Below are positions 1-64,000 of a DNA stretch of 64,000 nt, in pieces. How positions within the stretch are numbered: the stretch's first letter is position 1; every line of letters starts with the position of its first letter. The notes under the pieces were generated by a model. It ran no database searches, was not told the DNA's origin, and saw only the letters and a list, made by a program, of their open reading frames with translations. The translations under genes were made by a program, and so were the position numbers. The stretch covers positions 124,001 through 188,000 of the IMG/VR virus record IMGVR_UViG_3300032242_002041; one strand, given 5' to 3'.

Positions 1-364
1 TAGCAGCTTCGCCTTGCTTCATTTCGTTAAGCATCTTATTAAGTTCATCTAAACGAATCTTGGCATCTGGAGTTGGAGTTACAATGATATCACTAGTACG
101 CAACTTCTTGATCATGCGCTCTTGGTGCAGTGTTTCCAACACAGGACGACCGTCTGGCAAGTAACTACGATGTAATGCGTCAGCAAGTTCTTCGCTTTGC
201 TGTGCTACATCACTTTCCAGGGCCTTTTGAATTGAATCTTGCCAGTGTGCGTGTAAGGTGTCTGGATAGATGACCAAACACATGTGATCTTCACCGGGTA
301 CCTGACGGAACAGGATGCAAACCTTACGGTCTCCATGTTTTCCTACGTGTTTCATAAATGCCAT
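1..364 (-). CDS. Hypothetical phage protein, 3' end outside window
   Basis: Manual translation from ATG at 364: MAFMKHVGKHGDRKVCILFRQVPGEDHMCLVIYPD... open to position 1. Confidence 0.8.
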   Translation of the reverse strand, partial: MAFMKHVGKHGDRKVCILFRQVPGEDHMCLVIYPDTLHAHWQDSIQKALESDVAQQSEELADALHRSYLPDGRPVLETLHQERMIKKLRTSDIIVTPTPDAKIRLDELNKMLNEMKQGEAA

Positions 365-365
365 T

Positions 366-581
366 TTATTCTCCTTGAGTTTCGCCGGCTTCAGCGTTTG
401 CTGCTTCTTCGTTGGCTTTCGCCTGAGCTATTACTGCTTCTAAAAATGAGTTGAGCTTGTCAAAGACAGCGCCCACCTGACTAACTTCTGCACCACGGAA
501 TGCACCACGGGTGCAGGCCAGGTCAATAATGTTCTTGATAGTATCAAGATCTGCGACTGTAATTTGTGTAGTATTTTCCAT
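366..581 (-). CDS. Hypothetical protein (71 aa)
   Basis: ORF track; TAAATA motif 5 nt upstream of ATG (587-592). Confidence 0.75.
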   Translation of the reverse strand: MENTTQITVADLDTIKNIIDLACTRGAFRGAEVSQVGAVFDKLNSFLEAVIAQAKANEEAANAEAGETQGE

Positions 582-627
582 ATAGATATTTACGACTAAT
601 ATATGCCGTTAATTTATTTTTACAAAG

Positions 628-652
628 AAAAACACCCCATTTAGGGGTGTTT
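628..652 (-). terminator. Intrinsic terminator
   Basis: AAACACCCC-TAAAT-GGGGTGTTT hairpin followed by T-run on - strand. Confidence 0.7.
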
Positions 653-668
653 CGGTAAAACTGACCTG

Positions 669-836
669 CTACTTTTTGTTTAGATAGTAGTTGGCAAAGG
701 CCAGCACCGATGAAAACACAGCATCGGTATAATCACCTTTGCCCAGGCTGTCTAGTGCAGTCGCAATTAAAAAACCAATAATAAACCAAGCAATTTCTAC
801 GGTATTATTTAAATACCATTGTCTAAATTTATTCAT
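669..836 (-). CDS. Small membrane protein (55 aa)
   Basis: Manual translation MNKFRQWYLNNTVEIAWFIIGFLIATALDSLGKGDYTDAVFSSVLAFANYYLTKK; two hydrophobic segments; overlaps stop of upstream ORF. Confidence 0.65.
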   Translation of the reverse strand: MNKFRQWYLNNTVEIAWFIIGFLIATALDSLGKGDYTDAVFSSVLAFANYYLNKK

Positions 837-1020
837 CTTCTTCTCCATTTAATTCTAAATCTTGCCCAACCATATCTACCATACAACTGTAGCAGGTAGG
901 GCAAAATGCTACAGGTAATATTCCAAAGTGTCCTTGTATGCCGCCTTCATCGTCTGAAAAATCACAGGCACATACATTACACTTGTGGTCGGTACCCACA
1001 TGTTCAAATCCTATAATCAT
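829..1020 (-). CDS. Small Cys-rich (zinc-finger-like) protein
   Basis: CNVC and CPTC pairs. Confidence 0.65.
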   Translation of the reverse strand: MIIGFEHVGTDHKCNVCACDFSDDEGGIQGHFGILPVAFCPTCYSCMVDMVGQDLELNGEEDE

Positions 1021-1021
1021 G

Positions 1022-1141
1022 CTATATCTTTAAGCACTCGGCACGATAAATCACAGTATATTCTGGTATAGTGCGCCAACTAAGGAAACCAAGCCATACA
1101 ACCATGCATATTGTAAAACCATACCAAAATTGTTTGGTCAT
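1022..1141 (-). CDS. Small membrane protein (39 aa)
   Basis: Manual translation MTKQFWYGFTICMVVWLGFLSWRTIPEYTVIYRAECLKI; tight operon packing. Confidence 0.55.
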   Translation of the reverse strand: MTKQFWYGFTICMVVWLGFLSWRTIPEYTVIYRAECLKI

Positions 1142-1359
1142 TCTCCAACTCCAAAATATTCATGTAATTTAGTTCGTAATCCACCCTGGCCAAACTGTTG
1201 GTTGTAACCATTATATTCTGCTTGTTTAGCACACTCTTCTATAATTGACTCAGCAAACTTTTCTAGTGTGGTAGTGCTAACAGAATGAGTCCTGATATCC
1301 TTGTTATCTTCAAACCAAATACCAGATTGTTTGGCAAGTTCTTTAATGCGAGTGTTCAT
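1138..1359 (-). CDS. Hypothetical protein (MNTRIKELAKQSG...)
   Basis: ORF track; coupled start/stop overlaps. Confidence 0.7.
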   Translation of the reverse strand: MNTRIKELAKQSGIWFEDNKDIRTHSVSTTTLEKFAESIIEECAKQAEYNGYNQQFGQGGLRTKLHEYFGVGE

Positions 1360-1526
1360 TAGTAATTTTCTTTTACAATATAGAAAGCAGGTTTCTTGTA
1401 TTCTTCTAAGATATTATTTTCTTTGATAAAACGATTCATATCGGGTGCTGTAAAAAACATCTTGTGAATAACCGGCTTGTGGGTTGCAGTATCTACTACA
1501 CTTAGGTACCAGGATTTAACTGCCAT
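1359..1526 (-). CDS. Hypothetical protein (55 aa, MAVKSWYLSV...)
   Basis: Internal ATG of the 1359..1751 ORF, 1 nt after the vWA gene stop. Confidence 0.65.
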   Translation of the reverse strand: MAVKSWYLSVVDTATHKPVIHKMFFTAPDMNRFIKENNILEEYKKPAFYIVKENY

Positions 1527-1527
1527 A

Positions 1528-2823
1528 TTAATGTTTACTTTCTTCTTCGTAGTAGGCATACTGTCCGAATGGTGGAACAATGGTCTTGGTACCGTGCATA
1601 ATAAACACAGTATCACAGTACTGTTCATCACCCCATGAACCGTTGGGATAACCGTCTGTGAACATGATGTGACGCTTGGGTTCGATTTCGTTGGCTTTAA
1701 AGTATTCAAATACACAATTAAAGTCTGTACCACCACCACCCGCAATTTCATAGCCTGTAATATCGTCTAAGTTTTCACTATCAAACTGCTGTGGATTGTA
1801 CACTTGTGTATCAAACGATAAGACATGAATACGATAGTTAGGGAACTGTTCCATGATACCTGCTACTTCTGCTAGGAAGTCTTTGAGCATGCTGTCTAGC
1901 ATCGAACCCGACGCATCGATACTGATAGCAATATCAATCATGGGATCCAACTTCATACCGGGCATGACCGCATCCATGTGCCACCCTCTACGACTGTTAC
2001 GCATCCAAGTGTAGTCACTCTTAATAGTACTCTCTAATTGCATACGCAACAGTTCGCGCCAGTTCATCTTGGGTGCAGTCATATCTTCGATGATACGTTT
2101 GACACCTGCGGGCAAGTTACCTGCACCATCCGACGCCGCCGCAGCCGCTAGTACAGCTTCTTTGATTTCGTCCTTGATCTTTTGACGTTCTTCTGCAGAT
2201 AACTTAGGCCGACCAGAACCACCTTTTTTACCCTGCTCGCCCTCTTCGTCGCCAGCACCATCGTTGCCTTCGCCATCTAAGTGTTCATCTAGCATCTTGT
2301 CAATTAAGTCACTGATGTCAATTTTTTCAGCATTCTCGTACAAAATGTCATAGATCTCTTCCGAGCTCATGTCCTGATATTTTGCATCATATAGGCAAGG
2401 CACGGTAGTGATAAACTCACCCACGCGATGTTTCTTCAAGTCGGCATTGACACAATAATCATTGGCAATATTAAACAGCTGAGGGTCACGATCACCGCGA
2501 CGACCAAAGTGGTCATACACACAATGTAGGACCTCATGACCAAACAGGAACTCAATCTCTTTGGGCTTGAGCATTTCTACAAAACGGCTATTGTAGTAAA
2601 AATTACGCCCGTCGGTTGCGGCAGTAGGACACCATTCGTCAGCATTGACCAACTTCAAACGTGTGGCCAAGTTACCAAAAAAGCTGGCACGAAGTAGTAG
2701 ACCCACACGAGCAGTAATCAGTTTTTCGCGGATTTCACGATCTAGTTTAGGGTCAGTAGGACCCAACAAGTTCTTGTACTTGCTGGATTCTTTTTTATTT
2801 GCTGTAGTAGTGGCTGTGCTCAT
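1528..2823 (-). CDS. vWA-domain / putative metallopeptidase (DUF2201-like), partner of MoxR ATPase
   Basis: HEVLH (HExxH) in N-domain; MIDAS-like IDASGS, GGGTDF and MFTDG in C-domain; acidic Gly-rich linker. Confidence 0.85.
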   Translation of the reverse strand: MSTATTTANKKESSKYKNLLGPTDPKLDREIREKLITARVGLLLRASFFGNLATRLKLVNADEWCPTAATDGRNFYYNSRFVEMLKPKEIEFLFGHEVLHCVYDHFGRRGDRDPQLFNIANDYCVNADLKKHRVGEFITTVPCLYDAKYQDMSSEEIYDILYENAEKIDISDLIDKMLDEHLDGEGNDGAGDEEGEQGKKGGSGRPKLSAEERQKIKDEIKEAVLAAAAASDGAGNLPAGVKRIIEDMTAPKMNWRELLRMQLESTIKSDYTWMRNSRRGWHMDAVMPGMKLDPMIDIAISIDASGSMLDSMLKDFLAEVAGIMEQFPNYRIHVLSFDTQVYNPQQFDSENLDDITGYEIAGGGGTDFNCVFEYFKANEIEPKRHIMFTDGYPNGSWGDEQYCDTVFIMHGTKTIVPPFGQYAYYEEESKH

Positions 2824-2851
2824 ACTGGTCCTTATTATTAACTATACTACT

Positions 2852-2880
2852 ATTATACTACGAATGGAATTTCTGGTCAA
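2852..2880 (-). promoter_or_regulatory. Sigma70-type early promoter
   Basis: TTGACC-17 nt-TATAAT on - strand. Confidence 0.85.
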
Positions 2881-4589
2881 CCTACGTATTGATCGTAGTG
2901 TATTCCTTGCCCTACAAGCCCTACAGTTTGTGCCACATTTTCTGGGCTTTCGCTGAACCCAATCAATACATCAGCACGGCTAACACCATGATTAACACTA
3001 TTAACCCAGAAATCAAACCCATCTTTTTCCGGAGCACGGTGCAACACATTGTGATAAAGTGCCGTGACAAAAGTTGATGTTGACCCATCTCCGTAAAAAT
3101 TATTATGGAATTCTATGCTCTCTATAAATCCTCCGGCAACATTGTGCAGTGACACGCCATGATCCAAGGCATTGATCCAGTAGCCTAGCCCAGCGGTATC
3201 TGGCGCACGGCCCAATGCAGCAGTATATAGTCGATAAACTTCGCCAGTTGGTTGTCCTGCACTAGAATCAAATGCAACCACGGTGTCAGAAAATTCAAGA
3301 CGTTGAATATTAGTTAATGTATCGGATCCATTAAAGGTAGATGATACTGTTATACCATCGGTATTCTTAGTGATAGTAGCAGTTGATGATGGGCCATAAA
3401 ACACCGCAGTATTAATCACACCATTCTTACCAACAAAGACATCATTGTGTGGAGTACTAAAATAATAATTGGGCAAAGGATCTTGTGTAAATGCCTGGCG
3501 TAGTGCAGATTCGGCTGAAGTGTTCCCCCATAGGTTCCATCCAAGAATAGATGATTGATGCCAATATTCAGCAAAAGTGTTATTTGGTTTTTGTATCCAT
3601 GATGTTTGTTCCCACGGCATATACCCGTCTATGCCAACACCAGTATTTCCATCACCTAATAGGTGTTGAGCAACATATACATAAGCCCGAAGTGCCAAGG
3701 CCTGTTCACAATAATTGGGTGCTGGTAAACTTGTTAAACCCGATAAGTTTCCCGAATATAGTAAATCTGGAATTACTATGTTATTACCAATTCCGGGATT
3801 GGCAGTTTGTACATGAAAACCGTCAAGTATTAATGAATTACCATATTTTTGAATTAAATTTTGAATAGTCTCAATTACGTTACCATCATCTAAGGTGTGG
3901 TAATAGCCTTCTACAATCTGGGACAAGTTATACATTGGTACTGTAGAGATTAACGGATCAATAAAGTAATTTGCTGAATTTGTCAAAGACCAAACGGCAT
4001 TGTCCCACATAGCTTGATAGGCTATTTGCCCTGTGTAAACTGAATGAACAGAATCAATTAAATTTTGCCAAAGACCCAGGTAAGAAGTTGTATCCAATCC
4101 ATACATGTTTGATCCAACATAAATTCCTTCTATATTATGTTGTTGGGCTATTTTTGCAATGGCCAGGTCATATGGAATGATAGTATTATTAAATATTTTA
4201 TCAAATGTTACGCCGGCTCCAAGTGAAACGGTTGAAGTCAGATTTGGATCAGCACCATTTCTTGATCCATCCGCATTAAAAGCACCGCAAGGCAATATTT
4301 GAATTTTTACAGATAGTCCAATTGAATGAGCATAATCTACGACCTTCCAGGTGTCAGCAATCATTGACAAGTCTGAGCCACCGGGCTTGCCAAAATTAAC
4401 ACGGCCCGTGCTCAAATCAATTGGGATTTCAAGTGCAAGTGTAATTGTGTTAAACCCAACACTTTTTATGTGATTTAATTGTGGAGCCATTTCTGCAATT
4501 GAATTTATTGCATAACCATTAAGATCATATTCTCCTGGGCTACTAAATCGATAATCAATTAGGACATTTTTTTCTGGCATAATATTCAT
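2877..4589 (-). CDS. Glycoside-hydrolase-like TIM barrel (GH113/GTA-like) fused to C-terminal DUF4214 domain
   Basis: VGFNTITL, IEGIYVGSNM and YTGQIAYQAMWD resemble GH113/GTA barrel; DTLTNIQRLEFSD; RLYTAALGRAPDTAGLGYW and LYHNVLHRAPEKDGFDFW are DUF4214-like. Confidence 0.65.
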   Translation of the reverse strand: MNIMPEKNVLIDYRFSSPGEYDLNGYAINSIAEMAPQLNHIKSVGFNTITLALEIPIDLSTGRVNFGKPGGSDLSMIADTWKVVDYAHSIGLSVKIQILPCGAFNADGSRNGADPNLTSTVSLGAGVTFDKIFNNTIIPYDLAIAKIAQQHNIEGIYVGSNMYGLDTTSYLGLWQNLIDSVHSVYTGQIAYQAMWDNAVWSLTNSANYFIDPLISTVPMYNLSQIVEGYYHTLDDGNVIETIQNLIQKYGNSLILDGFHVQTANPGIGNNIVIPDLLYSGNLSGLTSLPAPNYCEQALALRAYVYVAQHLLGDGNTGVGIDGYMPWEQTSWIQKPNNTFAEYWHQSSILGWNLWGNTSAESALRQAFTQDPLPNYYFSTPHNDVFVGKNGVINTAVFYGPSSTATITKNTDGITVSSTFNGSDTLTNIQRLEFSDTVVAFDSSAGQPTGEVYRLYTAALGRAPDTAGLGYWINALDHGVSLHNVAGGFIESIEFHNNFYGDGSTSTFVTALYHNVLHRAPEKDGFDFWVNSVNHGVSRADVLIGFSESPENVAQTVGLVGQGIHYDQYVG

Positions 4590-4609
4590 TTAACTTTTAT
4601 AATATTAAT

Positions 4610-4638
4610 ATTATAAACAAAATGGAATTTCTGGTCAA
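4610..4638 (-). promoter_or_regulatory. Sigma70-type early promoter
   Basis: TTGACC-17 nt-TATAAT; shares 20 identical nt with the promoter at 2863-2882. Confidence 0.85.
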
Positions 4639-4641
4639 CCG

Positions 4642-4944
4642 TTAATTATTTAGGTATTTTAACACGAACCAAGACATCTGGGCTTCGTTGTAGAAGTCTA
4701 AATGTACTTGGTTTTCATAATGGTAACGATTATGGAATCCTTCGCCTTTCATTACTGCCCAAGTATCTTTGTCCATCTCTGACAGACCTTTGTGATGTCG
4801 GATGGTAAACCCTAGCTCGCGTTTCATACGCCAACTTACCAACATGGTAGCACGACCGTATTCGTTCAGCAAGCGATGATGCAGTTCTTCAAACTCACGC
4901 ACACTATGGAATACGATCAAGTTCTTTTTAACGGTTGTCTTCAA
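4642..4944 (-). CDS. Small paralog-family protein (C-terminal F..L[KR][WFY] motif)
   Basis: Ends LDFYNEAQMSWFVLKYLNN. Confidence 0.75.
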   Translation of the reverse strand: MKTTVKKNLIVFHSVREFEELHHRLLNEYGRATMLVSWRMKRELGFTIRHHKGLSEMDKDTWAVMKGEGFHNRYHYENQVHLDFYNEAQMSWFVLKYLNN

Positions 4945-5149
4945 CAGGTAGTCCTTTTACTGTATCTATGGCCTTGCGAGCATATTGTTTAATATTATCT
5001 TCCCTACTCATACGTTCAATATCTTCTAAGGCAGTCATCATAATTTCTGCTTCCTCGGCTTGTTTATAAACCTTGTTACGCAGATTGCCAGCATCTAACC
5101 ACGACATAACTGTGGTTAGTACTTTGGCAATGATCATGCTCCATATCAT
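4928..5149 (-). CDS. Hypothetical protein
   Basis: ORF track; coupled overlaps. Confidence 0.7.
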   Translation of the reverse strand: MIWSMIIAKVLTTVMSWLDAGNLRNKVYKQAEEAEIMMTALEDIERMSREDNIKQYARKAIDTVKGLPVEDNR

Positions 5150-5379
5150 AAGAATCTTAACCTAAACATTAAGGCATCACGGTCATTGTTAAACCAATAA
5201 CAATCCTCGTGCGGCCCTTGAGTAATTACTGCGGCCGCAACATCTGGAAAATCTTTCCACCAAGCTATATTCCATTCACCTATGTTGGCCAAACACCAAG
5301 GCTCACACTCACTATAGTGAGTATAAGTCTTTACAGGAATGGTCAAGTGTGGGTTACGATCTATGGCCATTATGCCCAC
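5146..5379 (-). CDS. Small paralog-family protein
   Basis: Ends YWFNNDRDALMFRLRFL. Confidence 0.75.
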   Translation of the reverse strand: MGIMAIDRNPHLTIPVKTYTHYSECEPWCLANIGEWNIAWWKDFPDVAAAVITQGPHEDCYWFNNDRDALMFRLRFL

Positions 5380-5591
5380 CTTAACAGGAATGATACATAA
5401 TCTTGATTGTCATAAAATACAAACTTTGCTCTATTGTTATACACTTCATATCGCATACAAGTTGCATAGTCTATGAACTCTCGTCGACACCATGCTAAAA
5501 TTTCATCTAAGTCAAGAAACTCCAATGGAATATCGTGTTCCCATTTACCTGATGGGTAATTGCTGTTCCAATGACCAGGCTTTAAACTCAT
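5370..5591 (-). CDS. Small paralog-family protein
   Basis: Ends FVFYDNQDYVSFLLRWA. Confidence 0.75.
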   Translation of the reverse strand: MSLKPGHWNSNYPSGKWEHDIPLEFLDLDEILAWCRREFIDYATCMRYEVYNNRAKFVFYDNQDYVSFLLRWA

Positions 5592-5836
5592 TTGAACTTT
5601 AACCTAAACAGTGTAGCATCTGCAGGATCAATAAAGTAGAAAGCCGCGGCTTCATCAAAGAAAACATTAACATCTGAATTTTCGACTAACTCTGACCATA
5701 CTAAACTCAGCTTGTTTTCTCGACAAAATTTCTTCATTGCCCACATACGAAACGCCGGATCGTCAATATAAACCGCATGGCATTGATCTAGTACTGATTC
5801 TGCGGGCCTAGGAAGTTCGTAATTGTTTACATGCAT
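5588..5836 (-). CDS. Small paralog-family protein
   Basis: Ends FYFIDPADATLFRLKFK. Confidence 0.75.
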   Translation of the reverse strand: MHVNNYELPRPAESVLDQCHAVYIDDPAFRMWAMKKFCRENKLSLVWSELVENSDVNVFFDEAAAFYFIDPADATLFRLKFK

Positions 5837-6117
5837 CAGCGACCAAACTTTAATAAAAAGATTGTGTACTTTTTTTCGTCAATGATAGCATAATCAATAT
5901 TGACACCACCTGTGTAGCTGTCTATTGTGAGTTTGATGCCATAGTATTCACGCACATAATCGTCAAAGGTAAGGAATCCTTGGCCAACAGGTACTGCCTC
6001 CGCCAGCAGATCCCATTCCTGTTTAGCTTCGTGTAAACGGGCAAAATTACGAGTATCACCACCAATAATAGTATCCAAGCGGGCCGCTGTATTGGCGTAA
6101 TATTCGTCCTTACTCAC
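5836..6117 (-). CDS. Small paralog-family protein
   Basis: Ends YAIIDEKKYTIFLLKFGR. Confidence 0.75.
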   Translation of the reverse strand: MSKDEYYANTAARLDTIIGGDTRNFARLHEAKQEWDLLAEAVPVGQGFLTFDDYVREYYGIKLTIDSYTGGVNIDYAIIDEKKYTIFLLKFGR

Positions 6118-6394
6118 CTGTCCACCATTTGATTGTTTTTGCTCTAAGTTTGACCATAGTAAACTCGTGCCTATCTACTCTGTGTCGTCGAGCATCCCAC
6201 TGTGGTTTAATCAAGTAAACACCATTGGCATTTTCCAACCATACCTTGGTGCTACGAGCTACAAAGTCATCGTGTGTTTTAAAACACATCTTGCCGTTGT
6301 CCGCAGGGCTACAGTTGTACATGCACCAATAGCGCCACTTATCGCCAAAGACAGTACCGTCATACTTGGGATCTATTTCGTAATAGTAGTTCAT
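6110..6394 (-). CDS. Hypothetical protein
   Basis: ORF track; operon packing. Confidence 0.7.
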   Translation of the reverse strand: MNYYYEIDPKYDGTVFGDKWRYWCMYNCSPADNGKMCFKTHDDFVARSTKVWLENANGVYLIKPQWDARRHRVDRHEFTMVKLRAKTIKWWTGE

Positions 6395-6403
6395 AGTATT
6401 TGT

Positions 6404-7258
6404 CTAAGTTAAATCAACGTATGCTCCAAAATCAGCAAGATGGCCTACACTGTACTGATAGTGGTTGTACACTAGATAGTATCTGGGAGGATTGTATAAA
6501 AGTTCTGGAGTTGGGTTGTCTACAAAACAATCGCCCAATAAATCATTCCTTACAAAAAAAGCATTAGAGCCAACCACATTGGTAGCAACAAGTGAATATC
6601 CTTTTAACTTGGCAACCTCCGTTAGTGCAGTAAGACTTGAGCCCATATAATCAGATACATTACTCCAAACATAGTTGCTGTCAAAAACAGGCTTTTTAGA
6701 TACCGGCGGCGGAAATTTAGCATTGTATTCAATGCAAACAACCTTGGGTTGAAAATCAAGTGTCTCTAACAAATAGATATCCATACCATCAATATCAATG
6801 GATATAAAATCAATATCAGCAGGTTGACTGTCAATGCATTCGCATACCTGTTGTATAACTTGGTTTATGTTATTGGGTGTAGCGTATCCAATCAATACAG
6901 CAAGCTGTTCTTTTTCAATAAGTGATGCAAATTTAGACTGTATTGGTGCCTGTTGACTTGAGTTGCCTTCTACCCAGACACCCTTCCATCCTTGGTGTAG
7001 TAGGAAAAACGTATTGCACTCCAATCCATTTTCAACGCCAATCTCACAAAAGACTCCTTGTTTGATATCCAGACGTTTAAATATTTCGTTGAGTATGCCG
7101 TCCTCGTCGCTTTGAGAGTACACTTTAAATCCGTACGGTTCAAGTCGTTTAGGGTCGGACTTGCAGAAATCTTTTACCTTTTCAATTTCCTGGCGAGCCA
7201 AATAACCAGAATTTTCTTGAATTGTGGCTCGAAGCTCAAGATATTCGATTCTATTCAT
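6404..7258 (-). CDS. FkbM/Methyltransf_21-like SAM-dependent methyltransferase
   Basis: FCEIGVENG SAM-binding motif; FISIDIDGMD; VCIEYN. Confidence 0.75.
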   Translation of the reverse strand: MNRIEYLELRATIQENSGYLARQEIEKVKDFCKSDPKRLEPYGFKVYSQSDEDGILNEIFKRLDIKQGVFCEIGVENGLECNTFFLLHQGWKGVWVEGNSSQQAPIQSKFASLIEKEQLAVLIGYATPNNINQVIQQVCECIDSQPADIDFISIDIDGMDIYLLETLDFQPKVVCIEYNAKFPPPVSKKPVFDSNYVWSNVSDYMGSSLTALTEVAKLKGYSLVATNVVGSNAFFVRNDLLGDCFVDNPTPELLYNPPRYYLVYNHYQYSVGHLADFGAYVDLT

Positions 7259-7479
7259 TATGTTTTGTTACTCCATTTTAATTGAAAATACGTTTCCCAT
7301 TGTTCGTCTTTAAAATCAAACTCTACTGTAGCCGGCGATATAGGAGAACTCAACCAGTCATTTACTGCTGGAGTATAACGCCAGGTATAGTCTTGATCCG
7401 CCTGCAGACCATGTGCGTCAACCTGTTCCTTATACAGCCAAACAATGTTATAGTTATTTACAAGAATCTTAAGTGACAT
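7258..7479 (-). CDS. Small paralog-family protein
   Basis: Internal ATG (MSLKILVNN); ends FDFKDEQWETYFQLKWSNKT. Confidence 0.7.
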   Translation of the reverse strand: MSLKILVNNYNIVWLYKEQVDAHGLQADQDYTWRYTPAVNDWLSSPISPATVEFDFKDEQWETYFQLKWSNKT

Positions 7480-7663
7480 CTTGTCCTTGTGCAAATCTGT
7501 AAAAGCGATCGTTAGTTTTGATTCTTTTTTGTTCCTCTTCGGTATACATCCACAGATACTCCAGCACATCACTGCCACATCTTGGGCAAAGATGATAATC
7601 CTGGCGCTCATTTTCGCGAGCAAATAACTCACATTCAACGCAGATTAACGGACCTAACCCCAT
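7469..7663 (-). CDS. Small zinc-ribbon protein
   Basis: CVEC...CPRC. Confidence 0.65.
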   Translation of the reverse strand: MGLGPLICVECELFARENERQDYHLCPRCGSDVLEYLWMYTEEEQKRIKTNDRFYRFAQGQDVT

Positions 7664-7872
7664 CGTAGCATAAACCAAGTGTAATCTTCATCACGATCAA
7701 AAATATAATAATAATCGCCAGGCGGACTCTTGCTGTCAACCCTACATCGAAACGCTTCACGCCAGCGTTGCCCGTATTGTCTGGGTAGTTCTAAATGTTC
7801 AACAGGCAAGGTGCGCTTGGCATTCCAATATGCACGATTAAAGGCATCATCTAACACACTGACTCTAATCAA
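7654..7872 (-). CDS. Small paralog-family protein
   Basis: Ends YIFDRDEDYTWFMLRWG. Confidence 0.75.
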   Translation of the reverse strand: MIRVSVLDDAFNRAYWNAKRTLPVEHLELPRQYGQRWREAFRCRVDSKSPPGDYYYIFDRDEDYTWFMLRWG

Positions 7873-8195
7873 CTTGGATCACCATAACGAATCTTAAACC
7901 ACGATAATTCCTCATCGCCCTGCAAGTAAACAATGCTACCACCAAGCCTGATATTAAAACTCCAGTGTGGATTATTCATAGTATCACGGTCAATATGTTC
8001 TGACATGCCGTAGGTCTGTGTTAACCATTTTCTTACGCTATCAAACTCTAGCATTCTTGCGACCCTAATAAAATACTTAAAATGGTCGTTTGCGACGGTT
8101 GCGTTTACAGTATAGTTCATTGTTGCAGCCATTTCTGCCATAACTTGATCGTGGGCTTCTTTCCAGTAGTCATATTGAGTTTTCACGATTGCCAT
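7869..8195 (-). CDS. Small paralog-family protein
   Basis: Ends YLQGDEELSWFKIRYGDPS. Confidence 0.75.
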   Translation of the reverse strand: MAIVKTQYDYWKEAHDQVMAEMAATMNYTVNATVANDHFKYFIRVARMLEFDSVRKWLTQTYGMSEHIDRDTMNNPHWSFNIRLGGSIVYLQGDEELSWFKIRYGDPS

Positions 8196-8401
8196 TTTAA
8201 ATTAAACATTGTGGCATGAGCATCTTCTTTGATTCTAATTTGGTAGCGTTGATACTGCCACTCGGGCAAGCATCTATCCATCCACAATCCTTTTTGTTCT
8301 GGCGTATGTTTGGGCCCTATATTTTCCAAACACCATGCTTGAATATTTTCAATATATGCTTTGTTAGTACTAATAAAGGTAAATTGTTTACAAGTTTCCA
8401 T
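8183..8401 (-). CDS. Small paralog-family protein
   Basis: Ends IRIKEDAHATMFNLKWQS. Confidence 0.75.
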   Translation of the reverse strand: METCKQFTFISTNKAYIENIQAWCLENIGPKHTPEQKGLWMDRCLPEWQYQRYQIRIKEDAHATMFNLKWQS

Positions 8402-8414
8402 AATATAAAAGGTT

Positions 8415-8463
8415 GGAGGGCGGTGCGAACACAGCCCTGTGTAATACCGCTACACCACCCTCC
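8415..8463 (-). other. GC-rich structured RNA element (tRNA-like lacking anticodon arm, or terminator)
   Basis: GGAGGGTGGTG/CACCGCCCTCC 11-bp closing stem with internal hairpins. Confidence 0.45.
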
Positions 8464-8471
8464 TTGGACTA

Positions 8472-9557
8472 CTAGGCGGATGCCTGCAAAATATACTTGC
8501 CATAGCGTTGATGAAACTCATCAAAGTTCTTGAGCTTGGTAGGCTGGAACGGTAAGTTGTATGTGGTAAGCGCAATTCTAGCACCCATTACAACCAACTC
8601 GGTTTCAAAGTTCTTCATCATATAACCAAAGAAGTTATCTGCCATTTCGTGGAACTGTTTGTCCGATACCTTGGCTTCGATAGCGGCCTTAAGCTCGTAA
8701 CACATACTGATCACTAGGCTGTACATGGCTGATACTTCTTTAACATTCAGCTCTTTCTCCTTGCCCGACAAGATGTCTTCTGGCTTGGGCATACGACCAG
8801 CAATCTTACGGTGTGCCATAAACTTAATAGCAAGTCCTTCGCCTACTGTGCCAGAGATCAAATTGGTAATTGTATCATCATCGCCTTCTTCGTCTTCTAG
8901 CAATTCACTCACAAATGACCATGAACGTGGTGTTGCAAAGGCACGACTTGCTGACTTAGCATCAAAATCATAGAGATCTTGTTTAGCGTAACTCAAGTAA
9001 CCAACCACGTCTTTATGGATGTTCTTGTTCACAGCCCACTCTTGCCAAGCGGCAAAGTCACATTTCATTTCTTGGTGAATGAAACGATTTGCCAGTGGAG
9101 TAGGCATACGATATGTAACACCTTTGTCACTCTCACGATTACCTGCGGCCACTAACACTACATTCTTAGGCAAAAAGTATTTGCCAATGCGTCGATTTAG
9201 AATCAACTGGTAAGCCGCGGCCTGTACACTAGGCGCAGATGAGTTCATCTCATCTAAAAACAATACCACGATTGGATACTGTGCGGCATACTCTTCGTCT
9301 GGCAAGTCAATTGGAGCCGCCCAGTCCATCTTACCTAATTCTTTATTGTAAAAAGGAATACCGCGAATGTCTGTGGGCTCCATTTGACCCAAACGAAGGT
9401 CGATCATCACTCCACCGAGTTCGGCGGTAATGTCTGCTACTAACTCACTTTTACCAATACCAGGAGGACCCCAGAGGAATAATGGGCGTTGTTTTTTGAA
9501 TGCTTTGAGTAGACTCTTGCGAGCTTGCACCGAAGTGACTGTTCTTGTTTCTGACAT
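8472..9557 (-). CDS. MoxR-like AAA+ ATPase
   Basis: Walker A GPPGIGKS, Walker B LFLDE, AAGNR, PLANRF. Confidence 0.9.
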   Translation of the reverse strand: MSETRTVTSVQARKSLLKAFKKQRPLFLWGPPGIGKSELVADITAELGGVMIDLRLGQMEPTDIRGIPFYNKELGKMDWAAPIDLPDEEYAAQYPIVVLFLDEMNSSAPSVQAAAYQLILNRRIGKYFLPKNVVLVAAGNRESDKGVTYRMPTPLANRFIHQEMKCDFAAWQEWAVNKNIHKDVVGYLSYAKQDLYDFDAKSASRAFATPRSWSFVSELLEDEEGDDDTITNLISGTVGEGLAIKFMAHRKIAGRMPKPEDILSGKEKELNVKEVSAMYSLVISMCYELKAAIEAKVSDKQFHEMADNFFGYMMKNFETELVVMGARIALTTYNLPFQPTKLKNFDEFHQRYGKYILQASA

Positions 9558-9604
9558 AAGGGCTGTGTCCTATAAATTGTGATTAAAATTAACTACTAAA
9601 CTAC

Positions 9605-9633
9605 ATTGTACTACAAAATAAATTACTGGTCAA
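9605..9633 (-). promoter_or_regulatory. Sigma70-type promoter
   Basis: TTGACC-17-TACAAT. Confidence 0.8.
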
Positions 9634-9841
9634 GTGCTACGGCCGCTTCGTAACCTTGTGCTTCTAAGATAATATCACGAACACATTCGCGGTCAATCGA
9701 GTCACCGCAGAATTCACCACCTGTTGTATATAGACGACACTTGTAAAGTTGGGTGGCTAGGTTAATTTGGGTAGCGGTAAAGCCATAATCATAGACGCCA
9801 TTAGGGCCATAAAATTCAAGCATATAACGAGTAAAGTCCAT
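9623..9841 (-). CDS. Hypothetical protein
   Basis: ORF track; AAGGAG SD upstream. Confidence 0.75.
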   Translation of the reverse strand: MDFTRYMLEFYGPNGVYDYGFTATQINLATQLYKCRLYTTGGEFCGDSIDRECVRDIILEAQGYEAAVALDQ

Positions 9842-9870
9842 TCTTGCTCCTTATTATTAACTATACAACT

Positions 9871-9899
9871 ATTATAGCAAATAAGGACTTTTTGGTCAA
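9871..9899 (-). promoter_or_regulatory. Sigma70-type promoter
   Basis: TTGACC-17-TATAAT. Confidence 0.85.
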
Positions 9900-11194
9900 C
9901 CAGCGTTTTTTGTGCTGTAGTGTAGGGCTTTTTCCAGCAGGATATCTGCCATTTCTTTGGATTTACTTTTTCTAGAAAATGGTTCAAGTTCTGGATTTGC
10001 TAGAAATATTTCACGACGAGACAAATACTGTTTACTGGTATTGGTTTGCTCTAATTGAGTAAATGCCGCGGTTAAATTTGTTTTTAGTTCGTCAACAATT
10101 AGATCAAAAAACTCTTGACTAAAAAAGTGTTTCTTATTGTACTCGGCTATGGCTTGAGCCTCGCGCATTTTTTGTTCTCGAAGCCATGGATGCCAGTTGG
10201 CAATCTGCTGCATAAGATGTGCAATCTTTGTTAAACGTTCTTCAGGATCTGTACACTCATCATAGCGTTCATCCCAAATCATTCCAAATGTTTTAAACCC
10301 GTAACTGCGTAAGTATTCTAAACTGCCTTGTGTACCCGCTAAAATAAATGGTTGGCCGCAGGCAATGGGTCTTAGACTTTTTTCAGTTAGGTGCAACCGA
10401 TTGTCATCAAACAAGGTTTCTAACACCACTTCTATATCTGTAGCCGCATAATCTTCAATGTCAAAGTCTGCACTATAACTACTGTGAGCGTCGCTAATAG
10501 GAAAGAAATTTTCTAATACAGTCCTGGGTCTCCATGCAGGATTATTAAATCGATGTATTTCGTAATGTATGTCTAGTTCAGGTTCAACAGGATTAACACT
10601 AGTACGACAATTGTCGGGTAACCCTAGTCTAATCAAATGCTCAGCAAACTTTAAACGATATTCTCTGGTTCCGGCCCACGCACGATTGTAAATTAAGAAT
10701 GTTTGATTGACTTGCTTACTTTGTTTAACATACTCAGCATACCTGAACCAGTCTCTAGCAATTATAGCATGACTCCAGTAGTAAACCGGAATGAACTGAC
10801 AGGATTGATATTGTTCAATGTCAACAGATCGTTTTTCACTGTGCAATAACAAGGCCTGATCCCATAATATAGCAACTTGCCCACGAAAATTAAATTTAGG
10901 AAATGTGATATTTTTTCTTTTGAGTATTTCTTGTACTTGGGCACTGGGTTGGCTGTGTCTGGCTATACATTCATTGTTGTTGTATAGCTCATAGTTTAAC
11001 GGTTCTTGATCGTTACAAAAAATTTCAGGACTTAGATATAGTTCGGATTCAGACAGGGGTTCTTTGGCAGAAATTATATTGTTAACATCTCTTGATCCGT
11101 GTGGATAAAAGAAATAAACAACGACCGAGTCTTGGTACACACTCTCGGCAACAGTTTTGATATATTGATAGAGTCGATCTAGTGGGATACTCAT
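9896..11194 (-). CDS. Putative glycosyltransferase (GT10/fucosyltransferase-like TEK motif family), paralog 1
   Basis: VVLETLF...HLTEKSLRPIACGQPFI...GFKTF...DERYD. Confidence 0.5.
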   Translation of the reverse strand: MSIPLDRLYQYIKTVAESVYQDSVVVYFFYPHGSRDVNNIISAKEPLSESELYLSPEIFCNDQEPLNYELYNNNECIARHSQPSAQVQEILKRKNITFPKFNFRGQVAILWDQALLLHSEKRSVDIEQYQSCQFIPVYYWSHAIIARDWFRYAEYVKQSKQVNQTFLIYNRAWAGTREYRLKFAEHLIRLGLPDNCRTSVNPVEPELDIHYEIHRFNNPAWRPRTVLENFFPISDAHSSYSADFDIEDYAATDIEVVLETLFDDNRLHLTEKSLRPIACGQPFILAGTQGSLEYLRSYGFKTFGMIWDERYDECTDPEERLTKIAHLMQQIANWHPWLREQKMREAQAIAEYNKKHFFSQEFFDLIVDELKTNLTAAFTQLEQTNTSKQYLSRREIFLANPELEPFSRKSKSKEMADILLEKALHYSTKNAG

Positions 11195-11219
11195 TGATTA
11201 CACAACTATTGCCTGTACA

Positions 11220-11537
11220 CTATCGGCCGCGACCAGCTGACCTAGTGGGTGGTTTTTTAGCAGGACCAGCTGAAGGTTTGACCTTGACTTTTTTTTCTAC
11301 TGTAGCTGTAGCATCACTACCGTCTACGTGAGTCTTGCCCTGTTTCTTTGCCAAGGCACGTGCTAGTGTTTCGGACATTTTTGACATTTTATCTTCCTCT
11401 TGTTTAGCGTATATACGATCTATCAAACCTAATAACTCTTTTTTTGTGAGAGTCTTGCCCCATCCCGCATCTTTGCTGACAGGCGCCATTGGGCGGCCGA
11501 CGGGTCTGCCTGGGTCTATGTTTTTCTTTATTACCAT
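11220..11537 (-). CDS. Basic low-complexity hypothetical protein
   Basis: ORF track; Lys/Arg-rich. Confidence 0.6.
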   Translation of the reverse strand: MVIKKNIDPGRPVGRPMAPVSKDAGWGKTLTKKELLGLIDRIYAKQEEDKMSKMSETLARALAKKQGKTHVDGSDATATVEKKVKVKPSAGPAKKPPTRSAGRGR

Positions 11538-11542
11538 ATTTT

Positions 11543-11618
11543 TGGTGCCCCCACCATGATTCGAACACGGGACAACCGGTTTACAAAACCGGTGCTCTAC
11601 CAGCTGAGCTATAGGGGC
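11543..11618 (-). tRNA. tRNA-Thr(TGT)
   Basis: Cloverleaf GCCCCTA...TGGGGGC-ACCA; anticodon loop TT-TGT-AA; GTTCGAATC T-loop. Confidence 0.95.
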
Positions 11619-11626
11619 ATACTACT

Positions 11627-11842
11627 TCATTCCGTTACTGTTTCTACTACTGGTGCACGATAACTAGGACGACTTTTCATCACAGCGATCCTGCGTTGAA
11701 TTTTTGGTGCGGTCTTTTTACGGGCCGTGGCCAATAACTTTTCTAACTGTGCTACATTTAATGGACCCAAGCGTTCTCGACCATTTTTGGTACGCATTGG
11801 ATCTGCCCGACGACTTTTTTGATTTCCACCTTTGGCTGCCAT
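11627..11842 (-). CDS. Small basic hypothetical protein
   Basis: ORF track; SD AAGGA. Confidence 0.7.
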   Translation of the reverse strand: MAAKGGNQKSRRADPMRTKNGRERLGPLNVAQLEKLLATARKKTAPKIQRRIAVMKSRPSYRAPVVETVTE

Positions 11843-11898
11843 GTTGTTTCCTTATGTTATCTTTTACTTATTTGTAGCAATACATAAGATTAAAATTC

Positions 11899-11991
11899 TG
11901 GAGGAGGGCTAGGGATTCGAACCCTAGATGGACTGTTAAGGCCCATGTCCGCTTAGTAGGCGGATGCCTTCGACCGCTCGGCCAGCCCTCC
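11899..11991 (-). tRNA. tRNA-Ser(ACT), long variable arm
   Basis: Stem TCCGC/GCGGA with loop CT-ACT-AA; long variable arm; encoded CCA; U73. Confidence 0.85.
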
Positions 11992-11999
11992 CAAAATCG

Positions 12000-12164
12000 T
12001 TACTTGTTTAGAAATATGCCTTGTTTAAAGGCCTTAATTTTAGCGTGGGTGCTTTTGTTTGCAGCCATAATGCTACGACTGGCTTCGGCTCGTTTTTCGC
12101 TCTTGCTCCATTGTCCTGCTAGAGTGCGACTGAGTTCACTTGCTGTTTGTTGTGCTTTTGCCAT
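12000..12164 (-). CDS. Small basic hypothetical protein (54 aa)
   Basis: Manual translation MAKAQQTASELSRTLAGQWSKSEKRAEASRSIMAANKSTHAKIKAFKQGIFLNK. Confidence 0.7.
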   Translation of the reverse strand: MAKAQQTASELSRTLAGQWSKSEKRAEASRSIMAANKSTHAKIKAFKQGIFLNK

Positions 12165-12165
12165 G

Positions 12166-12393
12166 TTATTTTACCTTTGCCAAGTAGTCAATCAAACTAA
12201 CCTGCCCTGCTTGTATTTCGTAGAGTGCATCTACGCAGGTTACATAACGGGTAGTATCTTCGCGATGAATACGCTTGAGTTCACGTAGGCGTTGTGCGCC
12301 AATTAGCACCATATCATAGCGTCCGCCGCCGGCTTGTTGAACACACTTTTCCATATTGATCTCTGGTCCACGACTTGCGATTCTTGGTTTCAT
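12166..12393 (-). CDS. rpoZ: RNA polymerase omega subunit homolog
   Basis: GRYDMVLIGAQRLREL matches RpoZ (S/N)RY.LV...A.RAR.L; 75 aa. Confidence 0.75.
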   Translation of the reverse strand: MKPRIASRGPEINMEKCVQQAGGGRYDMVLIGAQRLRELKRIHREDTTRYVTCVDALYEIQAGQVSLIDYLAKVK

Positions 12394-12416
12394 GATCTCT
12401 CCTGTTTTAAAAGTAT

Positions 12417-12445
12417 ATTATACAGCATAATTTGGTAGTTGTCAA
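12417..12445 (-). promoter_or_regulatory. Sigma70-type promoter
   Basis: TTGACA-17-TATAAT. Confidence 0.9.
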
Positions 12446-13572
12446 TTGAATTCTATTGCATTGAATTTAGAAATTGCTCGATCTTGATACCATTGATATA
12501 GTGTGGTTTGAGCAACTGCAATATTCTGTCCAAAACGAGTTTTACACAACTGCCATTTTTGTTTTACATAATCCAAATCCGTTAGTAATTGGCGGTTAGT
12601 TTCGATGGCAGCAACAACACGGTCAATTGGATTGGCAATCGTGTCATAGCTGTGATCAACAATGTCGTCAAACAGGTCAAATCCAACCTGTCGTAAGTGT
12701 TCAACTGCTCCTACTCCGCTCAGTAATATGGGAAAATTGCACCCGTACACACTGTTTAAAAATTTTTCGGTAATCATAAAACTTGGAGATTCAAATGAGC
12801 TTTCAGAAACAACTTCTACAAAACTATGTTGATATCGATTGCGTAGTTTGTTATTAAAATTTGCTACATTGTCGAATATAATATTGGTGTTATAAATTTC
12901 ATAGTTGTCAGTGATCAGTTGTTGATTTTGATTTATTTTTTGGTACCCATTGGCCAATACCTGTGTAAGTTCACTGTGCCTTTCGTCAAACTGCCAAGAA
13001 ATATAATCAAGAAATTCAGACTTTGGATGTTGATCTAAATATGAAATGTCGCCGTACTGATCATAACCCATTCCAAATAGATAACTTAGCAATACAATAC
13101 GATGTGATCTAGCGTGCCTGTTTAGGCTAATAAATGTGTGAGTGGATTTAAAATTTTTGTCCAGTACTGGATTTAGTGTAGGGTAGGAGTTGGACTGATT
13201 AGTAACGTCTCCTCCCCATGGCACAAATTGTATATTGCTATTAGTTGTTTCTAAACTAGCATTTTCAAGACTGGTAAAAATAATAAATGTTTTGCGCGAA
13301 TTCCTTTGCGCTAGATTGTTTAACAAATCAATTCCAGCATTGGCTGCGTCATTCCAATAATTGTATTCAACACCAAGATTTAATAAATCCTTAATCCCAA
13401 GTATTACATTAGACTTTGTAGGTTGTAATGTAGATAAAAAGGTTTTAAATTTTTCAAGATTGCTGGTCCAAATATAATATGCTTCATAGTCGCAATCAAC
13501 TTGGGATAATACATTTTGAAATAGGTCGTAGGTAAAATTATCGCTAGGTCCTCTACTGACAGTAGTAATCAT
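12442..13572 (-). CDS. Putative glycosyltransferase (TEK motif family), paralog 2
   Basis: VVSESSF...ITEKF...FPI...GFDLFDDIVDHSYD. Confidence 0.5.
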   Translation of the reverse strand: MITTVSRGPSDNFTYDLFQNVLSQVDCDYEAYYIWTSNLEKFKTFLSTLQPTKSNVILGIKDLLNLGVEYNYWNDAANAGIDLLNNLAQRNSRKTFIIFTSLENASLETTNSNIQFVPWGGDVTNQSNSYPTLNPVLDKNFKSTHTFISLNRHARSHRIVLLSYLFGMGYDQYGDISYLDQHPKSEFLDYISWQFDERHSELTQVLANGYQKINQNQQLITDNYEIYNTNIIFDNVANFNNKLRNRYQHSFVEVVSESSFESPSFMITEKFLNSVYGCNFPILLSGVGAVEHLRQVGFDLFDDIVDHSYDTIANPIDRVVAAIETNRQLLTDLDYVKQKWQLCKTRFGQNIAVAQTTLYQWYQDRAISKFNAIEFN

Positions 13573-14198
13573 TGTGGGCCCCTAACTGCAAACCAATCGT
13601 GGTATAGCGTTTTGGCAGCATCAACATCGGGTGTCAACGACATTTCTTGAGTAATTTTTAAGTATTCAACAACAAAATTATCTACCGATTCAAGCATACT
13701 AGTTAAATTGATTGGTTTCATTGAGTACTTTGTTTTTAGTTGGTTTAAATTGGATAACTCGACCTTGTAGGTTGGTCGATAGGTGTAATGTAATTTTTTT
13801 TGATTATCGAGAACCCATGGCAAAAACTTATCGTCTAATTCAACGTAATAAAAATCATGATCTGTGCTGGAGATATGCTGCTCAAGATCTAAAAATTCAG
13901 CCGGGTGTATTGCATAGGCTATATGAGAAAACGGTTTAGAAAATAATGTATTAAAATAATTGTATAGCTCACGATTATAAAAATCTGGCCACACTCTATG
14001 AAACTCCTGCCAATTGGGATAGCAGTCAGAGACCTTAGAAAAAGAATAATGCTCGGCTCTACTATTAAATTTAGGGATTTCTCCATCAATAAGATTTTGT
14101 AGGGTAACCTGAGGTATTGTTTCTGGACTCAAACTGAATAGTCTGGTTAGAAAGTTGCCAGCGTGTCCGGGCATATACAGGATAAAAATATGTTTCAC
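13569..14198 (-). CDS. Hypothetical protein, possible sulfotransferase/P-loop-like fold
   Basis: N-terminal ILYMPGHAGNFL; TATAAATA at 14205-14212. Confidence 0.5.
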   Translation of the reverse strand: MKHIFILYMPGHAGNFLTRLFSLSPETIPQVTLQNLIDGEIPKFNSRAEHYSFSKVSDCYPNWQEFHRVWPDFYNRELYNYFNTLFSKPFSHIAYAIHPAEFLDLEQHISSTDHDFYYVELDDKFLPWVLDNQKKLHYTYRPTYKVELSNLNQLKTKYSMKPINLTSMLESVDNFVVEYLKITQEMSLTPDVDAAKTLYHDWFAVRGPQ

Positions 14199-14204
14199 GT
14201 TGGA

Positions 14205-14235
14205 TATTTATAATACCATATAGAGCATATAAATA
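14205..14235. promoter_or_regulatory. Back-to-back T4-like late promoters (TATAAATA on both strands)
   Basis: tatttata 14205-14212 (-) and TATAAATA 14228-14235 (+), each 6-9 nt from a start codon. Confidence 0.65.
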
Positions 14236-14244
14236 TTACTATAT

Positions 14245-14856
14245 ATGTCACAGCCAATTAGAAAAATCAAGCTGCCGCCTCCATCGGCAAAATTAATTGC
14301 TATGTTTAAAGAAGTAGCAGAAAGCAATCTGGTACCACAACCATTGGCAGAACCAAATTTAGCAATAAATTCAACATTTACCTTTGCATCACAGGAAATT
14401 AACCGCCAAGTACAACTTGAATATCTACAGTATATTCCTAATACCAAATTTAGAGCTTTTTTTGGTGTGATGAAAAACACAATGCCTGGTCATCCAAGCT
14501 CTATATCGCCACATACAGACCGTCGTAGGTTGATGTCGTTAAATTACTACATTGACCTGGGCGGCTCTGCTGTTGAAACAGTGTTTTATACTTTTCGTCA
14601 AAATTTTTTTGATGCACGTAAAAGCACACAATTGACGTATTTGAAAGCAGGAAAAAAAACAAAATCTGTAATACTTGATCAAGGATGGTATGCGTTCGAC
14701 GGGGACTTAGCACACAGCGTAGAAAATATTCTTACTACTCGAACTATATTATCATTGAGAATTGTCGAAGGTGACACTGACGAAAACTCAGTTAATAAAT
14801 ATGGCCTGTCAGATTTAATTCGAGATTATCCAGAACTCATTGGCGAGGAAATCTGA
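14245..14856 (+). CDS. 2OG-Fe(II) oxygenase-like (DSBH) protein
   Basis: PHTD (HxD) ... AHSV distal His. Confidence 0.6.
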   Translation: MSQPIRKIKLPPPSAKLIAMFKEVAESNLVPQPLAEPNLAINSTFTFASQEINRQVQLEYLQYIPNTKFRAFFGVMKNTMPGHPSSISPHTDRRRLMSLNYYIDLGGSAVETVFYTFRQNFFDARKSTQLTYLKAGKKTKSVILDQGWYAFDGDLAHSVENILTTRTILSLRIVEGDTDENSVNKYGLSDLIRDYPELIGEEI

Positions 14857-15557
14857 GCCAATACAAGCTGGGCAAAGTTTTTATTAGTAGCTACACCAGA
14901 ATGGAATAAATCTCTTGCCAAATCGACTCTTGAGGTCATAAAGTATTCGGCATTTATTATTTTAAGTTCAATGCCAGCAGTATTACATAATTGCGTTATT
15001 GCCAGTGCATTTTTTGCCGCATTCATTTCTGAGTTTAAATCGTTGAGTATCCATTTTCTATAAAACGGTCTTAGCTCTGCAGGAATAACATTATTTCTTA
15101 ATGTGTCAACATTACATCGTATTAACATATCTTCGTCGATAACTTCGATTCTTCTAATGTTTGGACGACACAGGATAACAAGTTTTGGTTTTATCTTGTC
15201 TAACCAATAATATGCTAATCTAAAAGCAGTATCATTGGAACACCCAGGCATTCCAAGATTGTAATTTTTTAATTTTATTTCGGTTGACACCAAATGTGTC
15301 CAGGTCTTCTCTAGAGGTAATCCGACTCCAAATGTATGGCTGCATCCTAAAAACATCACCGACGGTTCGGCATTGGTAAACTCAGCACATCGAAAACCAT
15401 AACTATTAAGTTTGTAAGTAAATGCAGCATTGAGCCACCCGTTAGCTTCAAGCTCGTGGTACCTTGATTCTAAATGCTTGTTATAAAATTCAACAGAATC
15501 CATGGCAATCCAGGAAAGCTCTTGTCCAGCAAGATTAGAATAAAGACTACGATGCAT
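14826..15557 (-). CDS. SGNH/GDSL-like hydrolase or acyltransferase
   Basis: FLGCSHTFG, NLGMPGCSN, DLFH. Confidence 0.65.
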   Translation of the reverse strand: MHRSLYSNLAGQELSWIAMDSVEFYNKHLESRYHELEANGWLNAAFTYKLNSYGFRCAEFTNAEPSVMFLGCSHTFGVGLPLEKTWTHLVSTEIKLKNYNLGMPGCSNDTAFRLAYYWLDKIKPKLVILCRPNIRRIEVIDEDMLIRCNVDTLRNNVIPAELRPFYRKWILNDLNSEMNAAKNALAITQLCNTAGIELKIINAEYFMTSRVDLARDLFHSGVATNKNFAQLVLAQISSPMSSG

Positions 15558-15564
15558 TATGGGT

Positions 15565-16677
15565 TTAAAATGTTAGTGGATAATATTTTGATCGAATCAT
15601 TGGTATAGCAAACAAATTGTCGGTGGTCATTCCAAAGTATTTTCCAGCCGAATCGTGATAGACATTTAACATTGATTTAACATAATCTTTAAACCATTTA
15701 GTATCTCTAGCACTATCAAACACTTCTTTACTTTGGCCTTGAAGCCTAGCTGTAGTGTAGTCGTTAGGATTATCAACTATCAACTTACAACCCCAATTGG
15801 CTATGTGTGGGTTTTTGCTGTTGGCCAAATCGCCATACCTTCCGGAGGCCAGGCTATATTCTAACCAATCAAATTTAATTGGACTGTGTAAATCATTGTA
15901 GTCAGCTAGATCTCTTGCATCTCGAGCATTAGGATGCTTGTTTTTTATATATTTAAACAGCATGTAGGATTGCTTGACATGTAATTCTGGTAAATCTGAA
16001 GTAAGGAAAAAGCATTCCATGCTAGGGCAATTCATTGGCCTAACATAATTGATATCATCTTGAAAACTATATACTCGGCCGTCTTCATCAAACTGTAATC
16101 TAGGCTTTTCGTATCCAATAATGGACATCACATCTCGGCCCATCATTGTGCATATTTTGTCATGCTCTACTTTCATGCCGCCATGCAAGTTAAATGTATA
16201 ACGTTCTGCTGTGTCCCAAATCCAATCTTCAGAGTGATACTTTTTTTCTAAAAATCCTAACTCTTCGTCGTCAACCATGATTTGACAATGGGGATCGTAC
16301 AGTCCTTTGTCAAAAAATTCATATACTTGACGATACTGTGATTGATATCTCTCGCCTTTTCTAACTCTGGTATACAGCATATCAATGTGTATATTATTGC
16401 GTTCAAATACTTTGTAAATGGTGTAGGCATCTGTGCCGCCACTGAAGTGTAGAACAATTGGTTTGTCTTGTGCTCTTGCTTTTTCAGCAACTTGGTGAGC
16501 TCGTATATCTAATAAACTATCCCAGCTGAGACTGGGCTCAACTGCCCAATTGACTGCATCAAACGCTGATTCAAAAAGATTGAATTTTATTTTTTGATTG
16601 GTTTTGTATGCGTAATTGGCAGCTTGAAATTTATTGAGAAAAAATTGATTGCCAACTTGATAGTGCATTTCATTCAT
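15565..16677 (-). CDS. PP-loop (adenine nucleotide alpha hydrolase-like) enzyme, paralog A
   Basis: LHFSGGTD, IIGYEKP, SDLPELHVKQ; start refined to MNEMHYQVG. Confidence 0.7.
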   Translation of the reverse strand: MNEMHYQVGNQFFLNKFQAANYAYKTNQKIKFNLFESAFDAVNWAVEPSLSWDSLLDIRAHQVAEKARAQDKPIVLHFSGGTDAYTIYKVFERNNIHIDMLYTRVRKGERYQSQYRQVYEFFDKGLYDPHCQIMVDDEELGFLEKKYHSEDWIWDTAERYTFNLHGGMKVEHDKICTMMGRDVMSIIGYEKPRLQFDEDGRVYSFQDDINYVRPMNCPSMECFFLTSDLPELHVKQSYMLFKYIKNKHPNARDARDLADYNDLHSPIKFDWLEYSLASGRYGDLANSKNPHIANWGCKLIVDNPNDYTTARLQGQSKEVFDSARDTKWFKDYVKSMLNVYHDSAGKYFGMTTDNLFAIPMIRSKYYPLTF

Positions 16678-16732
16678 AAAAATACTTATGCTGGGCATAA
16701 TTTTGATAATTAAATATATCCCCGGAGAAAAC

Positions 16733-17683
16733 ATGAAATATTTACTATTACTGTTGGCATTAATGGCGCCAATTATTGCCAATGCATTTGAGCCGCAAAA
16801 AAATCCTATTCAAATTGTTGTTTCGGCAGCACCAGGCGGCCCGGCTGACCAATTTGCCAGACTGTTTTCAGAATTTTTAACAACCCGTGGATATCCTGCT
16901 ACGGTAGTTAACAAACCAGGCGCTAATCGTACCTTGGGTGGTAATTATATCGAGTCCATTCCAGGTAATAATTATACCTTAATAGTTGGCACCAAATCAG
17001 ATTCCTTAATTAACACCATTGTAAAACCAGCTGGAATTCGATATAACGAAACAACATACACCCCGCTGGGAATGATTGGTTATGATTCCAACGTTTTCCT
17101 AATTAATAAATCACAAATACACAGCAGAGATATTACCATGTTCTTAGAAGAATATCGAGTCAACAACAAAAAAATTAATTTTGGTGTTCCTGGAATAGTT
17201 GCCGAGCTTGCTATCAGGGATTTTGTGCGGCCAACAGGCATAGAACCAACTATCTTACAATTTAAATCTTCCTCCGAAGTCACTGCCGCAGTGGCCGCAG
17301 GAACTGTACAAGTAGGAGTAAACGAGCTCACGGCATCGTTGCCTATGATTCGTTCAGGGTATGTTGGTGCGTTGGCAATTACAGCCCCACTAGGATCCAT
17401 TCATAGAAGTCCAAGTTTGCCTAATATTGAAGTAGTTCAAGAAGTTAATAAAAAATTTAATCGACACCACAATCAATGGTTTGGATTTTTTGGTCCTCAT
17501 GACATGAAACCTGAGGCTGTTAAATTTTACTCTGATATGATTGTTGCGTGGCAAACAGATCCTGTTGCTAAGGAAAAAATAGCCTTGCTAATTAATCCTA
17601 AAATAATGAACTCTCAGCAGTTTGAATCGTTCTATAGAGATCAGTTCGTGCAAGCCAAGAAGCTACTGCAAACCAGTGAATGA
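16733..17683 (+). CDS. Bug/TctC tripartite tricarboxylate transporter substrate-binding protein
   Basis: Signal peptide MKYLLLLLALMAPIIANA; APGGPAD, VVNKPGA, QWFGFFGP. Confidence 0.8.
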   Translation: MKYLLLLLALMAPIIANAFEPQKNPIQIVVSAAPGGPADQFARLFSEFLTTRGYPATVVNKPGANRTLGGNYIESIPGNNYTLIVGTKSDSLINTIVKPAGIRYNETTYTPLGMIGYDSNVFLINKSQIHSRDITMFLEEYRVNNKKINFGVPGIVAELAIRDFVRPTGIEPTILQFKSSSEVTAAVAAGTVQVGVNELTASLPMIRSGYVGALAITAPLGSIHRSPSLPNIEVVQEVNKKFNRHHNQWFGFFGPHDMKPEAVKFYSDMIVAWQTDPVAKEKIALLINPKIMNSQQFESFYRDQFVQAKKLLQTSE

Positions 17684-18341
17684 CATAACTATCTTTTATC
17701 AGGGTGCATCCGGCGGGTTTGCTCTATACTACTATCTACTACTAAGCGGCAAGTATCAGTATGATATCCCCACAGTAAAACAGATGATCGGCCAACAGTT
17801 TCCTGACTCGTTAAACAAAAATCGTTCAAGCTGGAAATCAAATGAGTTTTGGCCCGACAACGCTCAACTTAAAGATACACAGGGTAAAAAAATATTTCTA
17901 ATATGTAATCCATTGTTTGTTGATTCCATGTATGATATGCATAAAACTGTTAGCAATGATACTTACAAAATTTTACTCTACACTGATATACATCTACAGC
18001 TTCGTATGGCCTATGATAAGCAGGCCTACTGGTTTACATCAATAAGTCGACAAATGTTTAACGCACCTCGTAGCACTAAAAAGTATCTAAAGCGAATTAT
18101 TAATTCTAGCCTAGACTACAGGGATATTCAAGTAGATCCAGTATTTTTGGATGTAGTAGAAAAATTTTCACCAGATCAATTAATTAGACTGGAAGATTTT
18201 GTTAATTCTGCAACGATAAATAATTTTGCACCACCAAATCAGGATCAACGTGATTTTTTGAAATATTGGTTATCGTTGCAATCTCCTAAGGCAATACAGT
18301 TGATTGAAAAATACTATCGCACTCCTTTTACATTATGTTAA
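17676..18341 (+). CDS. Hypothetical protein, possible sulfotransferase/P-loop-like fold
   Basis: GTG start overlapping upstream stop; IFYQGASGGF. Confidence 0.5.
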   Translation: MNDITIFYQGASGGFALYYYLLLSGKYQYDIPTVKQMIGQQFPDSLNKNRSSWKSNEFWPDNAQLKDTQGKKIFLICNPLFVDSMYDMHKTVSNDTYKILLYTDIHLQLRMAYDKQAYWFTSISRQMFNAPRSTKKYLKRIINSSLDYRDIQVDPVFLDVVEKFSPDQLIRLEDFVNSATINNFAPPNQDQRDFLKYWLSLQSPKAIQLIEKYYRTPFTLC

Positions 18342-18796
18342 ATTTTGAATACATTGATTTACCACCTATCCCAGAGATCTTATATCCGGACATTTATGCA
18401 TCGTTTAGCACTCCGCAGTATAATATTCATAGCTCAGGATACAAGATATGCAACTGCCCAGAATCTGTATACAAGTGGGTAGCTACGGTGTTTGATCCAA
18501 ACATATACAAATATGATTGTGTAAATGCACAGGAAATAACTGCGGACATGATTATACACAAGGACTGGCGAAGAAAGCTAGTATATAATTTTATTCTTGA
18601 ATCAGGAAACGACAGCGTTGAAACTTGCTTTTATCGAGAAAAAAATCCTGCTACCCTAATAGAACGCCATATAATTGAACCGGGTCGCTGGCATAGACTT
18701 AATGTTGATGCATGGCACAATGCTCAAGGATTAACTCCTGGCGATCGTAGAGTAGCCCTGTGCGTATTCAAACAAGCTAACCGCGACAGTTCATAA
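18335..18796 (+). CDS. 2OG-Fe(II) oxygenase-like protein
   Basis: IHKD ... WHRLNVDAWHN. Confidence 0.6.
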   Translation: MLNFEYIDLPPIPEILYPDIYASFSTPQYNIHSSGYKICNCPESVYKWVATVFDPNIYKYDCVNAQEITADMIIHKDWRRKLVYNFILESGNDSVETCFYREKNPATLIERHIIEPGRWHRLNVDAWHNAQGLTPGDRRVALCVFKQANRDSS

Positions 18797-18801
18797 TTAA
18801 T

Positions 18802-19365
18802 ATGACTCAACTTGATCAAACAATTGTTAATAATTTTTATCGGAACAGAATTGAACCTGTTGCTGACGCACTACAGCGATTAAAAAGTCTAAAGTATTCT
18901 GGGCTCGCCCTGGTTAATAAAATTAACGCAACAGAATCAGTTGTGGATATAGGTTGCGGTAATAATATCTTCAAACAATTTATACCCAACTTAACGGGCG
19001 TTGACCCAATGTATGAGTCAGCTGACTATCAAACAGATCTTCAAAGTTTTGTAACAGATAAAAAATTTGATGTGGCATTTTGTTTGGGTAGTATTAACTA
19101 TGGCACAGTAGACAACATCACACAACAAATACAAAAAGTTATTGACTTGCTAACACCCGGTGGAAGAATTTATTGGCGCATTAAGTTAGGTCCGCATGCG
19201 CCAGGGGATATCAATAGTGCCGCTAACAAGTATCCGTGGACTCTAGCAGATATCTACCGGTTTGCTGAGCAGTTTGGATTCCGTGTGGCAGAACTTCAAG
19301 AGGAAGTGATAACCACTGGCGAACCAAACCCAGAACGCATATATGCGGAATGGACTAGACTATGA
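18802..19365 (+). CDS. Class I SAM-dependent methyltransferase
   Basis: VVDIGCG motif I; FDVAFCLGS. Confidence 0.8.
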   Translation: MTQLDQTIVNNFYRNRIEPVADALQRLKSLKYSGLALVNKINATESVVDIGCGNNIFKQFIPNLTGVDPMYESADYQTDLQSFVTDKKFDVAFCLGSINYGTVDNITQQIQKVIDLLTPGGRIYWRIKLGPHAPGDINSAANKYPWTLADIYRFAEQFGFRVAELQEEVITTGEPNPERIYAEWTRL

Positions 19366-20930
19366 AACAGTACGAAGTTGTCTTAATGACAGATACGTTC
19401 AAATACCACTGGCCTGCTTCGCGTCCATTGGCTATCTATCGCTTGGCCAGCCATTTGCGGGACAATGATATCACTGTAAAAACTGCAAATAAATTTTTGC
19501 ATATGACCATGGATCAATTCAAACGATGTATTGATCTTTATGTCTCTGACGCTACCGTACTTGTAGGCATCAGTGCCACAGTAATGTTTGATTACCCAAA
19601 GGGATGGTTTTTTGGCATTTCAGACGAGGAAATGTTAGAACGAATTGCTTATATTAAAAGTCGCAATCCTGCCGTAAAAGTAGTGGTAGGCGGAGCACAA
19701 GCCGATATTATGGACAACGAATTTTTACAAACCTTTAAGACCATTGACTATGTTTGCCAAGGTCAAGGCGAAAACATTCTACTGGCCATTTATCGACATC
19801 TTAAGTGGGGAGAAAAGCTACGATCCAGCGGACTTGAGTCGCCAAAAATTATAACAGAAAATTTTTACAAATACGAGGATTTTTGTTCAAGTAAGAACAC
19901 TTTTACCGAAGACGATGACATTGTGCCCAGAGAAGCACTACCGTTAGAAATTGCCCGCGGCTGTATTTTTAAATGTAAATTTTGTGCCTACGATTTAACA
20001 CAGAAAAAGTTTATGGACTACACAAAGACTTTTGATAACCTACGAGCTGAATTTATTAATAATTACGAAAATTTTCAAACCCAGCACTACTATACTTCGG
20101 ATGATTTGATCAACGACAGCGTGGAAAAGGTCGATATGTTGTTGGCTGTTACTGAATCTTTGCCTTTTAAAATTTATCTTGGCGGCTACATTCGTTTAGA
20201 TTTGGTGCGCAGATATCCAGACATGATTGAAAAATTAAAACGCATTGGGCTAGTAGGAGGGTTTGTTGGCATTGAAACCATCAATGATAAGAGCGGCCGC
20301 GCTGTAGGCAAAGGGCTAGGACGTCAACGTATCGAAGAAGCACTACAACAATGCAAGGATGTCTGGCAAGGGGAAGTTTATATACAAGCCGGGTTTATAC
20401 TTGGGTTGCCACACGACACAGTCGAAACAGGACCCGAGCTATACGAGTGGGGCAAGGCGGCAATTGATAATAGCCTAATTCATAAATTAAATATACAGCC
20501 GTTAAAAATTAACCCCAACCTAGGAAAATCTGACATAAACGAACATCCTGAAACTTATGGCTATCAAATTGAGTTAGAAGGTGCAAAGACAATATTTGCT
20601 CATCAAGCCCTGGTCAAAAAACCCAAAGGCATACACGACACAGCTGAGTGGAAAACAGAAACATATAATTCTAAACAAGCTGTAACAGACGCCGCACGAT
20701 ATAATACAGAATTAACACAGAGACAAGTAATACCTGAGTATGCCATAAGTCCGTTTGGATTGCCTATGATTTTGGCACTGCTACCCAAGGATCTTGCCGA
20801 ACAGTTTGTACGATATAATACCAGATTCATACCAGCCACAGACGAAATGACCAATAGATTTAAATCTGCATTGACAAGAAACTATAATAATTACGAACAA
20901 GCGTATTTTAAAAAGTTGTTACAACTTTAA
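19362..20930 (+). CDS. B12-binding radical SAM protein
   Basis: N-terminal cobalamin-type domain (VVVGGAQA, GQGE); ARGCIFKCKFC; FVGIET. Confidence 0.85.
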   Translation: MKQYEVVLMTDTFKYHWPASRPLAIYRLASHLRDNDITVKTANKFLHMTMDQFKRCIDLYVSDATVLVGISATVMFDYPKGWFFGISDEEMLERIAYIKSRNPAVKVVVGGAQADIMDNEFLQTFKTIDYVCQGQGENILLAIYRHLKWGEKLRSSGLESPKIITENFYKYEDFCSSKNTFTEDDDIVPREALPLEIARGCIFKCKFCAYDLTQKKFMDYTKTFDNLRAEFINNYENFQTQHYYTSDDLINDSVEKVDMLLAVTESLPFKIYLGGYIRLDLVRRYPDMIEKLKRIGLVGGFVGIETINDKSGRAVGKGLGRQRIEEALQQCKDVWQGEVYIQAGFILGLPHDTVETGPELYEWGKAAIDNSLIHKLNIQPLKINPNLGKSDINEHPETYGYQIELEGAKTIFAHQALVKKPKGIHDTAEWKTETYNSKQAVTDAARYNTELTQRQVIPEYAISPFGLPMILALLPKDLAEQFVRYNTRFIPATDEMTNRFKSALTRNYNNYEQAYFKKLLQL

Positions 20931-22387
20931 GTTTTAGAAAAGTAGTCTAATTTTTTTTGCTTGTATTGATCAACAAATTTATTAGTGTTAACGGCCAGCA
21001 CTTCAAAAGGATTTATTGTTGATTGTGCAGGGTGATATTTTGTCCACCAGCTGATAGATTCATAAACCACAGACATATCAAATATCATCCACGGGTTGCA
21101 CTTGATATTACCGGCAGATTGACGGTTAAGCTCATCACACAGGCCAATTGCTTGAGGTAGTGTTAATTGATCATTTTCCCATGCAACTAAACTAAGCCCT
21201 CGATCTCGTAATCCTCTACCCGATGGTATAGTTGTCTGTTTAACAGTTTCTTTATAGCCATACTTTGCGTAGTCCTGTTCAATAGGACTTAACACTTCGC
21301 CAGACCCGTTGTTTTGTTTAATTGACAAAGGAAACCAATACCACATGTCCATGGGTCGTTCGGTGTTTAGCCACTCACATATTTCTCTTTGTTTTTCAAC
21401 TGTGTCTTTAGGTAGCCCAGCAATAAAAGTACCGTAGATGAACAAGTCAGGATATTGTAGTCGAATGTCTTTTAGGTATTGTACCAGCAGGGTTGGATCA
21501 ACTGTTTTGCCTATAAGTCGACCTGTATCTTTGTTTAAGGAATCAATTCCAAAATGCACAGCAACTACTCCGGCTTTGACTAGTTTGTCTAATAGCCCGG
21601 GCTGTTTGTATAATAAATCGAGCCGCAGGAAGCAAACCACTTGAATAGGTTCGGGAATAAGAGTTGAAATATGTAGTAGTAAGTTGGCTTTTTCGTCAGT
21701 GTCATTAAACGTGCTATCTATTATTGAAAATTTGGTAATACCATAGTGTTGATAGGCATACAGGAATTCGTCAACAATGGCCTGCTCGCTCTTTTCAAAA
21801 TCTTGTTTACGGACGCCAATTGCACTGTGGTTGCAAAATGAACATTTAAAAATACAACCTCTTGAAAAAGTCACAACCTGAAATTCGTTAGGATCAACAA
21901 AGTCAGTGGGCAAATATTTGATACTAAACGCACTGGCCTTCATGTCGTTAGGATAGTCACGACTGGCGTTTACCAGCTGATTGGCGGATTTAACTGTGCT
22001 AGGATTTTGAAGTATTTCTAGAACAGCAGTTTCGGCGAAACCCTCCACATAGTAATCGGCATTGGCATAGTTTAAGCGCAATACTCGTTCGCCAAAAATT
22101 ATAATTTTAGCATCGGGGACTATGATTTTGATCTTGGTGTAGAGCAACTCCCAGTCATTGTACCTTTTGTCCAGGGTAGAAACCATGCATATAAATTCTG
22201 GTTGGTTATTTTTGATTATGCTGGACAACTCATCCACAGTAAAATCATGAAGAAAATCAACTACATCTACTTGAATGTTGTGCCCTCTAAGAAAGCTGGC
22301 CATGACATGTGCAGCAGAATTACGTTTAATTCCTTGACGATATCCGTTGTATTGATTCCAATTGTCTGAGAATATTAAACCGTGCAT
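20927..22387 (-). CDS. B12-binding radical SAM protein (paralog of 19362..20930)
   Basis: SRGCIFKCSFC; IDSTFN; HFGIDS; TAAATA 7 nt upstream. Confidence 0.85.
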   Translation of the reverse strand: MHGLIFSDNWNQYNGYRQGIKRNSAAHVMASFLRGHNIQVDVVDFLHDFTVDELSSIIKNNQPEFICMVSTLDKRYNDWELLYTKIKIIVPDAKIIIFGERVLRLNYANADYYVEGFAETAVLEILQNPSTVKSANQLVNASRDYPNDMKASAFSIKYLPTDFVDPNEFQVVTFSRGCIFKCSFCNHSAIGVRKQDFEKSEQAIVDEFLYAYQHYGITKFSIIDSTFNDTDEKANLLLHISTLIPEPIQVVCFLRLDLLYKQPGLLDKLVKAGVVAVHFGIDSLNKDTGRLIGKTVDPTLLVQYLKDIRLQYPDLFIYGTFIAGLPKDTVEKQREICEWLNTERPMDMWYWFPLSIKQNNGSGEVLSPIEQDYAKYGYKETVKQTTIPSGRGLRDRGLSLVAWENDQLTLPQAIGLCDELNRQSAGNIKCNPWMIFDMSVVYESISWWTKYHPAQSTINPFEVLAVNTNKFVDQYKQKKLDYFSKT

Positions 22388-22404
22388 GTTTTGATATTTA
22401 GCCC

Positions 22405-22434
22405 AAAAAACCCTGCGATTTTTACATCGCAGGG
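22405..22434 (-). terminator. Intrinsic terminator
   Basis: CCCTGCGAT/ATCGCAGGG stem followed by TTTTTT. Confidence 0.8.
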
Positions 22435-23027
22435 CCGTTGCCGTTCTTGAAACCTACTTCACCACCTTCTGCCTCGATACGTTTGATAACGTCTTCAAAC
22501 AAGATAGGTGCAAAGTCCGGGGTTTGTTCTACGCATACGCAATGGTAGCGTGGATCAATCTCATCATTGTAAAGAAGTTCACCTGTTTTAACATTAACAC
22601 CACGAATTTTCTTTACGCGATTAGCGTGAAGGTGTCCGTGAATATTAACACCAAAGCGACCAAGACTTTCTGGGTGAACCGGAATATGACTAAGAATCAT
22701 CCCATTCATCACATGGTATCCACGTAGACTTCTAAAGTAAGGAGTATAGTCCTCATCCTTAAAGATGTCGTGATTGCCACGTATGAGAACTTTGTCACCG
22801 TTTAGCCTATCCAGAATAGGCAAGGCTTTGCGGTTAATAACCACATCACCCAAATGGTAAACCTTGTCATTTGGACGGACACGTTCGTTCCATGCGGCAA
22901 CCATGGCTTCGTCCATTTCCTTGGGATCAGTCCATGGGCGAAGTTTTGTAACACCATCCGTGCGGGTGAAGCGACACACACCAGCATGACCAAAGTGTGT
23001 ATCGCTTGTTAAAAATACTGCTGGCAT
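22422..23027 (-). CDS. Calcineurin-like metallophosphoesterase
   Basis: SDTHFGH, HLGD, GNHD, HGHLH. Confidence 0.9.
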   Translation of the reverse strand: MPAVFLTSDTHFGHAGVCRFTRTDGVTKLRPWTDPKEMDEAMVAAWNERVRPNDKVYHLGDVVINRKALPILDRLNGDKVLIRGNHDIFKDEDYTPYFRSLRGYHVMNGMILSHIPVHPESLGRFGVNIHGHLHANRVKKIRGVNVKTGELLYNDEIDPRYHCVCVEQTPDFAPILFEDVIKRIEAEGGEVGFKNGNGPAM

Positions 23028-23059
23028 ATTCGGCTCCTTTCTTCGATGATCTATACGCT

Positions 23060-23088
23060 ATTGTACTACAACTGGTAAAACTTGTCAA
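23060..23088 (-). promoter_or_regulatory. Sigma70-type promoter
   Basis: TTGACA-17-TACAAT. Confidence 0.85.
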
Positions 23089-23090
23089 TC

Positions 23091-23167
23091 TGGTGCCCCT
23101 GGTAGGATTCGGACCTACAGATCCCGCCCTCTTAAAGCGGTGACTTTACCAGTTTGTCTACAGGGGT
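23091..23167 (-). tRNA. tRNA-Leu(AAG)-like, atypical (short variable loop, A1:C72 mismatch, TCCGAAT T-loop)
   Basis: Stem CCGCT/GGCGG with loop TT-AAG-AG; encoded CCA. Confidence 0.6.
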
Positions 23168-23171
23168 ATGA

Positions 23172-23203
23172 TGGATATAAGAGGCAGATTTGAACTGACA
23201 ATT
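23172..23203 (-). pseudogene. 3' tRNA remnant (T-arm + CCA)
   Basis: GTCAG-TTCAAAT-CTGCC-TCTTATA-T-CCA; 5' half replaced by the CDS ending at 23204. Confidence 0.45.
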
Positions 23204-24298
23204 TTACAAATTATGTATGCGGTGGTGTAACCAATTTCGCAGAGGGCCAATAAAGTGCTCACGATTTTGAATCCACCAATGATTGTGATCTAACACATTT
23301 TTTAATTTTCTGTAAACAATAAAAGAATCTTTTCTGGCCAGATCAAGCATGGATTGCCAGGCCGCTTGCCATCGTTCACCATCATCGGTTATTTGATCAT
23401 ACGATTCATCTATTATAGAATCAAATGTTTGAAACCCTAGTTGATTTAGGTTGTAAAGGAAATTAGCTGAGCCGAATACTATAAATGGTCTTTTGGCAAA
23501 TAACGGCTTGGCTGTTTTTTCTGTAGGAAAAAAATGATCGTTATTAAAATATGGGGTTCTTGCGGTAGTTTCGGCTACAACACTATAATTCGAGTCGGCA
23601 TAAATTTTCCATGGCACACGGTTTGATTCTCTTTGTTGAAAGGGTACTCCATGACTTCCAGTTATATAACTATGAAAAGAAAGTCCACCGTTGAGTTTTT
23701 CACATACTTGATCTGTTTCGTATTTTTCAAGTCCAGGAGTACGATAAATTGTTTTGCAATTAATATCAGCATTGTTGGAGGTGTAGTTTACAAAACTTTT
23801 TGTTAACAAAGAAGATTGTTTTAGTTGATTAAACAAATAATCTCTATGAGGTTTTTTCAAGCCCAGCAATATATCAAATATATTTTCTTTTGATGTAGAG
23901 TAATTTTGATCTTCAAATTTGTTAAAAGGTGTGCCTACTTCTAACAACATCCAGGGAACCATGAAATAATTTTGATTGTTTATTTTGTCTCCGGTTACTA
24001 AAAGTATATTAGAATTAATATAATATTTTGCAAGTCTATCTTCATAATCGGGCCAAGGAATCCATTCTTTACTAAACACAATAACTAAATCAAACAAAGA
24101 CAAATCAAGTGCTAGTTGTGTAAAAGACTGGCATTGAACTACTGCTATTTTTTTACCGCAATTAAATCGAAATCGAGTATAATTACTGTAGTAATACTTG
24201 CTGTCGATTGGCAGGATATCGTAATGAGGAAATAATTCTCCTGGGCGAATTTCAAACGATTCTAAACAGTGGTCAATATTATATATTTGATTAAACAT
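23204..24298 (-). CDS. Putative glycosyltransferase (TEK motif family), paralog 3
   Basis: VVAETT...FPTEKTAKPL...PFIVFG...GFQTFDSIIDESYD; TAAATA at 24309-24314. Confidence 0.5.
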   Translation of the reverse strand: MFNQIYNIDHCLESFEIRPGELFPHYDILPIDSKYYYSNYTRFRFNCGKKIAVVQCQSFTQLALDLSLFDLVIVFSKEWIPWPDYEDRLAKYYINSNILLVTGDKINNQNYFMVPWMLLEVGTPFNKFEDQNYSTSKENIFDILLGLKKPHRDYLFNQLKQSSLLTKSFVNYTSNNADINCKTIYRTPGLEKYETDQVCEKLNGGLSFHSYITGSHGVPFQQRESNRVPWKIYADSNYSVVAETTARTPYFNNDHFFPTEKTAKPLFAKRPFIVFGSANFLYNLNQLGFQTFDSIIDESYDQITDDGERWQAAWQSMLDLARKDSFIVYRKLKNVLDHNHWWIQNREHFIGPLRNWLHHRIHNL

Positions 24299-24323
24299 AG
24301 CAGAAACATATTTAATATAGAGT

Positions 24324-24401
24324 TGGAGCAACGGGTAGGATTTGAACCTACGGTGTTAGGGATTTGCAGTCTCTCGCATTGGGCCACTCTGCCACCGTTG
24401 C
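24324..24401 (-). tRNA. tRNA-Cys(GCA)
   Basis: Cloverleaf, loop CT-GCA-AA, U73-CCA. Confidence 0.95.
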
Positions 24402-24407
24402 ATTGTT

Positions 24408-24482
24408 TGGCTCCCCTCGACAGATTCGAACTGCCACGATCGGTTTTGGAGACCGACATGCTACCGTTAACATCAAAGGGGA
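24408..24482 (-). tRNA. tRNA-Trp(CCA)
   Basis: Cloverleaf, loop CT-CCA-AA. Confidence 0.95.
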
Positions 24483-24487
24483 ATACT

Positions 24488-24561
24488 TGGAGCGGGATAA
24501 GAGAATCGAACTCTTGACCGAAGATTGGAAATCTGCTGTTTTACCATTAAACTAATCCCGC
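24488..24561 (-). tRNA. tRNA-Gly(TCC)
   Basis: Cloverleaf, loop TT-TCC-AA. Confidence 0.95.
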
Positions 24562-24580
24562 TTAGGATTTTACTACAATT

Positions 24581-24656
24581 TGGCTCCGGTCCCTGGAATC
24601 GAACCAGGCTTCATGGATTAACAGTCCACCGCCTACACCGTGTTTGCTTGACCGGA
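24581..24656 (-). tRNA. tRNA-Asn(GTT)
   Basis: Cloverleaf, loop CT-GTT-AA. Confidence 0.95.
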
Positions 24657-24662
24657 TTTGTC

Positions 24663-24864
24663 TAGTGTTAAAATTACTATTCTATGTTTAAGAGACTCTG
24701 GCCTGTGCTGGTTAACCCAGTCATTGCGCGGATCTCTCCTTGTTGCGTCGTTTACACAGCATCAGCAGGCTGTGGTTTCCTGGATTACAGGCTGACTTGA
24801 CAAGGATGGTTATCTTCCTTAACAGTTAGGATTGCTTACTCTTTCGCACACAATCTTAACACTA
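24663..24864 (-). ncRNA. Unassigned ~200-nt structured RNA inside the tRNA array
   Basis: 13-bp terminal stem TAGTGTTAAGATT/AATTTTAACACTA; internal GCCTGT/ACAGGC, CACAGC/GCTGTG, CTGG/CCAG, TCCT/AGGA. Confidence 0.55.
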
Positions 24865-24870
24865 AACAAC

Positions 24871-24946
24871 TGGCGCTCCCAGCGAGATTCGAACTCGCGT
24901 ACTCACCGTGAAAGGGTGATGTCCTAGGCCTCTAGACGATGGGAGC
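24871..24946 (-). tRNA. tRNA-Glu(TTC)
   Basis: Cloverleaf, loop CT-TTC-AC. Confidence 0.95.
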
Positions 24947-24963
24947 ATCTAAACAATAATTCT

Positions 24964-24992
24964 ATTATACAACTACAAATTACATTTGTCAA
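24964..24992 (-). promoter_or_regulatory. Sigma70-type promoter of tRNA array
   Basis: TTGACA-17-TATAAT. Confidence 0.9.
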
Positions 24993-25036
24993 CTAGATAA
25001 AAATTTTTATAGTCGATTAAGCCAATAAATAAATTT

Positions 25037-25807
25037 ATGTCCACATATAACATAGAAGTACATGATAATTTAATAGCTCCAGATTTGCATGAAAAAATTT
25101 ATCAATATATAAAAACACTTACCTTTACAGGAGTTTGGTTGGAAGCCAAACGAGTTGAATTTGATTATAGTCTCAACAGTCCCAAAAATCCAGCCGACTG
25201 GATGTTGTATCAAAGTATGGGCAGAGAACTACAATTACATCGGTGCCCGTTAGCCAGCGACGAGCACAGTTTAAAGGCCTTTCCGCCAATTTATTTGTTA
25301 TGGAAAGAGATAAATCGTCGACTAGACAATCAATTTGAGTTAGCTGGGAATCCAGAAGGCATGGCTACTCCGTTAAAAATTCCAACTCCGCAAGATTCTA
25401 ATTTAAAAACAGGATGGCGTGCCTATATAAATGCCCACTATAATACACACGCAGGACACGGCGGCGACGGTTATGCACATCGAGATACACCGTTAGAATA
25501 TAATGATGAAAACACTGTTACTATGCTGTATATTGCTAATCCAGATTGGTATCCATCATGGTCGGGCGATTTAAAATTCTACGGCGAAGATCCCGAAGGA
25601 CTATCCAAAGATCATCAACAGTTTAATCGTGGTATACAGCAACGACGAAATTACAATGTTGGGTGGTTAGATCAAGGACGTGTAGTAAGTCCAGTTCCCG
25701 GACGTTTGATTGTATATGATGGACGTTGTCTACACGGAACTACTTTACCAAGTTCTCCTCTTGAAACACCAATTATTAAAATAGCATTTCGTGCTAGACG
25801 AAAATAA
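25037..25807 (+). CDS. 2OG-Fe(II) oxygenase (prolyl-hydroxylase-like)
   Basis: AHRD, WSGDL, LHG, KIAFR; TAAATA at 25026-25031. Confidence 0.8.
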   Translation: MSTYNIEVHDNLIAPDLHEKIYQYIKTLTFTGVWLEAKRVEFDYSLNSPKNPADWMLYQSMGRELQLHRCPLASDEHSLKAFPPIYLLWKEINRRLDNQFELAGNPEGMATPLKIPTPQDSNLKTGWRAYINAHYNTHAGHGGDGYAHRDTPLEYNDENTVTMLYIANPDWYPSWSGDLKFYGEDPEGLSKDHQQFNRGIQQRRNYNVGWLDQGRVVSPVPGRLIVYDGRCLHGTTLPSSPLETPIIKIAFRARRK

Positions 25808-25809
25808 TT

Positions 25810-25894
25810 TGGTGGGCCAGGAAAGATTCGAACTTTCGTACTCAGAGAGGGGAGATTTACAGTCTCCTGGTTTTAGCCACTCACCCACCGACCC
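25810..25894 (-). tRNA. tRNA-Tyr(GTA)
   Basis: Cloverleaf with variable arm, loop CT-GTA-AA. Confidence 0.95.
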
Positions 25895-25895
25895 A

Positions 25896-25967
25896 TATAG
25901 TAAAACGCACTGGCCACTTTTGTGTTTGCTTCCAGAATAATCGGACCGTCCAATGCGCTTTACTATA
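25896..25967 (-). ncRNA. Long-stem structured element directly 5' of tRNA-Tyr
   Basis: 18-bp stem TATAGTAAAGCGCATTGG/CCAGTGCGTTTTACTATA; its G-U pairs work only on the - strand. Confidence 0.5.
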
Positions 25968-26034
25968 CTATCATCTATACTAGGTTGTTGCCGCCAACTG
26001 TTCATCCGATAGCCCGCCCGTTTGTGTTGTTTAT

Positions 26035-26063
26035 AGTATAACACAGGTCCTCGTTACCTGCAA
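26035..26063 (-). promoter_or_regulatory. Sigma70-type promoter
   Basis: TTGCAG-17-TATACT. Confidence 0.6.
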
Positions 26064-26076
26064 CCACTTTGAACCA

Positions 26077-26247
26077 TTAATCTTCTATTTGATGATAAAC
26101 TGTATCACGTGCCTGAAGCATTTCTGTTGCACGACGAATCTTATTCTGAAACAGTCTTGTTTTCATTTCTTCGGTTAGTGTTAAATTACTAACTTCCCAA
26201 GCCTGTTTGACAATACGATCATTTAGTTTACTATAATCTGTGTCCAT
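26077..26247 (-). CDS. Hypothetical protein (56 aa)
   Basis: Manual translation MDTDYSKLNDRIVKQAWEVSNLTLTEEMKTRLFQNKIRRATEMLQARDTVYHQIED; AAGGA SD. Confidence 0.65.
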   Translation of the reverse strand: MDTDYSKLNDRIVKQAWEVSNLTLTEEMKTRLFQNKIRRATEMLQARDTVYHQIED

Positions 26248-26264
26248 GTTCTTTCCTTTAAAAT

Positions 26265-26301
26265 AAAAAACCCCGGAGTGTTTAAAGTTCCGGGGTTTTT
26301 T
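26265..26301. terminator. Intrinsic terminator (bidirectional), candidate attenuator
   Basis: AAAAAACCCCGGA-11 nt-TCCGGGGTTTTTT. Confidence 0.85.
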
Positions 26302-26325
26302 GAATAAAAATTAAAAACTTACTAT

Positions 26326-26424
26326 TCAATCGTCCCATCCCTCTGTTTCTAGTCCACAGCCATTGACCCACGCCCAAATCATATTTGGTAGTGTGGCTAA
26401 GAGTAGATAGTTCGAATGTTTCAT
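26326..26424 (-). CDS. Putative leader peptide (32 aa)
   Basis: MKHSNYLLLATLPNMIWAWVNGCGLETEGWDD; starts 11 nt after a -10 box and precedes a terminator. Confidence 0.45.
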   Translation of the reverse strand: MKHSNYLLLATLPNMIWAWVNGCGLETEGWDD

Positions 26425-26434
26425 GTTAGTAAGT

Positions 26435-26463
26435 ATTATACACGGTTATTTATCTCTTGTCAA
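26435..26463 (-). promoter_or_regulatory. Sigma70-type promoter with nested TAAATA
   Basis: TTGACA-17-TATAAT; TAAATA in spacer. Confidence 0.9.
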
Positions 26464-26528
26464 CCCCTGTCAGACAACAAATTTGTTTTAATTGTCAGCC
26501 AAGTTACCTGCTACTAAATATTGGCTCA

Positions 26529-27737
26529 ATGCAAGCAACTCACCCTGTTCTTTTTGCAGACTCTAAAGCGCCATTTGATACTGTTGCTAAAAATGGCTAT
26601 TATCAAGTTGGCAATCAATTTTTTAATCATAAGATATCAGCTTTGATAGAAGCTACAAAAACCAATCAATCCGTACAATGGCATTTCAATGATCCGGTAT
26701 GGAATAAAATAAACTGGCGCAGCAATGATTCAATACCGGTTACATATTGGTATCAAGAACGAGCAAAACAATTAAGAGACAAATATGATTATCTGATCTT
26801 GGCATTCAGCGGAGGCAGAGACAGTCATAATGTATTACATAGTTTTATTGATAATGATATTCATTTAGATGAAGTCTGGTGCGATTGGCCGCTTCAACAT
26901 ACTGAAGGAAAGTTTGATTTAAATCCACATGATTGTTCTCCAGAGAACATGCCAAGCGAGTGGACCTATAGTATTAAACCAGAACTAGATCGACTGGCTC
27001 AATCGCATTCTCTTACAAAAATTACCATAACTGATTCTACTTCTACATTGGCTGACGAAAATGCCGAAGATACTTTGATGATATCTCAATACGCATTTTA
27101 TGCCACTGTCAAACGTTTTAGAGAATTAGATACTATTGTTCGACAGCGCAGTAAAAAATACGCTCGGGTAGGAGTCATTGTAGGCATTGAAAAACCACAA
27201 TATCTAATAATCAACGGCTTTATGTCATTGTTTTTTAGCGACAGCACCATGCAGATAAAATCTGACAGCATTGGAGACTGTACTAGAGAAGTTGAATATT
27301 TCTATTGGTCAGCTGATCTGCCCGAGTTGGTTAGATCGCAAGGACATGCAATCCTTGATTACCTAAGAGCCAATCCATGGGCACAGCAATTGCAATCTTT
27401 TGCATCAATTAAAAATAATCTTACAGTTACCATTGATACTCCAGAACAAAGCCAGGCCTGGAGAAATTTAATAAACTACGCAATTTATCCACAATGGGAC
27501 AATAAATTTCAAGTAGCTAAACCTATTGATTTTTTATACAATAATGAATATTATTCTTGGCTGACCAGTCATCAAGATCTCAGGGCATTACAAAGTCATC
27601 GTAATGCCTTGGATAACTCACTAAAATTGGTAGATCACAGATTTTTTAAAAAAGCACACAATAATGCAATTTTAAATTATAAACCTTTTACTACAAAATT
27701 TTTACCAGTTGGAAAACTAGAAAATTTACTAGATTAG
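26529..27737 (+). CDS. PP-loop enzyme, paralog B
   Basis: LAFSGGRDS, IVGIEKP, EYFYWSADLPE; TAAATA at 26515-26520. Confidence 0.75.
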   Translation: MQATHPVLFADSKAPFDTVAKNGYYQVGNQFFNHKISALIEATKTNQSVQWHFNDPVWNKINWRSNDSIPVTYWYQERAKQLRDKYDYLILAFSGGRDSHNVLHSFIDNDIHLDEVWCDWPLQHTEGKFDLNPHDCSPENMPSEWTYSIKPELDRLAQSHSLTKITITDSTSTLADENAEDTLMISQYAFYATVKRFRELDTIVRQRSKKYARVGVIVGIEKPQYLIINGFMSLFFSDSTMQIKSDSIGDCTREVEYFYWSADLPELVRSQGHAILDYLRANPWAQQLQSFASIKNNLTVTIDTPEQSQAWRNLINYAIYPQWDNKFQVAKPIDFLYNNEYYSWLTSHQDLRALQSHRNALDNSLKLVDHRFFKKAHNNAILNYKPFTTKFLPVGKLENLLD

Positions 27738-27738
27738 T

Positions 27739-28671
27739 TTACCGAGTTTCTGATATTTGTTTTTCGTAACGATGTACCAAGGCTTTTATTTGCAGTACAC
27801 GCAAATTAAAAAATTCTTCGGTTGACATTTTTGGTTTCCTAAACATAGGAGGACTCATATCCGATGAACTGCTTATGTAATCTGCTCCAAGTTTTTCTTG
27901 TGCTTGATCTAAGATGCGGGCAATTTCCTGTCGCTTGGCCACAGGCATTTTAACATTTGCTACAGTGCTCATAAAAATTGTTGGAGTATTAAATCCTTGC
28001 TCGGATAACGTTTTAATTTCGGGAACTAACGGATTTCTAGTAGGGCAACTGATTCCTAATATTTTTAAGTTGGGATTTTTTGATTTGAAGATTTGATAAT
28101 TTGATACTCGCTCAATTACAAAGTTAATAGGCTCTCCAGCAGCCATTTGAGTCAACGCATCATAGTTGGCTTTATAAACAATATACCTAACTTTAAATCC
28201 TAACTTTTCGCCAATAATAAGTGCAGTTAAATGTGTGGCATTTCCGTAGCCGGTTCCGCCAACAGTAATTTCTTTTTGACCTTTTAGGCTAGCGATTCCT
28301 TGTTGAGTATTACCGATGTTAGTGATTACCGCCCAACAAGCATCACCTTGGGTAGCAACAGGAACATAATCGGATTCATTAATTAACCCCTGTCTTGCAT
28401 TTTCAACAAACGACGGCGCTACTGTGGCCAACCGTGTTTGTGGATTTTGATCCATGGTTTTCAATGCAATGACACCTTGTGCCCCTGGTTTAAATTCTAA
28501 TATAAATTCATATTTATTTTGGCTTCGATTGGCTATGTCCAGCATTTTAATATATGGTGTTGCATTTGGTTGATTGGCGGCAGCTCCAAATTCAATAACA
28601 ATTGTTTCTTGCGCCAACACAGATTGAAATGCTGTTATACAAGCTAATAGACTCAATATTTTTTTAATCAT
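27739..28671 (-). CDS. Bug/TctC-like substrate-binding protein
   Basis: Signal peptide MIKKILSLLACITAFQSVLA; EFKPGAQG, GGTGYGNATHL, IKTLSEQG. Confidence 0.75.
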   Translation of the reverse strand: MIKKILSLLACITAFQSVLAQETIVIEFGAAANQPNATPYIKMLDIANRSQNKYEFILEFKPGAQGVIALKTMDQNPQTRLATVAPSFVENARQGLINESDYVPVATQGDACWAVITNIGNTQQGIASLKGQKEITVGGTGYGNATHLTALIIGEKLGFKVRYIVYKANYDALTQMAAGEPINFVIERVSNYQIFKSKNPNLKILGISCPTRNPLVPEIKTLSEQGFNTPTIFMSTVANVKMPVAKRQEIARILDQAQEKLGADYISSSSDMSPPMFRKPKMSTEEFFNLRVLQIKALVHRYEKQISETR

Positions 28672-28715
28672 AACATTAATAGTTAGTCGACCTTTGCACA
28701 AGCTATAAATATTCC

Positions 28716-29762
28716 ATGCTTAATATACAAGACATTCGTCAAGTACAGATAGAACTCACCACTCGGTGCAATGCTCGTTGCCCGATGTGCATGAGAAATT
28801 ATCGCGGCCTGGATTTCAATTCTGGATATCCTGAAACAGAACTTACTTTAGATAACATAAAACAAATTTTGCAACCAGAATTTTTAAAGCAATTAACTAA
28901 AGGAATAAGCTTCAACGGCAATTTAGGCGATTTTGGGCTAGCCCGAGATGCACAAGAAATAGTACAATGGTTAACAGATCAAGGTGTTCCAGTATACATC
29001 AATTCTAACGCTAGTATGCGTACACCAGACTGGTGGGCCCGACTGGCCCGTCCTGGAGTCAGAATTGGATTTGCCATTGATGGATTAGCGGATACGCACA
29101 GTTTGTACAGACAAGATACCGATTGGCACCGAGTAATAGCCAATGCAACTGCATTTATTCAAGCAGGCGGGCATGCTATTTGGCGCTTTATTCCTTTTGA
29201 TCATAACCAACATCAAGAACAAGCCTGTAAAGATTTAGCTAAAGAACTAGGTTTTTTTCAATTTGAAAATATTAACGAAGGCCGCAACCGCGGGCCTGTA
29301 TATTCTAGACTAGGAGAGTTCAGTCATTGGCTTGGCGAACCTTTTACCGATCAAGAAAAACTAAACCCACCTGATATAAAATCAATGTTAGAAAGTCATG
29401 TTACTTGGTTTGACTATCGTACGGTTAAATCTAACAAAGACACCCAGCCATTAAATTTAATCTGTAATCATAAGCGTATTAAAGAAATTTATATTGCAGC
29501 AGACGGAACTGTTTACCCATGTTGCTTTTTGGGCTTTTATCCCACAACAATGAATCATCCTGGTAATAAAGAATTAAAACCAATGATTAAAAATAACAAC
29601 GCCCTAGAATATCCATTGGAAGAATGCATTAATTGGTTTAACGAAGTTGAAAAATCTTGGGATCGTTCCAGTATTGCCGACGGTAGATTATACACTTGTG
29701 TTAATACTTGTGGGCAACATGACACTCCTATTTTTGCAAAACACAAACAAGAGATAATATGA
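28716..29762 (+). CDS. Radical SAM protein with C-terminal SPASM/Twitch-like domain
   Basis: CNARCPMC; YIAADGTVYPCC; CVNTC; TATAAATA 4 nt upstream. Confidence 0.85.
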   Translation: MLNIQDIRQVQIELTTRCNARCPMCMRNYRGLDFNSGYPETELTLDNIKQILQPEFLKQLTKGISFNGNLGDFGLARDAQEIVQWLTDQGVPVYINSNASMRTPDWWARLARPGVRIGFAIDGLADTHSLYRQDTDWHRVIANATAFIQAGGHAIWRFIPFDHNQHQEQACKDLAKELGFFQFENINEGRNRGPVYSRLGEFSHWLGEPFTDQEKLNPPDIKSMLESHVTWFDYRTVKSNKDTQPLNLICNHKRIKEIYIAADGTVYPCCFLGFYPTTMNHPGNKELKPMIKNNNALEYPLEECINWFNEVEKSWDRSSIADGRLYTCVNTCGQHDTPIFAKHKQEII

Positions 29763-30637
29763 CCAATAGAATAGTAATAGATAAATTAGAATTTTACATC
29801 ACTAACGTATGTAATCTGACTTGTAGTGGATGTAATAGATATAATAATTATAAGTTTGCTGGCTGGGAAAATTGGAATGATTATGAAAAGATTTTTGAAC
29901 AATGGGCAGAAAAAATTGACATTATTAAACCGGTAATATTAGGTGGAGAACCTTTGCTTAATCCCACTATCAACGAGTGGATCAACGGAATTCAGCGAAT
30001 ATGGCCCGCCCACTACTCGCCACAAATTCAAAGCAATGGAACACGTATAGATTTGGTTGACGGGTTATACAACGCATGTCGTAAATCGGGTACATGGATT
30101 GGCATTAGCCTTCATGTGCAAGACGATAGAGATGCTATTTTTAATCGTATTAGAAATTTTTTAGTGCATCCAATTAACGAAACAACTGACAGTAGCTCAC
30201 AACACGGATCAAATTGTCAATTTGTTGATGCAAATAACGTACAAGTGCATGTATGGTTATCTGATCATTTTACACAAAACAATATTATAGAAGGCCCTAT
30301 GGGAGAATTTAAACTATACAATAGTGATCCTATTCTGGCACACAATAACTGTGCATTTGTTAAATTTAAAAATTATCATTTTATCAATGGAAAAATTCAC
30401 AAGTGTGGACCAGCTCCCCTAATGCAACAATTTGATCAGCAGTATCCTTTTAGTATATCAGATGAGGATCGTGCGCTTATACACAGTTATCGAGGGTTAT
30501 CGGTAGATGAATTTGACGAGCGTGGTGAAGAATTTTTCCGTACCATAGATGATCCTATACCACAGTGTAAATTTTGTCCTGAATCATATGAGTATAAAAA
30601 AATACAATTTTCAAATCTAAAGCCTAACAAAATTTAA
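29759..30637 (+). CDS. Radical SAM protein
   Basis: CNLTCSGC; LGGEPLL; C-terminal CKFC. Confidence 0.85.
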   Translation: MTNRIVIDKLEFYITNVCNLTCSGCNRYNNYKFAGWENWNDYEKIFEQWAEKIDIIKPVILGGEPLLNPTINEWINGIQRIWPAHYSPQIQSNGTRIDLVDGLYNACRKSGTWIGISLHVQDDRDAIFNRIRNFLVHPINETTDSSSQHGSNCQFVDANNVQVHVWLSDHFTQNNIIEGPMGEFKLYNSDPILAHNNCAFVKFKNYHFINGKIHKCGPAPLMQQFDQQYPFSISDEDRALIHSYRGLSVDEFDERGEEFFRTIDDPIPQCKFCPESYEYKKIQFSNLKPNKI

Positions 30638-30642
30638 TCAAT

Positions 30643-30667
30643 AAAAAAGGCACCAAAGTGCCTTTTT
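30643..30667. terminator. Bidirectional terminator between convergent genes
   Basis: AAAAAAGGCAC-CAAA-GTGCCTTTTT. Confidence 0.8.
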
Positions 30668-30687
30668 AAACTCTAATTGGAATCTAA

Positions 30688-31140
30688 TTAGAATGAGTAC
30701 TTAACACCGGCTGTTACAATGTTACCATTGTAGGCTTTGGTAATGTTGTTGCCCTTTTGGTAAGCATAGTCTGCAACCAAATTGATTTTAGAAGTAACTG
30801 GATACGCAACACCAGCACCAGCGAACCCAGCGCCGCCATTGGAAGTCTTTGGACTTTGTGGATCAATATAAGCAACACCAGCACGAACATTGGTTTGTAC
30901 AGGACCTAGTTTAATTACATCGTAGCTGACACTTGCTGTGTAACGATTAACGTCAACACGTTGAGTTGTGCTACGATCTGCAGTAGCTTGAATACCAACT
31001 TTGCCAAAAGATTGACCTGCAGAGATACCAACCAAGTTACTGTCGGAACCCATGTTGCGTCCGCCATATACACCAACATCGGCGGCACTGACCAGCCCAG
31101 CGGATACAGTTAATGCTACTGCTAAAAATAGTTGTTTCAT
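30688..31140 (-). CDS. Small outer-membrane beta-barrel protein (OmpA/Ail/Lom-like)
   Basis: Signal peptide; alternating beta-strands; C-terminal GVKYSF. Confidence 0.8.
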   Translation of the reverse strand: MKQLFLAVALTVSAGLVSAADVGVYGGRNMGSDSNLVGISAGQSFGKVGIQATADRSTTQRVDVNRYTASVSYDVIKLGPVQTNVRAGVAYIDPQSPKTSNGGAGFAGAGVAYPVTSKINLVADYAYQKGNNITKAYNGNIVTAGVKYSF

Positions 31141-31261
31141 TTGATTTATTTCCTTTTAAGAATGGGCACAGATTTATGTCCCGTGAATAATATTTAGTGG
31201 GTTTTACTGATGGACAGCAAAAATGCCAACTTTTTGTTAGTTTTTGGAGTTAACGGCGTAT

Positions 31262-31288
31262 AAAAAGAAACCCGCCGAAGCGGGTTCT
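31262..31288 (-). terminator. Intrinsic terminator downstream of tmRNA
   Basis: AACCCGC-TTCG-GCGGGTT followed by TCTTTTT. Confidence 0.85.
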
Positions 31289-31289
31289 A

Positions 31290-31645
31290 CTATTTTCTGT
31301 TACGAGGTATAATTACCCTAAGCAGTGATTAAACTGCTAAAGATTGACGTTGTGCTGTACGAGCAGAGAACTTAACGTTCTTACCTGAAACAGTTACTTC
31401 GCCTGTATTTGCGTTTGCATTTACGAGATTTGCTTCTTCGACCGAGCTTCCCCAGTCCTAACGGCTTTAGCTTTGCCGATTCTCCAATAGCCCTTGTGTG
31501 CCAATCGATACCAAATTCATCCCCACCGAAGCATACTGTTTTCACCCTCCGAACTTCACGCTGGGTAACGCATCACAATACACTTCGGTGGAGATGTCGG
31601 GGCTTGAACCCGAGTCTTGCTCACCCTACTTCTATCTTCAACGAA
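31290..31645 (-). ncRNA. ssrA: Circularly permuted (two-piece) tmRNA
   Basis: Acceptor piece GACTCGGGTTCAAGCCCCGACATCTCCA (to 31589) precedes 5' piece GGGGATG (31524); intervening self-complementary stem; tag ORF 31418-31329 ANANTGEVTVSGKNVKFSARTAQRQSLAV; outer ends approximate. Confidence 0.85.
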
Positions 31646-31777
31646 TTTTATTTTGTGGCATACTTTTTTAAGTCGACCACTACTAAACCCTTTATGTTGG
31701 ACAAGAGTTCGACCAACTTTTACTCTAAGACACAGTTTGCCTTCACTACGAAGGAATTACAACAATTCTTTTAAAAC

Positions 31778-32020
31778 TTAAATAATCTGGACCAGAGCTT
31801 GAGCTGGCGGCGGTGTAAAAGTGTTTAACAAGGCAATCCACTCGTCGGCTGCTGCTTCTGTAGTCCAAATTCTAACACCGGCTGAGTGATCTATATTGCG
31901 AGCACCGGTACCATTTGTTGTTCCAGCACTAACGCATTCGTCTAGTTTTTGAGACATAGTGTCAGTTTCTGCGGGAGTAGCGTCGCGACCAAACGATACT
32001 ACTGTAATAATTGTAGACAT
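31778..32020 (-). CDS. Hypothetical protein, tandem duplicate 1
   Basis: Shares RIWTTEAAADEW...PPPAQA with 32040..32297. Confidence 0.75.
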   Translation of the reverse strand: MSTIITVVSFGRDATPAETDTMSQKLDECVSAGTTNGTGARNIDHSAGVRIWTTEAAADEWIALLNTFTPPPAQALVQII

Positions 32021-32039
32021 ATAAATTCCTTTTTAATTT

Positions 32040-32297
32040 TTAAGAACCAACCGTAATCACCATTGCTTGTGCAGGTGGCGGAACGATTGCATTAACCGAT
32101 GTTAGCCACTCGTCGGCTGCTGCTTCTGTAGTCCAAATTCTAATCGTTGGACCAGTTAAAGGCGTAGTACTAGCAGTAGCCCTAGAGCCATTGGTAGTAC
32201 CGGCAGCTATGCAATTGGCCAGTTCATTTTCAATTGCAGTACTTTCTGCTGCAGTCAACACTCGTCCTAAGATGACATAAGTTGTAATTATAGACAT
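32040..32297 (-). CDS. Hypothetical protein, tandem duplicate 2
   Basis: As above; identical upstream SD region. Confidence 0.75.
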   Translation of the reverse strand: MSIITTYVILGRVLTAAESTAIENELANCIAAGTTNGSRATASTTPLTGPTIRIWTTEAAADEWLTSVNAIVPPPAQAMVITVGS

Positions 32298-32337
32298 ATA
32301 AATTCCTTTTTAATTTTAATGCTTAATACTAAACAAT

Positions 32338-32505
32338 TCAGTTGTATCCTTTAACTGCTTTTCCGTCAATTTTAGGATTACCACGGGCACACACTTCTAA
32401 ATACTTTTCACGGTTGCGCTCTTCGGGTAACGGACCACAACCTAAGCGATCCCACTCTTTGTCAGAATAAAAAAACTGTTTTACAGGTTTGTTGTTTTGC
32501 TCCAT
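32338..32505 (-). CDS. Hypothetical protein (55 aa)
   Basis: Manual translation MEQNNKPVKQFFYSDKEWDRLGCGPLPEERNREKYLEVCARGNPKIDGKAVKGYN. Confidence 0.6.
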   Translation of the reverse strand: MEQNNKPVKQFFYSDKEWDRLGCGPLPEERNREKYLEVCARGNPKIDGKAVKGYN

Positions 32506-32580
32506 ACCCGAGTATTTAGCGTATTATTTGATTTTAATCTTAAAACTTAATTTGAGTACAGGGCCGTAAGCAAAAATATT

Positions 32581-32622
32581 ATTATACAGGTTAGTGCTAG
32601 GGGTTGCAACCCCTAGCTAACC
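32581..32622 (-). promoter_or_regulatory. Sigma70-type promoter with -35 centred in a 22-bp perfect palindrome
   Basis: TTGCAA-17-TATAAT; GCTAGGGGTTGCAACCCCTAGC at 32596-32617. Confidence 0.7.
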
Positions 32623-32625
32623 ATT

Positions 32626-33564
32626 TTAACTACGTTTGATTTGATCAACTAATCCAGGAGTGAAATAGTCTTGATACTTGTCATATACCACCTGTGTTGC
32701 CTGAGCAAAACGAGCTTGCTCTTGGGTTGACATTTTAACAACTTCAATGCCATCCGCTATGCAACGGTCTTGCACCAATTTGATATCAGCAACACTTAAA
32801 TCACGCTCGTGACTGGCAGCAACTCGAGCAGCATCGGCTACAACTGTTTGCAATTCTGGGCTTAATGTATTCCAAAAATCTGTGCCAACCAAAATACTAG
32901 TTAAAAACAAACTGTGCTCTGTGTGGTTTACAACCTTGGATACTCGATCTTGACCTAGGGCATAAACACGTGGGTAGGTACTTTCACCAACAGTAACATC
33001 GGCTTGTTCTAAACCTGTGGCTAACTCTTCTAACTCCATTGGCACTACATCGGCGCCAACTGCTTTAAATGTGTCAATAGCAACAGGGCTATGACTTGTG
33101 CGAATTTTCAAACCGCGCAGATCTTCAATCTTGGCAACTGTTTCGTTTCCTGGAATAATGCGGAAGCCGCCTGAGTATGTAAATGCCAGACCTTTAACCT
33201 TCTTGGACTCTTGAAGACTGTCCAATAACTGTTGGCCCACTGCTCCTTCAAATACACGACTAGCATGATCGTGATCAGTGAACAAGAATGGTAAGTCTAA
33301 TGCAAAAAAGTCTTTGTTTACTTTGCCCAGGGTAATGGTGTAGGTTTGACTCATTTCAATTTTACCAGCATCCAATAAATCTAACAATTCGTGTTTGGTC
33401 ACTACGACATTGTTGTTATATTTTTTTGAGTATTCGCCCATGGTCATAACTTCGATATCTAATTGGCCTGGCGCACGAGCATTTACTTCTGCGGCAAATA
33501 CCTTAGCTGCGCGAATGAATAGTTCAATTGGTTCGTGGGCCAATACCCATTTAATATGTTTCAT
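32626..33564 (-). CDS. TRAP transporter substrate-binding protein (DctP-like), no signal peptide
   Basis: ALDLPFLF, GFR, DLRGLKIR, VVPM, TEHS. Confidence 0.85.
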   Translation of the reverse strand: MKHIKWVLAHEPIELFIRAAKVFAAEVNARAPGQLDIEVMTMGEYSKKYNNNVVVTKHELLDLLDAGKIEMSQTYTITLGKVNKDFFALDLPFLFTDHDHASRVFEGAVGQQLLDSLQESKKVKGLAFTYSGGFRIIPGNETVAKIEDLRGLKIRTSHSPVAIDTFKAVGADVVPMELEELATGLEQADVTVGESTYPRVYALGQDRVSKVVNHTEHSLFLTSILVGTDFWNTLSPELQTVVADAARVAASHERDLSVADIKLVQDRCIADGIEVVKMSTQEQARFAQATQVVYDKYQDYFTPGLVDQIKRS

Positions 33565-33700
33565 GTAATCTCCGTTTGATTTTAGAGCTTGCGAAAGATT
33601 TCGCTTACGGGCGGCGTTCCACGTGTAACACAGTGGTAAAAGGGTCGTACCCTAGGCGTCTGCTGAATCCGACGTCAACTGGCTGTTGGCGTTGCTAGTT
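33565..33700 (-). promoter_or_regulatory. Structured 5' leader (candidate riboswitch) of the dctP-like gene
   Basis: Starts just after TATAAATA (33702-33709); hairpins CAAC/GTTG, AGGGT/ACCCT, CCAC/GTGG, GCGAAA/TTTCGC; GC-rich relative to the genome. Confidence 0.45.
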
Positions 33701-33709
33701 TTATTTATA

Positions 33710-34894
33710 TTAAAATTTTGAAAAGTTATTAATTCCGGTATCTTGATAATCTGCAGGTCCTAGGCAATAAAACGGGCTTAAAAATCCTACAAATCCTACA
33801 GGGTTACCTAATTCATGATTAAAAAACTTGTCATCAATATTATCGACTAGTAATTTAAGTCCGGCCTGCCAGGCTCGATATGCGTCAGTTTCTTTAAAAT
33901 TGGTGTAAAACCAAAAATCCATTTCATTATAAAAACTATTGGTAGGTTTGGCTGTTTGAAATGTGGCCGGATCATAGTCGGGATAGATCAACGGTTTAAC
34001 CATCTGTTCGTAGGCTGTCCTATGAGCAATACTATGGTTGGGCCAACGTACTAGATACTGTAAAAATTTATTCTGCGGCAACATAAACCAATTTTTAATA
34101 ATATGGGCTTGTTTATGCACGATCTCCGGCAGGTCAGGAGTCCAGTAAAAATACTCGTTGGTAATGTTATCGTAATCGCCCATGACCGAATTACTATGGT
34201 TGGCCTGTAGATCCATAAAATACACATACCATTTACCATCTCGAATGCACATTTTGGGTTTATCTATTCCGTACAATACACAGATACGCTTGCCACGGTC
34301 AGCATCACGGCGGTGATCAATATAGCCTACATTGTCGTGTTTGAAAGCATGCCCGGGTTGGAAATAATCCTTGCTTTTAAACACCCAGGTTTCGTCTAGC
34401 TCGCCTTTTAACATGTTTTCTGAATAGTCGTGCATGGTAACTTTTACAGCAGGATGATTAACAGTGATCCAGTTCAACAAGGGCTTTGCAGCAAATTCCC
34501 ATTCGCTTAGTGTGTTTTCGCACTTGGTGTTGTAGGGATCATTGTGTACATTCTTTTCACCGGTTTTAGGATAACGGAATACTACTTCGTCAAGATGTAT
34601 GCCATTGTTAAGAAAACTATAGATAGCTGTGGTACTGTCCCCACCGCCCGATGCTTCTACACGTATCCAGTCGTACTGTTCTCTAAGTTGTTGGGCCCGC
34701 AGGCGATACAATTCTTTAATTGATAACTGCGGTTCAATTTCCCAATTAATTTTATCAAACACATCACGATTAAATTGCCACTCAGGAAAATGCCTGGTCT
34801 TGGTAGACTCAATTAACGCTTCTACTTTACCATAGAATGTTTTGTCACCTACGTGATAGTAACCTAATTTGCGATTGTTTTCTAATTTAAACAT
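33710..34894 (-). CDS. PP-loop enzyme, paralog C
   Basis: VEASGGGDS, LYGIDKP, EYFYWTPDLPEIVHKQ. Confidence 0.75.
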   Translation of the reverse strand: MFKLENNRKLGYYHVGDKTFYGKVEALIESTKTRHFPEWQFNRDVFDKINWEIEPQLSIKELYRLRAQQLREQYDWIRVEASGGGDSTTAIYSFLNNGIHLDEVVFRYPKTGEKNVHNDPYNTKCENTLSEWEFAAKPLLNWITVNHPAVKVTMHDYSENMLKGELDETWVFKSKDYFQPGHAFKHDNVGYIDHRRDADRGKRICVLYGIDKPKMCIRDGKWYVYFMDLQANHSNSVMGDYDNITNEYFYWTPDLPEIVHKQAHIIKNWFMLPQNKFLQYLVRWPNHSIAHRTAYEQMVKPLIYPDYDPATFQTAKPTNSFYNEMDFWFYTNFKETDAYRAWQAGLKLLVDNIDDKFFNHELGNPVGFVGFLSPFYCLGPADYQDTGINNFSKF

Positions 34895-34929
34895 ATTTTA
34901 TATTTGGTGGGCTGAGAAGGAAAGATGCT

Positions 34930-35004
34930 TGGTGGGCCTTGCTGGGAACGATCCAGCGACCAAGGTCTTATGAGGACCCTGCTCTACCACTGAGCTAAAG
35001 GCCC
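34930..35004 (-). tRNA. tRNA-Ile2(CAT) (lysidine type), atypical T-loop ATCGTTC
   Basis: Loop CT-CAT-AA; body resembles enterobacterial ileX (TTGGTCGCTGG...CCAGCA..GCC-ACCA). Confidence 0.8.
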
Positions 35005-35046
35005 ACAAAACACCCTTGTCTGATTTGCTTTATTTCAGCTTCTTTA

Positions 35047-35075
35047 ATTATACGGAGTTTCTTAGGAAATGTCAA
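35047..35075 (-). promoter_or_regulatory. Sigma70-type promoter
   Basis: TTGACA-17-TATAAT. Confidence 0.9.
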
Positions 35076-35123
35076 CCATTTAGCCCGGTCTCGATCGGTT
35101 TCGTCTGCTTTAACCAGAAAACA

Positions 35124-35495
35124 CTAAGGCTCGTAGTTGTCAAGAAACTGTTGTAAATTACCGTAAAGATTGACCATTACCGCTTCCCGACTACCAAAAA
35201 ATACAATCTTTTTAGGCACACCCTTGACTGCATGAATATAGTAAGGCATTTGCATTTTACGATCTAACTTTAAAATAGTTGTTTGATTAAACAGTAACGG
35301 ATTATCAATAGCGTACGAGTAATGTTCTAGTGCTAGGTCGTCTACAAATACCTGATATCCAAGTCCAGTTAATCTCATGCCACCGTCACGGCGAATATTA
35401 AACCACCAAGCTGGCAAGGCCGACGCCCCACTGATACGTTGCTCGTCAGGTAGTAATGCTATTAATTCTTCTGTAAGTTTCTTTTTATCGCGCAC
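35124..35495 (-). CDS. Hypothetical phage protein
   Basis: ORF track; operon packing. Confidence 0.75.
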   Translation of the reverse strand: MRDKKKLTEELIALLPDEQRISGASALPAWWFNIRRDGGMRLTGLGYQVFVDDLALEHYSYAIDNPLLFNQTTILKLDRKMQMPYYIHAVKGVPKKIVFFGSREAVMVNLYGNLQQFLDNYEP

Positions 35496-35496
35496 A

Positions 35497-35784
35497 TTAA
35501 GGATAAATTTGATCGCCTGACTTTAATAGAACCACCGTAAATTTATCAGTTTTAAATTGCGTGTTGAGTTTACGGGCTAAATTTTTAGCATGTCCGGGAT
35601 TACTAAATGAAACCTTTTTATACTTGGGTCCAGGGTACTGAACCAGTATATTTGAGGTTTTAAGATTGATGGGCTTGGTATCATAGAATACAGCCCATAC
35701 ACCTTCGCTGGCCAATACTTGCTCAGTCTTGTAAGTGGCCTTGTTGGTGTGCTCAATTAACACGTTGGGTTTTGGTCTTGACAT
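35497..35784 (-). CDS. Hypothetical phage protein (MSRPKPNVL...)
   Basis: ORF track; TAAATA at 35790-35795. Confidence 0.8.
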   Translation of the reverse strand: MSRPKPNVLIEHTNKATYKTEQVLASEGVWAVFYDTKPINLKTSNILVQYPGPKYKKVSFSNPGHAKNLARKLNTQFKTDKFTVVLLKSGDQIYP

Positions 35785-35833
35785 AAAGTTATTTATGCCA
35801 AAATATAGGTATATTTAGAATGTTTTACACAGG

Positions 35834-36049
35834 TTAAAACTGTCCGCCACTCATGTGTACTGTAATTACTTCTTCTTCTTTTTGAGAAATTTTAGCTGTT
35901 TGCTCACGTAGATCATGCAGTTCTAACAATAATCTAGTGATATCGGCATGTAGATCTTTGGCATCGGTCATGGTCATAACAAAATCTCTGGCTCCGCGAG
36001 CTTCGTGCCCACGCACACGATCAACAAACTTAGTGAGATGTATGGTCAT
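35834..36049 (-). CDS. Hypothetical protein
   Basis: Internal ATG MTIHLTKFVDRV. Confidence 0.7.
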   Translation of the reverse strand: MTIHLTKFVDRVRGHEARGARDFVMTMTDAKDLHADITRLLLELHDLREQTAKISQKEEEVITVHMSGGQF

Positions 36050-36485
36050 GGGCTTCTTGTTCGGAATAGAATGGACCTTGATATGGATATCGTTGTAGCA
36101 CAATCAGCTTTGGTGCTTGCACTGTGCGCCAGTGGCGACCTTTTTTAACATTATACCAACCTGCGGCAAGCCACGACTTACTTTTATTTGTTTTGGTATA
36201 AACAGGTAACTGTTGCGGAACGTCCCACATGGGATTATATATACGACCGGTGACAGGATAGCCGTGTACATGATTTACAGTTACACTTGGTTTGGCTTTT
36301 TTAACTGGCGTCTCAAACTCAATATTAACTTGCCGAGCAACCATTTTTATAGTTTTAAATTGTGCTATTTGGTTATTGATTTTAACTTGATAACCACCGT
36401 CGCAAGCTTCGATGTTGCCAATTTTTTGGTTGTCTTTTTGCAAGATCCAAAACTGTTTGTCGATTACGGGTTTTGCTATAATCAT
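36030..36485 (-). CDS. Hypothetical protein
   Basis: MIIAKPVIDKQFWIL...; coupled overlap. Confidence 0.75.
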   Translation of the reverse strand: MIIAKPVIDKQFWILQKDNQKIGNIEACDGGYQVKINNQIAQFKTIKMVARQVNIEFETPVKKAKPSVTVNHVHGYPVTGRIYNPMWDVPQQLPVYTKTNKSKSWLAAGWYNVKKGRHWRTVQAPKLIVLQRYPYQGPFYSEQEAHDHTSH

Positions 36486-36676
36486 TTGTTTAACTCCTTT
36501 TTTCTGCATTCTTCTTGCACCTTAACTGGTATGTCTGGGTGCCATCCGCCCATTAGTTGGCGGCAATCATACGTTACAACAACTACCTCACCTTTACTAG
36601 TTGGCCAAAAAGCTAACACTAGCACTACAAGTATAATACCAAATGTTGTAGTCGTCCAGAATAGATCCTTAGCCAT
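36482..36676 (-). CDS. Small membrane-anchored protein
   Basis: TFGIILVVLVLAFWP hydrophobic segment; two Cys. Confidence 0.65.
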   Translation of the reverse strand: MAKDLFWTTTTFGIILVVLVLAFWPTSKGEVVVVTYDCRQLMGGWHPDIPVKVQEECRKKELNK

Positions 36677-37670
36677 TGAGCACTCCTTTGTAGGTTTCAT
36701 TCATCCAACGACCAAAACTATCTGCCGACTCACTGCACTTGTTCAATTCGTACTTGCCACAAAATTGCATAAAACGCACACCCACTTGCCCAATGTCCTT
36801 GTGACTAATCTGTTCACGAATACATTGATCAACTACAGCCTTAACTTCTTCGGGCTGTGCTGTAAGATCAATTAATGTACGATTACGTTCATAATCGTCT
36901 AGCACACGATGTTCTACACCGTCTGGATCAGTCCAGCGTTGTAACATCATGTTGTTCCATGAGTAGCCTTGTTTCGCACGATCCTCAAACGCCTCCGTAA
37001 GGCCAACCTTGTTCTTAGTGCCCTTAGTGCGGACACCCGGGTAAGCCGAGAACACGTTATCCGACGAATCGCCGCGCATACACTTCTCGAAGAGTAACCA
37101 TTCTGGGTTAGGAATTTGCTTAGGTTCTTTAGTTTTCTTATCGATGACTGCTTTTCCTTTAGCATCAAAGATTCCTTCTATTGTAATTAATTCGTCTGTG
37201 ATACCGTTGTACTGTTTGACATTTTGTGCTACTAATTGAACAAAGTCAGTATCACTGCTGATAATAACGTGTTCGTCTTGGGGGTGTAATGCAATCCAGC
37301 GAGCAATGATATCGTCGCCTTCTGCTGTAGGACATCTAATGACTGAGCAATTAGTCCTTTCAGACAAGTATTTAGTCAAATTATCGTACGTTTCCCAGAA
37401 CATTTTATCTTCTTCTGCTTGCTCTTCGGTTAGAGCCGCACGGGCCACAGCACGGTTATTTTTGTAGGGCTTGTACATGTCCTTGCGCCAACTGCGCCCT
37501 TCTAGAGCAAAGACCACGTGATTTGCTTCGAATCTACGGGCCATTTTGTTGGCTGCCATTAGGGTGATGTGTAGAGCAAATCCAATCTTTTCCCAGGTGT
37601 CGCTGGCACGAAATGCTCCATGCCGGGCTCTAAAGAATAAGTTAGCTGTATCTATAAGGACATATTTCAT
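36669..37670 (-). CDS. rnh: T4 RNase H-like 5'-3' exonuclease / flap endonuclease
   Basis: LIDTAN, EGDDIIA, SSDTDF, GDSSDNV. Confidence 0.9.
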   Translation of the reverse strand: MKYVLIDTANLFFRARHGAFRASDTWEKIGFALHITLMAANKMARRFEANHVVFALEGRSWRKDMYKPYKNNRAVARAALTEEQAEEDKMFWETYDNLTKYLSERTNCSVIRCPTAEGDDIIARWIALHPQDEHVIISSDTDFVQLVAQNVKQYNGITDELITIEGIFDAKGKAVIDKKTKEPKQIPNPEWLLFEKCMRGDSSDNVFSAYPGVRTKGTKNKVGLTEAFEDRAKQGYSWNNMMLQRWTDPDGVEHRVLDDYERNRTLIDLTAQPEEVKAVVDQCIREQISHKDIGQVGVRFMQFCGKYELNKCSESADSFGRWMNETYKGVLNG

Positions 37671-37676
37671 ACTAAC

Positions 37677-37705
37677 AGTATAGCAGAAATCGTGCTAAAG
37701 GTCAA
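37677..37705 (-). promoter_or_regulatory. Sigma70-type promoter
   Basis: TTGACC-17-TATACT. Confidence 0.8.
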
Positions 37706-38406
37706 ATGAATTTGTTAGATATAATATAATCGAGCATAAAACGGTGAAAAGCACTATGCCCGTCTCGACCAAAATGCCAAGAACCGGGCATAACTGTGTC
37801 TATACCTCGTGAGCGAATAATAGCATCATAAGTTTGACCAGGGTCGTATGGTCCAATGTAATTGGTGCCCCAGTTGTGTTGGTTTTTTATTTTTGAAAAG
37901 TCGTTGTTGCCATTAAAAAATATATGACGTATATTTTGGTCAGTCAGTTCCTGATGAAAGGCCCAAATTTCGTCATGTGCCTGTTGGGTTTTTTCCTGCC
38001 AATCAACATCGGCAATAAAATGTTTGTATCGTTCTTGTAACCCCACATGAACGTCGTCTAGTCCACTGGCGCCTATTTGGTAAGTTCTACCATCGTAGGT
38101 CCATTCTTCGCGTTCCCAAGTGCTCCATTGTATGATAATTAACAAATCTGGATGATCTCGCCCAGCACCAGCTAGCCATTCACGTGTGGTTCGTATAATA
38201 CGACTATTACTACTGGCACTCTCAGCATCACATCTAAATGCTGATTTTAGAGTCAGACTTAACAATCGCCCCCAACTGACTGCAAGATTTGCTGGGTGTG
38301 GACTACGTCCTAGATAAAACAAACTAGGATCGTCTTCAGCAAATGCATGTGGATTTACTGCTTCTGCGCCGGCGGTATGGCTGTCACCGTTTACGTATAG
38401 TATCAT
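37702..38406 (-). CDS. SGNH-like hydrolase/acyltransferase
   Basis: YVNGDSH, SSN, HFGRDGH. Confidence 0.7.
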   Translation of the reverse strand: MILYVNGDSHTAGAEAVNPHAFAEDDPSLFYLGRSPHPANLAVSWGRLLSLTLKSAFRCDAESASSNSRIIRTTREWLAGAGRDHPDLLIIIQWSTWEREEWTYDGRTYQIGASGLDDVHVGLQERYKHFIADVDWQEKTQQAHDEIWAFHQELTDQNIRHIFFNGNNDFSKIKNQHNWGTNYIGPYDPGQTYDAIIRSRGIDTVMPGSWHFGRDGHSAFHRFMLDYIISNKFI

Positions 38407-39038
38407 AATAATTTGTTTTCCTGAATATACTTATACAACACATCGGCCCATTGAGCTTGTGCTGTTTCTGGATAGTGATTAAGTTTTGTATGGGTGTAGC
38501 CAGCTTTTTTGAGATACCAATAGTAACTTAAATCATTCTCGTATGGACCTAAAAAATTACCATGCCAATCATACTGTTTTCCGGCATGTAAAAATGGCAT
38601 GACTGCATTAAAAAATAAGTGCCTTACATTGTTTTCTTTATAGTGGCAATGAAGTTTGTAAATATGCTCATGTGTTGATTGACTTTTAAATTCTCTTGTT
38701 GCTTGATTCTGATCTATCACCCAAGTTTTATATTTCTGTGCCAAGTCTGGAGGTAAGCTATCGTGCCCTCCGGCATTGACATCATAATAACTGTTGCCTT
38801 TTTGCCACTCTTCTCTTTCCCAGCTGGTCCATCCAATTATTACAAATATGTCTTTTAAATTTGCCTGTGCAATAAAGTTGCTAGCAGTTCTTAAAATTCT
38901 AGGATTACTACCGCCTTGTTTGGCATTGTTAACTAATCTTAGTCCTAAACGACTGGTTAGTAAACGGGGCCAAGCCTGTGCTGGATCGTCTAGTTCAGCG
39001 CCGGCGCTGTGACTGTCACCGTTGACATACAATATCAT
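38403..39038 (-). CDS. SGNH-like hydrolase/acyltransferase (tandem paralog)
   Basis: YVNGDSH, GGSN, NHY. Confidence 0.7.
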   Translation of the reverse strand: MILYVNGDSHSAGAELDDPAQAWPRLLTSRLGLRLVNNAKQGGSNPRILRTASNFIAQANLKDIFVIIGWTSWEREEWQKGNSYYDVNAGGHDSLPPDLAQKYKTWVIDQNQATREFKSQSTHEHIYKLHCHYKENNVRHLFFNAVMPFLHAGKQYDWHGNFLGPYENDLSYYWYLKKAGYTHTKLNHYPETAQAQWADVLYKYIQENKLL

Positions 39039-39421
39039 GATACTTCAGATCTGCCGTCCCCAATGTCGCGAGTTTTAACCACACGATCTCGTTCTGGATT
39101 CATAGCTTCGTATTGTTCGTAGGTTTCTAAAACCACGTTACGACATACAGCAGTAAACCAACGATCTACTATGTCGGCATCACTATCTTTGGGATCCATT
39201 TGATATCCGGCACGAACCAAATTGGCTACAAATTTATCATTCCAATCTAGTTCAAATGCACCGTTTTGCATGTTCTCTGGATCTACTTCCATACTAAGAA
39301 TATTAACATAAGGCTCGCCCTTTTCGGTAGCAATTTCTTTTTCAGTCTTTGCTACTTTTTTTGGCTTGGGTTCGGCCTTGACTTCCGGCGCCTTCTTTTT
39401 GAATCGATCAAATATGCCCAT
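39035..39421 (-). CDS. Hypothetical phage protein
   Basis: ORF track. Confidence 0.75.
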   Translation of the reverse strand: MGIFDRFKKKAPEVKAEPKPKKVAKTEKEIATEKGEPYVNILSMEVDPENMQNGAFELDWNDKFVANLVRAGYQMDPKDSDADIVDRWFTAVCRNVVLETYEQYEAMNPERDRVVKTRDIGDGRSEVS

Positions 39422-39429
39422 TGGGTCCT

Positions 39430-40665
39430 TTAGAGTCTTGTGTTACCGTAGTGAATCACACGGTAGTTGTCAGTGGATGTTAATTTACGCCACGGATCAA
39501 CAATAATACTTCCTGGTAGTATTGGGCAATATGGTTGTGTATCTAATTGATCACCTGTGTATTCGTAAGTGATTTTACGATTGTGTGCCCATAAAAACAC
39601 TGCTGGGTAATCTACTGTGTCTACTACTTCGTCTTTATTGTCAGCAAGTGGATCAACATACGCAACAGGCAAGCCCGCTTCTTTGACATAGAAACCAACA
39701 AGAGTTGAATAACTACCGATACAGTATTCAACATCTGGCTTGTAGGCCTTGCCATGGATAACAACGGGCAACCCAGACTTCTTGGCTTCTTCAACCAAAA
39801 ACAAGGCCAAGTTTTTTGCTTGAATTTCTCTAGCATGCATAACAGTATCAAACAAGTCATAGCCTACTTGGTATTCTTCAGCTAACCAACGTAGAGCAAT
39901 ATTATCACGTGGATGGCAAGCACCGGCATCACCCATACCAGCTGTCATATACTTAGGACCCATGATACGCATTGTACTCTTAGCCAGCGCATCTGTAACA
40001 ACATCAACGTTGATGTTGCCAATTTTCAAAGCAAAGTCTTGAATCATATTTACTAGACCAACCTTGGCACTGATAAATGTGTTATAGAAAATCTTAATAG
40101 CTTCGCACTCGTCCCATGTGCCAACTTCGTAGCGTGGATTGTTCTGCATAATGGTGTCGTACAATGCTCTAAGTTCGCCTGCAACACCTGTCAAGCTACC
40201 GTCCTCGGTGCCCAACATAATCATCTCTGGATTGACCATGTCCCACTTGACACTGCCCATGGCGATCAAATAAGGATTGTAAACAAATTCGTGTTTGGAA
40301 TCTAACAGGGGAATAAACTTCTTGCGAGTAGTTCCGGGCAATACTGTACTAATTAACACTACTTTTTTAGGAGTTGTAGCATACTGATTTACATTATTGA
40401 TAGCATCAATAACGGCATCATGTCCAAAGTCTCGAGGAGTCATATGACTTGATGGAACTGACCCATCATATCCTTCGGTGTGCGGAGTAGGAACAGCAAT
40501 AAAAATCCACTCGCTTTCGTTAACAAGTTCTTCGATACTGCATACTTTTACACTATCGCTAGTGCGTGGATAGATATCAAAACCGCGTACTTCGTGCTTT
40601 TCAGCAAATACTTCTGCACAATCTAATCCTAATTTTCCAATTCCTATGAAGCCAATCTTAGCCAT
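39430..40665 (-). CDS. ugd: UDP-glucose/GDP-mannose 6-dehydrogenase
   Basis: GIGKLG Rossmann, IAVPTP, STVLPG, YNP, EAIK, GACHPRD, GKAYK. Confidence 0.9.
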   Translation of the reverse strand: MAKIGFIGIGKLGLDCAEVFAEKHEVRGFDIYPRTSDSVKVCSIEELVNESEWIFIAVPTPHTEGYDGSVPSSHMTPRDFGHDAVIDAINNVNQYATTPKKVVLISTVLPGTTRKKFIPLLDSKHEFVYNPYLIAMGSVKWDMVNPEMIMLGTEDGSLTGVAGELRALYDTIMQNNPRYEVGTWDECEAIKIFYNTFISAKVGLVNMIQDFALKIGNINVDVVTDALAKSTMRIMGPKYMTAGMGDAGACHPRDNIALRWLAEEYQVGYDLFDTVMHAREIQAKNLALFLVEEAKKSGLPVVIHGKAYKPDVEYCIGSYSTLVGFYVKEAGLPVAYVDPLADNKDEVVDTVDYPAVFLWAHNRKITYEYTGDQLDTQPYCPILPGSIIVDPWRKLTSTDNYRVIHYGNTRL

Positions 40666-40721
40666 GAGTTTCCTTTAATATTGAATGCTACAGACTAATT
40701 TATCTGGGTTTGGGCAGGGTG

Positions 40722-41471
40722 TCAAGATTTTTTAAACACTGGAATAGGATTCATTTTGTGTAGACTGCGAGCACGTATCTCTTGATATTTTTGTAGGCGT
40801 TCAAGTTCCAAGCTATTTTTTACTAAAATAGTGCCTTCGTCTTGTTGCATGGCAAGTTCCAAATCAACATAAGTCATTCCGCCTAGTTGATCTTCGTCTG
40901 TACGTCCATCATCCCATAAACCGTCTGTAGGAGGAGCATCAATGATGTCTTTGAGTACACCTAGTTCACGACCCATTTGCCATACTTCTGTTTTGTAGCA
41001 ATCAGCAATAGGACTGATATCCACACCGCCATCACCGTATTTGGTATAAAAACCTACACCAAAGTCTTCTACTTTGTTACCTGTACCTACCACAATACCC
41101 GAAACACTTTGAGCAATTTGATAAAGTGTAACCATACGCAAGCGACTGCGACTGTTGGCAAATCCTAACAAGTTGTTGTAGGTGGCCAAGCGGCCTTCAA
41201 ACTCATCAAAGACAGTGGTTAAGTCAATGATCTCGTGACGCACATTGTCAAAGCGTTCAGCAAGCCAGGCACCTTGGCGCATACTAAGATCGTGTAGTTC
41301 TGGACGCTGACGAATAGGCATGGTTACTGCCACAGTATTCAACCCAGTGCGAGCGCAGAGTGCGCTGACTACAGCACTGTCAATGCCGCCACTAATGCCA
41401 ACTACCAATGATTTTATATTGGCTTGTTGAGCATAGTTCTTAATCCAGGCTGTAATTTGATCTTGTAACAT
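40722..41471 (-). CDS. nadE: NH3-dependent NAD+ synthetase
   Basis: GISGGIDS, RSRLRM, GTGN, FYTKYGDG, PTDGL, TDEDQLG. Confidence 0.92.
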   Translation of the reverse strand: MLQDQITAWIKNYAQQANIKSLVVGISGGIDSAVVSALCARTGLNTVAVTMPIRQRPELHDLSMRQGAWLAERFDNVRHEIIDLTTVFDEFEGRLATYNNLLGFANSRSRLRMVTLYQIAQSVSGIVVGTGNKVEDFGVGFYTKYGDGGVDISPIADCYKTEVWQMGRELGVLKDIIDAPPTDGLWDDGRTDEDQLGGMTYVDLELAMQQDEGTILVKNSLELERLQKYQEIRARSLHKMNPIPVFKKS

Positions 41472-41475
41472 TATT

Positions 41476-41739
41476 TTAATATCCTTTTAATTTTAATACC
41501 AACATTTCTTTTGTACTGTACCAACGAGTCCATATCGCACGATCACCAGGACCAGAAATAATATACTGAGCACGATAGGCTAGAGTAAGCCATAACCACC
41601 GACCACTGGCATGGCAACGTCTTGGCCATAGCGACCATTTTAAATCAGTACAGGCCCGTTTTAAAAATCGTTCTTCGCTATAATGATCTGGCATACTGAG
41701 ATCCGGAATTGGCATACTATAACTAAATCCTGGCCACAT
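41476..41739 (-). CDS. Hypothetical protein
   Basis: ORF track. Confidence 0.65.
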   Translation of the reverse strand: MWPGFSYSMPIPDLSMPDHYSEERFLKRACTDLKWSLWPRRCHASGRWLWLTLAYRAQYIISGPGDRAIWTRWYSTKEMLVLKLKGY

Positions 41740-42077
41740 TATGTAATATTATGTTCCCAAAATTGAACCTTCAACCGAGTTTCAGGATCAAGTGTTGCCG
41801 GATCCTTTGCTTGCATTAATTCAACCCATTTCATGTAAGCCTTCCTGCCATCGCCTTGTGCTTTGGCACGCCGCCCACATTCTTCACACACGTGAAATGC
41901 CTGAACTAAAATTTTTCCATCTTTTTTAGGATAGACTTCAAAATCTTCTTTAGTAAATTTATCCACACACCCATTAAATGTGCAAACCACTTCCATGGTC
42001 ACTGGGTCTAAAAAAGCTACATCAACTTTCTTTTTTGACATTTTTTTAATCATTACTTGCCCCAACCATTGCCCCAC
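41739..42077 (-). CDS. Hypothetical protein
   Basis: ORF track; CEEC; exact start uncertain. Confidence 0.6.
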   Translation of the reverse strand: MGQWLGQVMIKKMSKKKVDVAFLDPVTMEVVCTFNGCVDKFTKEDFEVYPKKDGKILVQAFHVCEECGRRAKAQGDGRKAYMKWVELMQAKDPATLDPETRLKVQFWEHNIT

Positions 42078-42919
42078 AAGTCTACATGTAAACGTGGACT
42101 ATAATTAAATCCACGTTCACAGCAAATATTGGCAATGTTTAGTTTATTTGATTCATACGGATCTACAACACCGCCTTGTGGCATTAGATAGACAACACCT
42201 GTAAATCCACCTGCACGAAAAGCATCAACGGCCCGAACAGCTTCATTGACATGATCTTCAGTTTCAACAACAAACTTAAGATATACGTGTCCGTATGTTT
42301 GATATTCGGCAACAATATCAGGACAAATGGCATCTTCCCAACGTTCGCCACTGGCACTTAGTTTAGCACTGACACTAAAGGTAACTTCTTTGTCTTCACA
42401 ACCATAGGTCCAAAAATTGTCAACCAAAAACTTTTTAAAATCTTCAGATAATGCTTGGGTGCCATTGGTTTCAAATGTAAGATTTTTTAAATCTGCCATA
42501 CGAGGATGACTCAACAATTCACCATAAGCACGTTGCCAACCTAGCAACGGCTCTCCACCTGTAATAACCAAGTGTACATCATTGCCGTTGTTCTGTGCCC
42601 ACTGACGATTGGGAGTTAGATCTGTCATATGTGTTACAAGTTCTTCTGTAGTGTAACTAGGCGATAAATGCTTAAATGCAGGATGCCACGACGCATAGCT
42701 GTCACATCCTGTTTCTACCAAGGGCAAGTCCAAAAAGTTATTGTACATATGGACAACTTCGGCTACATCGTCGGCACCTGTGCTCTTCTCACCTGGCTTA
42801 CAACCAAACCCACTACAGGTAAAGTTACAGCCATAAGTGCGTAAGAACACACTAGGCACACCAACAAAGCGTCCTTCGCCTTGTAAACTATAAAATATTT
42901 CGCTTACTTTTATTTTCAT
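42053..42919 (-). CDS. queE: 7-carboxy-7-deazaguanine synthase (radical SAM)
   Basis: SEIFYSLQGEG, FLRTYGCNFTCSGFGC, ITGGEP, ETNG, PRLHVDLW. Confidence 0.9.
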   Translation of the reverse strand: MKIKVSEIFYSLQGEGRFVGVPSVFLRTYGCNFTCSGFGCKPGEKSTGADDVAEVVHMYNNFLDLPLVETGCDSYASWHPAFKHLSPSYTTEELVTHMTDLTPNRQWAQNNGNDVHLVITGGEPLLGWQRAYGELLSHPRMADLKNLTFETNGTQALSEDFKKFLVDNFWTYGCEDKEVTFSVSAKLSASGERWEDAICPDIVAEYQTYGHVYLKFVVETEDHVNEAVRAVDAFRAGGFTGVVYLMPQGGVVDPYESNKLNIANICCERGFNYSPRLHVDLWGNGWGK

Positions 42920-43413
42920 TTCCACCAATCTTCCCAAGGAAAAACAATCCACACGTCTTCTTCAGCCTTATTTAGGTCAACGGCTGAGTAGCTAACATTT
43001 AATTCACTAGTACTCGCTTCATTATCTACTAACACAGCAACACGAACAGTATCGCCCCAGATCTCTTGCCACTTTGGATTGTCCGGTAAACTACTACTCA
43101 TCCAATCTTCTCGGATCCAATTTAGTGTAGCACCCGAGTCGTTAATATCGTCCACAATAAGAATACGCCGTTGTTCAAAGGCATCTTCACTCATCCATAG
43201 GTTCGATTCGGGTTGGCTAGTATCATCACGCAAACTAACCTTAAGACATTCCATTGGACATTCTAAGTACTGACTAATTAGATTAGCTGGCACTAGTCCG
43301 CCACGAGTAAGTCCAACTACATAATCAGGCCGCCATGGATCCAGTGCCATTTGACGTAGGATTTCTTGTGTTTGTGCTTCGACATCTTGCCAGGTATAAT
43401 ATACTTTTTTCAT
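42916..43413 (-). CDS. Purine phosphoribosyltransferase (type I PRTase)
   Basis: GLTRGG, ILIVDDINDSGAT, WIVFPWE. Confidence 0.88.
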   Translation of the reverse strand: MKKVYYTWQDVEAQTQEILRQMALDPWRPDYVVGLTRGGLVPANLISQYLECPMECLKVSLRDDTSQPESNLWMSEDAFEQRRILIVDDINDSGATLNWIREDWMSSSLPDNPKWQEIWGDTVRVAVLVDNEASTSELNVSYSAVDLNKAEEDVWIVFPWEDWWK

Positions 43414-43419
43414 GTTACA

Positions 43420-43448
43420 ATTATACAATACTTGCCAACACTTGTCAA
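43420..43448 (-). promoter_or_regulatory. Sigma70-type promoter
   Basis: TTGACA-17-TATAAT. Confidence 0.9.
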
Positions 43449-43451
43449 GAA

Positions 43452-44165
43452 TTATTCTATATGTAATTGATCGTTTATGTTTTTAATGATTTGTAATTTG
43501 GCATCGGCATTTCGACTACCATGCCAATGAACGATTCTGGATTCCTCAAGACGGCAACCATTCCAATTATCGGTATAGTCCTTGGCATCTTGTGGCCCAG
43601 GCAACCAAGGTCCTTGATAGGCCATGTGTGGCATGCGAGCCTGTTCTATAGTTAGTCCTTGCTCCCACATCATTTTGTTCAGAATAACCTGTTCGGTATT
43701 CCATTCTTCCATGTCCCAATTTTCTGCCATGTTCAAACCAAAATTCCAAATGTCTTGACTCATTTCGGCTGGATAGTATCTAACATCGGCGTTGAAGAAA
43801 TGTGGTATGTCTTGGAACTGTCTTGGATCAGTGTAGTTGAACATACGGAATTCTTTGAAATGGCCAAAGAAATCGACCGGTGCAATGGCCTGCACGTCTA
43901 TGCCACAGTATAAAATATTACAAGGCTCACTGCGCCACAGATCGTAAATTTCAAAAAAGTTTTTACGGAATGTATCTCTAATGTTATCGGTTTCTTCGTT
44001 GTAAAAAACCAATTCCCAATCACCTTGAACAAAGCGTTTTAAACTTTTCAAAGTAATTTCGTGCATCTCCATATATTTGGAGTATATGTCACCTTCGTCA
44101 CTGCGATCCTTAAACCATTCTGGACTTTTAATTTTATGTAAACTGCGAACTAGATAATTTTTCAT
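43452..44165 (-). CDS. Putative GT-A nucleotide-diphospho-sugar transferase
   Basis: ILYCGID, NTEQVILN, IVHWHG; inside sugar operon. Confidence 0.55.
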   Translation of the reverse strand: MKNYLVRSLHKIKSPEWFKDRSDEGDIYSKYMEMHEITLKSLKRFVQGDWELVFYNEETDNIRDTFRKNFFEIYDLWRSEPCNILYCGIDVQAIAPVDFFGHFKEFRMFNYTDPRQFQDIPHFFNADVRYYPAEMSQDIWNFGLNMAENWDMEEWNTEQVILNKMMWEQGLTIEQARMPHMAYQGPWLPGPQDAKDYTDNWNGCRLEESRIVHWHGSRNADAKLQIIKNINDQLHIE

Positions 44166-45109
44166 TGTTGTAACCATTCTGTATGTTGAGAAGACCATTG
44201 AACAAATTGTTCAATGCCTGATGTGCCGGTATATTTAGGTTCAAATCCTGCGGCAAGTATTTTTTTGTTGCTGACGCTATACCTGGCACCGTGCCCTGGG
44301 CGATCTGCCGACTTTACTTCATACCGTAAATCTTGACCAAACAACTGACTGATATATTGAGCGGTGGTCAACAAAGGTTGCTCAGAGTCACCACCCAGGT
44401 TATAAGTATCTACAAATCCGTTCAATGGGCTATACAACAAGAACTGTATGGCTTGGGCACAATCTTCCACATGTAACCAAGCACGTTGATCGGTGTTGCC
44501 GTTGTGGTCTCCGTGTAAAGTTATGGTTTCTTGCTGTAATATAGAACGAACCACCAAACTAAAAAACTTGCCAGGCAATTGTCTGGCACCGTAGATATTT
44601 TGTGCTCGCAATATAGTACAAGGAATTTTATAACTTTGTGCCCAGGCCGATACCAACATTTCGCCTGCGGCTTTGGTGCCACTATAAGGACTACGACAAT
44701 TTAGTGGGTCTTGTTCGGTCCAAGAATCGTTGTTGACGTTTGGGCCATACACTTCTCCGCTGGAAACGTAAATGAATCTTTTTAAATTTTTACTGGTATG
44801 TGCGTATTCCAACATGTTGGCAGTCAAAACTACATTGTCCTCAACTGCCTTGAGTGGATCTTGTAACGTATCTCCTACCTGTGCATTGGCTGCACAATGC
44901 ACAATGTAATCAATTGCTATTGTTGTGGGAAGTTTTTGAACTAGGTCAACTCGGTCAGCAAAATCAGGATGGCTGTCAATGACCCACTGTAATCGTTTGC
45001 TGATGTTTCTAATGACGCATACAATGTGGTAGTCTGTTTCTTTTAAAAAATAATCCAGTGCATGATGCCCCAGGAATCCTGTAGCGCCGGTTAGCAATAG
45101 AGTTGTCAC
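44162..45109 (-). CDS. NAD-dependent epimerase/dehydratase
   Basis: GATGFLG, SSGEVYG, YSGTK; GTG start. Confidence 0.88.
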   Translation of the reverse strand: MTTLLLTGATGFLGHHALDYFLKETDYHIVCVIRNISKRLQWVIDSHPDFADRVDLVQKLPTTIAIDYIVHCAANAQVGDTLQDPLKAVEDNVVLTANMLEYAHTSKNLKRFIYVSSGEVYGPNVNNDSWTEQDPLNCRSPYSGTKAAGEMLVSAWAQSYKIPCTILRAQNIYGARQLPGKFFSLVVRSILQQETITLHGDHNGNTDQRAWLHVEDCAQAIQFLLYSPLNGFVDTYNLGGDSEQPLLTTAQYISQLFGQDLRYEVKSADRPGHGARYSVSNKKILAAGFEPKYTGTSGIEQFVQWSSQHTEWLQQ

Positions 45110-45627
45110 AGTGATTCCTGATCTACAAATTTGGGCCAAGCACGGTCTTTGTCACTGACTACCGCAGGTTCATGAAGCCAAGGCAGGCCAAGATCTGAAT
45201 CGTTCCAGACAATGCCTGTTTCTGCGGTTGGTGCATAGTAGCCATCCAAGTGATACTGTATAACAGTGTCTGGCTCCAAGGTCAATACACCATGATAGCA
45301 ACCGGGTGGAACTATTAACATACTAGGGTCTTGGTCAGTTAAAGTAAAACTAAAAATCTTACCGTAATTTGGACTATTTCGACGACCATCGACAAATATG
45401 TCCTGTATGGTACCTTTGATCACTGAGATAGCTTTACAAGTGCGATTGGGCTGGCGCTGTGCGTGTAGGCCTCTAAGCGTATATGCTTTTTTGGTATAAG
45501 AAGTGTTGGTCTGCAAAAAGTCGTTAGCAAATCCTGCATCGGCAAGACGTTGCTTGTTATAAGTTTCACTAAACCATCCGCGATTGTCATGAAACTTTGT
45601 TAGGTTTACTAGTAGGTGATCTTGCAT
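45106..45627 (-). CDS. rmlC: dTDP-4-dehydrorhamnose 3,5-epimerase
   Basis: FHDNRGWFSE, LRGLH, PPGCYHG, VSDKD. Confidence 0.9.
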   Translation of the reverse strand: MQDHLLVNLTKFHDNRGWFSETYNKQRLADAGFANDFLQTNTSYTKKAYTLRGLHAQRQPNRTCKAISVIKGTIQDIFVDGRRNSPNYGKIFSFTLTDQDPSMLIVPPGCYHGVLTLEPDTVIQYHLDGYYAPTAETGIVWNDSDLGLPWLHEPAVVSDKDRAWPKFVDQESL

Positions 45628-46667
45628 TAGATTTTAAGCCAGCGATCGTTTTTGAGTGTCCAAGTAACCATTTGTTTGATACGGGTGTCAAAATCATACT
45701 TGGGTTCCCAACCTAACCCTTTCATGTATTCGCCACTGAGACTGTAACGAAAATCGTTACCAGGACGCTCTGGATCGTGTCCTACCATGACATATTTTAA
45801 TTCTCGTCCTAGTAAGGTAGCAATTTTCTGGGCCACAACTAAATTACTAATTTCCAATTGACCAACAATGTTAAACTTGGGGCAAGTGGCACCGCCAAAG
45901 TCACTGGCCAGTGGAAAGCCCTTGTGTGGCAAGTCCATAATGAACATGGTGGCATCGGCTACATCTGCGGCATGCACCCAGTGGCGCAGTCCACTTTGAG
46001 TTCCTGTGGCTTCGTCACAGTAGATGACAACAGTTTCATCTGCCAATACCTTACGCACAACCAATGGAATAAACTTTTCTGGACTTTGACGCTCGCCAAA
46101 CACGTTCATGGTGTGCGTACAGTAGATAGGCATGCCAAAGGTGTTTTCGTAGGCAATGCACAATTCTTCACCGCCGGCCTTGGTGGCACTATAAGGACTG
46201 CGACTGTTGTAGCGATCCCACTCTTGGTACTCCACACCTTCGGGGGCATCTCCAAACACTTCGTCTGTACCAAAATATATAAACTTTTCTAATTTGGGCA
46301 AATAATGTCTAGCGTAGTCCAACAGGTTACAGGTTCCTACCACGTTGTCTTGCACAAACATCATAGGGTTTTCGATCGAACGAGTAACGTGGCTACCTGC
46401 GGCCATGTGAATGATAAAATCAACAGGACCAATTTGATGTGCCAACTGTGGGTTAATTTCGGCACGTAAATCATGATAAATGAACTTTAGGCGGCTCATG
46501 GCATCTGTGCCAAACTCTTGACTCAATTCATACAGTCGATTTAGATTGCCTGAAAAGTCCAAACGATCTAGACAGGTAATTTCATATTCTTCGTGTTTGA
46601 GCAAGCGACGAATCATATGGTGCCCAATGAATCCTGCACCACCGGTTACTAATACAGTTTTTTTCAT
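45627..46667 (-). CDS. rmlB: dTDP-glucose 4,6-dehydratase-like
   Basis: GGAGFIG, AAGSHV, TDEVFG, PYSATK, EKFIP, RPGNDFRY. Confidence 0.88.
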   Translation of the reverse strand: MKKTVLVTGGAGFIGHHMIRRLLKHEEYEITCLDRLDFSGNLNRLYELSQEFGTDAMSRLKFIYHDLRAEINPQLAHQIGPVDFIIHMAAGSHVTRSIENPMMFVQDNVVGTCNLLDYARHYLPKLEKFIYFGTDEVFGDAPEGVEYQEWDRYNSRSPYSATKAGGEELCIAYENTFGMPIYCTHTMNVFGERQSPEKFIPLVVRKVLADETVVIYCDEATGTQSGLRHWVHAADVADATMFIMDLPHKGFPLASDFGGATCPKFNIVGQLEISNLVVAQKIATLLGRELKYVMVGHDPERPGNDFRYSLSGEYMKGLGWEPKYDFDTRIKQMVTWTLKNDRWLKI

Positions 46668-47488
46668 CGTTGAGTTCTTATTTCAAATTGTTGCATTTGG
46701 CCATTTACATCGTTTTCTCGTAGCACTTGCCAAGGATCTTGTTTACCAGATTTGACATTGTCCCAGAATGTAGGATTTAATCCTTGACTTTTTAAATACT
46801 CATTGAGTTTGTCGCATTCCTTGAATCGTATCTGTGATGTTGGAGGGTAGTGAAAATCTCTAGGATTGCTAGGATTACCTTCTAATAACTCACGTTCTTT
46901 ATAAGTAGCATCTAAGTTATTACCAGTGAGGTCGGCACGATCGTGCAGGACATCGACTTCAATACGCTGATAAATGTCTACACAATATGCATTTTGACTT
47001 AACCAAGCATCGTTCATACTATGTAAACTCAAATGACCGATTACATCTAGCCAGGCCCTGGGCACAATGGGAAATATACTGTAGGGATGATCGTTGTGAG
47101 TATGAACTGCCAGGAGTTTAAACTGGCCGGTGTACTTGCAAATTTCAGTATCCCAGCCTTGTGTTTCCATTACAGCATCATCGTTCCAGAAAAACATCCA
47201 ATCTGCTGAACTAGCGTGTGCCAAGGTGTTTACATAATCGTGTAATCGACTATACCCCATTGGGTCAAAACTCATGGCAGTATAATGCACTCCCATGTCA
47301 TCCAATTTGGGCTGTAGTTTTTCTTGAAAATGTTCAATACCGACAGTATCATCGGTATCTAGTCCTAACAAAACCTGTATACTATCTAGGTCTGTGGTTA
47401 ATTCTAGCAACCCAACAAGGCTACGATCCAATGCCGCTGTGCGGCCTCGTGTGGGTAATAATATGGCTATTTTGTATTCGTTTGTCAT
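46664..47488 (-). CDS. GT2-family glycosyltransferase
   Basis: ILLPTRGR, FFWNDD; TATAAATA at 47497-47504. Confidence 0.8.
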   Translation of the reverse strand: MTNEYKIAILLPTRGRTAALDRSLVGLLELTTDLDSIQVLLGLDTDDTVGIEHFQEKLQPKLDDMGVHYTAMSFDPMGYSRLHDYVNTLAHASSADWMFFWNDDAVMETQGWDTEICKYTGQFKLLAVHTHNDHPYSIFPIVPRAWLDVIGHLSLHSMNDAWLSQNAYCVDIYQRIEVDVLHDRADLTGNNLDATYKERELLEGNPSNPRDFHYPPTSQIRFKECDKLNEYLKSQGLNPTFWDNVKSGKQDPWQVLRENDVNGQMQQFEIRTQR

Positions 47489-47534
47489 CGTGCGAATATT
47501 TATATGCGTATATTATTAGGCAAATAAATCTTCA

Positions 47535-48050
47535 TTAGTCTTCGTAAGTAGCTGAATTAGCACCATGTTCAAACACTTCTACAGATTTAATCCTAACTGT
47601 TGGATTGATCGGATAACGCATGTCGCCACTAGCCAACAGTTCAGCCATTTTGTTATAGGCCAGTTTGGCAAACATTTCACAGCCTACTCCGGGCACAATG
47701 CGCAGATCACACAAGGCACCGCGTTCATACGGCAACTTGCTTAGATGATTTTTGCTGTCAACATTTACAATTTCGTTCATGTGTTTGAAAAAATCTAACA
47801 TTGGATCGTCTTCGGCCACGACCAAAGTATGATCAAACATATAGTCTGCCCATGCTTTGAATTCTTTCAAACCACCAAAGTCCATACACCAGTTTTTGTC
47901 ATCTAGTGTATCACATTCAAAGATTAATTTGATACCAATTGAGTATCCGTGAAGTGTTGAGCAGTGACTATGAGTCGCTCTCCACTGTCTAAAACAGCAT
48001 GAAAGTCCGCGATCGTTGCCGTAAGTTTTTGTTGAATAGTACTTTGCCAT
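47535..48050 (-). CDS. queD: 6-carboxy-5,6,7,8-tetrahydropterin synthase
   Basis: CSTLHGY, MDFGGLKEFK, FDHT, FEHGANSA. Confidence 0.88.
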   Translation of the reverse strand: MAKYYSTKTYGNDRGLSCCFRQWRATHSHCSTLHGYSIGIKLIFECDTLDDKNWCMDFGGLKEFKAWADYMFDHTLVVAEDDPMLDFFKHMNEIVNVDSKNHLSKLPYERGALCDLRIVPGVGCEMFAKLAYNKMAELLASGDMRYPINPTVRIKSVEVFEHGANSATYED

Positions 48051-48054
48051 TTGT

Positions 48055-48133
48055 TTCTCCTATGTTAGATTATAGCATAGGCGGCAGAGTTTGTAAAGCG
48101 GGAGTGACGCCAAGACCGCTGTGAATCTATTTA
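48055..48133 (-). promoter_or_regulatory. queD leader: preQ1-I-like pseudoknot, anti-SD hairpin and overlapping promoters
   Basis: TAAATA 48128-48133; P1 AGCGG/CCGCT; TTTACA-17-TATAAT (48069-48097); CCTATG/CATAGG hairpin covers the SD. Confidence 0.55.
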
Positions 48134-48288
48134 TTATCGCTGTTTGGTGCTTCTGGTTTTGTTGATGGCATTACCTTATCTATAGCAGGATTGATATAGG
48201 GTTCTACCACAGTTTTTTGGGCAGTGCCCCAACCAATGGCAGAGAAGAAGCCAATTACTATCCAGGTTCCAATCAATTCAATGATCAT
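48127..48288 (-). CDS. Small membrane protein (53 aa)
   Basis: Manual translation MIIELIGTWIVIGFFSAIGWGTAQKTVVEPYINPAIDKVMPSTKPEAPNSDNK. Confidence 0.65.
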   Translation of the reverse strand: MIIELIGTWIVIGFFSAIGWGTAQKTVVEPYINPAIDKVMPSTKPEAPNSDNK

Positions 48289-48653
48289 TTTTTATAATTA
48301 CCTTTACCCGGTATTGTATTTCGTACACCGCCCACCGGATCCTCGACATCACCCGTTCTGCGTGGAATAAGATGAATATGGGGATACATAACAGTCTGTC
48401 CAGCAGCCGTGCCACTGTTATACCCAATGTTGAAACCATCGCATTCTCCTTGTTCAACCATGTGATTACCATCGGCTAGTGCTTGTTCCATGGCCTGCAC
48501 AATCCAATTTGGATTGTCATGTTTGGGAACATATAATCTATGACCCGGAGTACACGGATACCGGTCTAGGAATACTGCAACCAATGGACGTTCTTTGATC
48601 TTTTCAGTCCATGGTGCTATTCCGGCTTGTTGTGCTTCTAGTAGTGTTGTCAT
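48285..48653 (-). CDS. HIT-family nucleotide hydrolase
   Basis: AGQTVMYPHIHLIPR histidine triad. Confidence 0.9.
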   Translation of the reverse strand: MTTLLEAQQAGIAPWTEKIKERPLVAVFLDRYPCTPGHRLYVPKHDNPNWIVQAMEQALADGNHMVEQGECDGFNIGYNSGTAAGQTVMYPHIHLIPRRTGDVEDPVGGVRNTIPGKGNYKK

Positions 48654-48654
48654 T

Positions 48655-51306
48655 TTAATCTATCCAAAATCTAAGTTCGTGCATTAGTCGATATTGATTC
48701 TGCTGGGTTCCCATAACACTGAAACGATACATGGTCTTTTTATCAATCATGTTAGTGTATAATGCTCTAACATACGCTGTAGTTTGATTCTGTATTGCTA
48801 GTTTTTTGTTAGTGTACACTATATTGCCGCTGTTGTCAACACCAGTCGGCATCTTTGCCTCCACATTGCCTGATAATACCACAGGCTTGACACCAGCATA
48901 TACTCCAAGATCACCAAACTGATCTTCGGTATAACGATATCCGGTTTCAGCCCAAGCACCGACTATGTTATTAACCTTGGTTATTAATCCTGGAGTAATG
49001 TTGGTTGTAACGTGCATCAAGCTGGCCTGTGTGCTAAAGCCACCATCTCGGTAAGTGGCCACATTGTCTAGGATGCCTGAATTGGTAACAGTGCCCCAAG
49101 CACCACCAAACGCCATCCAGGGATTGGTGTTTAGGTTGGTAAACTGAGCACCATAGGTAAACTTACCGTTTTTATAAATTTCTGGAATACCTACAGAGTA
49201 TTGTGTGGGCTTTTGTAGCATTCCAGGTCCTTGATCGTTACCAAAAAATGCATTACGATTTTCTGTAGCAACACGCATATTGCCATAGGTTACTGGTGTG
49301 CCATTAACCAGATATTCTGCGTGGCTAGTTAAATTGTATTGATCAGTGTGTTCAGTGTTATAACCAAAACTATTCATGCCTGACACATTCATAAATTTAA
49401 GGTTGGTTGTAAACCCACGACCTACACTGTCAGTGACCAATGTATCGCTATCATCAAGCCCTAGACCCATTACGTATCCACGTATTGGTGCAAATCCTTT
49501 GCCACCACTTAGTGGTATTGACATATCGCCCACGGGCTGAAATACTTTAGTCGTGTCTAGTAAATTAAAACCAAAATAGTTAGTTGAGCTGGCTGCCAGC
49601 ACGGTGTTGACTTGTGCATTACTCATCCACGGCCATACCTGTTTAATCGCCGTAACAGTTGCCTGAGTAGTGGTACTGGCCGTGTCTCCTAATTTGCTGA
49701 GATAGATAGCTTTTTGTTGTGTACCATTGCCGCTATAACTGATTGCTGTAGCAAGATACATGCTATTATCTGGCCCTTTAACAAACACAATACCATTGGC
49801 ACCGCCGGCTGCACTGGCATTAATTGCCTTTTCAAGAGCCACCGATTGTCCTACAAAAGCATCAATGATGGCGGCATAGCTGGCCACATATTTGTTTTCT
49901 TTAGTGTGTATTAATACTTGTGCGCCGGTAGTACTTCCCCAACCAGTTGCGGCTAATACGATGTCAGTTAACCCGTCGCCGTTAACGTCTACAAGTTTAG
50001 GATTATAGTTTGCAGAAGTTTTAGTATCATACCCAACCAGGGTAGTATCAGTAACATCTATAAATGTGCCACCACCTTTGTTTTTTAAGAATTGTATCTC
50101 ACTGAAGTCAGGCCATGCTCCATTAGTAAACCAAGGTCTACTAAAAATAACAGCACTAGTTAATCCAGAGTTGTCAAAGTCAAACGCTAACGCTCTATAA
50201 TCGGTCGCTCCGCTAAAACCGTAACTATCCCATTTAGGTAAAAAGAATCTTGAGCCTGGCAAAGTACTGATCTTGGTTATTTCAAAGTCTAGTGTGCCGC
50301 GATTGGTGTCGGTCATAGCCCAGCTATATAAATTTGTGCTACAAGTTTTGCAACTAGTTACTCCAGAGTCTGTTAGAATAACCGTACTAGTGCCGTTGCC
50401 CATAAAATCAGCAATAGCTACTGAAGCAGCAGATCCACCATAATCCAGCCCCGACACAGTATGAGCAACAAAATTATTAGTACGCGAACCAAATACAACC
50501 TTACTACCTGTTGTAAAGATATCGTCAATGCCATCACCGTTGATGTCGTAGACTGCACTGTCATGACCATTAATACCGAGTCCTAAATCAACTCTAGTAA
50601 AACTTGAACCGTTATTAAGAAATAACCAACCAGATCCAATATTAGCACCATTATCTGTATTTGGTGAAACGTACATACTTTTTCTTCCACTACCATTAAA
50701 GTCACCAAACTTTACACTAGGTTCTGTACCTAAAATTACATTATCCGTTCCTGTGAACCATTTACTAGTTTTGTTTACTAACTGACCGTTTTCCCAATCA
50801 AAAATGTTCAAATTATATGTAGGATAACTACCGCCATTGGTTGTACCAGAGCGACCTGCTGTAACAAGTTGTTGACCCGTTCCGGCAAGATTTTCAGCGT
50901 ATAATGCACTTGAATCGTATTCGTACACTGCACTATTAATCGGAGTAACTGATCCAACACGAACCGGCGTGGCATATGGAACATAGGTATTTGTGGGTGT
51001 AGTGGTTGTGGGTGTAGTAGTGGGTGTAGTGGTTGTGGGTGTAGTGGTTGTAGTGGGTGCGGTAGTGGGTGTAGTGGTTGTAGTGGTTGTGGGTGTAGTA
51101 GTGGGTGTAGTGGTTGTGGGTGTAGTAGTGGGTGTAGTAGTAGGTGTGGTGGTTGTGGGTGTAGTAGTGGGTGTAGTAGTAGGTGTGGTAGGACCTGTAC
51201 CTTGGGTAGGGGGCGCAGATGTACCTGGATTGTTTGCGCCTCCACCGCCGCCAGCACAAGCTACTAATTGTAGTACTACTGTTGCTAAAAGCAAAATCCG
51301 TTTCAT
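48655..51306 (-). CDS. Large lipoprotein: Thr/Pro linker + FG-GAP/VCBS repeats + probable C-terminal beta-barrel
   Basis: Lipobox LVAC; GDFNGSG, DINGDGIDD, DVNGDGLTD repeats; beta-rich C-terminus. Confidence 0.75.
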   Translation of the reverse strand: MKRILLLATVVLQLVACAGGGGGANNPGTSAPPTQGTGPTTPTTTPTTTPTTTTPTTTPTTTPTTTTPTTTPTTTTTTTPTTAPTTTTTPTTTTPTTTPTTTTPTNTYVPYATPVRVGSVTPINSAVYEYDSSALYAENLAGTGQQLVTAGRSGTTNGGSYPTYNLNIFDWENGQLVNKTSKWFTGTDNVILGTEPSVKFGDFNGSGRKSMYVSPNTDNGANIGSGWLFLNNGSSFTRVDLGLGINGHDSAVYDINGDGIDDIFTTGSKVVFGSRTNNFVAHTVSGLDYGGSAASVAIADFMGNGTSTVILTDSGVTSCKTCSTNLYSWAMTDTNRGTLDFEITKISTLPGSRFFLPKWDSYGFSGATDYRALAFDFDNSGLTSAVIFSRPWFTNGAWPDFSEIQFLKNKGGGTFIDVTDTTLVGYDTKTSANYNPKLVDVNGDGLTDIVLAATGWGSTTGAQVLIHTKENKYVASYAAIIDAFVGQSVALEKAINASAAGGANGIVFVKGPDNSMYLATAISYSGNGTQQKAIYLSKLGDTASTTTQATVTAIKQVWPWMSNAQVNTVLAASSTNYFGFNLLDTTKVFQPVGDMSIPLSGGKGFAPIRGYVMGLGLDDSDTLVTDSVGRGFTTNLKFMNVSGMNSFGYNTEHTDQYNLTSHAEYLVNGTPVTYGNMRVATENRNAFFGNDQGPGMLQKPTQYSVGIPEIYKNGKFTYGAQFTNLNTNPWMAFGGAWGTVTNSGILDNVATYRDGGFSTQASLMHVTTNITPGLITKVNNIVGAWAETGYRYTEDQFGDLGVYAGVKPVVLSGNVEAKMPTGVDNSGNIVYTNKKLAIQNQTTAYVRALYTNMIDKKTMYRFSVMGTQQNQYRLMHELRFWID
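50995..51195 (-). repeat. Coding tandem repeat (PTTT/PTTTT)n
   Basis: Imperfect 12-15 nt units such as CCCACAACCACTACA and CCCACTACTACA. Confidence 0.9.
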
Positions 51307-51337
51307 TGTATAACCTAGATTAATTAACAATACTAGT

Positions 51338-51366
51338 ATTATACAAGAAACGGATTTTCAGGTCAA
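51338..51366 (-). promoter_or_regulatory. Sigma70-type promoter
   Basis: TTGACC-17-TATAAT. Confidence 0.85.
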
Positions 51367-51396
51367 ACGGTAAATCTGTAGCTTTTTTACAACGGT

Positions 51397-52203
51397 TTAT
51401 CTAGGCGCAAAGTCCTGTTGTAGTTTAATATTATCCATAAATTCTTTTTTAGTTCCAGGATCTGTATTAAACGCACCTTTAAGTACTGTAGTCTGTGTTA
51501 GACTACTGTGCGCCATAATGCCTCGGTTTTCGCAACAACCGTGTGTAGCTTGAATATAAACTCCAACATTCTCACTGTCGGTTGCCCGCATTATTTCTCT
51601 CGCGATGTCATTGCATAGCTCTTCTTGCAAAGTACCACGCCTAGCGCACCACTGAGCTATCCTAGTATATTTGCTAAGACCAATGAGTTTATTTGCGGCA
51701 ATAATACCAATATAAGCAACACCACTGACAGGTTGATGGTGATGACTACACATGCTACGGAGCTCACTACGAACCACAAGCATACCTTCGTAACGATCCG
51801 CTGAGTCATTTGGAAAAGCTGTTGCATCTGGTGCTGGATCATATCGACCTCCCATAATTTCGTTATAATACATTTTAGCTAGACGTCTAGCGGTACCTTT
51901 ACTGTTAGGATCATTTTCACGATCAATTAATAGTGTGTCCAGTACCTGTTCAAATGCCACCGTGGCTTCATTGATTAGTTGTTCTTTATCACCTTCATGT
52001 AAATAATCACTGATATTATCGCCTGCCCAGAAACGCTTCTTATCACGTTTCATCTTAAAGCGGATAGCATCGGCTAAATTTGCTTCTTTATAGCCCTTAT
52101 CGTCCATGCCAACATCTTCATAGCCTGGGTGATACGGTGCTTCTTCTACTAATTTAGAATTAGCCAATGCGTTTTTTAAGTCTTCTGATGTAAATGTTGT
52201 CAA
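51397..52203 (-). CDS. folE: GTP cyclohydrolase I
   Basis: DPNSKGTARR, SMCSHH, GLSK, LQEEL, HGCCENRG; TTG start. Confidence 0.95.
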   Translation of the reverse strand: MTTFTSEDLKNALANSKLVEEAPYHPGYEDVGMDDKGYKEANLADAIRFKMKRDKKRFWAGDNISDYLHEGDKEQLINEATVAFEQVLDTLLIDRENDPNSKGTARRLAKMYYNEIMGGRYDPAPDATAFPNDSADRYEGMLVVRSELRSMCSHHHQPVSGVAYIGIIAANKLIGLSKYTRIAQWCARRGTLQEELCNDIAREIMRATDSENVGVYIQATHGCCENRGIMAHSSLTQTTVLKGAFNTDPGTKKEFMDNIKLQQDFAPR

Positions 52204-52211
52204 TTCTTTTT

Positions 52212-52279
52212 CTCCGAGTTATAGGGTCGTGGATGACCAGTCTTGTTACTATTGTAACAGTTATTTAGACCGTTGTCTA
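52212..52279 (-). promoter_or_regulatory. folE promoter and preQ1-I-like leader pseudoknot
   Basis: TAGACA-17-TACAAT with nested TAAATA; GGTC-ATCCAC-GACC-CTATAACTC-GGAG. Confidence 0.55.
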
Positions 52280-52283
52280 CAAG

Positions 52284-52877
52284 TTAATCAATTATTTTAA
52301 TTTTTCGGCAATCTGGATATGCTATGAATTTAGGCGCTTCGTTAACCAGTGGCAGTAATTGACTTCCTAATTCTGCTTCTTCCGTTGTGGGTTTATAGTG
52401 ATAACCTACGTGGAACACTTCTTGTGCTTGCCAGGGCACAATCCTCAGGTCACGACCATCATAGCGTTGAGCCAACATTACCTTGTAGGCCACAGGATCA
52501 TCTAGCAAGATAGCACCACAGCGACCAATCTCTAATGGCTTGGTGCGCCCAAAACTTACACAAGTTAATGTGCCAGGACGATACATGTTGCGCTCTAATC
52601 TGCGAGCACTATCCCAAATCCTAGTAAATTCAAATTTATATTCACCAATCCATTCTTGTCTGTTTGGGTGTTCGTGATAACTGTACTTGATACCCAGCTT
52701 GTGCATGGTCATAGGCACACTCAAATATGTAAAAGGAGTAAAACAAGTTTCTTTTACACGGTCGTATCTCATACATAATTCAATAGCATGAGTACAACAG
52801 TCAGTCATTACAGTATAAGGAGCACCTGTGTACTCGGCTAACTCTTGTTCAAATTTTAGTATACTGTCAAAGCTCAT
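52284..52877 (-). CDS. Short DegT/DnrJ-like PLP-dependent sugar aminotransferase
   Basis: CCTHAIEL, WDSA, SFGRTKPL, GAI. Confidence 0.75.
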   Translation of the reverse strand: MSFDSILKFEQELAEYTGAPYTVMTDCCTHAIELCMRYDRVKETCFTPFTYLSVPMTMHKLGIKYSYHEHPNRQEWIGEYKFEFTRIWDSARRLERNMYRPGTLTCVSFGRTKPLEIGRCGAILLDDPVAYKVMLAQRYDGRDLRIVPWQAQEVFHVGYHYKPTTEEAELGSQLLPLVNEAPKFIAYPDCRKIKIID

Positions 52878-53824
52878 TGATTATACCACTTCCATACATG
52901 GTTAATTATATCTGTCATAACAAATTTTGGTTGCCAGCCACTGACCTTTGTAAACTTGCCAGCATCAGCTGTTAGAATAGCTGGGTCACCTTCGCGCTTT
53001 GGTCCATGTAACATGGGAATATTAACGCCGGTAATCTGTGCAGACGCACGAACAATTTCAAGATTACTATATCCAGTGTTAGTACCGAGATTATAGATGT
53101 CGCTAGGAATAGTTCGATCCATTGCCAAGATATGTGCCTCGGCCAAGTCTTCCACGTGAATATAATCACGAATACAAGTGCCATCTGGTGTAGGATAATT
53201 AGTTCCATACAAAGTAAAATCTTGTTTGTTTTTAACTGATTCTAATACTCGAGCAATAATATGTGTTGCACCTGCGGCTTGTCCATGCCGGGCTAGGCTA
53301 TCTGCACCACACGCATTAAAATAACGAAAACTCACATAGTCTAAACCATAAGCACGATGATAACTGGCCAACATCCAATCAATCATCAACTTGCTTTCGC
53401 CATACGGGCTGATCGGTTCTTTGGGATCAATTTCCTGCACAGGAGTTATGACGGGATTGCCGTAGGTTGCAGCACTGCTACTAAAAATAAATCTAACTTG
53501 TTTATCGTGATTCCTAATCAAATAGTCTAGTAGGATTTTAGTTTTGATAAAATTGTTGTTGTAGTACTCTTGAGGATCTTGCATACTAGGACCAACTAAG
53601 CTGGTACCAGCACAATGAATAACAGCGTCTGGACAAAATCGCTTGATAGCATCCAGCCCTAGCTCAGCTGCAAAGTCTCCAGTATGCCACTGGCACGGAA
53701 CAGGAATCAAGTTACCAGGAGGCATTACCCGATCAATCGCTAATACATCGTGCCCGTCATCCACTAATTTTAATAATGTTTCCCCGCCAATGAATCCAGC
53801 AGCACCAGTGACTACTACTTTCAT
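52874..53824 (-). CDS. galE: UDP-glucose 4-epimerase
   Basis: GAAGFIG, SSSAATYG, PYGESK, RYFNACG, DGTCIRDYIHVEDLA. Confidence 0.9.
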   Translation of the reverse strand: MKVVVTGAAGFIGGETLLKLVDDGHDVLAIDRVMPPGNLIPVPCQWHTGDFAAELGLDAIKRFCPDAVIHCAGTSLVGPSMQDPQEYYNNNFIKTKILLDYLIRNHDKQVRFIFSSSAATYGNPVITPVQEIDPKEPISPYGESKLMIDWMLASYHRAYGLDYVSFRYFNACGADSLARHGQAAGATHIIARVLESVKNKQDFTLYGTNYPTPDGTCIRDYIHVEDLAEAHILAMDRTIPSDIYNLGTNTGYSNLEIVRASAQITGVNIPMLHGPKREGDPAILTADAGKFTKVSGWQPKFVMTDIINHVWKWYNQ

Positions 53825-55026
53825 CCTTCAATTTTCCTTACGTGATACTTGGCTTGGCTTACATGATCGCGATAACGATTGCCTGCACGATTCCACTGTT
53901 CACCGTTACCTTCTAAGATGTCCACAATACGATCCACAGTGCCATCAGTCCAGTCACTGATCAGGCCTGTATTGTGATGTAATTCACCTAACAAGTTTTC
54001 TAACTTGTGATAAGCGTCATCAATGCTCCAAGGAACATATAACCTGTTAGGATCGTCAGCAAAAGTTTCAGGGAAACTGCGATAAGCAGGATAAAGCACA
54101 TTAGAGCCAAGTGTGTCTGCTTCCGAGACGGTGTTGCTGACCCAGTCTTGTAAAGCACAATTAAACAATACCCGAGTATCATTGAGCAAATTATAGTAAT
54201 CATTTTTCTTTAAGTTTTCATAGATTGTAAGTTTACCTTCGCTTTGCAAAACTCTTGCTCTAGTTACATATTCTGAATTATTACTACGCAATGGACCACC
54301 TTGGAATATGGCAAATTCAATATCTTTATGACGACCTTGGCTATAGTACATGTCAATCAAATCCATAAAGAAACCTGGTTGTTTCTCTTGGTCAAATCTA
54401 GCTGCAAACCCCACTCGGATCTTACGTTCATTAAATGGTTTAATATTTTGAGCGCCACCAATGCGTTCTAGCACCTCTTCTTTGCCAAAAGCAAGTCCAG
54501 AGATATTGTAGATTGGAGCCGACCAACCTGCAATACGCATATGAGCCACCATCTCTTCGTTAGTGGCCAACACACCTGTTACGAACTCATTGACCATCTT
54601 CTCATATAAGTCCATCCACTTGGCCATACCCCAGACATGAACAAAGTCGTCTGGATCAATTGCTTGTGCCAGACAACGCACAAAGACCTTAGGACGTTGC
54701 TCCGCTGGAATTTGATCCATAATGTATGGCAACGATTCGATGCCTGGCTGGAACATGTCTTCAAAGTAGATAACGTCTTCACTAGTTACATCACCGTTAC
54801 GCATCATTTGAACCAAGTTCATCATTTGACTCATGCCAAAGTAACTGCGACCGTGTGCGTCTAGCACCTGTCCAACACTAATACTTTGCGTGTTGTCAAT
54901 AGTATTGCCAGGAACATAGACTACATCTAGTCCACGACGATCAAATACACGCCGATTCCATTCTGTAAGTTGTAGAGTGTAGCGAGCCTCATATGACTCC
55001 AAGCCCATATAGAATAATTTACGCAC
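53821..55026 (-). CDS. GT-B (GT4-like) glycosyltransferase
   Basis: GTG start VRKLFYMGLE; FAARFDQEKQP; EADTLG; YRSFPE. Confidence 0.7.
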   Translation of the reverse strand: MRKLFYMGLESYEARYTLQLTEWNRRVFDRRGLDVVYVPGNTIDNTQSISVGQVLDAHGRSYFGMSQMMNLVQMMRNGDVTSEDVIYFEDMFQPGIESLPYIMDQIPAEQRPKVFVRCLAQAIDPDDFVHVWGMAKWMDLYEKMVNEFVTGVLATNEEMVAHMRIAGWSAPIYNISGLAFGKEEVLERIGGAQNIKPFNERKIRVGFAARFDQEKQPGFFMDLIDMYYSQGRHKDIEFAIFQGGPLRSNNSEYVTRARVLQSEGKLTIYENLKKNDYYNLLNDTRVLFNCALQDWVSNTVSEADTLGSNVLYPAYRSFPETFADDPNRLYVPWSIDDAYHKLENLLGELHHNTGLISDWTDGTVDRIVDILEGNGEQWNRAGNRYRDHVSQAKYHVRKIEG

Positions 55027-55246
55027 GGCGATATCCTGAGAATCTACGAGTATCTTCTTCCCACATGTTTTTGGCATTCTTGCCTTGAGTAAATTTGTTA
55101 TACTGTTGCCAGGCATAAGAACGGAAGTTGTAGAGATCTTCTTCTCTATAACGGTATCCGTAGTCACGACAGAATTCCAAGTAGTTTGACAAATCTTCTA
55201 ATGCTTGAAGAGCTCTTGGGTTTACACGATGTTGGGGTTTGCCCAT
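55019..55246 (-). CDS. Hypothetical protein
   Basis: ORF track. Confidence 0.7.
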   Translation of the reverse strand: MGKPQHRVNPRALQALEDLSNYLEFCRDYGYRYREEDLYNFRSYAWQQYNKFTQGKNAKNMWEEDTRRFSGYRRA

Positions 55247-55256
55247 GATAGTTCCT

Positions 55257-55718
55257 TTAAATTACAGTTGATTGTGTTGGACGAGTAAGATTATAACTAA
55301 TGGAGCATCCGTTCTCGCCGTCTTCGGATACTTCAATTACTACAGCACGACCGGGATAGCGTTCGGCTATCTTTAAATATAAATCATCGGCAATCATTTC
55401 ACATGATTTCCAGTCTAGTTCTAAAACGGGATTCGAAACAATTCCGTTATTGGAATAGAGATTTTCAAGCCACCGTTTGAATTGGATGAATTCGATATCT
55501 CTGTCGTTATGGAAGACATCGATTGACACCCGGAAATGAAAGATATGGCGATGAGGACTGGCCAAAAACGATACATCATATTCTCCTGCTGTGCATAATG
55601 CTGGGTCTGTTGCAGCCGCTGGATAGCGATGAATGCCTTCCTTACGGAATGTAACCCAAATTTGTCTCTGGGCTGCCGCTTTAATGCGTTCAATAGTTTC
55701 GCGTTCTTGTTGTATCAT
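55257..55718 (-). CDS. T-fold QueD paralog, DpdL-like (candidate CDG decarboxylase)
   Basis: LASPHRHIF fits the LxxxHRHxF signature recalled for DpdL; SCEMIA, SEDGENG. Confidence 0.6.
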   Translation of the reverse strand: MIQQERETIERIKAAAQRQIWVTFRKEGIHRYPAAATDPALCTAGEYDVSFLASPHRHIFHFRVSIDVFHNDRDIEFIQFKRWLENLYSNNGIVSNPVLELDWKSCEMIADDLYLKIAERYPGRAVVIEVSEDGENGCSISYNLTRPTQSTVI

Positions 55719-56890
55719 TTCTGGTGGCTTTCTATATTAGTATTATTAAACGAGTCAATGGCATCATACATATCTGGAAAAATTGCACGACTATTTAATT
55801 TTCTATCTTGGTCTAATTTGTTAAATTCTTCTACTGTATATTCAAGTCCGTCCCAATTGGATTTATAGGGAGTTCGATCGTCGTTTAACGAGGCAATTAC
55901 GTTGTCAATGCCAAGAATATTTGAATAATCATTTTTAGAAATTCGCTGTCTAACCAACTCTCTCTGGTGATCAGTTAGTCGTTGAATTGCCCACGGACCA
56001 CCATTATCTCTCAGATTGTAGATATTAATAGTTATTGCTCGATGAGATATATTCAAAGTTTGATGCACCAAATCAATAAAATCCCAAATTGACAACGAGT
56101 TAATATTCATAAACACCATGTTAAAACTAAGGTGATGCTTTGCAATCAAGTTAATTGTGTGTAAATTTTCTAAGAAAACATTCCATTTTCCGGGCCAACG
56201 AATATATTCATATTGTTCTGCAATTGATTCTCCGCTAACTAACCATTGTACATTACTAAACTGTTTCAACAATTCAAAAATTTTATTTTCGTGTATTAGG
56301 CTAAGATTAGTATTAACACAAATACGACAAGATTTATTAACTTCTAATAATTTTCTTAAGACTATTTCGTTTTCTTTTATCATCAACGGCTCGCCACCAG
56401 CAAGATATATTTCTTTAAGGTCGGCAGCAGATTCTAAAACATAATCTAACAAATCTCCTTTGGCTTCTTTCATCTTAACTACTTGATATTTCTGTTCGGC
56501 CCATAGTGAGCTGAGCTCAGGGTCACAATATATGCAGGCAAAATTGCAGGTATTGTTCCAACGCAAATCAAGATATTTTAAATTAAAGTTATCAATATTG
56601 TTGTAAAACTCATCACCAAGATGGTTATATTTCTTTTTAAAATGATGTTGTAAAGTATGAGTACCAATCTGAGAGTGGCAATTTTTACACCCTTCAACCG
56701 GAATATCATTTAACATCATTGTTTTGATATCGAGATTATTAGAGCCGCTTATTGTGTCTTTGATTGCAGGAGTTTTATTAATATTACCTAATTTATTTTT
56801 ACTCACACAACAATTTTCTATATTGCCTTGGGGGTCAATATACAGTGAAACCCACGGCGCTGGACAGAAATGTTTATTATCTATGGTCAT
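55715..56890 (-). CDS. Twitch-domain radical SAM protein
   Basis: N-terminal CPAPW...CC; CNFACIYC; AGGEPL. Confidence 0.85.
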   Translation of the reverse strand: MTIDNKHFCPAPWVSLYIDPQGNIENCCVSKNKLGNINKTPAIKDTISGSNNLDIKTMMLNDIPVEGCKNCHSQIGTHTLQHHFKKKYNHLGDEFYNNIDNFNLKYLDLRWNNTCNFACIYCDPELSSLWAEQKYQVVKMKEAKGDLLDYVLESAADLKEIYLAGGEPLMIKENEIVLRKLLEVNKSCRICVNTNLSLIHENKIFELLKQFSNVQWLVSGESIAEQYEYIRWPGKWNVFLENLHTINLIAKHHLSFNMVFMNINSLSIWDFIDLVHQTLNISHRAITINIYNLRDNGGPWAIQRLTDHQRELVRQRISKNDYSNILGIDNVIASLNDDRTPYKSNWDGLEYTVEEFNKLDQDRKLNSRAIFPDMYDAIDSFNNTNIESHQK

Positions 56891-57216
56891 TTTTGTAGCA
56901 ATTCCATAGTTACAATTTTACCAATTGATTCAGATAAGTTTTCATCAGGGGTAACAATGTGTAGTTTAATCCGTTCTTCGTCTTTTTTGTGGTCATAATA
57001 TTTGGTTTCAATTACTGTACCACCCGATACCTGTTGTACACGGAAGCGTATTGGATCCGGAAGTTCGAGACAATCTTTCGTCTCAACGTCACAGTCATCA
57101 AAACTGACGCTAATACTTCCACGTCCAATCCTAGCAGGTTTACTTTTTTCTTCACTTAATTCGTAACTAAAATCCCAACCCCATGCAACTATCTTTGCCC
57201 ATAACCATCTAATCAT
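56887..57216 (-). CDS. Hypothetical protein
   Basis: ORF track. Confidence 0.65.
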   Translation of the reverse strand: MIRWLWAKIVAWGWDFSYELSEEKSKPARIGRGSISVSFDDCDVETKDCLELPDPIRFRVQQVSGGTVIETKYYDHKKDEERIKLHIVTPDENLSESIGKIVTMELLQK

Positions 57217-57728
57217 TTGATAACCTCGTCCTTTGTGTATTTAGACCAGTCAGTAAACACCTCACGTTTTTGTAAATCGTGTAACGAGTGGCACCAGACG
57301 CCTGGGTTTGTTGCTGCAAAATCTCGGTCATCAATTTTAAGAGTAGCATTGTATCCAAACTGTTTAATATAAGGAAGTTTAACGCTAATCATTGGAATGA
57401 AGTTATGGAATTCTACCAGTGCGGATTCAAGTAATCCTTCTGCCTGTTGAATATCTAAATCCAAAGTACATAACCAGCCAGCTTCCAAGCAGTCTTGTAC
57501 CATGACTTCCCAATCACGCCATGCATCACCGTCATTTTTATCCAATGCTGGAAAACTCTGATTGGCACCAAAGTAGATATGTTCAATGTTGTTATTCTTT
57601 GCTTCCTGTTGGACGATTTGTGAATCCTGTACACCTACTACAAATAGTGTACGGCGTCCAAACGCAGGGGTATGTTCTACTTCGGTTCCTGTAAAGAAAC
57701 TTACTTCTTCGTGTCCTGCTCTAATCAT
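57213..57728 (-). CDS. Hypothetical protein in the deazaguanine cluster
   Basis: MIRAGHEEVSFFTGTEVEH...HIYFGANQSF...TNPGVWCH. Confidence 0.75.
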   Translation of the reverse strand: MIRAGHEEVSFFTGTEVEHTPAFGRRTLFVVGVQDSQIVQQEAKNNNIEHIYFGANQSFPALDKNDGDAWRDWEVMVQDCLEAGWLCTLDLDIQQAEGLLESALVEFHNFIPMISVKLPYIKQFGYNATLKIDDRDFAATNPGVWCHSLHDLQKREVFTDWSKYTKDEVIK

Positions 57729-57927
57729 TTTGTTCTGTATTATAATGGGTGGATGGATTATTTTCTTGTTTAAGTATAACAATTTGTTTTTTTAATTGCA
57801 ACCTTTGTTTCTTCAAATCAGTTAGTTCAACATCATCAAACACACCGGTGCTTTCCAAACCGTCAATTCTTTTGTTGAGTGCGTGGTGTGCTTCTTCTAA
57901 ATGTTTAATTCTTCTTTCCCAAGACAT
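57721..57927 (-). CDS. DUF465/YdcH-like coiled-coil protein
   Basis: HLEEAHHALNKRI...LKKQRLQLKKQI. Confidence 0.65.
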   Translation of the reverse strand: MSWERRIKHLEEAHHALNKRIDGLESTGVFDDVELTDLKKQRLQLKKQIVILKQENNPSTHYNTEQND

Positions 57928-59627
57928 TAGGCCTCCAGATTATCTAGTTTTGATTCATCTAAATCGGCATCATCTCCATCAATGCCATCGTTTGATTCCT
58001 CTACTTCAAATAATGCATTAAATTGACTGTGTGCGTTTTTGGCTTTTTTACCTTTGAATCCGCGTGTGCCTACAATGTCCATCCAGTAACGATCATAAGA
58101 CTCAATAATGGCTTCGGCTTCGGCACGATCAGGCGTAGCAAAGATGGCTTCTACAATGTCTTTAAATCGTGTATGATCTCCGTTTTGATCCCACATCATG
58201 GCGGGCCAAGATCCGTTGTCATATTCACGATTAGCTCTTTGTACAGCTTCTAGGTGCATCCAAACATTATGGCCCATTAGTAATGCATAACTAAAACTAT
58301 CCCACGATGTCTTGCCTTCTTTGCCAATCTTGTTCAACATACCAGGTTGATAGTAACAAACATCCTTCATTTGTAACTGTAGACTGATTGGACTCTCGTC
58401 AAAGTGATCAACAAGACCATCGGCTACTACCGCTTGTCCATACGGACGAGTATCTGTTGAATACTTTTTATCGTCCGCAATTGGACTCATTCGATAGCAC
58501 CACTTTTCGTTGTGTGGAAGGTCGATGTGGTGGTAGACTTGCCCATTTGCTGTAGCCAAAAACGGCGAAGCACAATCAAAACTAATAGTAAAAGAAGGAT
58601 TAACATACTTACGAACTGCACGTTGAATGTCTGTAAGTAATACTGCCCACTCTAATTTACTTGTGCCCAAGAAGTGCATCCAATCATGCACACCTTCTTT
58701 TAACAAGCCATCGTGGCGTAATGCTACAAGTCTACGCAGGACCAAATGCACATCGCACATGTTCTGACCACCCATTGACCAACCATCAAAGTGTGTGTCT
58801 GGGTATATGGCAGGGTCACAATAGTGTTTCATTGTTTCATACCAACGATCTGCGTCAGCGTGATTGGCACCTTGTAAAACATTAAGAACTTTCATGCCAC
58901 CATTCTTGGCGCCCTTGCGGTGCTTCATGTAATAGTCATTATTATATTTGGTAGCAGCCACAGCTTCTTCTAGTGTAGTAATGCCACACTTGGCGCTGGC
59001 GTGTTTGTCATGTATGACCCAGGTTGGTATATCAAGTGTCATACCATAGTCGGCAACACCATCTAACCATTTGAGTACAGCTTCACGTTTCTTCTGTGCA
59101 GCATCTAATAGATTTTGATAATTTTTAACATGATCAATCTTAATGTATTTGGTATTACCATTCTTATCGTGCTTGGGGGTACCATCGGGTTTAAGATCCG
59201 GCACATGCTCAACACCCTTGGCCCGGAGCTCGGCCATCTTGGCCAACACCACTGGACTTGTTGGGTCGCGCCACTCACCTTCCCATAGACCTTTGGCAAT
59301 TTGGAATCCACCTGAGTCGCCTAGCATTACAGTGCCAGGTTCACGATTACGAACCATATCCTCTGACCAGTCTTGTTTGGTTAGATCCAAGTTGGCATGT
59401 CCACCCGAATACAAAGACCACTTATATGGAAATAAGCTCTTGGCGCTGTTAAGCCAGTTCATCATTTCCATATCTTTCATGCCAGCTGGCATACGAGTTT
59501 TTGGGTCTACATACGGTCCGTTTACTGGATCTCGTTGTTTACCTATGTAAGTGGCATAGAAACCACTAATAGCTGGCAAGAACACAGCATAATCGTTTTG
59601 TTTGGCTGTAAGATTATCTTGAGTCAT
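57927..59627 (-). CDS. TGT-superfamily guanine transglycosylase (DpdA-like)
   Basis: LGDSGGFQ, MTLD, VLQG, HFLG, SFDCASP; co-located with folE/queD/queE. Confidence 0.8.
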   Translation of the reverse strand: MTQDNLTAKQNDYAVFLPAISGFYATYIGKQRDPVNGPYVDPKTRMPAGMKDMEMMNWLNSAKSLFPYKWSLYSGGHANLDLTKQDWSEDMVRNREPGTVMLGDSGGFQIAKGLWEGEWRDPTSPVVLAKMAELRAKGVEHVPDLKPDGTPKHDKNGNTKYIKIDHVKNYQNLLDAAQKKREAVLKWLDGVADYGMTLDIPTWVIHDKHASAKCGITTLEEAVAATKYNNDYYMKHRKGAKNGGMKVLNVLQGANHADADRWYETMKHYCDPAIYPDTHFDGWSMGGQNMCDVHLVLRRLVALRHDGLLKEGVHDWMHFLGTSKLEWAVLLTDIQRAVRKYVNPSFTISFDCASPFLATANGQVYHHIDLPHNEKWCYRMSPIADDKKYSTDTRPYGQAVVADGLVDHFDESPISLQLQMKDVCYYQPGMLNKIGKEGKTSWDSFSYALLMGHNVWMHLEAVQRANREYDNGSWPAMMWDQNGDHTRFKDIVEAIFATPDRAEAEAIIESYDRYWMDIVGTRGFKGKKAKNAHSQFNALFEVEESNDGIDGDDADLDESKLDNLEA

Positions 59628-59630
59628 CTA

Positions 59631-60353
59631 TTATTTAGACTGTGCTGGAATGATATAAGTGTAAGTAGCCAATCCAGAATCAACAGTAATCTGTGCTGCG
59701 CCATCGTCGCTGATCTTCATAACTTTATCGCCGGTTAAATCTAAAATACTAATAACTGTTTTAATTGGCCAACTCCAAGCACGTTTAAGAGTACCTGTTA
59801 CACCTGGGTGGAACACAAAGTTACCTGCGTGTGTTGAATGGTCGCCGAAGAAGAATTTTAAATCGCCGTCTTCTGTTTTTGCTTGAAAGTTAACTTCTTC
59901 GGCATTGGCACTGGCCTGCATCTTCAATCGTTGAATAGCTGCTACAGTTGGTTCAAACTCAACGTGCCAAGGAACGCCTTTAAATTTAACTGTTTTGGCC
60001 TTTTGATCAACATGTTCGGCAGCCATAAAGCGATAATTATTTTTAAAGTCGCCGGTGGCATTTTTAAAATTAATACCATCTAGTGCCCCGGTATCTTTCT
60101 TTGTTACACCAAGTTCTGCACCTTCTTTATACTCTGGCAAGTTTAATAAAATATTAAGTTTAGCCAAATTTGGCATGCCAAACAAACCAATAAACTCTGG
60201 CACCGGGTTGGTATATTTGCCTTCTACAATTACGCTACGATCTTCAGCAATACCAAATATTTCGGTTGCCTTGTCATCGCCTGTAATTTTAACTAGGTCA
60301 ATACAGCCTAATTTGTGTGTGTGTTCTACTAAGTCTAGTAAATGATCTTTCAT
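59631..60353 (-). CDS. Probable sliding clamp (T4 gp45-like)
   Basis: 240 aa, size and alpha/beta pattern of gp45; near DNA polymerase; weak motif support. Confidence 0.6.
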   Translation of the reverse strand: MKDHLLDLVEHTHKLGCIDLVKITGDDKATEIFGIAEDRSVIVEGKYTNPVPEFIGLFGMPNLAKLNILLNLPEYKEGAELGVTKKDTGALDGINFKNATGDFKNNYRFMAAEHVDQKAKTVKFKGVPWHVEFEPTVAAIQRLKMQASANAEEVNFQAKTEDGDLKFFFGDHSTHAGNFVFHPGVTGTLKRAWSWPIKTVISILDLTGDKVMKISDDGAAQITVDSGLATYTYIIPAQSK

Positions 60354-60372
60354 ATAATTCTCCTTGTTGTTG

Positions 60373-60401
60373 ATTGTACGTGGTTTATTTAGATTCTGCA
60401 A
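60373..60401 (-). promoter_or_regulatory. Sigma70-type promoter with nested TAAATA
   Basis: TTGCAG-17-TACAAT. Confidence 0.65.
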
Positions 60402-61344
60402 CGGGTTTAGGTAATATTTGTGCCAAGGCCTGGCCACCACGGTATGATTGCCATTTTCCTGGTTTACGAAATTCTATCCAGGTCCACGGCCCGTTGTCGT
60501 GATAGGTAAAGTGTTGTTCAAATCCTAAACTTTCAGCAAACGATAGAATCAGTGACCCCGGTGTGTACAGCCCTGTTGTTGCTTCAACTGCTTTGACCCC
60601 TTCCCATCGATCACAGTCATTAAAGGTCATTAAGAGCATGCCCCCTGGGCGCATCTTTCTATAAAGTTCTATTAGGTATTGACGAATTATTTCAAAAGGT
60701 CTATGGTTAAAATAATTCCAAGCAAGTACTAATCCAAATTGATTATTGGGCAATTGCCACAATATATCCTGATCTTGATCTTCTCGTATTGTGTAAGTTC
60801 GTAATCTACGTTGATATGCTTCATTGAACTGTGATAAAACTGGTTTTAACAGTTCATAATCTTCGTCAACAAGATATATAGGATCATTGTTAACCATGTT
60901 GTGTATCCAAGATTCTACTCCAGGACGCAAAATCATAGTTGTATTTTGCCAACCAGAAACTCGCGTAATGCGATTTATGAGAAGTTCTCGAGTCTGGTCT
61001 GATACAGGCAAACGACTACTAAGAACATTATTAACATACTCGTTTGGGTCTCTCCATTTGTACCAACTATATCGATAAGAACGAAATTCTTCATATGTTT
61101 TATAACTATTTTGTAGGTATGGCTGTTCTTCTTTTCTAATTTGATCGTATACTTGACGTTTAATAGTGTTGAATGCACTTTCAAATTGATCAAATGAATT
61201 TAGTACATCGGAACGCAGATTTTCTAATTCTGAATGCTGAGATATTTGAATAATTTTTTGTAATTCTGCGTCAGCAAACCGTTTGGCATCTATTGCGGTT
61301 ATAGAACACAGTTGATTGTAGTAGTTAACTAGATCGCTTAACAT
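60385..61344 (-). CDS. Coiled-coil + degenerate SAM-methyltransferase-like protein
   Basis: FGLVLAWNYFNH...MRPGGMLL. Confidence 0.55.
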   Translation of the reverse strand: MLSDLVNYYNQLCSITAIDAKRFADAELQKIIQISQHSELENLRSDVLNSFDQFESAFNTIKRQVYDQIRKEEQPYLQNSYKTYEEFRSYRYSWYKWRDPNEYVNNVLSSRLPVSDQTRELLINRITRVSGWQNTTMILRPGVESWIHNMVNNDPIYLVDEDYELLKPVLSQFNEAYQRRLRTYTIREDQDQDILWQLPNNQFGLVLAWNYFNHRPFEIIRQYLIELYRKMRPGGMLLMTFNDCDRWEGVKAVEATTGLYTPGSLILSFAESLGFEQHFTYHDNGPWTWIEFRKPGKWQSYRGGQALAQILPKPVAESK

Positions 61345-61345
61345 A

Positions 61346-64000
61346 TTACCACTCAAATAAAGTTTGGAAGGTATTTTCGGTGTTAGTAGCTGCCGCTAGA
61401 TCCCATTCCAACACACCTAACAAATTGTCTAATTTTTGATCTACCACTGTGGCTTCCATTTCGCTGTCATCAAATGGTAGTTCTTTAAACCACGTAGGAA
61501 GATGTGTTTCATCAGTAGGATAACCTATTGACGTCCAGCCCAGTGGGTTTGCTTTAAGTTTGCAAACAATAGTTTTCATGCCATCTACAATTTGCATACT
61601 ATACTTGTCACTGTTCATACGACGCAAATTGTTCCAGTTAAGTGCGGCACGGACATGTCCTGGCATGTTGGCTTTGCCTAGGCGTTCTTCTTCCTTGCCA
61701 TATTTGGTCAAGTTGTTTACACGCTTAGGACTACCCTTTTCCCAACCTGGACGTTCTTTGAACTTGTACTTGAACTCGCGAATCTTTTCAATGATTTCTT
61801 CACGACTTGTGCCAATTAGTACCTCATCAAGAATTTGACTTAGGAATTCTTGAATAACCTTAGGAGTATCACTACGCTTGAGATCTAATCCCATGGCTTT
61901 TACTTTACCCGGTGATCCGTGTGTGTCTACACGCTTGTTTTCTTTGTCGTAGTACATGACAGCATACCGCTTTTTAGTAATAAACAAGCCTTTACTGGCA
62001 ACAATCTCACGTCCACCTTTAATAACATCGCCCATCTCCCTAGGCACGTGAAATGCTTGTTCCATAAAACCTGGAAAGCTATCGTTAACTTGATCAGCAA
62101 TACTGTTATACAGTCGAACGGCAATTTCACGACTCCAGGTCATGTTGCCTGCTTCTATTTCTTTTTGTAGTACAGGATACGCTGTAAAATAACACGAGTC
62201 TGTATCACCATATATAATTGCCTCGCCTACGTGATCATACACACCTGTGATACATTCGTTCACATACGCATCCATATGCCGGGCAATTGCACGACCAGTA
62301 AGAGTTGTGGATTGACCAATACGCTTATCAAAGAAACGGCAACCAGGATTAAGAATAGCACCATAGAGACTGTTGAGGTTAATCTTTTTAACAAGTTGAC
62401 GCTTGTCCCAGTATTCTTCATCTTCTGCATTTTTACACTCCTTTAATCGGGCCTGCATCTCTTTACGTTCAGCATACCAACGTTTTAACAATCCTGGAAT
62501 AACAGCTTCCTTCTCATAGGTAAAGATAGTACCGTTAGCGGTAATCATCCAAGGATGATTGCTATCAAAAATTATCTTCCATATGTCAGCGGCACTGTGT
62601 ACACTCTCCTCACCGTCTTTCCAGTCAATGGTAATTTCTGTACCTACTTCGGTATTCATGACTGCTTCGTATTCTAAACTTCCAAACAGGCCTTCCCATG
62701 CCCCGGCAAATGAGCTACCTGCTCGCATCTTATCACCAATATAGCGTTCAGTCATTATAGGTCGGAGTTGTCCTACAATAGTTTCAGGTCCCATATTAAG
62801 TGCTCTAATAGCACTTGGATACAGTGAGTTAATATCTATACTACCTACATACTCGTGTATGCCTTTTTTTGGAAACGCAACATAGGCACCTGCGGCTTGT
62901 GTGTCTTCATCCGAATAGCGTTCCTTGCGATTAGGCACAACCATACCACGCTCGTGTGCTTCGTTAATAATTGCTTGTTCTGTTACAGCTACAGCACCCA
63001 TTGTAGTTTGTAGTAACACTGTGTTTTCGTGTGCTAGGGTATTGGCCAAATCCAAGAACTTTAATTTCTTATCCAGCTTGGCAAGAATCATTGTGTCCTG
63101 ACGGTTATATTCGATAAACTTTTTAAAGTTTTGATTGTACAATTGATCAAGTGTGCCTTCAAACACCGTCTTGGTTTCTTGTAACTCATATTCAGCAATA
63201 GCATCCAAACTATAACTATGGCGTTCTTCGTATGTGTACTTGCGATACAGTTGCATATAGTCCATATGCACACGACCAATTAAATCGTAGGTTTCGTTTT
63301 CTGCACCAAAGCGTTCGAACATACGTTTCTTAGGGTACTGGTTCCACAGGCAAAATCTGCGTGTATCATCCTTGCTGAGAATACGTGTAACACGATTTAC
63401 TGTGTAGGGTATATCATAACCCTCTGAGTTCCAACCGGATAGTGCATCGGCGTCTTCGATAAGGTCCAAGAATGTTTTTAACATTTCATCTTCACGCTCA
63501 AAGACGACGCAGTTTTCAAACTCCTTGGCAATTTCGTTCGCAGTTGCACGACTCATATGCTTGGGCGGAACAACTAGCGTGACCATTTGATCGAGCCATT
63601 GCAAGTAGACCGAGATTGCAGTGATAGCATTAAATGGATCTGTTGTTGGTGAGAAACCACGTTCGGGATCAAAGTCTACTTCAATGTCAAAGAATGCTAC
63701 GTTTAACTTGGGACCATCTTGCCCTTTGTAGTTTTCTTCTAAGCACCGAAAGATTGGATTGATATCACTCTCATACAGTTGCTTGCCTGACTGTATGCGA
63801 ATTTCTTTACGAAACTCTTTGTTGTTGCGTGTGCTGAATCTACTGACAGGTGTGCCGAATAGGCTTAGGAATTTACCACGAGGATCCTCGTAATAAAATA
63901 CATAGTTGGCCGGATATTCTTGATAGGTTCTACGTCCATCCTTCCGTTCAACTACATGAATACGATCGTGTTCACGATCAAATAGTGCATCTACATAACT
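61346..64000 (-). CDS. Family B DNA polymerase (T4 gp43-like); start just beyond window
   Basis: Frame open from 64000 (SYVDALFDREH); FFDIEVD, SIDINSLYPS, KINLNSLYG, YGDTDS. Confidence 0.97.
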   Translation of the reverse strand, partial: SYVDALFDREHDRIHVVERKDGRRTYQEYPANYVFYYEDPRGKFLSLFGTPVSRFSTRNNKEFRKEIRIQSGKQLYESDINPIFRCLEENYKGQDGPKLNVAFFDIEVDFDPERGFSPTTDPFNAITAISVYLQWLDQMVTLVVPPKHMSRATANEIAKEFENCVVFEREDEMLKTFLDLIEDADALSGWNSEGYDIPYTVNRVTRILSKDDTRRFCLWNQYPKKRMFERFGAENETYDLIGRVHMDYMQLYRKYTYEERHSYSLDAIAEYELQETKTVFEGTLDQLYNQNFKKFIEYNRQDTMILAKLDKKLKFLDLANTLAHENTVLLQTTMGAVAVTEQAIINEAHERGMVVPNRKERYSDEDTQAAGAYVAFPKKGIHEYVGSIDINSLYPSAIRALNMGPETIVGQLRPIMTERYIGDKMRAGSSFAGAWEGLFGSLEYEAVMNTEVGTEITIDWKDGEESVHSAADIWKIIFDSNHPWMITANGTIFTYEKEAVIPGLLKRWYAERKEMQARLKECKNAEDEEYWDKRQLVKKINLNSLYGAILNPGCRFFDKRIGQSTTLTGRAIARHMDAYVNECITGVYDHVGEAIIYGDTDSCYFTAYPVLQKEIEAGNMTWSREIAVRLYNSIADQVNDSFPGFMEQAFHVPREMGDVIKGGREIVASKGLFITKKRYAVMYYDKENKRVDTHGSPGKVKAMGLDLKRSDTPKVIQEFLSQILDEVLIGTSREEIIEKIREFKYKFKERPGWEKGSPKRVNNLTKYGKEEERLGKANMPGHVRAALNWNNLRRMNSDKYSMQIVDGMKTIVCKLKANPLGWTSIGYPTDETHLPTWFKELPFDDSEMEATVVDQKLDNLLGVLEWDLAAATNTENTFQTLFEW

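What the first reader, a model, noticed from the sequence alone, without database searches (positions are those of the whole stretch)
24663..24864. Unassigned ~200-nt multi-helix RNA embedded between tRNA-Glu and tRNA-Asn
Seen: no credible ORF; a 13-bp terminal helix whose G-U pair works only on the transcribed (-) strand; a long-range GCCTGT/ACAGGC helix enclosing CACAGC/GCTGTG and CTGG/CCAG hairpins; possible AAGAG/CTCTT pairing. It is co-transcribed from the 24964-24992 promoter. By eye it does not match tRNA, SRP, 6S or hammerhead cores. Inference: a novel phage ncRNA matured with the tRNAs.
Basis: partly seen in the sequence, partly recalled or inferred. Interest (0 to 1): 0.65.

Follow-up and report, generated by a model that had tools for sequence, protein, structure and literature searches.

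The report
New structured RNA in phage tRNA arrays
The 214-base spacer between tRNA-Glu and tRNA-Asn encodes a member of a previously undescribed family of elaborately folded, roughly 200-nt RNAs that uncultured freshwater jumbo phages carry in their tRNA/tmRNA gene islands; its structure is well supported, but its function is unknown.

Summary
The element is real. It spans window 24657-24870 on the minus strand and fills the whole tRNA-Glu/tRNA-Asn spacer.

- **Known families:** no Rfam 15 family matches, even at E<=10.
- **Homologs:** I recovered 17 distinct copies, 185-215 nt long, from uncultured phage contigs and lake metagenomes. There is one copy per genome, always in or beside the tRNA/tmRNA island.
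- **Structure:** covariation is very strong. On the model-fitted alignment, 93.6% of cells pair and 45 of 60 pairs show compensatory changes. P1 is 14-22 bp, and 14 of its 15 tested pairs show compensatory changes. G-U outnumbers A-C 77:12, which fixes the transcribed strand.
- **Fold:** long P1, an invariant junction (GUGNGCGAAAGA ... UUAAACA), a P2 hairpin whose loop forms a 6-bp pseudoknot next to P1, a three-way-junction domain (P3-P5) and a variable P6.
two were wrong, the long-range GCCUGU/ACAGGC and AAGAG/CUCUU.
- **Ends:** in 10 of 16 contexts a tRNA starts within -3 to +12 nt of P1. This argues that tRNA-processing enzymes release the RNA.
- **Rejected:** RNase P RNA, Y RNA, retron, 6S, the T4 stable RNAs and an antisense ORF.
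- **Partner:** no phage protein co-occurs with it.

Function is unknown. My best guess is a stable trans-acting RNA that works with a host factor.

The parts
24964..24992 (-). Sigma-70-type promoter TTGACA-17-TATAAT that drives tRNA-Glu, the RNA and the downstream tRNAs
   Evidence: 12 of 12 consensus matches; sequence read
24871..24946 (-). tRNA-Glu(UUC). Its CCA end lies 1 nt before the start of P1.
   Evidence: ARAGORN; Rfam tRNA 59.3 bits; gap table
24657..24870 (-). The structured RNA (214 nt; RNA position i = 24871 minus window coordinate)
   Evidence: CM R1 249.7 bits, full length; fold z = -4.5; no Rfam hit
24852..24869 (-). P1, 5' strand (RNA 2-19)
   Evidence: Pairs with 24658-24675. 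On the MAFFT alignment, 239 of 240 cells pair and 14 of 15 pairs show compensatory change.
24832..24851 (-). J1/2 junction with the near-invariant GUGNGCGAAAGA (RNA 20-39)
   Evidence: Conserved in at least 17 of 18 rows: G20 U21 G22 G24 C25 G26 A27 A28 A29 G30 A31
24816..24831 (-). P2 hairpin (RNA 40-55). Its loop bases 45-50 (ACUGUU, window 24821-24826) form the 5' strand of the pseudoknot.
   Evidence: P2: 68 of 68 cells paired, 2 of 4 pairs covary. Pseudoknot: 101 of 102 cells paired, 3 of 6 pairs covary.
24807..24815 (-). J2/3 (AGAUAACCA), partly conserved single strand
   Evidence: Alignments; A56, G57 and A64 conserved in at least 17 of 18 rows
24737..24806 (-). P3 domain. P3 (RNA 65-72 with 127-134) closes a three-way junction that carries hairpin P4 (RNA 80-92, window 24779-24791) and hairpin P5 (RNA 97-116, window 24755-24774).
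   Evidence: Helices 4-7: every pair but one shows compensatory change. The same architecture appears in single-sequence folds of most members, though not all.
24692..24736 (-). P6 hairpin domain (RNA 135-179). It is invariant over 26 nt in the closest homologs and replaced by other hairpins in distant ones.
   Evidence: The 5 base pairs at the foot of P6 covary in 5 of 5; alignments
24685..24691 (-). Invariant UUAAACA (RNA 180-186) in J6/1
   Evidence: Invariant in all 17 distinct sequences. It was also an exact term of the search pattern that found 9 of them, so part of that invariance is by construction.
24676..24681 (-). Pseudoknot 3' strand (RNA 190-195, AAUAGU), directly abutting the P1 3' strand
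   Evidence: Shifted-register controls pair at 19-80% against 99% in register.
24658..24675 (-). P1, 3' strand (RNA 196-213)
24581..24656 (-). tRNA-Asn(GUU). Its 5' end lies 1 nt after P1, so RNase P cleavage there would create the 3' end of the RNA (inference).
   Evidence: ARAGORN; gap table

Best explanation
Window 24657-24870 (minus strand) encodes one member of a previously undescribed family of 185-215-nt structured non-coding RNAs. The family is carried by uncultured freshwater jumbo phages whose DNA polymerase is 43-50% identical to those of Agrobacterium phage Atu_ph07, Sinorhizobium phage Phosso and Yersinia phage fHe-Yen9.

Fold, supported by covariation:
- A long closing helix P1.
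- A four-way junction whose joining strands carry nearly all the invariant bases (GUGNGCGAAAGA, AA, RAG, UUAAACA).
- A 6-bp pseudoknot between the P2 loop and the strand immediately 5' of the P1 3' strand. It should stack on P1.
- A P3-P4-P5 three-way-junction domain.
- A variable P6 hairpin.

Expression and maturation (inferred): the gene is an accessory module of the phage tRNA/tmRNA island. Here it is transcribed from the consensus promoter at 24964-24992 together with tRNA-Glu, Asn, Gly, Trp and Cys. Host RNase P cutting at the 5' end of the abutting tRNA-Asn sets its 3' end. Endonucleolytic 3' maturation of tRNA-Glu, and/or RNase III cutting in P1, sets its 5' end. The long P1 protects both ends.

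Function (inferred, weakest step): the mature RNA acts in trans as a stable RNA. Its conserved junction and pseudoknot pocket binds a host component, probably from the translation or RNA-processing apparatus, because no phage-encoded protein tracks its presence.
For: Real, conserved, structured:
- 17 distinct homologs were found.
- On the CM-fitted alignment, 93.6% of cells pair, 45 of 60 pairs carry a change on both sides, 0 of 500 shuffles reach the observed values, and slid registers pair at only 33-47%.
- On a structure-blind MAFFT alignment, P1 pairs in 239 of 240 cells, P2 in 68 of 68 and the pseudoknot in 101 of 102.
- Divergent copies at about 86% identity lie in lake metagenomes from three separate studies, with the same compensatory substitutions.

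Strand: G-U/U-G 77 against A-C/C-A 12.

New: no Rfam hit at E<=10. No match in 50,697 deposited phage records, in 5 cultured jumbo relatives or in 151 sampled bacterial genomes.

tRNA-island module:
- Every copy lies in or next to a tRNA array and a permuted tmRNA.
- There is one copy per genome.
- Genomes with the RNA carry 10-33 tRNAs; three close relatives without it carry 0-7.

Maturation:
- 10 of 16 contexts have a same-strand tRNA starting -3 to +12 nt after P1, and 3 have one ending -4 to +1 nt before it.
- The promoter matches 12 of 12.
- RNase E can cut directly at a tRNA CCA end in E. coli (abstract of PMC5291269, seen).

Host partner: no ORF family is present in 4 or more of 5 RNA-bearing genomes and absent from the 3 RNA-less ones.
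Against: - There is no direct evidence for the transcript's ends, abundance or stability. The only RNA-library signal is one 185-nt contig from a relative, covering 41 nt (24805-24845), and DNA carry-over cannot be excluded.
- The trans-acting, host-partner step is an argument by elimination. Four of the five RNA-bearing genomes compared are 32-68% complete, so a phage partner could have been missed.
- In the distant subgroup (L110, L111, L113) the RNA is not flanked by tRNAs. In L111 and L113 it follows an rpoZ-like gene; in L110 it sits alone about 200 nt after a tRNA. In L100 it precedes a GroES-like gene. tRNA-type processing therefore cannot be the universal route.
- In several members a promoter sits directly upstream, which also fits a cis-acting role.
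Confidence: 0.6

Rival explanations
1. It is a cis-acting element of the untranslated tRNA operon. It would be a leader or spacer RNA that modifies the transcribing RNA polymerase (processive antitermination, as with put or EAR RNAs) or organises precursor processing, rather than a free stable RNA.
For: It lies near the 5' end of a tRNA transcription unit in many members. A promoter sits directly upstream in L093, L121/L128, L125 and L131, and here one tRNA lies between the promoter and the RNA. Long untranslated operons are exposed to Rho (general knowledge). In one subgroup it directly follows an RNA polymerase omega-like gene. It is found only in phages with larger tRNA sets.
Against: In the distant subgroup it lies about 1.9 kb downstream of the 20-tRNA array and is followed by a new promoter. 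A 14-22-bp helix joining the 5' and 3' ends is typical of excised stable RNAs. The ends coincide with tRNA processing sites.
Confidence: 0.15
2. It is a ligand-binding aptamer, either a stable RNA 'sponge' or a sensor, whose conserved junction pocket binds a small molecule such as a nucleotide-derived signal.
For: Nearly all invariant bases lie in the joining strands around a four-way junction and pseudoknot, as in riboswitch aptamers. No protein partner is encoded. Presence varies among close relatives, as with counter-defence genes.
Against: There is no expression platform and no consistent downstream gene. No known riboswitch family matches. No ligand is suggested by gene context.
Confidence: 0.08
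3. It is a ribozyme, either self-cleaving to release itself and the flanking tRNAs or acting on tRNA precursors in trans.
For: The fold is complex and pseudoknotted with invariant junction bases. It sits precisely between tRNAs. A metallophosphoesterase that could in principle remove cyclic phosphates is a frequent neighbour.
Against: No self-cleaving ribozyme family matches. The invariant bases cluster at the inner end of P1, far from the RNA's termini. The phosphoesterase is also present in relatives that lack the RNA. Host RNase P already explains the 3' end.
Confidence: 0.07
4. It is a drastically reduced phage RNase P RNA. The lead came by eye from GAGGAAAGAUCC, AAUGACUG, ACAG and CUUA words that resemble conserved regions CR-I, CR-IV and CR-V.
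For: L100 carries GAGGAAAGAUCCGUGC against E. coli rnpB GAGGAAAG-UCCGGGC. The setting is a tRNA array. The pseudoknot abuts P1 as P4 does in RNase P (general knowledge).
Against: No RNase P model matches, with RF00010 at E<=10 on the whole genome and all Rfam families on the element. Local alignment scores against rnpB fall within shuffled controls for 7 of the 8 members tested; the other was reached by 6 of 200 shuffles. The similar words are absent from the other subgroups. The topology differs, because the variable domains lie outside the P2 loop.
Confidence: 0.02
5. The conservation is not RNA-level. It reflects the 38-aa ORF on the opposite strand (24684-24800, plus strand), or a DNA-level element such as the inverted repeats of a mobile element.
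For: The ORF keeps its 38-aa length in five of the six closest homologs. The terminal inverted repeat is long and nearly perfect. Presence is patchy among close relatives.
Against: Variable sites fall 14/11/8 on codon positions 1/2/3. Codon differences are 147 nonsynonymous against 40 synonymous. A 1-nt indel shifts the frame in L100, and the ORF is absent or different in other subgroups. G-U outnumbers A-C 77:12. Covariation covers internal helices and a pseudoknot. There is a single copy per genome and no transposase.
Confidence: 0.02

Closest known systems
Phage T4 'species 1' and 'species 2' small stable RNAs (rnaC 139 nt, rnaD 119 nt)
   Same: They are stable RNAs encoded inside a phage tRNA cluster, directly next to a tRNA gene (annotation of NC_000866). 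Their function is not established (my own knowledge; the record calls them only small stable RNAs).
   Different: There is no homology: CM R1 gives only 2.5 bits on rnaC and nothing on rnaD. T4 rnaC contains a tRNA-like T arm in its fold. The present family is larger, has a 14-22-bp closing helix, a four-way junction and a pseudoknot, and occurs in a distant phage group.
GOLLD and ROOL large ornate RNAs
   Same: They are complex, covariation-supported non-coding RNAs with no established biochemical function. GOLLD is often located near tRNAs and in prophages (PMC5737381).
   Different: ROOL averages 581 nt with many junctions (PMC5737381), and GOLLD is larger still (my own knowledge). Rfam holds models for both, by my knowledge of its content, and no Rfam family matches here. 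The present RNA is about 200 nt with a different fold. Whether it multimerises is not known.
Bacterial RNase P RNA
   Same: It is linked to tRNA maturation, has a terminal P1 with a pseudoknot helix stacked beside it, and shares a few short sequence words in one subgroup.
   Different: See the membership test. There is no model match, the similarity is at chance level, the words are not conserved across the family, and the topology differs.
Bacterial and phage Y RNAs (YrlA) with Ro60/Rsr
   Same: They are ~100-200-nt stable RNAs closed by a long helix joining the 5' and 3' ends, and they occur in some phages (PMC4201824, listed).
   Different: No Ro60/TROVE gene is present in six related genomes checked (five with the RNA, one without), including two near-complete RNA-bearing ones and the complete RNA-less one. 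No Y_RNA or YrlA model matches. The RNA has no tRNA-like module.
tRNA-punctuated release of non-tRNA RNAs (mitochondrial transcripts, the MALAT1/mascRNA-type 3' end)
   Same: The end of a non-tRNA RNA is defined by RNase P cutting at an abutting tRNA or tRNA-like structure. This is established knowledge, applied here by inference.
   Different: Those systems are eukaryotic or organellar. Here the layout is in a phage array, and the cleavage has not been demonstrated.

Membership tests
Any Rfam 15 family (4227 models) | Covariance-model match at or near the gathering score | tested here: not met
   Window at gathering thresholds: only tRNAs and tmRNA. The element alone, and homolog L100, at E<=10: only noise hits of 9-15 bits against gathering scores of 35-80.
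RNase P RNA | Match to an RNase P covariance model | tested here: not met
   RF00010 at E<=10 finds nothing in the phage genome, while the control rings in 11 of 14 reference genomes. No RNase P family appears among the hits at E<=10.
RNase P RNA | Conserved regions CR-I, CR-IV and CR-V present and conserved across members | tested here: not met
   Similar words exist only in the closest subgroup. Local alignment to E. coli rnpB scores 16-22 against a shuffled mean of about 17 (sd about 2), and for 7 of the 8 members tested 26 or more of 200 shuffles reach the observed score (L121: 6 of 200). The words are absent in L110, L111, L121, L125 and others.
RNase P RNA | P2/P4 pseudoknot enclosing the P5-P18 domains, with a specificity domain | tested here: not met
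   Here the pseudoknot's 5' strand lies in an 8-nt hairpin loop, and all other domains lie outside that hairpin.
RNase P RNA | Cleaves pre-tRNA 5' leaders | not testable with these tools
   Needs an in vitro assay.
Y RNA / YrlA | Co-occurs with a Ro60 (TROVE) gene; has a Ro-binding stem and a tRNA-like module | tested here: not met
   PF05731 is absent from G000, G029, G030, G031, G033 and G006. No Rfam Y RNA hit.
Retron msr/msd RNA | Adjacent or co-encoded reverse transcriptase | tested here: not met
   PF00078 is absent from 5 RNA-bearing genomes. The neighbouring 364/375-aa ORF has no Pfam hit.
6S RNA | Rod-like hairpin with a large central bubble; match to a 6S model | tested here: not met
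   The covariation-supported fold is a four-way junction with a pseudoknot. No 6S hit at E<=10.
T4 rnaC / rnaD stable RNAs | Sequence and structure homology to the T4 RNAs | tested here: not met
   CM R1 run with filters off on the T4 tRNA region gives 2.5 bits at rnaC and nothing at rnaD.
T4 rnaC / rnaD stable RNAs (kind, not family) | Non-tRNA RNA gene inside a phage tRNA cluster, on the same strand and abutting tRNA genes | tested here: met
tRNA / tmRNA | Cloverleaf or tRNA-like domain detected | tested here: not met
   ARAGORN and the Rfam tRNA and tmRNA models call nothing inside 24657-24870.

The most novel reading that the evidence does not exclude
The invariant junction and pseudoknot pocket is an active site or a high-affinity ligand site. 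The family would then be a new class of phage-encoded ribozyme or RNA 'sponge' that acts on the host's tRNA or translation apparatus, or on a nucleotide-based defence signal, with no dedicated phage protein. It would be delivered as an accessory cassette of the tRNA island.
Probability: 0.12. Interest if true: 0.9.

Novelty: new variant of a known kind. Interest (0 to 1): 0.62.

Why it matters
Phage tRNA arrays are usually read only as codon-usage or anti-defence tRNA supplies. This result shows that, in a widespread group of freshwater jumbo phages, the same island carries a further, elaborately folded RNA. It has riboswitch- or ribozyme-grade conservation, no known relatives and no phage-encoded partner. 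That adds a well-defined new orphan RNA class with a consensus fold, a pseudoknot, invariant bases and natural presence/absence variants among near-identical phages. It also offers a tractable case of RNA release by tRNA punctuation in a bacterial virus. Working out its target could reveal a new way in which phages manipulate host translation, RNA processing or defence.

Tried and rejected
- BLAST of the element against deposited phages found nothing. An exact 26-mer scan of IMG/VR also found nothing.
- The two flanking proteins gave relatives without the RNA. A 24-nt BLAST hit in G001 was a chance match in coding sequence.
- The 193-nt spacer after tRNA-Glu in relative G010 is unstructured (z = -0.03) and unrelated.
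- BLAST found no homolog in 20 related phage records. The covariance model did find two distant ones in a largely overlapping set of related records.
- The 20-mer scan of bacterial genomes returned only two chance hits inside genes.
- RNase P RNA was rejected, as were Y RNA, retron and homology to T4 rnaC/rnaD.
- The small sense-strand ORF behind AAGGAG-N11-AUG was rejected. Its 26-nt start region is invariant even at third codon positions, its stop is not conserved, and the 'Shine-Dalgarno' bases covary as helix strands.
- The antisense 38-aa ORF was rejected.
- The MFE hairpin GAUUGU/GCAAUC was rejected in favour of an extended P1. RNAalifold's 3-bp extension of P1 (21-23 with 191-193) was rejected in favour of the pseudoknot, which explains the covariation at those columns.
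- The co-occurrence screen for a phage protein partner found none. The neighbouring metallophosphoesterase is also present in RNA-less relatives.
- A second, family-wide covariance model could not be built because the machine was busy.
- Two literature searches found no description of this RNA.

Full report
**What is at the locus.** On the minus strand the window reads: promoter, tRNA-Glu(UUC) 24946-24871, a 214-nt spacer 24870-24657, then tRNA-Asn(GUU) 24656-24581, followed by tRNA-Gly, tRNA-Trp and tRNA-Cys. The promoter at 24992-24964 is a 12-of-12 match to TTGACA-17-TATAAT. The spacer folds far better than shuffled controls on the minus strand (-63.2 kcal/mol, z = -4.5) and less so on the plus strand (z = -3.2). 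No Rfam 15 family matches it, at gathering scores on the whole window or at E<=10 on narrow stretches. The window belongs to a 228-kb IMG/VR virus record estimated 66% complete. Its DNA polymerase is 43-50% identical to those of jumbo phages such as Sinorhizobium phage Phosso, Agrobacterium phage Atu_ph07 and Yersinia phage fHe-Yen9. Sequencing runs that hold the stretch are lake and freshwater metagenomes.

**Finding relatives.** BLAST against deposited phages and against 20 related IMG/VR records found nothing. Laying contigs of three freshwater metagenomes from three studies on the locus showed full-length copies at about 86% identity. Their substitutions were visibly compensatory: A98G with U115C, C99U with G114A, U82C with A90G, and G83A with C89U. 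Conserved words taken from that comparison retrieved real homologs from IMG/VR and JGI metagenomes: L093, L100, L101, L102 and L103. A covariance model built from these six sequences (R1) found full-length distant homologs in related jumbo-phage records, L110 and L111 at 44-52 bits. A degenerate pattern of the family-wide invariant words retrieved eleven more loci, all confirmed by the model at 33-181 bits. In total there are 17 distinct sequences of 185-215 nt. There is one copy per genome.

**Structure.**
- RNAalifold on the six close homologs predicts 60 pairs, 15 of them with compensatory changes.
- On the 18-row model-fitted alignment, 93.6% of cells pair and 45 of 60 pairs carry a change on both sides. 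No shuffle out of 500 reaches the observed values, and sliding the 3' partners by 1-3 columns drops pairing to 33-47%.
- That alignment was fitted to the structure, so I recounted on the structure-blind MAFFT alignment A3. P1 pairs in 239 of 240 cells with 14 of 15 pairs covarying, and P2 pairs in 68 of 68 cells.
- The loop of P2 (ACUGUY) pairs with RACAGU immediately 5' of the P1 3' strand. This pseudoknot pairs in 101 of 102 cells and three of its six pairs covary (GC/AU, UA/CG, CG/UA). In register it pairs at 99%, against 19-80% when shifted. It explains columns that RNAalifold had forced into a poor 3-bp extension of P1.
- G-U/U-G cells outnumber A-C/C-A 77 to 12, so the structure exists in RNA of the window's minus strand.
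- Single-sequence folds of most members reproduce a P3 helix closing a junction with two hairpins, followed directly by a P6 hairpin whose sequence and length vary.
- Bases conserved in at least 17 of 18 rows lie almost entirely in the joining strands: G20 U21 G22. G24 C25 G26 A27 A28 A29 G30 A31, A44 A45 C46 U47, G53 G54. A56 G57, and U180 U181 A182 A183 A184 C185 A186. Several of these words were fixed terms of the search pattern, so their invariance in the nine sequences found that way is partly by construction.

The terminal helix, the CACAGC/GCUGUG hairpin and the promoter are right. The long-range GCCUGU/ACAGGC helix is wrong: it pairs in 58-67% of cells, with no compensatory change among the six close homologs and only 2 of 6 pairs on the 18-row alignment. 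The same bases form a local hairpin that covaries in 4 of 4 pairs. AAGAG/CUCUU has no compensatory support, and its 3' bases belong to the foot of P6, which covaries in 5 of 5 pairs.

**Context.** Every copy lies in or beside a phage tRNA array, usually within a few kilobases of a permuted tmRNA gene. In 10 of 16 distinct contexts a same-strand tRNA begins -3 to +12 nt after P1. In three, including the window, another tRNA ends -4 to +1 nt before P1. In some members P1 even pairs the CCA end of the upstream tRNA with the first bases of the downstream one. Several members have a promoter immediately upstream. In L111 and L113 of the distant subgroup the RNA starts 2 nt after an 82-aa RNA polymerase omega-like ORF and is followed by a new promoter; L110 stands alone about 200 nt after a tRNA. 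One copy precedes a GroES-like gene.

**Presence and absence.** Close relatives with 89-95% identical DNA polymerase lack the RNA: G005, G006 (complete) and G007. This holds by the covariance model and by relaxed motif search. They carry 0-7 tRNAs, against 10-33 in RNA-bearing genomes. The sample is small, so this is a suggestive correlation only.

**What it is not.**
- RNase P RNA. I was struck by GAGGAAAGAUCC, AAUGACUG, ACAG and CUUA words in the closest subgroup. However, RF00010 finds nothing, and no RNase P family appears at E<=10. Local alignment to E. coli rnpB is indistinguishable from shuffles. The words are absent in other subgroups, and the pseudoknot topology differs.
- Y RNA. There is no TROVE gene.
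- Retron. There is no reverse transcriptase.
- T4 rnaC/rnaD. There is no model match.
- Protein-coding. The plus-strand 38-aa ORF shows 14/11/8 variable sites by codon position and 147 nonsynonymous against 40 synonymous codon differences. It is frame-shifted in L100 and not conserved in other subgroups.
- Bacterial. The RNA was not found in 151 sampled bacterial genomes or by an exact-word scan of GTDB species genomes.

**Mechanism.**
- Shown: a conserved, strand-specific, pseudoknotted fold, and a gene layout that places the RNA's ends at tRNA processing sites behind a consensus promoter.
- Inferred, fairly safe: co-transcription with the tRNAs, and release by RNase P at the next tRNA's 5' end. 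The 5' end would come from an endonucleolytic cut at the preceding CCA, which is precedented for RNase E (PMC5291269), and/or from RNase III in the long P1. P1 would then shield both ends from exonucleases.
- Inferred, weak: a trans-acting stable RNA whose junction pocket binds a host factor. An all-against-all comparison of five RNA-bearing and three RNA-less genomes found no phage ORF family that tracks the RNA.
- Rivals: a cis-acting operon element, a ligand-binding aptamer, or a ribozyme.

**Limits.** There is no direct expression evidence. The only RNA-library signal is a short contig of a relative. Collection scans were pattern-based, so the family size is a lower bound. Several genomes are incomplete. 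A family-wide model could not be calibrated.

**Verdict.** This is a genuine new family of structured phage RNAs. By context it is closest to the T4 stable RNAs and to tRNA-associated ornate RNAs such as GOLLD, but it is unrelated to them in sequence and fold. Its function is open.

Noticed in passing
window 31238-31678 (-): A permuted (two-piece) tmRNA gene (ARAGORN; Rfam RF04321, 70.5 bits). Its predicted tag peptide here is long and odd (ANANTGEVTVSGKNVKFSARTAQRQSLAV), whereas relatives encode ANDEQFALAA or ANDSQFALAA, tags typical of proteobacterial hosts.
   Followed up: partly
window 11899-11991 (-): ARAGORN calls a tRNA-Ser with the unusual anticodon ACT. Rfam confirms it as a tRNA at 52.4 bits.
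   Followed up: no
L111:1712-1960 (-); same gene in L092, L113, L115, L116, L118, L119: An 82-aa ORF with an RNA polymerase omega/Rpb6 domain (PF01192, 2e-12) ends 2 nt before the structured RNA in the distant subgroup. This is a phage-encoded rpoZ-like gene.
   Followed up: partly
window 22422-23027 (-); homologs in 16 of 22 loci: A ~200-aa calcineurin-like metallophosphoesterase lies within 6 kb of the RNA, often directly adjacent. It is also present next to the small tRNA sets of relatives that lack the RNA, so it tracks the tRNA island rather than the RNA.
   Followed up: partly
G000, G005, G006, G007, G029, G031, G032, G033 (whole records): The tRNA complement ranges from 0 to 33 among these related jumbo phages. 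Two of those with the fewest tRNAs (0 and 5) have a DNA polymerase about 95% identical to the window's. The tRNA island is highly modular.
   Followed up: partly
L124:4218-4414, L123:81-277, L103:615-822, L126:2253-2437: P1 extends into the ACCA end of an upstream tRNA (or, in L123/L124, a tRNA-like end that ARAGORN did not call) and the first bases of the downstream tRNA. In the precursor, P1 would therefore compete with the acceptor stems.
   Followed up: no
window 24799-24815 and 24737-24744 (-): J2/3 plus the P3 5' strand (GAUAACCAUCCUUG) resembles the 3' tail of 16S rRNA, and the P3 3' strand is Shine-Dalgarno-like (AAGGAG, GGGAG or GGGGA across the family). The comparison with 16S is from memory and was not tested.
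   Followed up: no
window 24684-24800 (+): A 38-aa antisense ORF starts at the complement of the invariant UUAAACA(U) and keeps its length in five of the six close homologs. Its substitution pattern shows no protein-level constraint.
   Followed up: yes
window 23204-24298 (-): A 364-aa ORF directly after the tRNAs has no Pfam hit. Homologs lie near the RNA in L101, L121 and L122.
   Followed up: no
window 20927-22387 (-) and 25037-25807 (+): A radical SAM protein (PF04055, 1e-13) and a weak 2OG-Fe(II) oxygenase-like protein flank the tRNA island. They may be RNA- or nucleotide-modifying enzymes.
   Followed up: no
L100:4150-4200 (-): In one homolog the RNA is followed about 30 nt later by a GroES-like gene (the product begins MKPLRDNIIVTRI). 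The identification is by eye only.
   Followed up: no
window 24779-24792 (-): The P4 hairpin sequence GCCUGUAAUCCAGG resembles, by eye, the Alu/7SL word GCCUGUAAUCCCAGC.
   Followed up: partly

What the first reader, a model, noticed from the sequence alone, without database searches (positions are those of the whole stretch)
31290..31645. Phage-borne circularly permuted tmRNA with a long, non-canonical tag ending LAV
Seen: acceptor piece before coding piece; CCA not encoded (CCG); intervening segment closed by CCACCGAAG/CTTCGGTGG; 29-codon tag ANANTGEVTVSGKNVKFSARTAQRQSLAV. Known: permuted tmRNAs occur in alphaproteobacteria, some cyanobacteria and some betaproteobacteria, and ClpXP reads C-terminal LAA. 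Inference: the altered tag may rescue ribosomes while changing the proteolytic fate of tagged proteins. The permutation may also hint at host lineage.
Basis: partly seen in the sequence, partly recalled or inferred. Interest (0 to 1): 0.6.

Follow-up and report, generated by a model that had tools for sequence, protein, structure and literature searches.

The report
Phage two-piece tmRNA, lengthened tag
A giant freshwater phage carries its own split ribosome-rescue RNA (two-piece tmRNA) of the betaproteobacterial type; such RNAs are already known in phages, but here the tag it adds to unfinished proteins has grown from 13 to 29 residues, ends in Val instead of Ala, and is conserved in dozens of related phages.

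Summary
CCA is not encoded, and a long helix closes the intervening segment.

The window lies in a 228-kb IMG/VR contig of a roughly 340-kb jumbo phage related to Sinorhizobium phage Phosso and Agrobacterium phage Atu_ph07.

The gene is conserved in the clade: 9 of 12 related records have it, and tag patterns found about 67 more contigs. It occurs as two alleles:
- a canonical 13-residue tag ending in LAA
- a 29-residue tag, always ending in [L/F]AV, that differs by a net 16 in-frame codons

Synonymous changes, a fixed frame and compensatory changes in every helix argue that the long tag is translated and the RNA works. G3·U70 and A73 never vary.

Sister genes are full-length beta-type (Rhodocyclaceae-like) tmRNAs, not alpha-type.

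No SmpB or CCA-adding enzyme was found, so host factors are needed. The clade does encode its own ClpX, two ClpP-like subunits, a ClpA-like unfoldase and DnaJ.

Two-piece processing and the fate of tagged proteins remain untested.

Verdict: a new variant of a known kind, of moderate interest.

The parts
31731..31770 (-). 40-nt fragment matching the 5' end of the acceptor piece of 'type-B' sister genes. It is a scar of cassette replacement and probably not part of the working RNA.
   Evidence: It aligns with the start of sister genes L094, L095 and L098. Relatives in lake RNA runs join 31739 directly to 31618. It is absent upstream of the other type-A copies examined.
31651..31730 (-). Leader shared with type-A sister genes (two hairpins). 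The promoter was not identified.
   Evidence: The same roughly 80-nt region lies upstream of L103, L105, L106 and L141. No sigma-70-like site was found on the minus strand in 31000-32100, whereas sisters L093, L097 and L101 have a consensus -35/-10 pair.
31587..31650 (-). Acceptor piece. It holds the P2 strands (31646-31643, 31636-31632, 31624-31622, 31619-31617), the T arm, the acceptor 3' strand, A73 and C74-C75. The 5' end is not mapped, and the terminal A must be added after transcription.
   Evidence: Rfam alignment. P2 segments show compensatory changes between the window and L101.
31597..31613 (-). T arm (5-bp stem, 7-nt loop).
   Evidence: Rfam alignment. The T stem shows up to 4 pair types per position among 39 distinct copies.
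31586..31596 (-). Acceptor 3' strand (31596-31590; U70 at 31592), then discriminator A73, C74, C75 and G76, so CCA is not fully encoded.
   Evidence: Position 76 is A, T, G or C in sister genes, with a compensating leader base in 36 of 39.
31525..31585 (-). Intervening segment, 61 nt, removed if the RNA matures into two pieces. Its ends extend the acceptor stem into a long helix.
   Evidence: The precursor fold has a 22-bp continuous helix. Leader/trailer pairs covary, with 3-6 pair types at several positions, and my selection did not force this. The length is 23-116 nt in sister genes.
31268..31524 (-). Coding piece, from G1 (the expected RNase P site) to the terminator.
   Evidence: Rfam and ARAGORN; landmarks.
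31518..31524 (-). Acceptor 5' strand. G3 (31522) pairs with U70 (31592), the alanine identity pair.
   Evidence: G1-C, G2-C and G3·U are invariant in 39 distinct copies, while pairs 4-7 change on both sides.
31479..31517 (-). D-loop-like single strand (31517-31505; the SmpB-contact region in known tmRNAs) and the P2 strands of the coding piece (31504-31502, 31500-31498, 31490-31486, 31482-31479).
   Evidence: Rfam alignment. Compensatory changes between the window and L101.
31440..31478 (-). PK1 region, two hairpins (31478-31462 and 31457-31440) upstream of the resume codon. The pseudoknot pairing itself is not established.
   Evidence: Rfam models the first hairpin. Both hairpins appear in the folds.
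31329..31418 (-). Tag reading frame: resume codon GCA at 31418-31416, 29 sense codons to 31332, stop UAA at 31331-31329.
   Evidence: ARAGORN and the Rfam alignment agree on the resume codon. There are 29 distinct nucleotide versions that keep the frame, with synonymous variation.
31341..31394 (-). Codons 9-26, the stretch that stands in place of two codons of the short allele (net +16 codons, 48 nt).
   Evidence: Alignment of long-tag and short-tag sister genes.
31321..31338 (-). Helix 5: 6-bp stem (31338-31333 with 31326-31321) with the stop codon in its loop.
   Evidence: Compensatory changes across copies; four different pair types at the position formed by the third base of codon 27.
31289..31318 (-). 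3' pseudoknot: stem 1 is 31318-31314 with 31309-31305, and the loop 31313-31310 pairs with 31292-31289.
   Evidence: Both stems show compensatory changes among copies. The equivalent element is in the RF01850 alignment of sister L093.
31262..31287 (-). Intrinsic terminator (8-bp G+C-rich stem, then a T run).
   Evidence: Terminator scan. A terminator hairpin sits at this place in most copies with varied, compensating stems; L104 shows none in the 87 nt listed and three rows are cut short.

Best explanation
This is a working, phage-encoded two-piece tmRNA of the betaproteobacterial (Rhodocyclaceae-like) lineage.

Inferred pathway:
- The gene is transcribed as one precursor. Its acceptor stem continues into a long leader/trailer helix.
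- Host RNase P and 3' trimming enzymes remove the 61-nt intervening segment.
- The host CCA-adding enzyme supplies A76.
- Host AlaRS charges the RNA through G3·U70 and A73.
- Host SmpB and EF-Tu deliver it to stalled ribosomes.
- Translation resumes on GCA and appends a 29-residue peptide.

Shown here: the sequence anatomy; conservation with compensatory changes; coding-type variation in the tag; the lack of SmpB and of a CCA-adding enzyme in the phage genomes searched.

Inferred about the tag: it is still a Clp-type degron, with a hydrophobic-Ala-Val carboxyl end, but with lower affinity for a canonical ClpX. It also lacks the Asn-Asp motif that the short allele shares with bacterial tags and that SspB-type adaptors read. 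Tagged proteins would then be cleared more slowly, or by other unfoldases, possibly the phage's own ClpX or ClpA-like proteins with ClpP.
For: Identity:
- ARAGORN calls a permuted tmRNA. RF04321 scores 70.5 bits against a cut-off of 47.

Conservation:
- 9 of 12 related phage records have it, including both records that are at least 90% complete.
- 49 contigs carry the long-tag pattern and 18 the short-tag pattern.

RNA function:
- G1-C72, G2-C71, G3·U70 and A73 are invariant. Acceptor pairs 4-7 and the T stem change on both sides, and the leader/trailer helix covaries.
- P2, helix 5, the 3' pseudoknot and the terminator also show compensatory changes.

Tag translated:
- The length is 29 codons in 47 copies; the variants of 27 and 28 codons stay in frame.
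- The end is always [L/F]AV followed by UAA.
- Synonymous variants exist, for example Ser11 as TCA, TCT, TCG or AGT, and Arg20 as CGT or CGC.
- The core motif is also present in the six long-tag genes found by the covariance model alone.

Lineage:
- Sister L093 scores 131.6 bits over all 331 positions of RF01850.
- Phage genes are about 70% identical to Thauera, Azonexus and Dechloromonas tmRNAs, which share the trailer motif.

Dependence on the host:
- No SmpB was found in this contig or in complete sisters, and no CCA-adding enzyme in this contig.

Clp genes in the clade.

Degron logic:
- Changing the last Ala raises K_M with little effect on V_max (PMC7652416).
- The ...AAV variant is still a ClpXP substrate but is degraded more slowly (PMC9382460).

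RNA evidence:
- Lake metatranscriptome contigs of close relatives lie on the gene and not on its flanks.
Against: - No direct evidence of two mature pieces, of charging or of tagging. The RNA runs were available only as contigs of relatives (90-99% alike). These run on into unlike sequence, so DNA carry-over or divergence of the flanks could explain the coverage pattern.
- The window's copy is the most divergent one examined: 70.5 bits against 76-124 bits in sisters, and only a partial 33.8-bit match to RF01850.
- It has no recognisable sigma-70 promoter, and a recombination scar lies upstream.
- The central tag motif was part of my search pattern, so its invariance in the pattern-derived set is partly by construction.
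- ClpX contact loops do not differ by tag type.
- The statements on degron strength come from E. coli data on other tag variants, not on LAV.
Confidence: 0.6

Rival explanations
1. It is a functional tmRNA, but the long tag is a neutral or equivalent variant. Tagged proteins are degraded like those with canonical tags, and the extra 16 codons have no consequence of their own.
For: The carboxyl end stays hydrophobic-Ala-small hydrophobic. Tags ending in Val are still ClpXP substrates (PMC9382460). Both alleles occur among phages whose DNA polymerases are 88-96% identical to the window's. The ClpX loops are the same in both groups.
Against: A neutral insertion should drift in length and sequence. 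Instead the length is fixed at 29 codons in 47 copies. The GEVTV segment lies outside my search pattern and is nearly invariant. Serine 11 is kept through a switch between TCN and AGT codons. The last residue is Val in every long copy and Ala in every short copy.
Confidence: 0.22
2. The long tag is an orthogonal handle matched to the phage's own Clp machinery (ClpX, ClpA-like, two ClpP-like subunits). Together they form a self-contained viral rescue-and-degradation module, or one that sequesters tagged proteins.
For: The clade encodes a bona fide ClpX (506 bits against a cut-off of 359), ClpP (316 against 249), a second ClpP-like protein, a ClpA-like protein of 758 aa in this very contig, and DnaJ. 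The tag lost the Asn-Asp motif and changed its last residue.
Against: Short-tag phages carry the same Clp set. The pore-1 and pore-2 regions are identical, and the RKH-loop equivalent does not track tag type (only five genomes). No adaptor (SspB) was found. Nothing links the tag to these proteins beyond co-occurrence, which is also reported for phage G and AP-J-162.
Confidence: 0.12
3. The gene is decaying, or acts mainly as a decoy that blocks host trans-translation, as reported for the reading-frame-less tmRNA-like gene of mycobacteriophage DS6A. The long frame would then be a by-product.
For: The window's copy scores lowest in the family, lacks a recognisable promoter and sits behind a recombination scar. 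PMC11915505 cites inhibition of the endogenous tmRNA by the DS6A form.
Against: All helices are kept by compensatory changes, G3·U70 is invariant, and the frame, resume codon and stop-in-loop are kept in about 50 copies with synonymous variation. A decoy would not need a conserved reading frame.
Confidence: 0.04
4. It is bacterial DNA: a host tmRNA gene, or a fragment picked up at a prophage attachment site and misfiled as viral.
For: tmRNA genes are common integration sites, and fragments occur in prophages (discussed in PMC9004378).
Against: The gene is complete and lies in the middle of a 228-kb contig with a T4-type DNA polymerase and ten tRNA genes. It is at the same place in a 337-kb sister genome with terminal repeats. 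The best bacterial matches are only about 70% identical.
Confidence: 0.02

Closest known systems
Beta-type two-piece tmRNA of Rhodocyclaceae/Azonexaceae (Thauera, Dechloromonas, Azonexus; Rfam RF01850)
   Same: The gene order is the same. The motif of acceptor 3' strand plus trailer is shared, the 3' pseudoknot and terminator are equivalent, and identity is about 70% over 150-200 nt. Sister phage genes match the whole model at 131.6 bits, and their short tags end like the bacterial ANDE-x-FA-x-AA tags.
   Different: The window's copy matches only the tRNA-like core of RF01850 (33.8 bits against a cut-off of 84). The tag has 29 residues rather than 10 and ends in Val. The gene lies in a phage without smpB.
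Two-piece tmRNAs of marine phages (OM43 phage Melnitz, pelagimyophages; PMC9004378)
   Same: They are phage-borne and circularly permuted, have no phage smpB reported, and are common in aquatic phages (53 of 133 distinct phage tmRNAs were two-piece).
   Different: Those are alpha-related and partly linked to a glutamine riboswitch. Here no riboswitch was found even at relaxed thresholds, the type is beta, the setting is freshwater, the phage is a jumbo phage, and the tag is lengthened.
tmRNAs of related jumbo phages: Sinorhizobium phages Phosso and AP-J-162 (PMC11242549)
   Same: They are the closest cultured phage lineage by DNA polymerase (49.6% identity). They also carry a tmRNA and Clp genes; Phosso has an annotated ClpX-type subunit, and AP-J-162 is reported with six Clp ORFs and DnaJ.
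   Different: Phosso's gene is alpha-type (RF01849, 108 bits), has a canonical 13-residue tag ending in LAA and an intervening segment of about 370 nt.
E. coli ssrA tag and its engineered variants (LAA, LVA, AAV, ASV)
   Same: A C-terminal hydrophobic tripeptide with a free carboxylate is read by ClpX. Variants ending in Val are still degraded.
   Different: The natural tag here is almost three times longer, is basic rather than acidic, and its interaction with any protease is untested.

Membership tests
tmRNA (any form) | tRNA-like domain: 7-bp acceptor stem with G3·U70, discriminator A73 and a T arm. | tested here: met
   Positions 31524-31518 pair with 31596-31590, and G3 (31522) pairs with U70 (31592). 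A73 is at 31589 and the T arm at 31613-31597. These features are invariant or compensated in 39 distinct sister copies.
tmRNA (any form) | 3'-terminal CCA. | tested here: inconclusive
   Only CC is encoded (ACCG, 31589-31586). Sister genes have A, T, G or C at position 76. This requires addition after transcription, and no phage CCA-adding enzyme was found.
tmRNA (any form) | Tag reading frame that resumes on an Ala codon after PK1 and ends with a stop codon in helix 5. | tested here: met
   The resume codon GCA is at 31418-31416 and UAA lies in the loop of the 31338-31321 hairpin. The PK1 hairpins are present, but their pseudoknot pairing is not shown.
tmRNA (any form) | Tag ends in a degron of the Ala-Ala type. 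| tested here: not met
   The end is Leu-Ala-Val. All long-allele copies end in [L/F]AV.
tmRNA (any form) | Alanylation, SmpB binding and trans-translation activity. | not testable with these tools
   These need biochemistry or genetics. No smpB was found in this contig or in complete sisters.
Permuted (two-piece) tmRNA, Rfam RF04321 | Acceptor piece encoded upstream of the coding piece, and a score above the gathering threshold. | tested here: met
   70.5 bits against 47, covering model positions 1-213 of 213. ARAGORN flags it as permuted.
Permuted (two-piece) tmRNA, Rfam RF04321 | Mature RNA consists of two base-paired pieces. | not testable with these tools
   Only assembled contigs of RNA runs were available. 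Some span the intervening segment, and none can show RNA ends.
Beta-type permuted tmRNA, Rfam RF01850 | Full-length match above the gathering score of 84 bits. | tested here: not met
   The window's copy gives 33.8 bits for model positions 80-163, plus 12.8 bits for 246-304. The sister gene L093 meets it with 131.6 bits over positions 1-331. The window's copy is therefore a divergent derivative of that lineage, not a model-level member.
Alpha-type permuted tmRNA, Rfam RF01849 | Best-scoring lineage model for the gene. | tested here: not met
   Within the clan the beta model was the one retained for the window and for L093. The alpha model wins only for Phosso.

The most novel reading that the evidence does not exclude
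The 29-residue tag is a phage-evolved, orthogonal signal read by the phage's own Clp unfoldases and peptidases rather than by the host's ClpXP-SspB route. The virus would then run a private system of ribosome rescue plus protein disposal (or sequestration) during infection. The coexisting 13- and 29-residue alleles would mark an ongoing switch between using the host's system and a viral one.
Probability: 0.12. Interest if true: 0.8.

Novelty: new variant of a known kind. Interest (0 to 1): 0.5.

Why it matters
tmRNA tags are short and, in most bacteria, end in Ala-Ala. What a virus gains by bringing its own tmRNA is an open question.

This clade offers a natural experiment. Closely related giant phages carry either a canonical tag or a conserved tag more than twice as long with a different last residue. 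Both sit on freely recombining RNA cassettes, and both come together with a complete phage-encoded Clp set.

Comparing the two alleles with host and phage proteases would directly test whether phages use trans-translation merely to keep ribosomes running or to redirect protein turnover.

The beta-type identity also gives a usable, though not decisive, host clue for an abundant group of uncultured freshwater jumbo phages.

Tried and rejected
- blastn of the gene against 50,697 phage records found no match.
- Host inference from the neighbouring DctP gene failed. The best matches were at most 34% identical in 400 Pseudomonadota genomes, and no taxon names were given.
- The tag and its extra segment have no significant similarity elsewhere in the phage contig, at protein or DNA level.
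- I first read the block 31619-31738 as a decayed older acceptor piece. I rejected this because type-A sister genes share the same leader.
- No glutamine riboswitch or other Rfam family lies beside the gene, even at E up to 10.
- SspB and Tsp-type (S41) peptidases were not found in five clade genomes.
- ClpX loops against tag type showed no association.
- A hairpin inside the extra segment gave one compensated, one wobble and one broken variant, which is inconclusive.
- On the DNA-polymerase tree the two alleles could not be separated. The tree is unresolved; it needs two changes, but a single origin is not excluded.
- A resemblance of the motif N-[IV]-K-F-S-A-R to cyanobacterial tags is from memory only and was not tested.
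As a result, whether the leader motif recurs elsewhere in the genome (a possible phage promoter) was not tested, and part coordinates were read by hand.

Full report
**What is there.** Rfam's merged model for permuted tmRNAs (RF04321) matches 31646-31386 end to end at 70.5 bits, against a gathering score of 47.

The sequence itself shows the following:
- The acceptor piece comes first. It holds the T arm (31613-31597) and the acceptor 3' strand (31596-31590), followed by A73-C-C-G. The terminal A of CCA is therefore not encoded.
- A 61-nt intervening segment follows (31585-31525).
- The coding piece starts with G1 at 31524.
- G3 (31522) pairs with U70 (31592).
- The reading frame resumes on GCA at 31418 and stops at UAA 31331-31329. 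The stop lies in the loop of a 6-bp hairpin.
- A pseudoknot and an intrinsic terminator (31287-31268) close the gene.

**What genome this is.** The window is bases 124001-188000 of a 228,286-bp IMG/VR virus record that CheckV rates 66% complete.
- Its family-B DNA polymerase is closest to Sinorhizobium phage Phosso (49.6% identity) and Agrobacterium phage Atu_ph07 (45.8%). The Rak2/GAP32-like jumbo phages come next.
- IMG/VR holds about 600 contigs with this polymerase. The 80 kept are 85-96% identical, and some reach 317-340 kb.
- One of them (337 kb) has terminal repeats and is rated complete.
- Public runs that hold parts of the gene come almost all from lake or other freshwater samples.

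**Conservation and the two alleles.** RF04321 finds a tmRNA in 9 of 12 related records, including both that are at least 90% complete. The tags fall into two classes.
- Three records (L093, L096, L097) have 13-residue tags of the form ANA-x-N-x-E-x-FALAA.
- Six records, and the window, have 29-residue tags.
- The long allele equals the short one with 18 codons in place of two, a net gain of 48 nt. The last codon changes from Ala to Val and the stop from UGA to UAA.

Pattern scans of IMG/VR found 49 contigs with the long allele and 18 with the short one.

Among the long-allele copies:
- 47 have 29 codons, four have 27 and one has 28, all in frame.
- All end in [L/F]AV.
- There are 29 distinct nucleotide versions with clear synonymous variation: Ser11 as TCA, TCT, TCG or AGT; Val10 as GTT or GTA; Arg20 and Arg24 as CGT or CGC; Phe27 as TTC or TTT.

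The central motif was part of my search pattern, so its invariance in that set is partly by construction. The same motif is, however, present in the six long-tag genes found by the covariance model alone. The GEVTV stretch lies outside the pattern and is nearly invariant.

**RNA-level selection.** Among 65 copies there are 39 distinct versions of the tRNA-like domain.
- G1-C72, G2-C71 and G3·U70 never vary.
- Acceptor pairs 4-7 and the T stem change on both sides, with 2-4 pair types per position. My extraction required pairing in these two stems, so the number of pair types is the informative measure there.
- The leader/trailer helix beyond the acceptor stem was not forced by my selection, and it covaries strongly: 3-6 pair types at several positions. 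The pair between leader position -4 and nucleotide 76 has four types and is paired in 36 of 39.
- The non-encoded A76 is therefore part of a conserved precursor helix. The same trailer motif is in the consensus of RF01850.

P2 segments, helix 5, both stems of the 3' pseudoknot and the terminator also show compensatory changes. The third base of codon 27 pairs within helix 5, so coding and structural constraints overlap there.

**Lineage.** The short-tag sister L093 matches the betaproteobacterial model RF01850 over all 331 positions at 131.6 bits, against a cut-off of 84.
- I scanned one genome per bacterial species for the acceptor-strand-plus-trailer motif. It returned mostly Thauera, Dechloromonas, Azonexus and other Rhodocyclaceae-type genomes, with tags ANDEQFAIAA, ANDERFAVAA or ANDERFALAA.
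- Phage genes align to these at about 70% identity over 150-200 nt.
- As a calibration, Phosso infects an alphaproteobacterium and carries an alpha-type gene (RF01849, 108 bits).

The window's own copy reaches only 33.8 bits on the core of RF01850. It is a diverged member of this lineage, not a model-level match.

The type therefore points to a Rhodocyclaceae-like betaproteobacterial host. I hold this at roughly even odds only. Phage Melnitz shows that phage and host tmRNA types can disagree (PMC9004378), and the neighbouring host-like genes gave no signal.

**Mosaicism.** At least two sequence types of the tRNA-like domain and P2/PK1 region occur, and each is found with both tag alleles.
- The window has a complete type-A cassette, including its roughly 80-nt leader, which it shares with L103, L105, L106 and L141.
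- This cassette sits directly behind the first 40 nt of a type-B gene (31770-31731). That remnant is missing from the other type-A copies examined.
- Relatives in lake RNA runs join 31739 straight to 31618.
- I read this as a scar of cassette replacement.
- The polymerase tree is too unresolved to say how often the tag allele changed.

**Dependence on the host, and the phage's own Clp set.** SmpB was not found in this contig or in three sisters, two of them at least 93% complete. No CCA-adding enzyme was found in this contig. SspB and S41 peptidases were not found either.

Unexpectedly, the clade encodes its own Clp machinery:
- a bona fide ClpX (400 aa with a zinc finger; 506 bits against a cut-off of 359)
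- a near-canonical ClpP (316 bits against 249) and a second ClpP-like subunit
- a 758-aa ClpA-like double-ring ATPase, with DnaJ beside it. These two lie in this very contig, outside the window.

By synteny, clpX and clpP would lie beyond the end of this incomplete contig. Both tag classes have this set, and the ClpX substrate-contact loops do not track tag type. Clp genes together with a tmRNA have been listed for AP-J-162 and phage G without being linked functionally (PMC11242549, PMC12484599).

**Expression.** The four RNA runs I laid are held only as assembled contigs. Contigs 90-99% alike cover 31262-31646 and 31738-31773 in three of the four runs, and they leave the flanking genes almost bare; only one run gave a trace near 31078-31185. 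One 166-nt contig has a word depth of 151. This fits an abundant stable RNA. It is weak evidence, though, because the contigs come from relatives with different flanks, and contigs cannot show RNA ends. Processing into two pieces is therefore untested.

**What the tag may do.** Structural work shows that ClpX reads the terminal Ala-Ala-carboxylate, and that changing the last Ala raises K_M with little effect on V_max (PMC7652416). The engineered ...AAV variant is still a ClpXP substrate but is degraded more slowly (PMC9382460).

By inference, a tag ending in LAV is a weaker canonical degron rather than a non-degron. The long allele has also lost the Asn-Asp motif kept by the short allele. SspB adaptors read that motif in E. 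coli; this rests on established knowledge and was not tested here. Whether this slows clearance, shifts it to other proteases or to the phage's Clp proteins, or has no effect is open.

**Comparison and novelty.** Phage-borne two-piece tmRNAs are known: 53 of 133 distinct phage tmRNAs were two-piece in a 2021 survey, mostly from aquatic phages (PMC9004378). The curated tmRNA database lists 79 phage sequences (PMC11915505).

As far as the papers I searched show, these points are new:
- a beta-type gene in a widespread group of freshwater jumbo phages
- its conserved 29-residue tag ending in Val, coexisting with a canonical allele in sister phages
- the cassette mosaicism

I rate it a new variant of a known kind, of moderate interest.

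Noticed in passing
L004:1501-2103 (Sinorhizobium phage Phosso, PV764938.1 349596-350198, minus strand): An unannotated alpha-type two-piece tmRNA (RF01849 108 bits, RF04321 113 bits) with a 13-residue tag ending in LAA and an intervening segment of about 370 nt. ARAGORN misses it, and the GenBank record shows a 750-nt gap in annotation there.
   Followed up: yes
G000 contig about 208.4-211.6 kb (L246:2941-5217 and 5294-6085, outside the window); L244 and L247 in sister phage G001: The phage clade encodes its own ClpA-like unfoldase and DnaJ (in this contig). Sister genomes also encode ClpX, ClpP and a second ClpP-like subunit, which together make a full protein-turnover set alongside the tmRNA.
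   Followed up: partly
window 31731-31770 (minus strand): A 40-nt remnant of the start of a different tmRNA cassette type lies directly after the stop of ORF 31778-32020. It is a recombination scar, seen only in this copy among those examined.
   Followed up: yes
window 27739-28701 (-), 30688-31140 (-), 32626-33564 (-): Host-like envelope and periplasmic genes flank the tmRNA in a phage genome: a TctC-like binding protein, an outer-membrane beta-barrel protein and a DctP-type TRAP solute-binding protein (184 bits). All are too divergent to name a donor.
   Followed up: partly
window 28716-30637 (+) and 55715-56890 (-): Three radical-SAM genes, one with a weak, below-cut-off SPASM match. A further radical-SAM/SPASM gene sits next to clpP in sister phage G001 (L244:9591-10898). 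Their function is unknown.
   Followed up: no
window 11899-11991 (-) and 23091-23167 (-): ARAGORN calls tRNA-Ser with anticodon ACT and tRNA-Leu with anticodon AAG. Both have an unusual A at position 34. All ten tRNA genes and the tmRNA are on the minus strand.
   Followed up: no
L093, L097, L101 (sister tmRNA genes) versus window 31650-32100: These sister genes have a consensus -35/-10 promoter pair with 17-nt spacing directly upstream of the acceptor piece. The window's copy has none on that strand, so its transcription start is unknown.
   Followed up: partly

Follow-up and report, generated by a model that had tools for sequence, protein, structure and literature searches.

The region analyzed lies in a 64,000-nucleotide stretch (the window) of the virus record IMGVR_UViG_3300032242_002041, a 228-kb record that is estimated to be 66% complete and that contains a T4-type Gp23 capsid gene, together with ten tRNAs and a permuted tmRNA within the window. 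All genes at this locus are on the minus strand, and no alternative genetic code was needed to read them. An open reading frame of 394 amino acids ends with TAA (33710-33712) and is followed at once by the box TATAAATA, after which 137 nt separate the box from the ATG (33562-33564) of a gene for a DctP-family protein. A preliminary description, made from the sequence alone, had noted a GC-rich leader with multiple hairpins in this interval and had regarded it as a candidate new riboswitch. The features considered below are as follows.

33710-34894 (minus strand): upstream gene, a 394-aa phage-specific protein with a PP-loop-like SGGGDS motif
33702-33709 (minus strand): inferred T4-type late-promoter box TATAAATA
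33587-33695 (minus strand): core of the conserved RNA motif (about 109 nt), from the G of GCAACGCC to the C of AAGC
33694-33695 (minus strand): proposed 5' strand (G,C) of helix P0, pairing with G,C at 33587-33588
33672-33692 (minus strand): P1 hairpin, ACG-C-CAAC / GUUG-A-CGU, with a conserved C.A mismatch
33669-33671 (minus strand): tentative PX 5' strand CGG, proposed to pair with CCG at 33608-33610 and to enclose P2 and P3
33655-33660 (minus strand): invariant joining strand GACGCC (consensus GACGCY)
33641-33653 (minus strand): P2 hairpin, AGGGU-ACG-ACCCU
33636-33640 (minus strand): near-invariant joining strand UUUAC
33619-33635 (minus strand): P3 hairpin, CACUG...CA(C)GUG
33605-33618 (minus strand): invariant AACGCC, two variable nucleotides, then CCGUA(A)
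33591-33604 (minus strand): P4 hairpin, GCGAA-AUCU-UUCGC
33584-33590 (minus strand): AAGC, the conserved 3' end of the motif, running into CUCU, a candidate anti-Shine-Dalgarno sequence
33570-33573 (minus strand): Shine-Dalgarno sequence GGAG, 5 nt before the ATG
32626-33564 (minus strand): DctP-family TRAP solute-binding protein, 312 aa, without a signal peptide; the gene proposed to be regulated

The motif starts 5-6 nt after the promoter box and ends about 22 nt before the DctP start codon. The observation in the preliminary description was confirmed, since every string that it listed is present on the minus strand: CAAC-AGCCA-GTTG is the distal part of P1, AGGGT-ACG-ACCCT is P2, CCAC...GTGG is P3 and GCGAAA-TC-TTTCGC is P4. 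The region is locally GC-rich (0.53-0.56, against roughly 0.30-0.50 in the flanking 100-nt windows). The downstream protein was assigned by Pfam PF03480 (E 3.4e-54) and by NCBIfam TRAP_S1. Its best solved relative is 4P47, and its N-terminus aligns near the start of solved SiaP chains. The upstream 394-aa protein gave no Pfam, PHROG or NCBIfam hit and no solved relative by sequence; its atlas neighbours are all viral, and one related cluster carries QueC.

Conservation and covariation of the leader RNA

Taken alone, the leader does not fold better than chance. The minimum free energy (MFE) of the 158-nt leader is -27.7, against a mean of -28.6 for shuffled sequences (z +0.27), and z was -0.81 on the other strand, so that single-sequence folding was not informative. 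To this end, homologous leaders were collected. DctP homologues in IMG/VR gave 52 loci, three of which (here numbered L001, L045 and L047) share the upstream gene and a recognisably homologous leader in which the hairpins differ by paired substitutions. A DNA pattern built from the conserved single-stranded blocks found 22 viral stretches, and relatives of the upstream open reading frame added copies that no pattern had selected. A covariance model, R1, was then built; it scores the window copy at 126.5 bits (E 1e-30) and finds only this copy in the 228-kb record. R1 confirmed 39 of 120 metagenome pattern hits and at least 80 further copies from a relaxed pattern on viral contigs; in all there are 121 distinct motif sequences in viral and lake-metagenome contigs. 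However, none of the first 120 pattern hits in bacterial genomes, which come mostly from GC-rich genomes and look like chance matches, passed the model, and nothing was found in four further genomes or in 151 Burkholderiales genomes; as the bacterial scan was saturated and the sample comprised 155 genomes, this means not found in bacteria rather than proven absent. A blastn search of a phage GenBank collection found only the neighbouring tRNA-Met.

Comparison of these sequences is decisive. A MAFFT alignment of 24 distinct copies, which was not fitted to any structure, gave an RNAalifold consensus in which 18 of 26 pairs show compensatory changes. In a 64-sequence alignment, which was fitted to the model but tells the same story, 97.3% of cells form standard pairs, against 28-49% when the 3' partners are slid by 1-3 columns; 21 of 27 pairs have changes on both sides, and 0 of 500 shuffles reach the observed values. 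The 80 further hits replicate the core. Helices P1-P4 are thus secure. Five of the seven pairs of P1 have compensatory changes, and its basal A:U is replaced by G:C in 14 sequences. All five pairs of P2 (98.4% of cells paired), of P3 (97.4% of cells paired) and of P4 have compensatory changes, including the closing G:C of P4, which becomes A:U or U:A in three sequences. The consensus structure is compatible with the window sequence at -20.9 kcal/mol, and the MFE structure of the 121-nt piece recovers P0-P4.

Two further helices are less certain. P0 was proposed by RNAalifold, but both of its pairs are essentially invariant (with one G-U), and covariation therefore neither supports nor refutes them. 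PX was preferred to RNAalifold's alternative ACG:CGU hairpin inside AACGCC..CCGU because the only informative variant (L064:5000-5122, the same as L420:8261-8383) carries C->G together with G->C, which keeps PX and breaks the hairpin. However, this is a single event, and PX remains tentative. A pairing of UUUAC with GUAAG is possible on paper, but it has no covariation and clashes with PX and with the closing pair of P4.

About 45 positions in the joining strands are invariant, namely GCA, GACGY-CGGA, GACGCY, UUUAC, AACGCC, CCGU and AGC. In the 63 full-length homologues, the GACG of GACGCY is invariant, the following C is present in 62 and the sixth base is C or U; UUU is invariant, followed by A in 61 of 63 and C in 58 of 63. 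AACGCC and CCGU are invariant apart from one truncated copy and the single C40G/G117C variant. Three of the conserved blocks were fixed by the search patterns, and their invariance is partly due to how the copies were found; however, GACGC, UUUAC, CCGU and AGC were not in the final patterns and are just as constant. The segments GACGCY and UUUAC were not part of any search pattern, and CCGU was not required by the pattern used for the metagenome and second viral scans.

Four of the five pairings in the preliminary description (P1-P4) are therefore kept by compensatory substitutions, first across 64 and then across 80 homologues. The fifth, CGTC/GACG around GGATTCAGCA, is complementary in the window but was rejected: in 15 of the 63 full-length homologues the U of GACGUCGGA is C, which would break that helix, and the change instead covaries with A7->G in P1 (AU 47, GC 14). 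The suggested resemblance of the ACG-loop hairpin to guanidine-II (mini-ykkC) was also rejected. That riboswitch is defined by two hairpins, each capped by a conserved ACGR tetraloop, whereas only P2 of this window, a GC-rich stem, has an ACG loop; in the homologues the P2 loop varies in sequence and in length (about 3-10 nt), no other hairpin has ACGR, there is no Rfam hit and the gene context is unrelated to guanidine export.

No Rfam 15 family (4227 covariance models) matches the motif. There was no hit over the leader at gathering thresholds, the only hit at E<=10 on 33400-33900 was a chance snoRNA match at E 4.7, and there was no hit over the motif in 14 other copies at E<=5. In addition, literature searches found no prior description within the open-access papers covered.

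Promoter position, downstream genes and possible Shine-Dalgarno pairing

In 60 of 63 homologues a TAAATA box ends 4-8 nt before the first conserved G of the motif, with 56 of these at 5-7 nt, and nothing further upstream is conserved. The boxes are TATAAATA in 14 cases, GATAAATA in 13, ACTAAATA in 12, AATAAATA in 10, CATAAATA in 9 and GCTAAATA in 4. In the phage's own genome, nTAAATA words are the most enriched 7-mers upstream of open reading frames apart from Shine-Dalgarno words, at 8-11 fold, although exact TATAAATA is not enriched in the 64-kb window itself (5 found, 6.5 expected). Together with the Gp23 capsid gene, this supports a T4-type late promoter, which has a -10 box without a -35 box, placed a few nt upstream of the start site. 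A search for PF02916 (gp45 clamp) found nothing, but its controls were also blank and the result is uninformative. By the geometry of T4 late promoters, the inferred start site falls at or next to the first base of the motif, at or 1 nt before the conserved GCA, and the fold would therefore carry the 5' end of the transcript in nearly all copies. A search for sequencing runs at this locus returned only DNA runs, probably from the source study. The claim that most other late genes have leaders under 10 nt is right in spirit only: in the 228-kb record, nTAAATA boxes mostly sit 15-32 nt before start codons, which gives leaders of roughly 10-26 nt if transcription starts about 6 nt after the box, but the contrast is real.

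Of the 121 distinct copies, 111 are followed on the same strand by an open reading frame, usually 10-40 nt after the end of the model. Clustering and Pfam searches on representatives gave DctP in 36 copies, TctC-like proteins in 22, DUF2061 membrane proteins in 9, TauD-family oxygenases in 8, TctA in 7, PP-loop-like proteins of the family of the 394-aa protein in 7, porins in 5, an unnamed signal-peptide family in 4 and SBP_bac_8 in 3, with a methyltransferase, an Asp/Arg-hydroxylase-like and a Trp-halogenase-like protein once each. A further cluster of three is a hexapeptide transferase lying 141-165 nt away, which may not be directly controlled. About two thirds (66%) are solute-binding, transport or porin genes, and the motif thus lies in the 5' leaders of genes with a common metabolic theme. 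Near-complete phage records of 317-374 kb carry one or two copies, whereas one 345-kb record with a DctP gene has none. About ten copies, upstream of TctC-like or porin genes, have a good sigma-70-like promoter between the motif and the gene, with 50-110 nt between them; in those phages only the late transcript would carry the leader.

In many copies the bases directly after AGC can pair with the Shine-Dalgarno sequence, such as CUCU(AA) with (UU)GGAG in the group of the window, CCUU with AAGG in another, UUCUAA with UUAGGAG, and CACCAA with UUGGAG. The hairpin often includes the G or C of AGC, the proposed 3' strand of P0. Cognate pairs of AGC plus 8 nt and the Shine-Dalgarno region are more complementary than non-cognate pairs (means -2.77 and -2.11 kcal/mol; permutation p about 0.004), although relatedness of the sequences inflates this test. 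Furthermore, only 16 of 38 pairings in nearby genes (about 40%) are at or below -3.3 kcal/mol, and in the window the pairing is just 4 bp (-4.1 kcal/mol, against -6 to -7 in close relatives). This platform is suggestive rather than established. No terminator or U-run follows P4 in any copy inspected.

Possible function of the leader

The interpretation given in the preliminary description, a cis-regulatory RNA that perhaps senses the ligand of the PP-loop/DctP module, is partly supported. The element is a conserved structured RNA between a late-promoter box and the DctP gene and precedes a functionally coherent gene set, as riboswitches do, and the PP-loop-like family is itself the downstream gene in 7 of 111 cases. 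Beyond that description, the motif begins at about the inferred +1 of the late transcript, was found only in phage and lake-metagenome contigs and not in the bacterial genomes sampled, and precedes many gene families rather than DctP alone. A multi-helix junction with many invariant unpaired bases in the 5' leader of transport and metabolic genes, partly overlapping a potential Shine-Dalgarno-sequestering helix, is the usual signature of a riboswitch, and a ligand-sensing leader that gates late expression of solute-capture genes is considered the most likely mechanism, although it is only about as likely as not. The RNA structure, its conservation, its position at the promoter, its gene associations and its absence from Rfam are established by the present analysis, whereas the transcription start, PX and P0, the competition with the Shine-Dalgarno sequence and its direction (ON or OFF), ligand binding and the small-molecule nature of the effector are inferred.

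In this view, P0 closes the junction, P1 and P4 branch from it, PX opens onto P2 and P3, and the invariant joining strands are proposed to form a pocket for a small ligand. The 3' strand of P0 runs into a pyrimidine stretch that can pair with the Shine-Dalgarno sequence 10-20 nt further on; formation of P0 on ligand binding would therefore compete with sequestration and set translation. However, the copies with 50-110 nt between motif and gene fit translational control poorly. A 5'-anchored design might also protect against 5'-end-dependent decay, which would cover these copies. The genes would be phage auxiliary genes for capturing organic anions (TRAP DctP, TTT TctC and TctA, porins) and associated enzymes (TauD-type 2-oxoglutarate oxygenases, PP-loop proteins and DUF2061). 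The DctP protein appears to keep both anion-binding arginines described for 4P47 (R152 and R173), while Asn213 appears to be Ser (PMC11668362); the R173 match, in GLKIRT, is secure, whereas the other two were read by eye from the alignment. TRAP and TTT systems carry organic anions and TauD-type enzymes consume 2-oxoglutarate, so that an organic anion (for example 2-oxoglutarate or another di- or tricarboxylate, a uronate or a sulfonate) is a reasonable first guess and a nucleotide alarmone a second, both being speculation. With one or two copies per genome and none found in cells, no cellular regulon points to a ligand, and a phage-encoded protein partner is equally conceivable.

A bolder and more tentative possibility is that this is the first riboswitch class confined to bacteriophages, with an aptamer built onto the 5' end of T4-type late transcripts that senses a host metabolite for which no riboswitch is known, such as 2-oxoglutarate or another organic anion, or an infection-state signal, whereby giant freshwater phages would decide late in infection whether to make their own solute-capture proteins. 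If the RNA binds a metabolite, it adds a new riboswitch class, possibly with a new ligand, and would show that phages carry their own metabolite-sensing control over auxiliary metabolic genes rather than borrowing host regulators. The motif also ties together poorly understood phage genes (signal-less DctP, TctC and TctA, DUF2061, TauD-like and PP-loop-like genes) as one regulon, which gives a handle on what these phages take up or sense. Even if the partner is a protein, or the role is protection of the 5' end, it is an unusually well supported new RNA family that, with 121 distinct copies and four covarying helices, is ready for biochemistry and for an Rfam entry.

The closest analogs in kind are the manA and wcaG motifs of T4-like cyanophages (Weinberg et al., 2010; PMC2864571), which are structured RNAs found almost only in phage and environmental sequence upstream of auxiliary metabolic genes, have no known ligand or partner and are thought to let phages tune host metabolism. 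However, their Rfam models gave no hit, and the resemblance is functional and ecological only; the habitat and probable host (freshwater, with a beta-proteobacterial-type tmRNA) and the gene set (TRAP and TTT binding proteins, porins and TauD) differ, and the present motif is anchored at the inferred +1 of a late promoter. Translational riboswitches with a Shine-Dalgarno-sequestering platform, such as SAM-II/V, preQ1 and the glutamine glnA RNA, likewise place a conserved junction in a 5' UTR, with a 3' end that overlaps or abuts a sequence complementary to the Shine-Dalgarno sequence, before transporters and enzymes with one metabolic theme. However, the motif is not homologous to any of them, its Shine-Dalgarno pairing is seen in only about 40% of copies, it was not found in cellular genomes and its ligand binding is only inferred.

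Among the alternatives, the leader could be the binding site of a phage-encoded or host protein, such as a translational repressor or activator or an RNA chaperone, which would coordinate late expression of the auxiliary transport genes; the RNA would then be an operator and not a metabolite sensor. This is unlikely but is the strongest rival. The restriction to phage and lake-metagenome contigs, the low copy number and the non-universal anti-Shine-Dalgarno feature are consistent with it, and T4-type phages use protein-RNA operators (RegA, gp32 and gp43). However, about 45 invariant junction nucleotides over a 109-nt fold of five or six helices is far more than known phage operators need, the many downstream families exclude autoregulation, and no co-occurring candidate RNA-binding gene was identified, albeit without a systematic search. 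Less likely still is a constitutive element that senses nothing, either a 5'-terminal stabilizer or translation enhancer that shields late auxiliary-gene mRNAs from 5'-end-dependent RNases, or a put-like RNA acting on RNA polymerase. The fixed spacing to the promoter, by which the 5' end would be buried in P0, and the copies far from start codons favor this view. However, a simple 5' hairpin would suffice for protection, the many invariant unpaired bases imply a specific tertiary structure or partner, and the element is restricted to one functional class of genes, whereas other late genes in this genome have short plain leaders. A self-cleaving ribozyme or a separately accumulating small RNA, with the downstream genes as bystanders, is similarly improbable. 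The element has its own promoter, a compact conserved fold, a phage association and a position in the tRNA/tmRNA region, and several copies are followed by a second, sigma-70-like promoter; however, no terminator or U-run follows P4 in any copy inspected, the same-strand genes that follow in 111 of 121 copies, mostly within about 10-40 nt, fall into a narrow set of functions, and no ribozyme family in Rfam matches. Finally, a mobile promoter cassette conserved at the DNA level, like the PeSL (promoter-early stem-loop) cassettes that shuffle genes in T4-type phages but carry early promoters and a simple stem-loop and act at the level of DNA recombination, would account for a promoter-plus-leader unit that recurs before many unrelated genes in the plastic tRNA/auxiliary-gene region and for one internally duplicated and truncated copy (L317 and L354), but it is largely excluded because the compensatory double substitutions in four helices, and the loop length variation with preserved stems, show selection on RNA pairing rather than on DNA identity.

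tRNA/tmRNA region and the genes flanking the leader RNA

The phage carries a permuted (two-piece) tmRNA gene together with ten tRNA genes, and the motif usually lies in this tRNA/tmRNA region. The features of the window that are considered here are the following.
31386-31646 (minus strand), also 11543-11991, 23091-25894 and 34930-35004: permuted tmRNA gene and ten tRNA genes
32626-33564 (minus strand): DctP gene
33710-34894 (minus strand): gene for the 394-aa protein with a PP-loop-like motif

In a related contig (L253, positions 496-899; L numbers designate the contigs that were compared), the tmRNA also scores against the beta-proteobacterial tmRNA model, although below its threshold, which hints at a beta-proteobacterial host.

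The phage DctP has no signal peptide; it begins MKHIKWVLAHEP and aligns near the start of solved SiaP chains. No DctQ or DctM gene was identified next to it, as the ORFs downstream are small and had no Pfam hit. A cytoplasmic orphan solute-binding protein is odd. Both anion-binding arginines appear to be kept and the Asn appears to be Ser. The 394-aa protein has an SGGGDS PP-loop-like motif and belongs to a phage-only family with no Pfam model. In addition, related contigs carry a second paralogue in tandem with SGGADS, just downstream of their copy of this gene (L055, L056 and L058), and an Atlas neighbour cluster carries QueC.

A link between DUF2061 and DctP was also suggested by gene order. 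In phages lacking the motif, the gene directly upstream of DctP ends with a DUF2061-like C-terminus, as read by eye from the sequence (L006, L009, L018, L019, L031, L032 and L052). In other phages DUF2061 genes are themselves preceded by the motif (L277, L223, L255, L308, L313 and L355), of which L277 and L355 were confirmed by Pfam. These arrangements suggest a functional link between DUF2061 and the DctP module.

Other leaders upstream of DctP genes

Other phages put a different conserved leader between a TAAATA box and their DctP gene (L005, L008, L009, L017, L019 and L032), about 30-80 nt upstream of position 3001 of the contig (position 2012 in L019). This leader is a hairpin with covarying stems (GYAGG/CCURC and variants) around the constant AGTCATGA, followed by the palindrome TTAACGTTAA. 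However, GTCATGAC and TTAACGTTAA are DNA palindromes, and these may therefore be operator sites rather than RNA elements.

Another DctP leader, at about 2880-2990 in L003 and L004, starts after GATAAATAAATT with AGCAATGTTAGCATGGCTAAC and ends with CTGCTAGCAAC, which recalls the 5' AGCAACG and 3' cnAGC of the motif. The covariance model of the motif (R1) was run on L003 and did not match this leader, and the leader of L004 is identical. It may be a distant or degenerate variant of the motif, or it may be unrelated.

Duplicated and rearranged copies of the motif

Some phages carry two copies of the motif about 1 kb apart, each in front of a different gene. The paired copies are the following.
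L064 (the same as L420): 5000-5122 and 5993-6109
L364: 4999-5120 and 6061-6177
L217: 1-63 and 1106-1226

In L064 the genes are that of an unknown 276-aa secreted protein and then DctP, and the upstream copy is the only sequence with the C->G / G->C double change that bears on the proposed helix PX. Furthermore, one copy (L317, positions 4083-4181 and the 100 nt downstream; the same as L354) is truncated after P3 and is followed at once by a second partial copy starting at GACGCC, indicating an internal duplication or rearrangement of the motif.

Promoters near the motif and across the phage record

Near-consensus sigma-70 promoters (TTGACA, about 17 nt, TATAAT) sit between the motif and TctC-like or porin genes in L076, L091/L428, L062, L274/L347, L239, L320 and L075. 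On this sequence evidence, these genes would be made early without the leader and late with it. In the whole 228-kb record, nTAAATA boxes lie 15-32 nt before the start codons of at least 25 ORFs. However, the upstream region of the capsid gene itself (L341, positions 2671-2700) lacks a clean box, and this gene may be co-transcribed with the gene before it.
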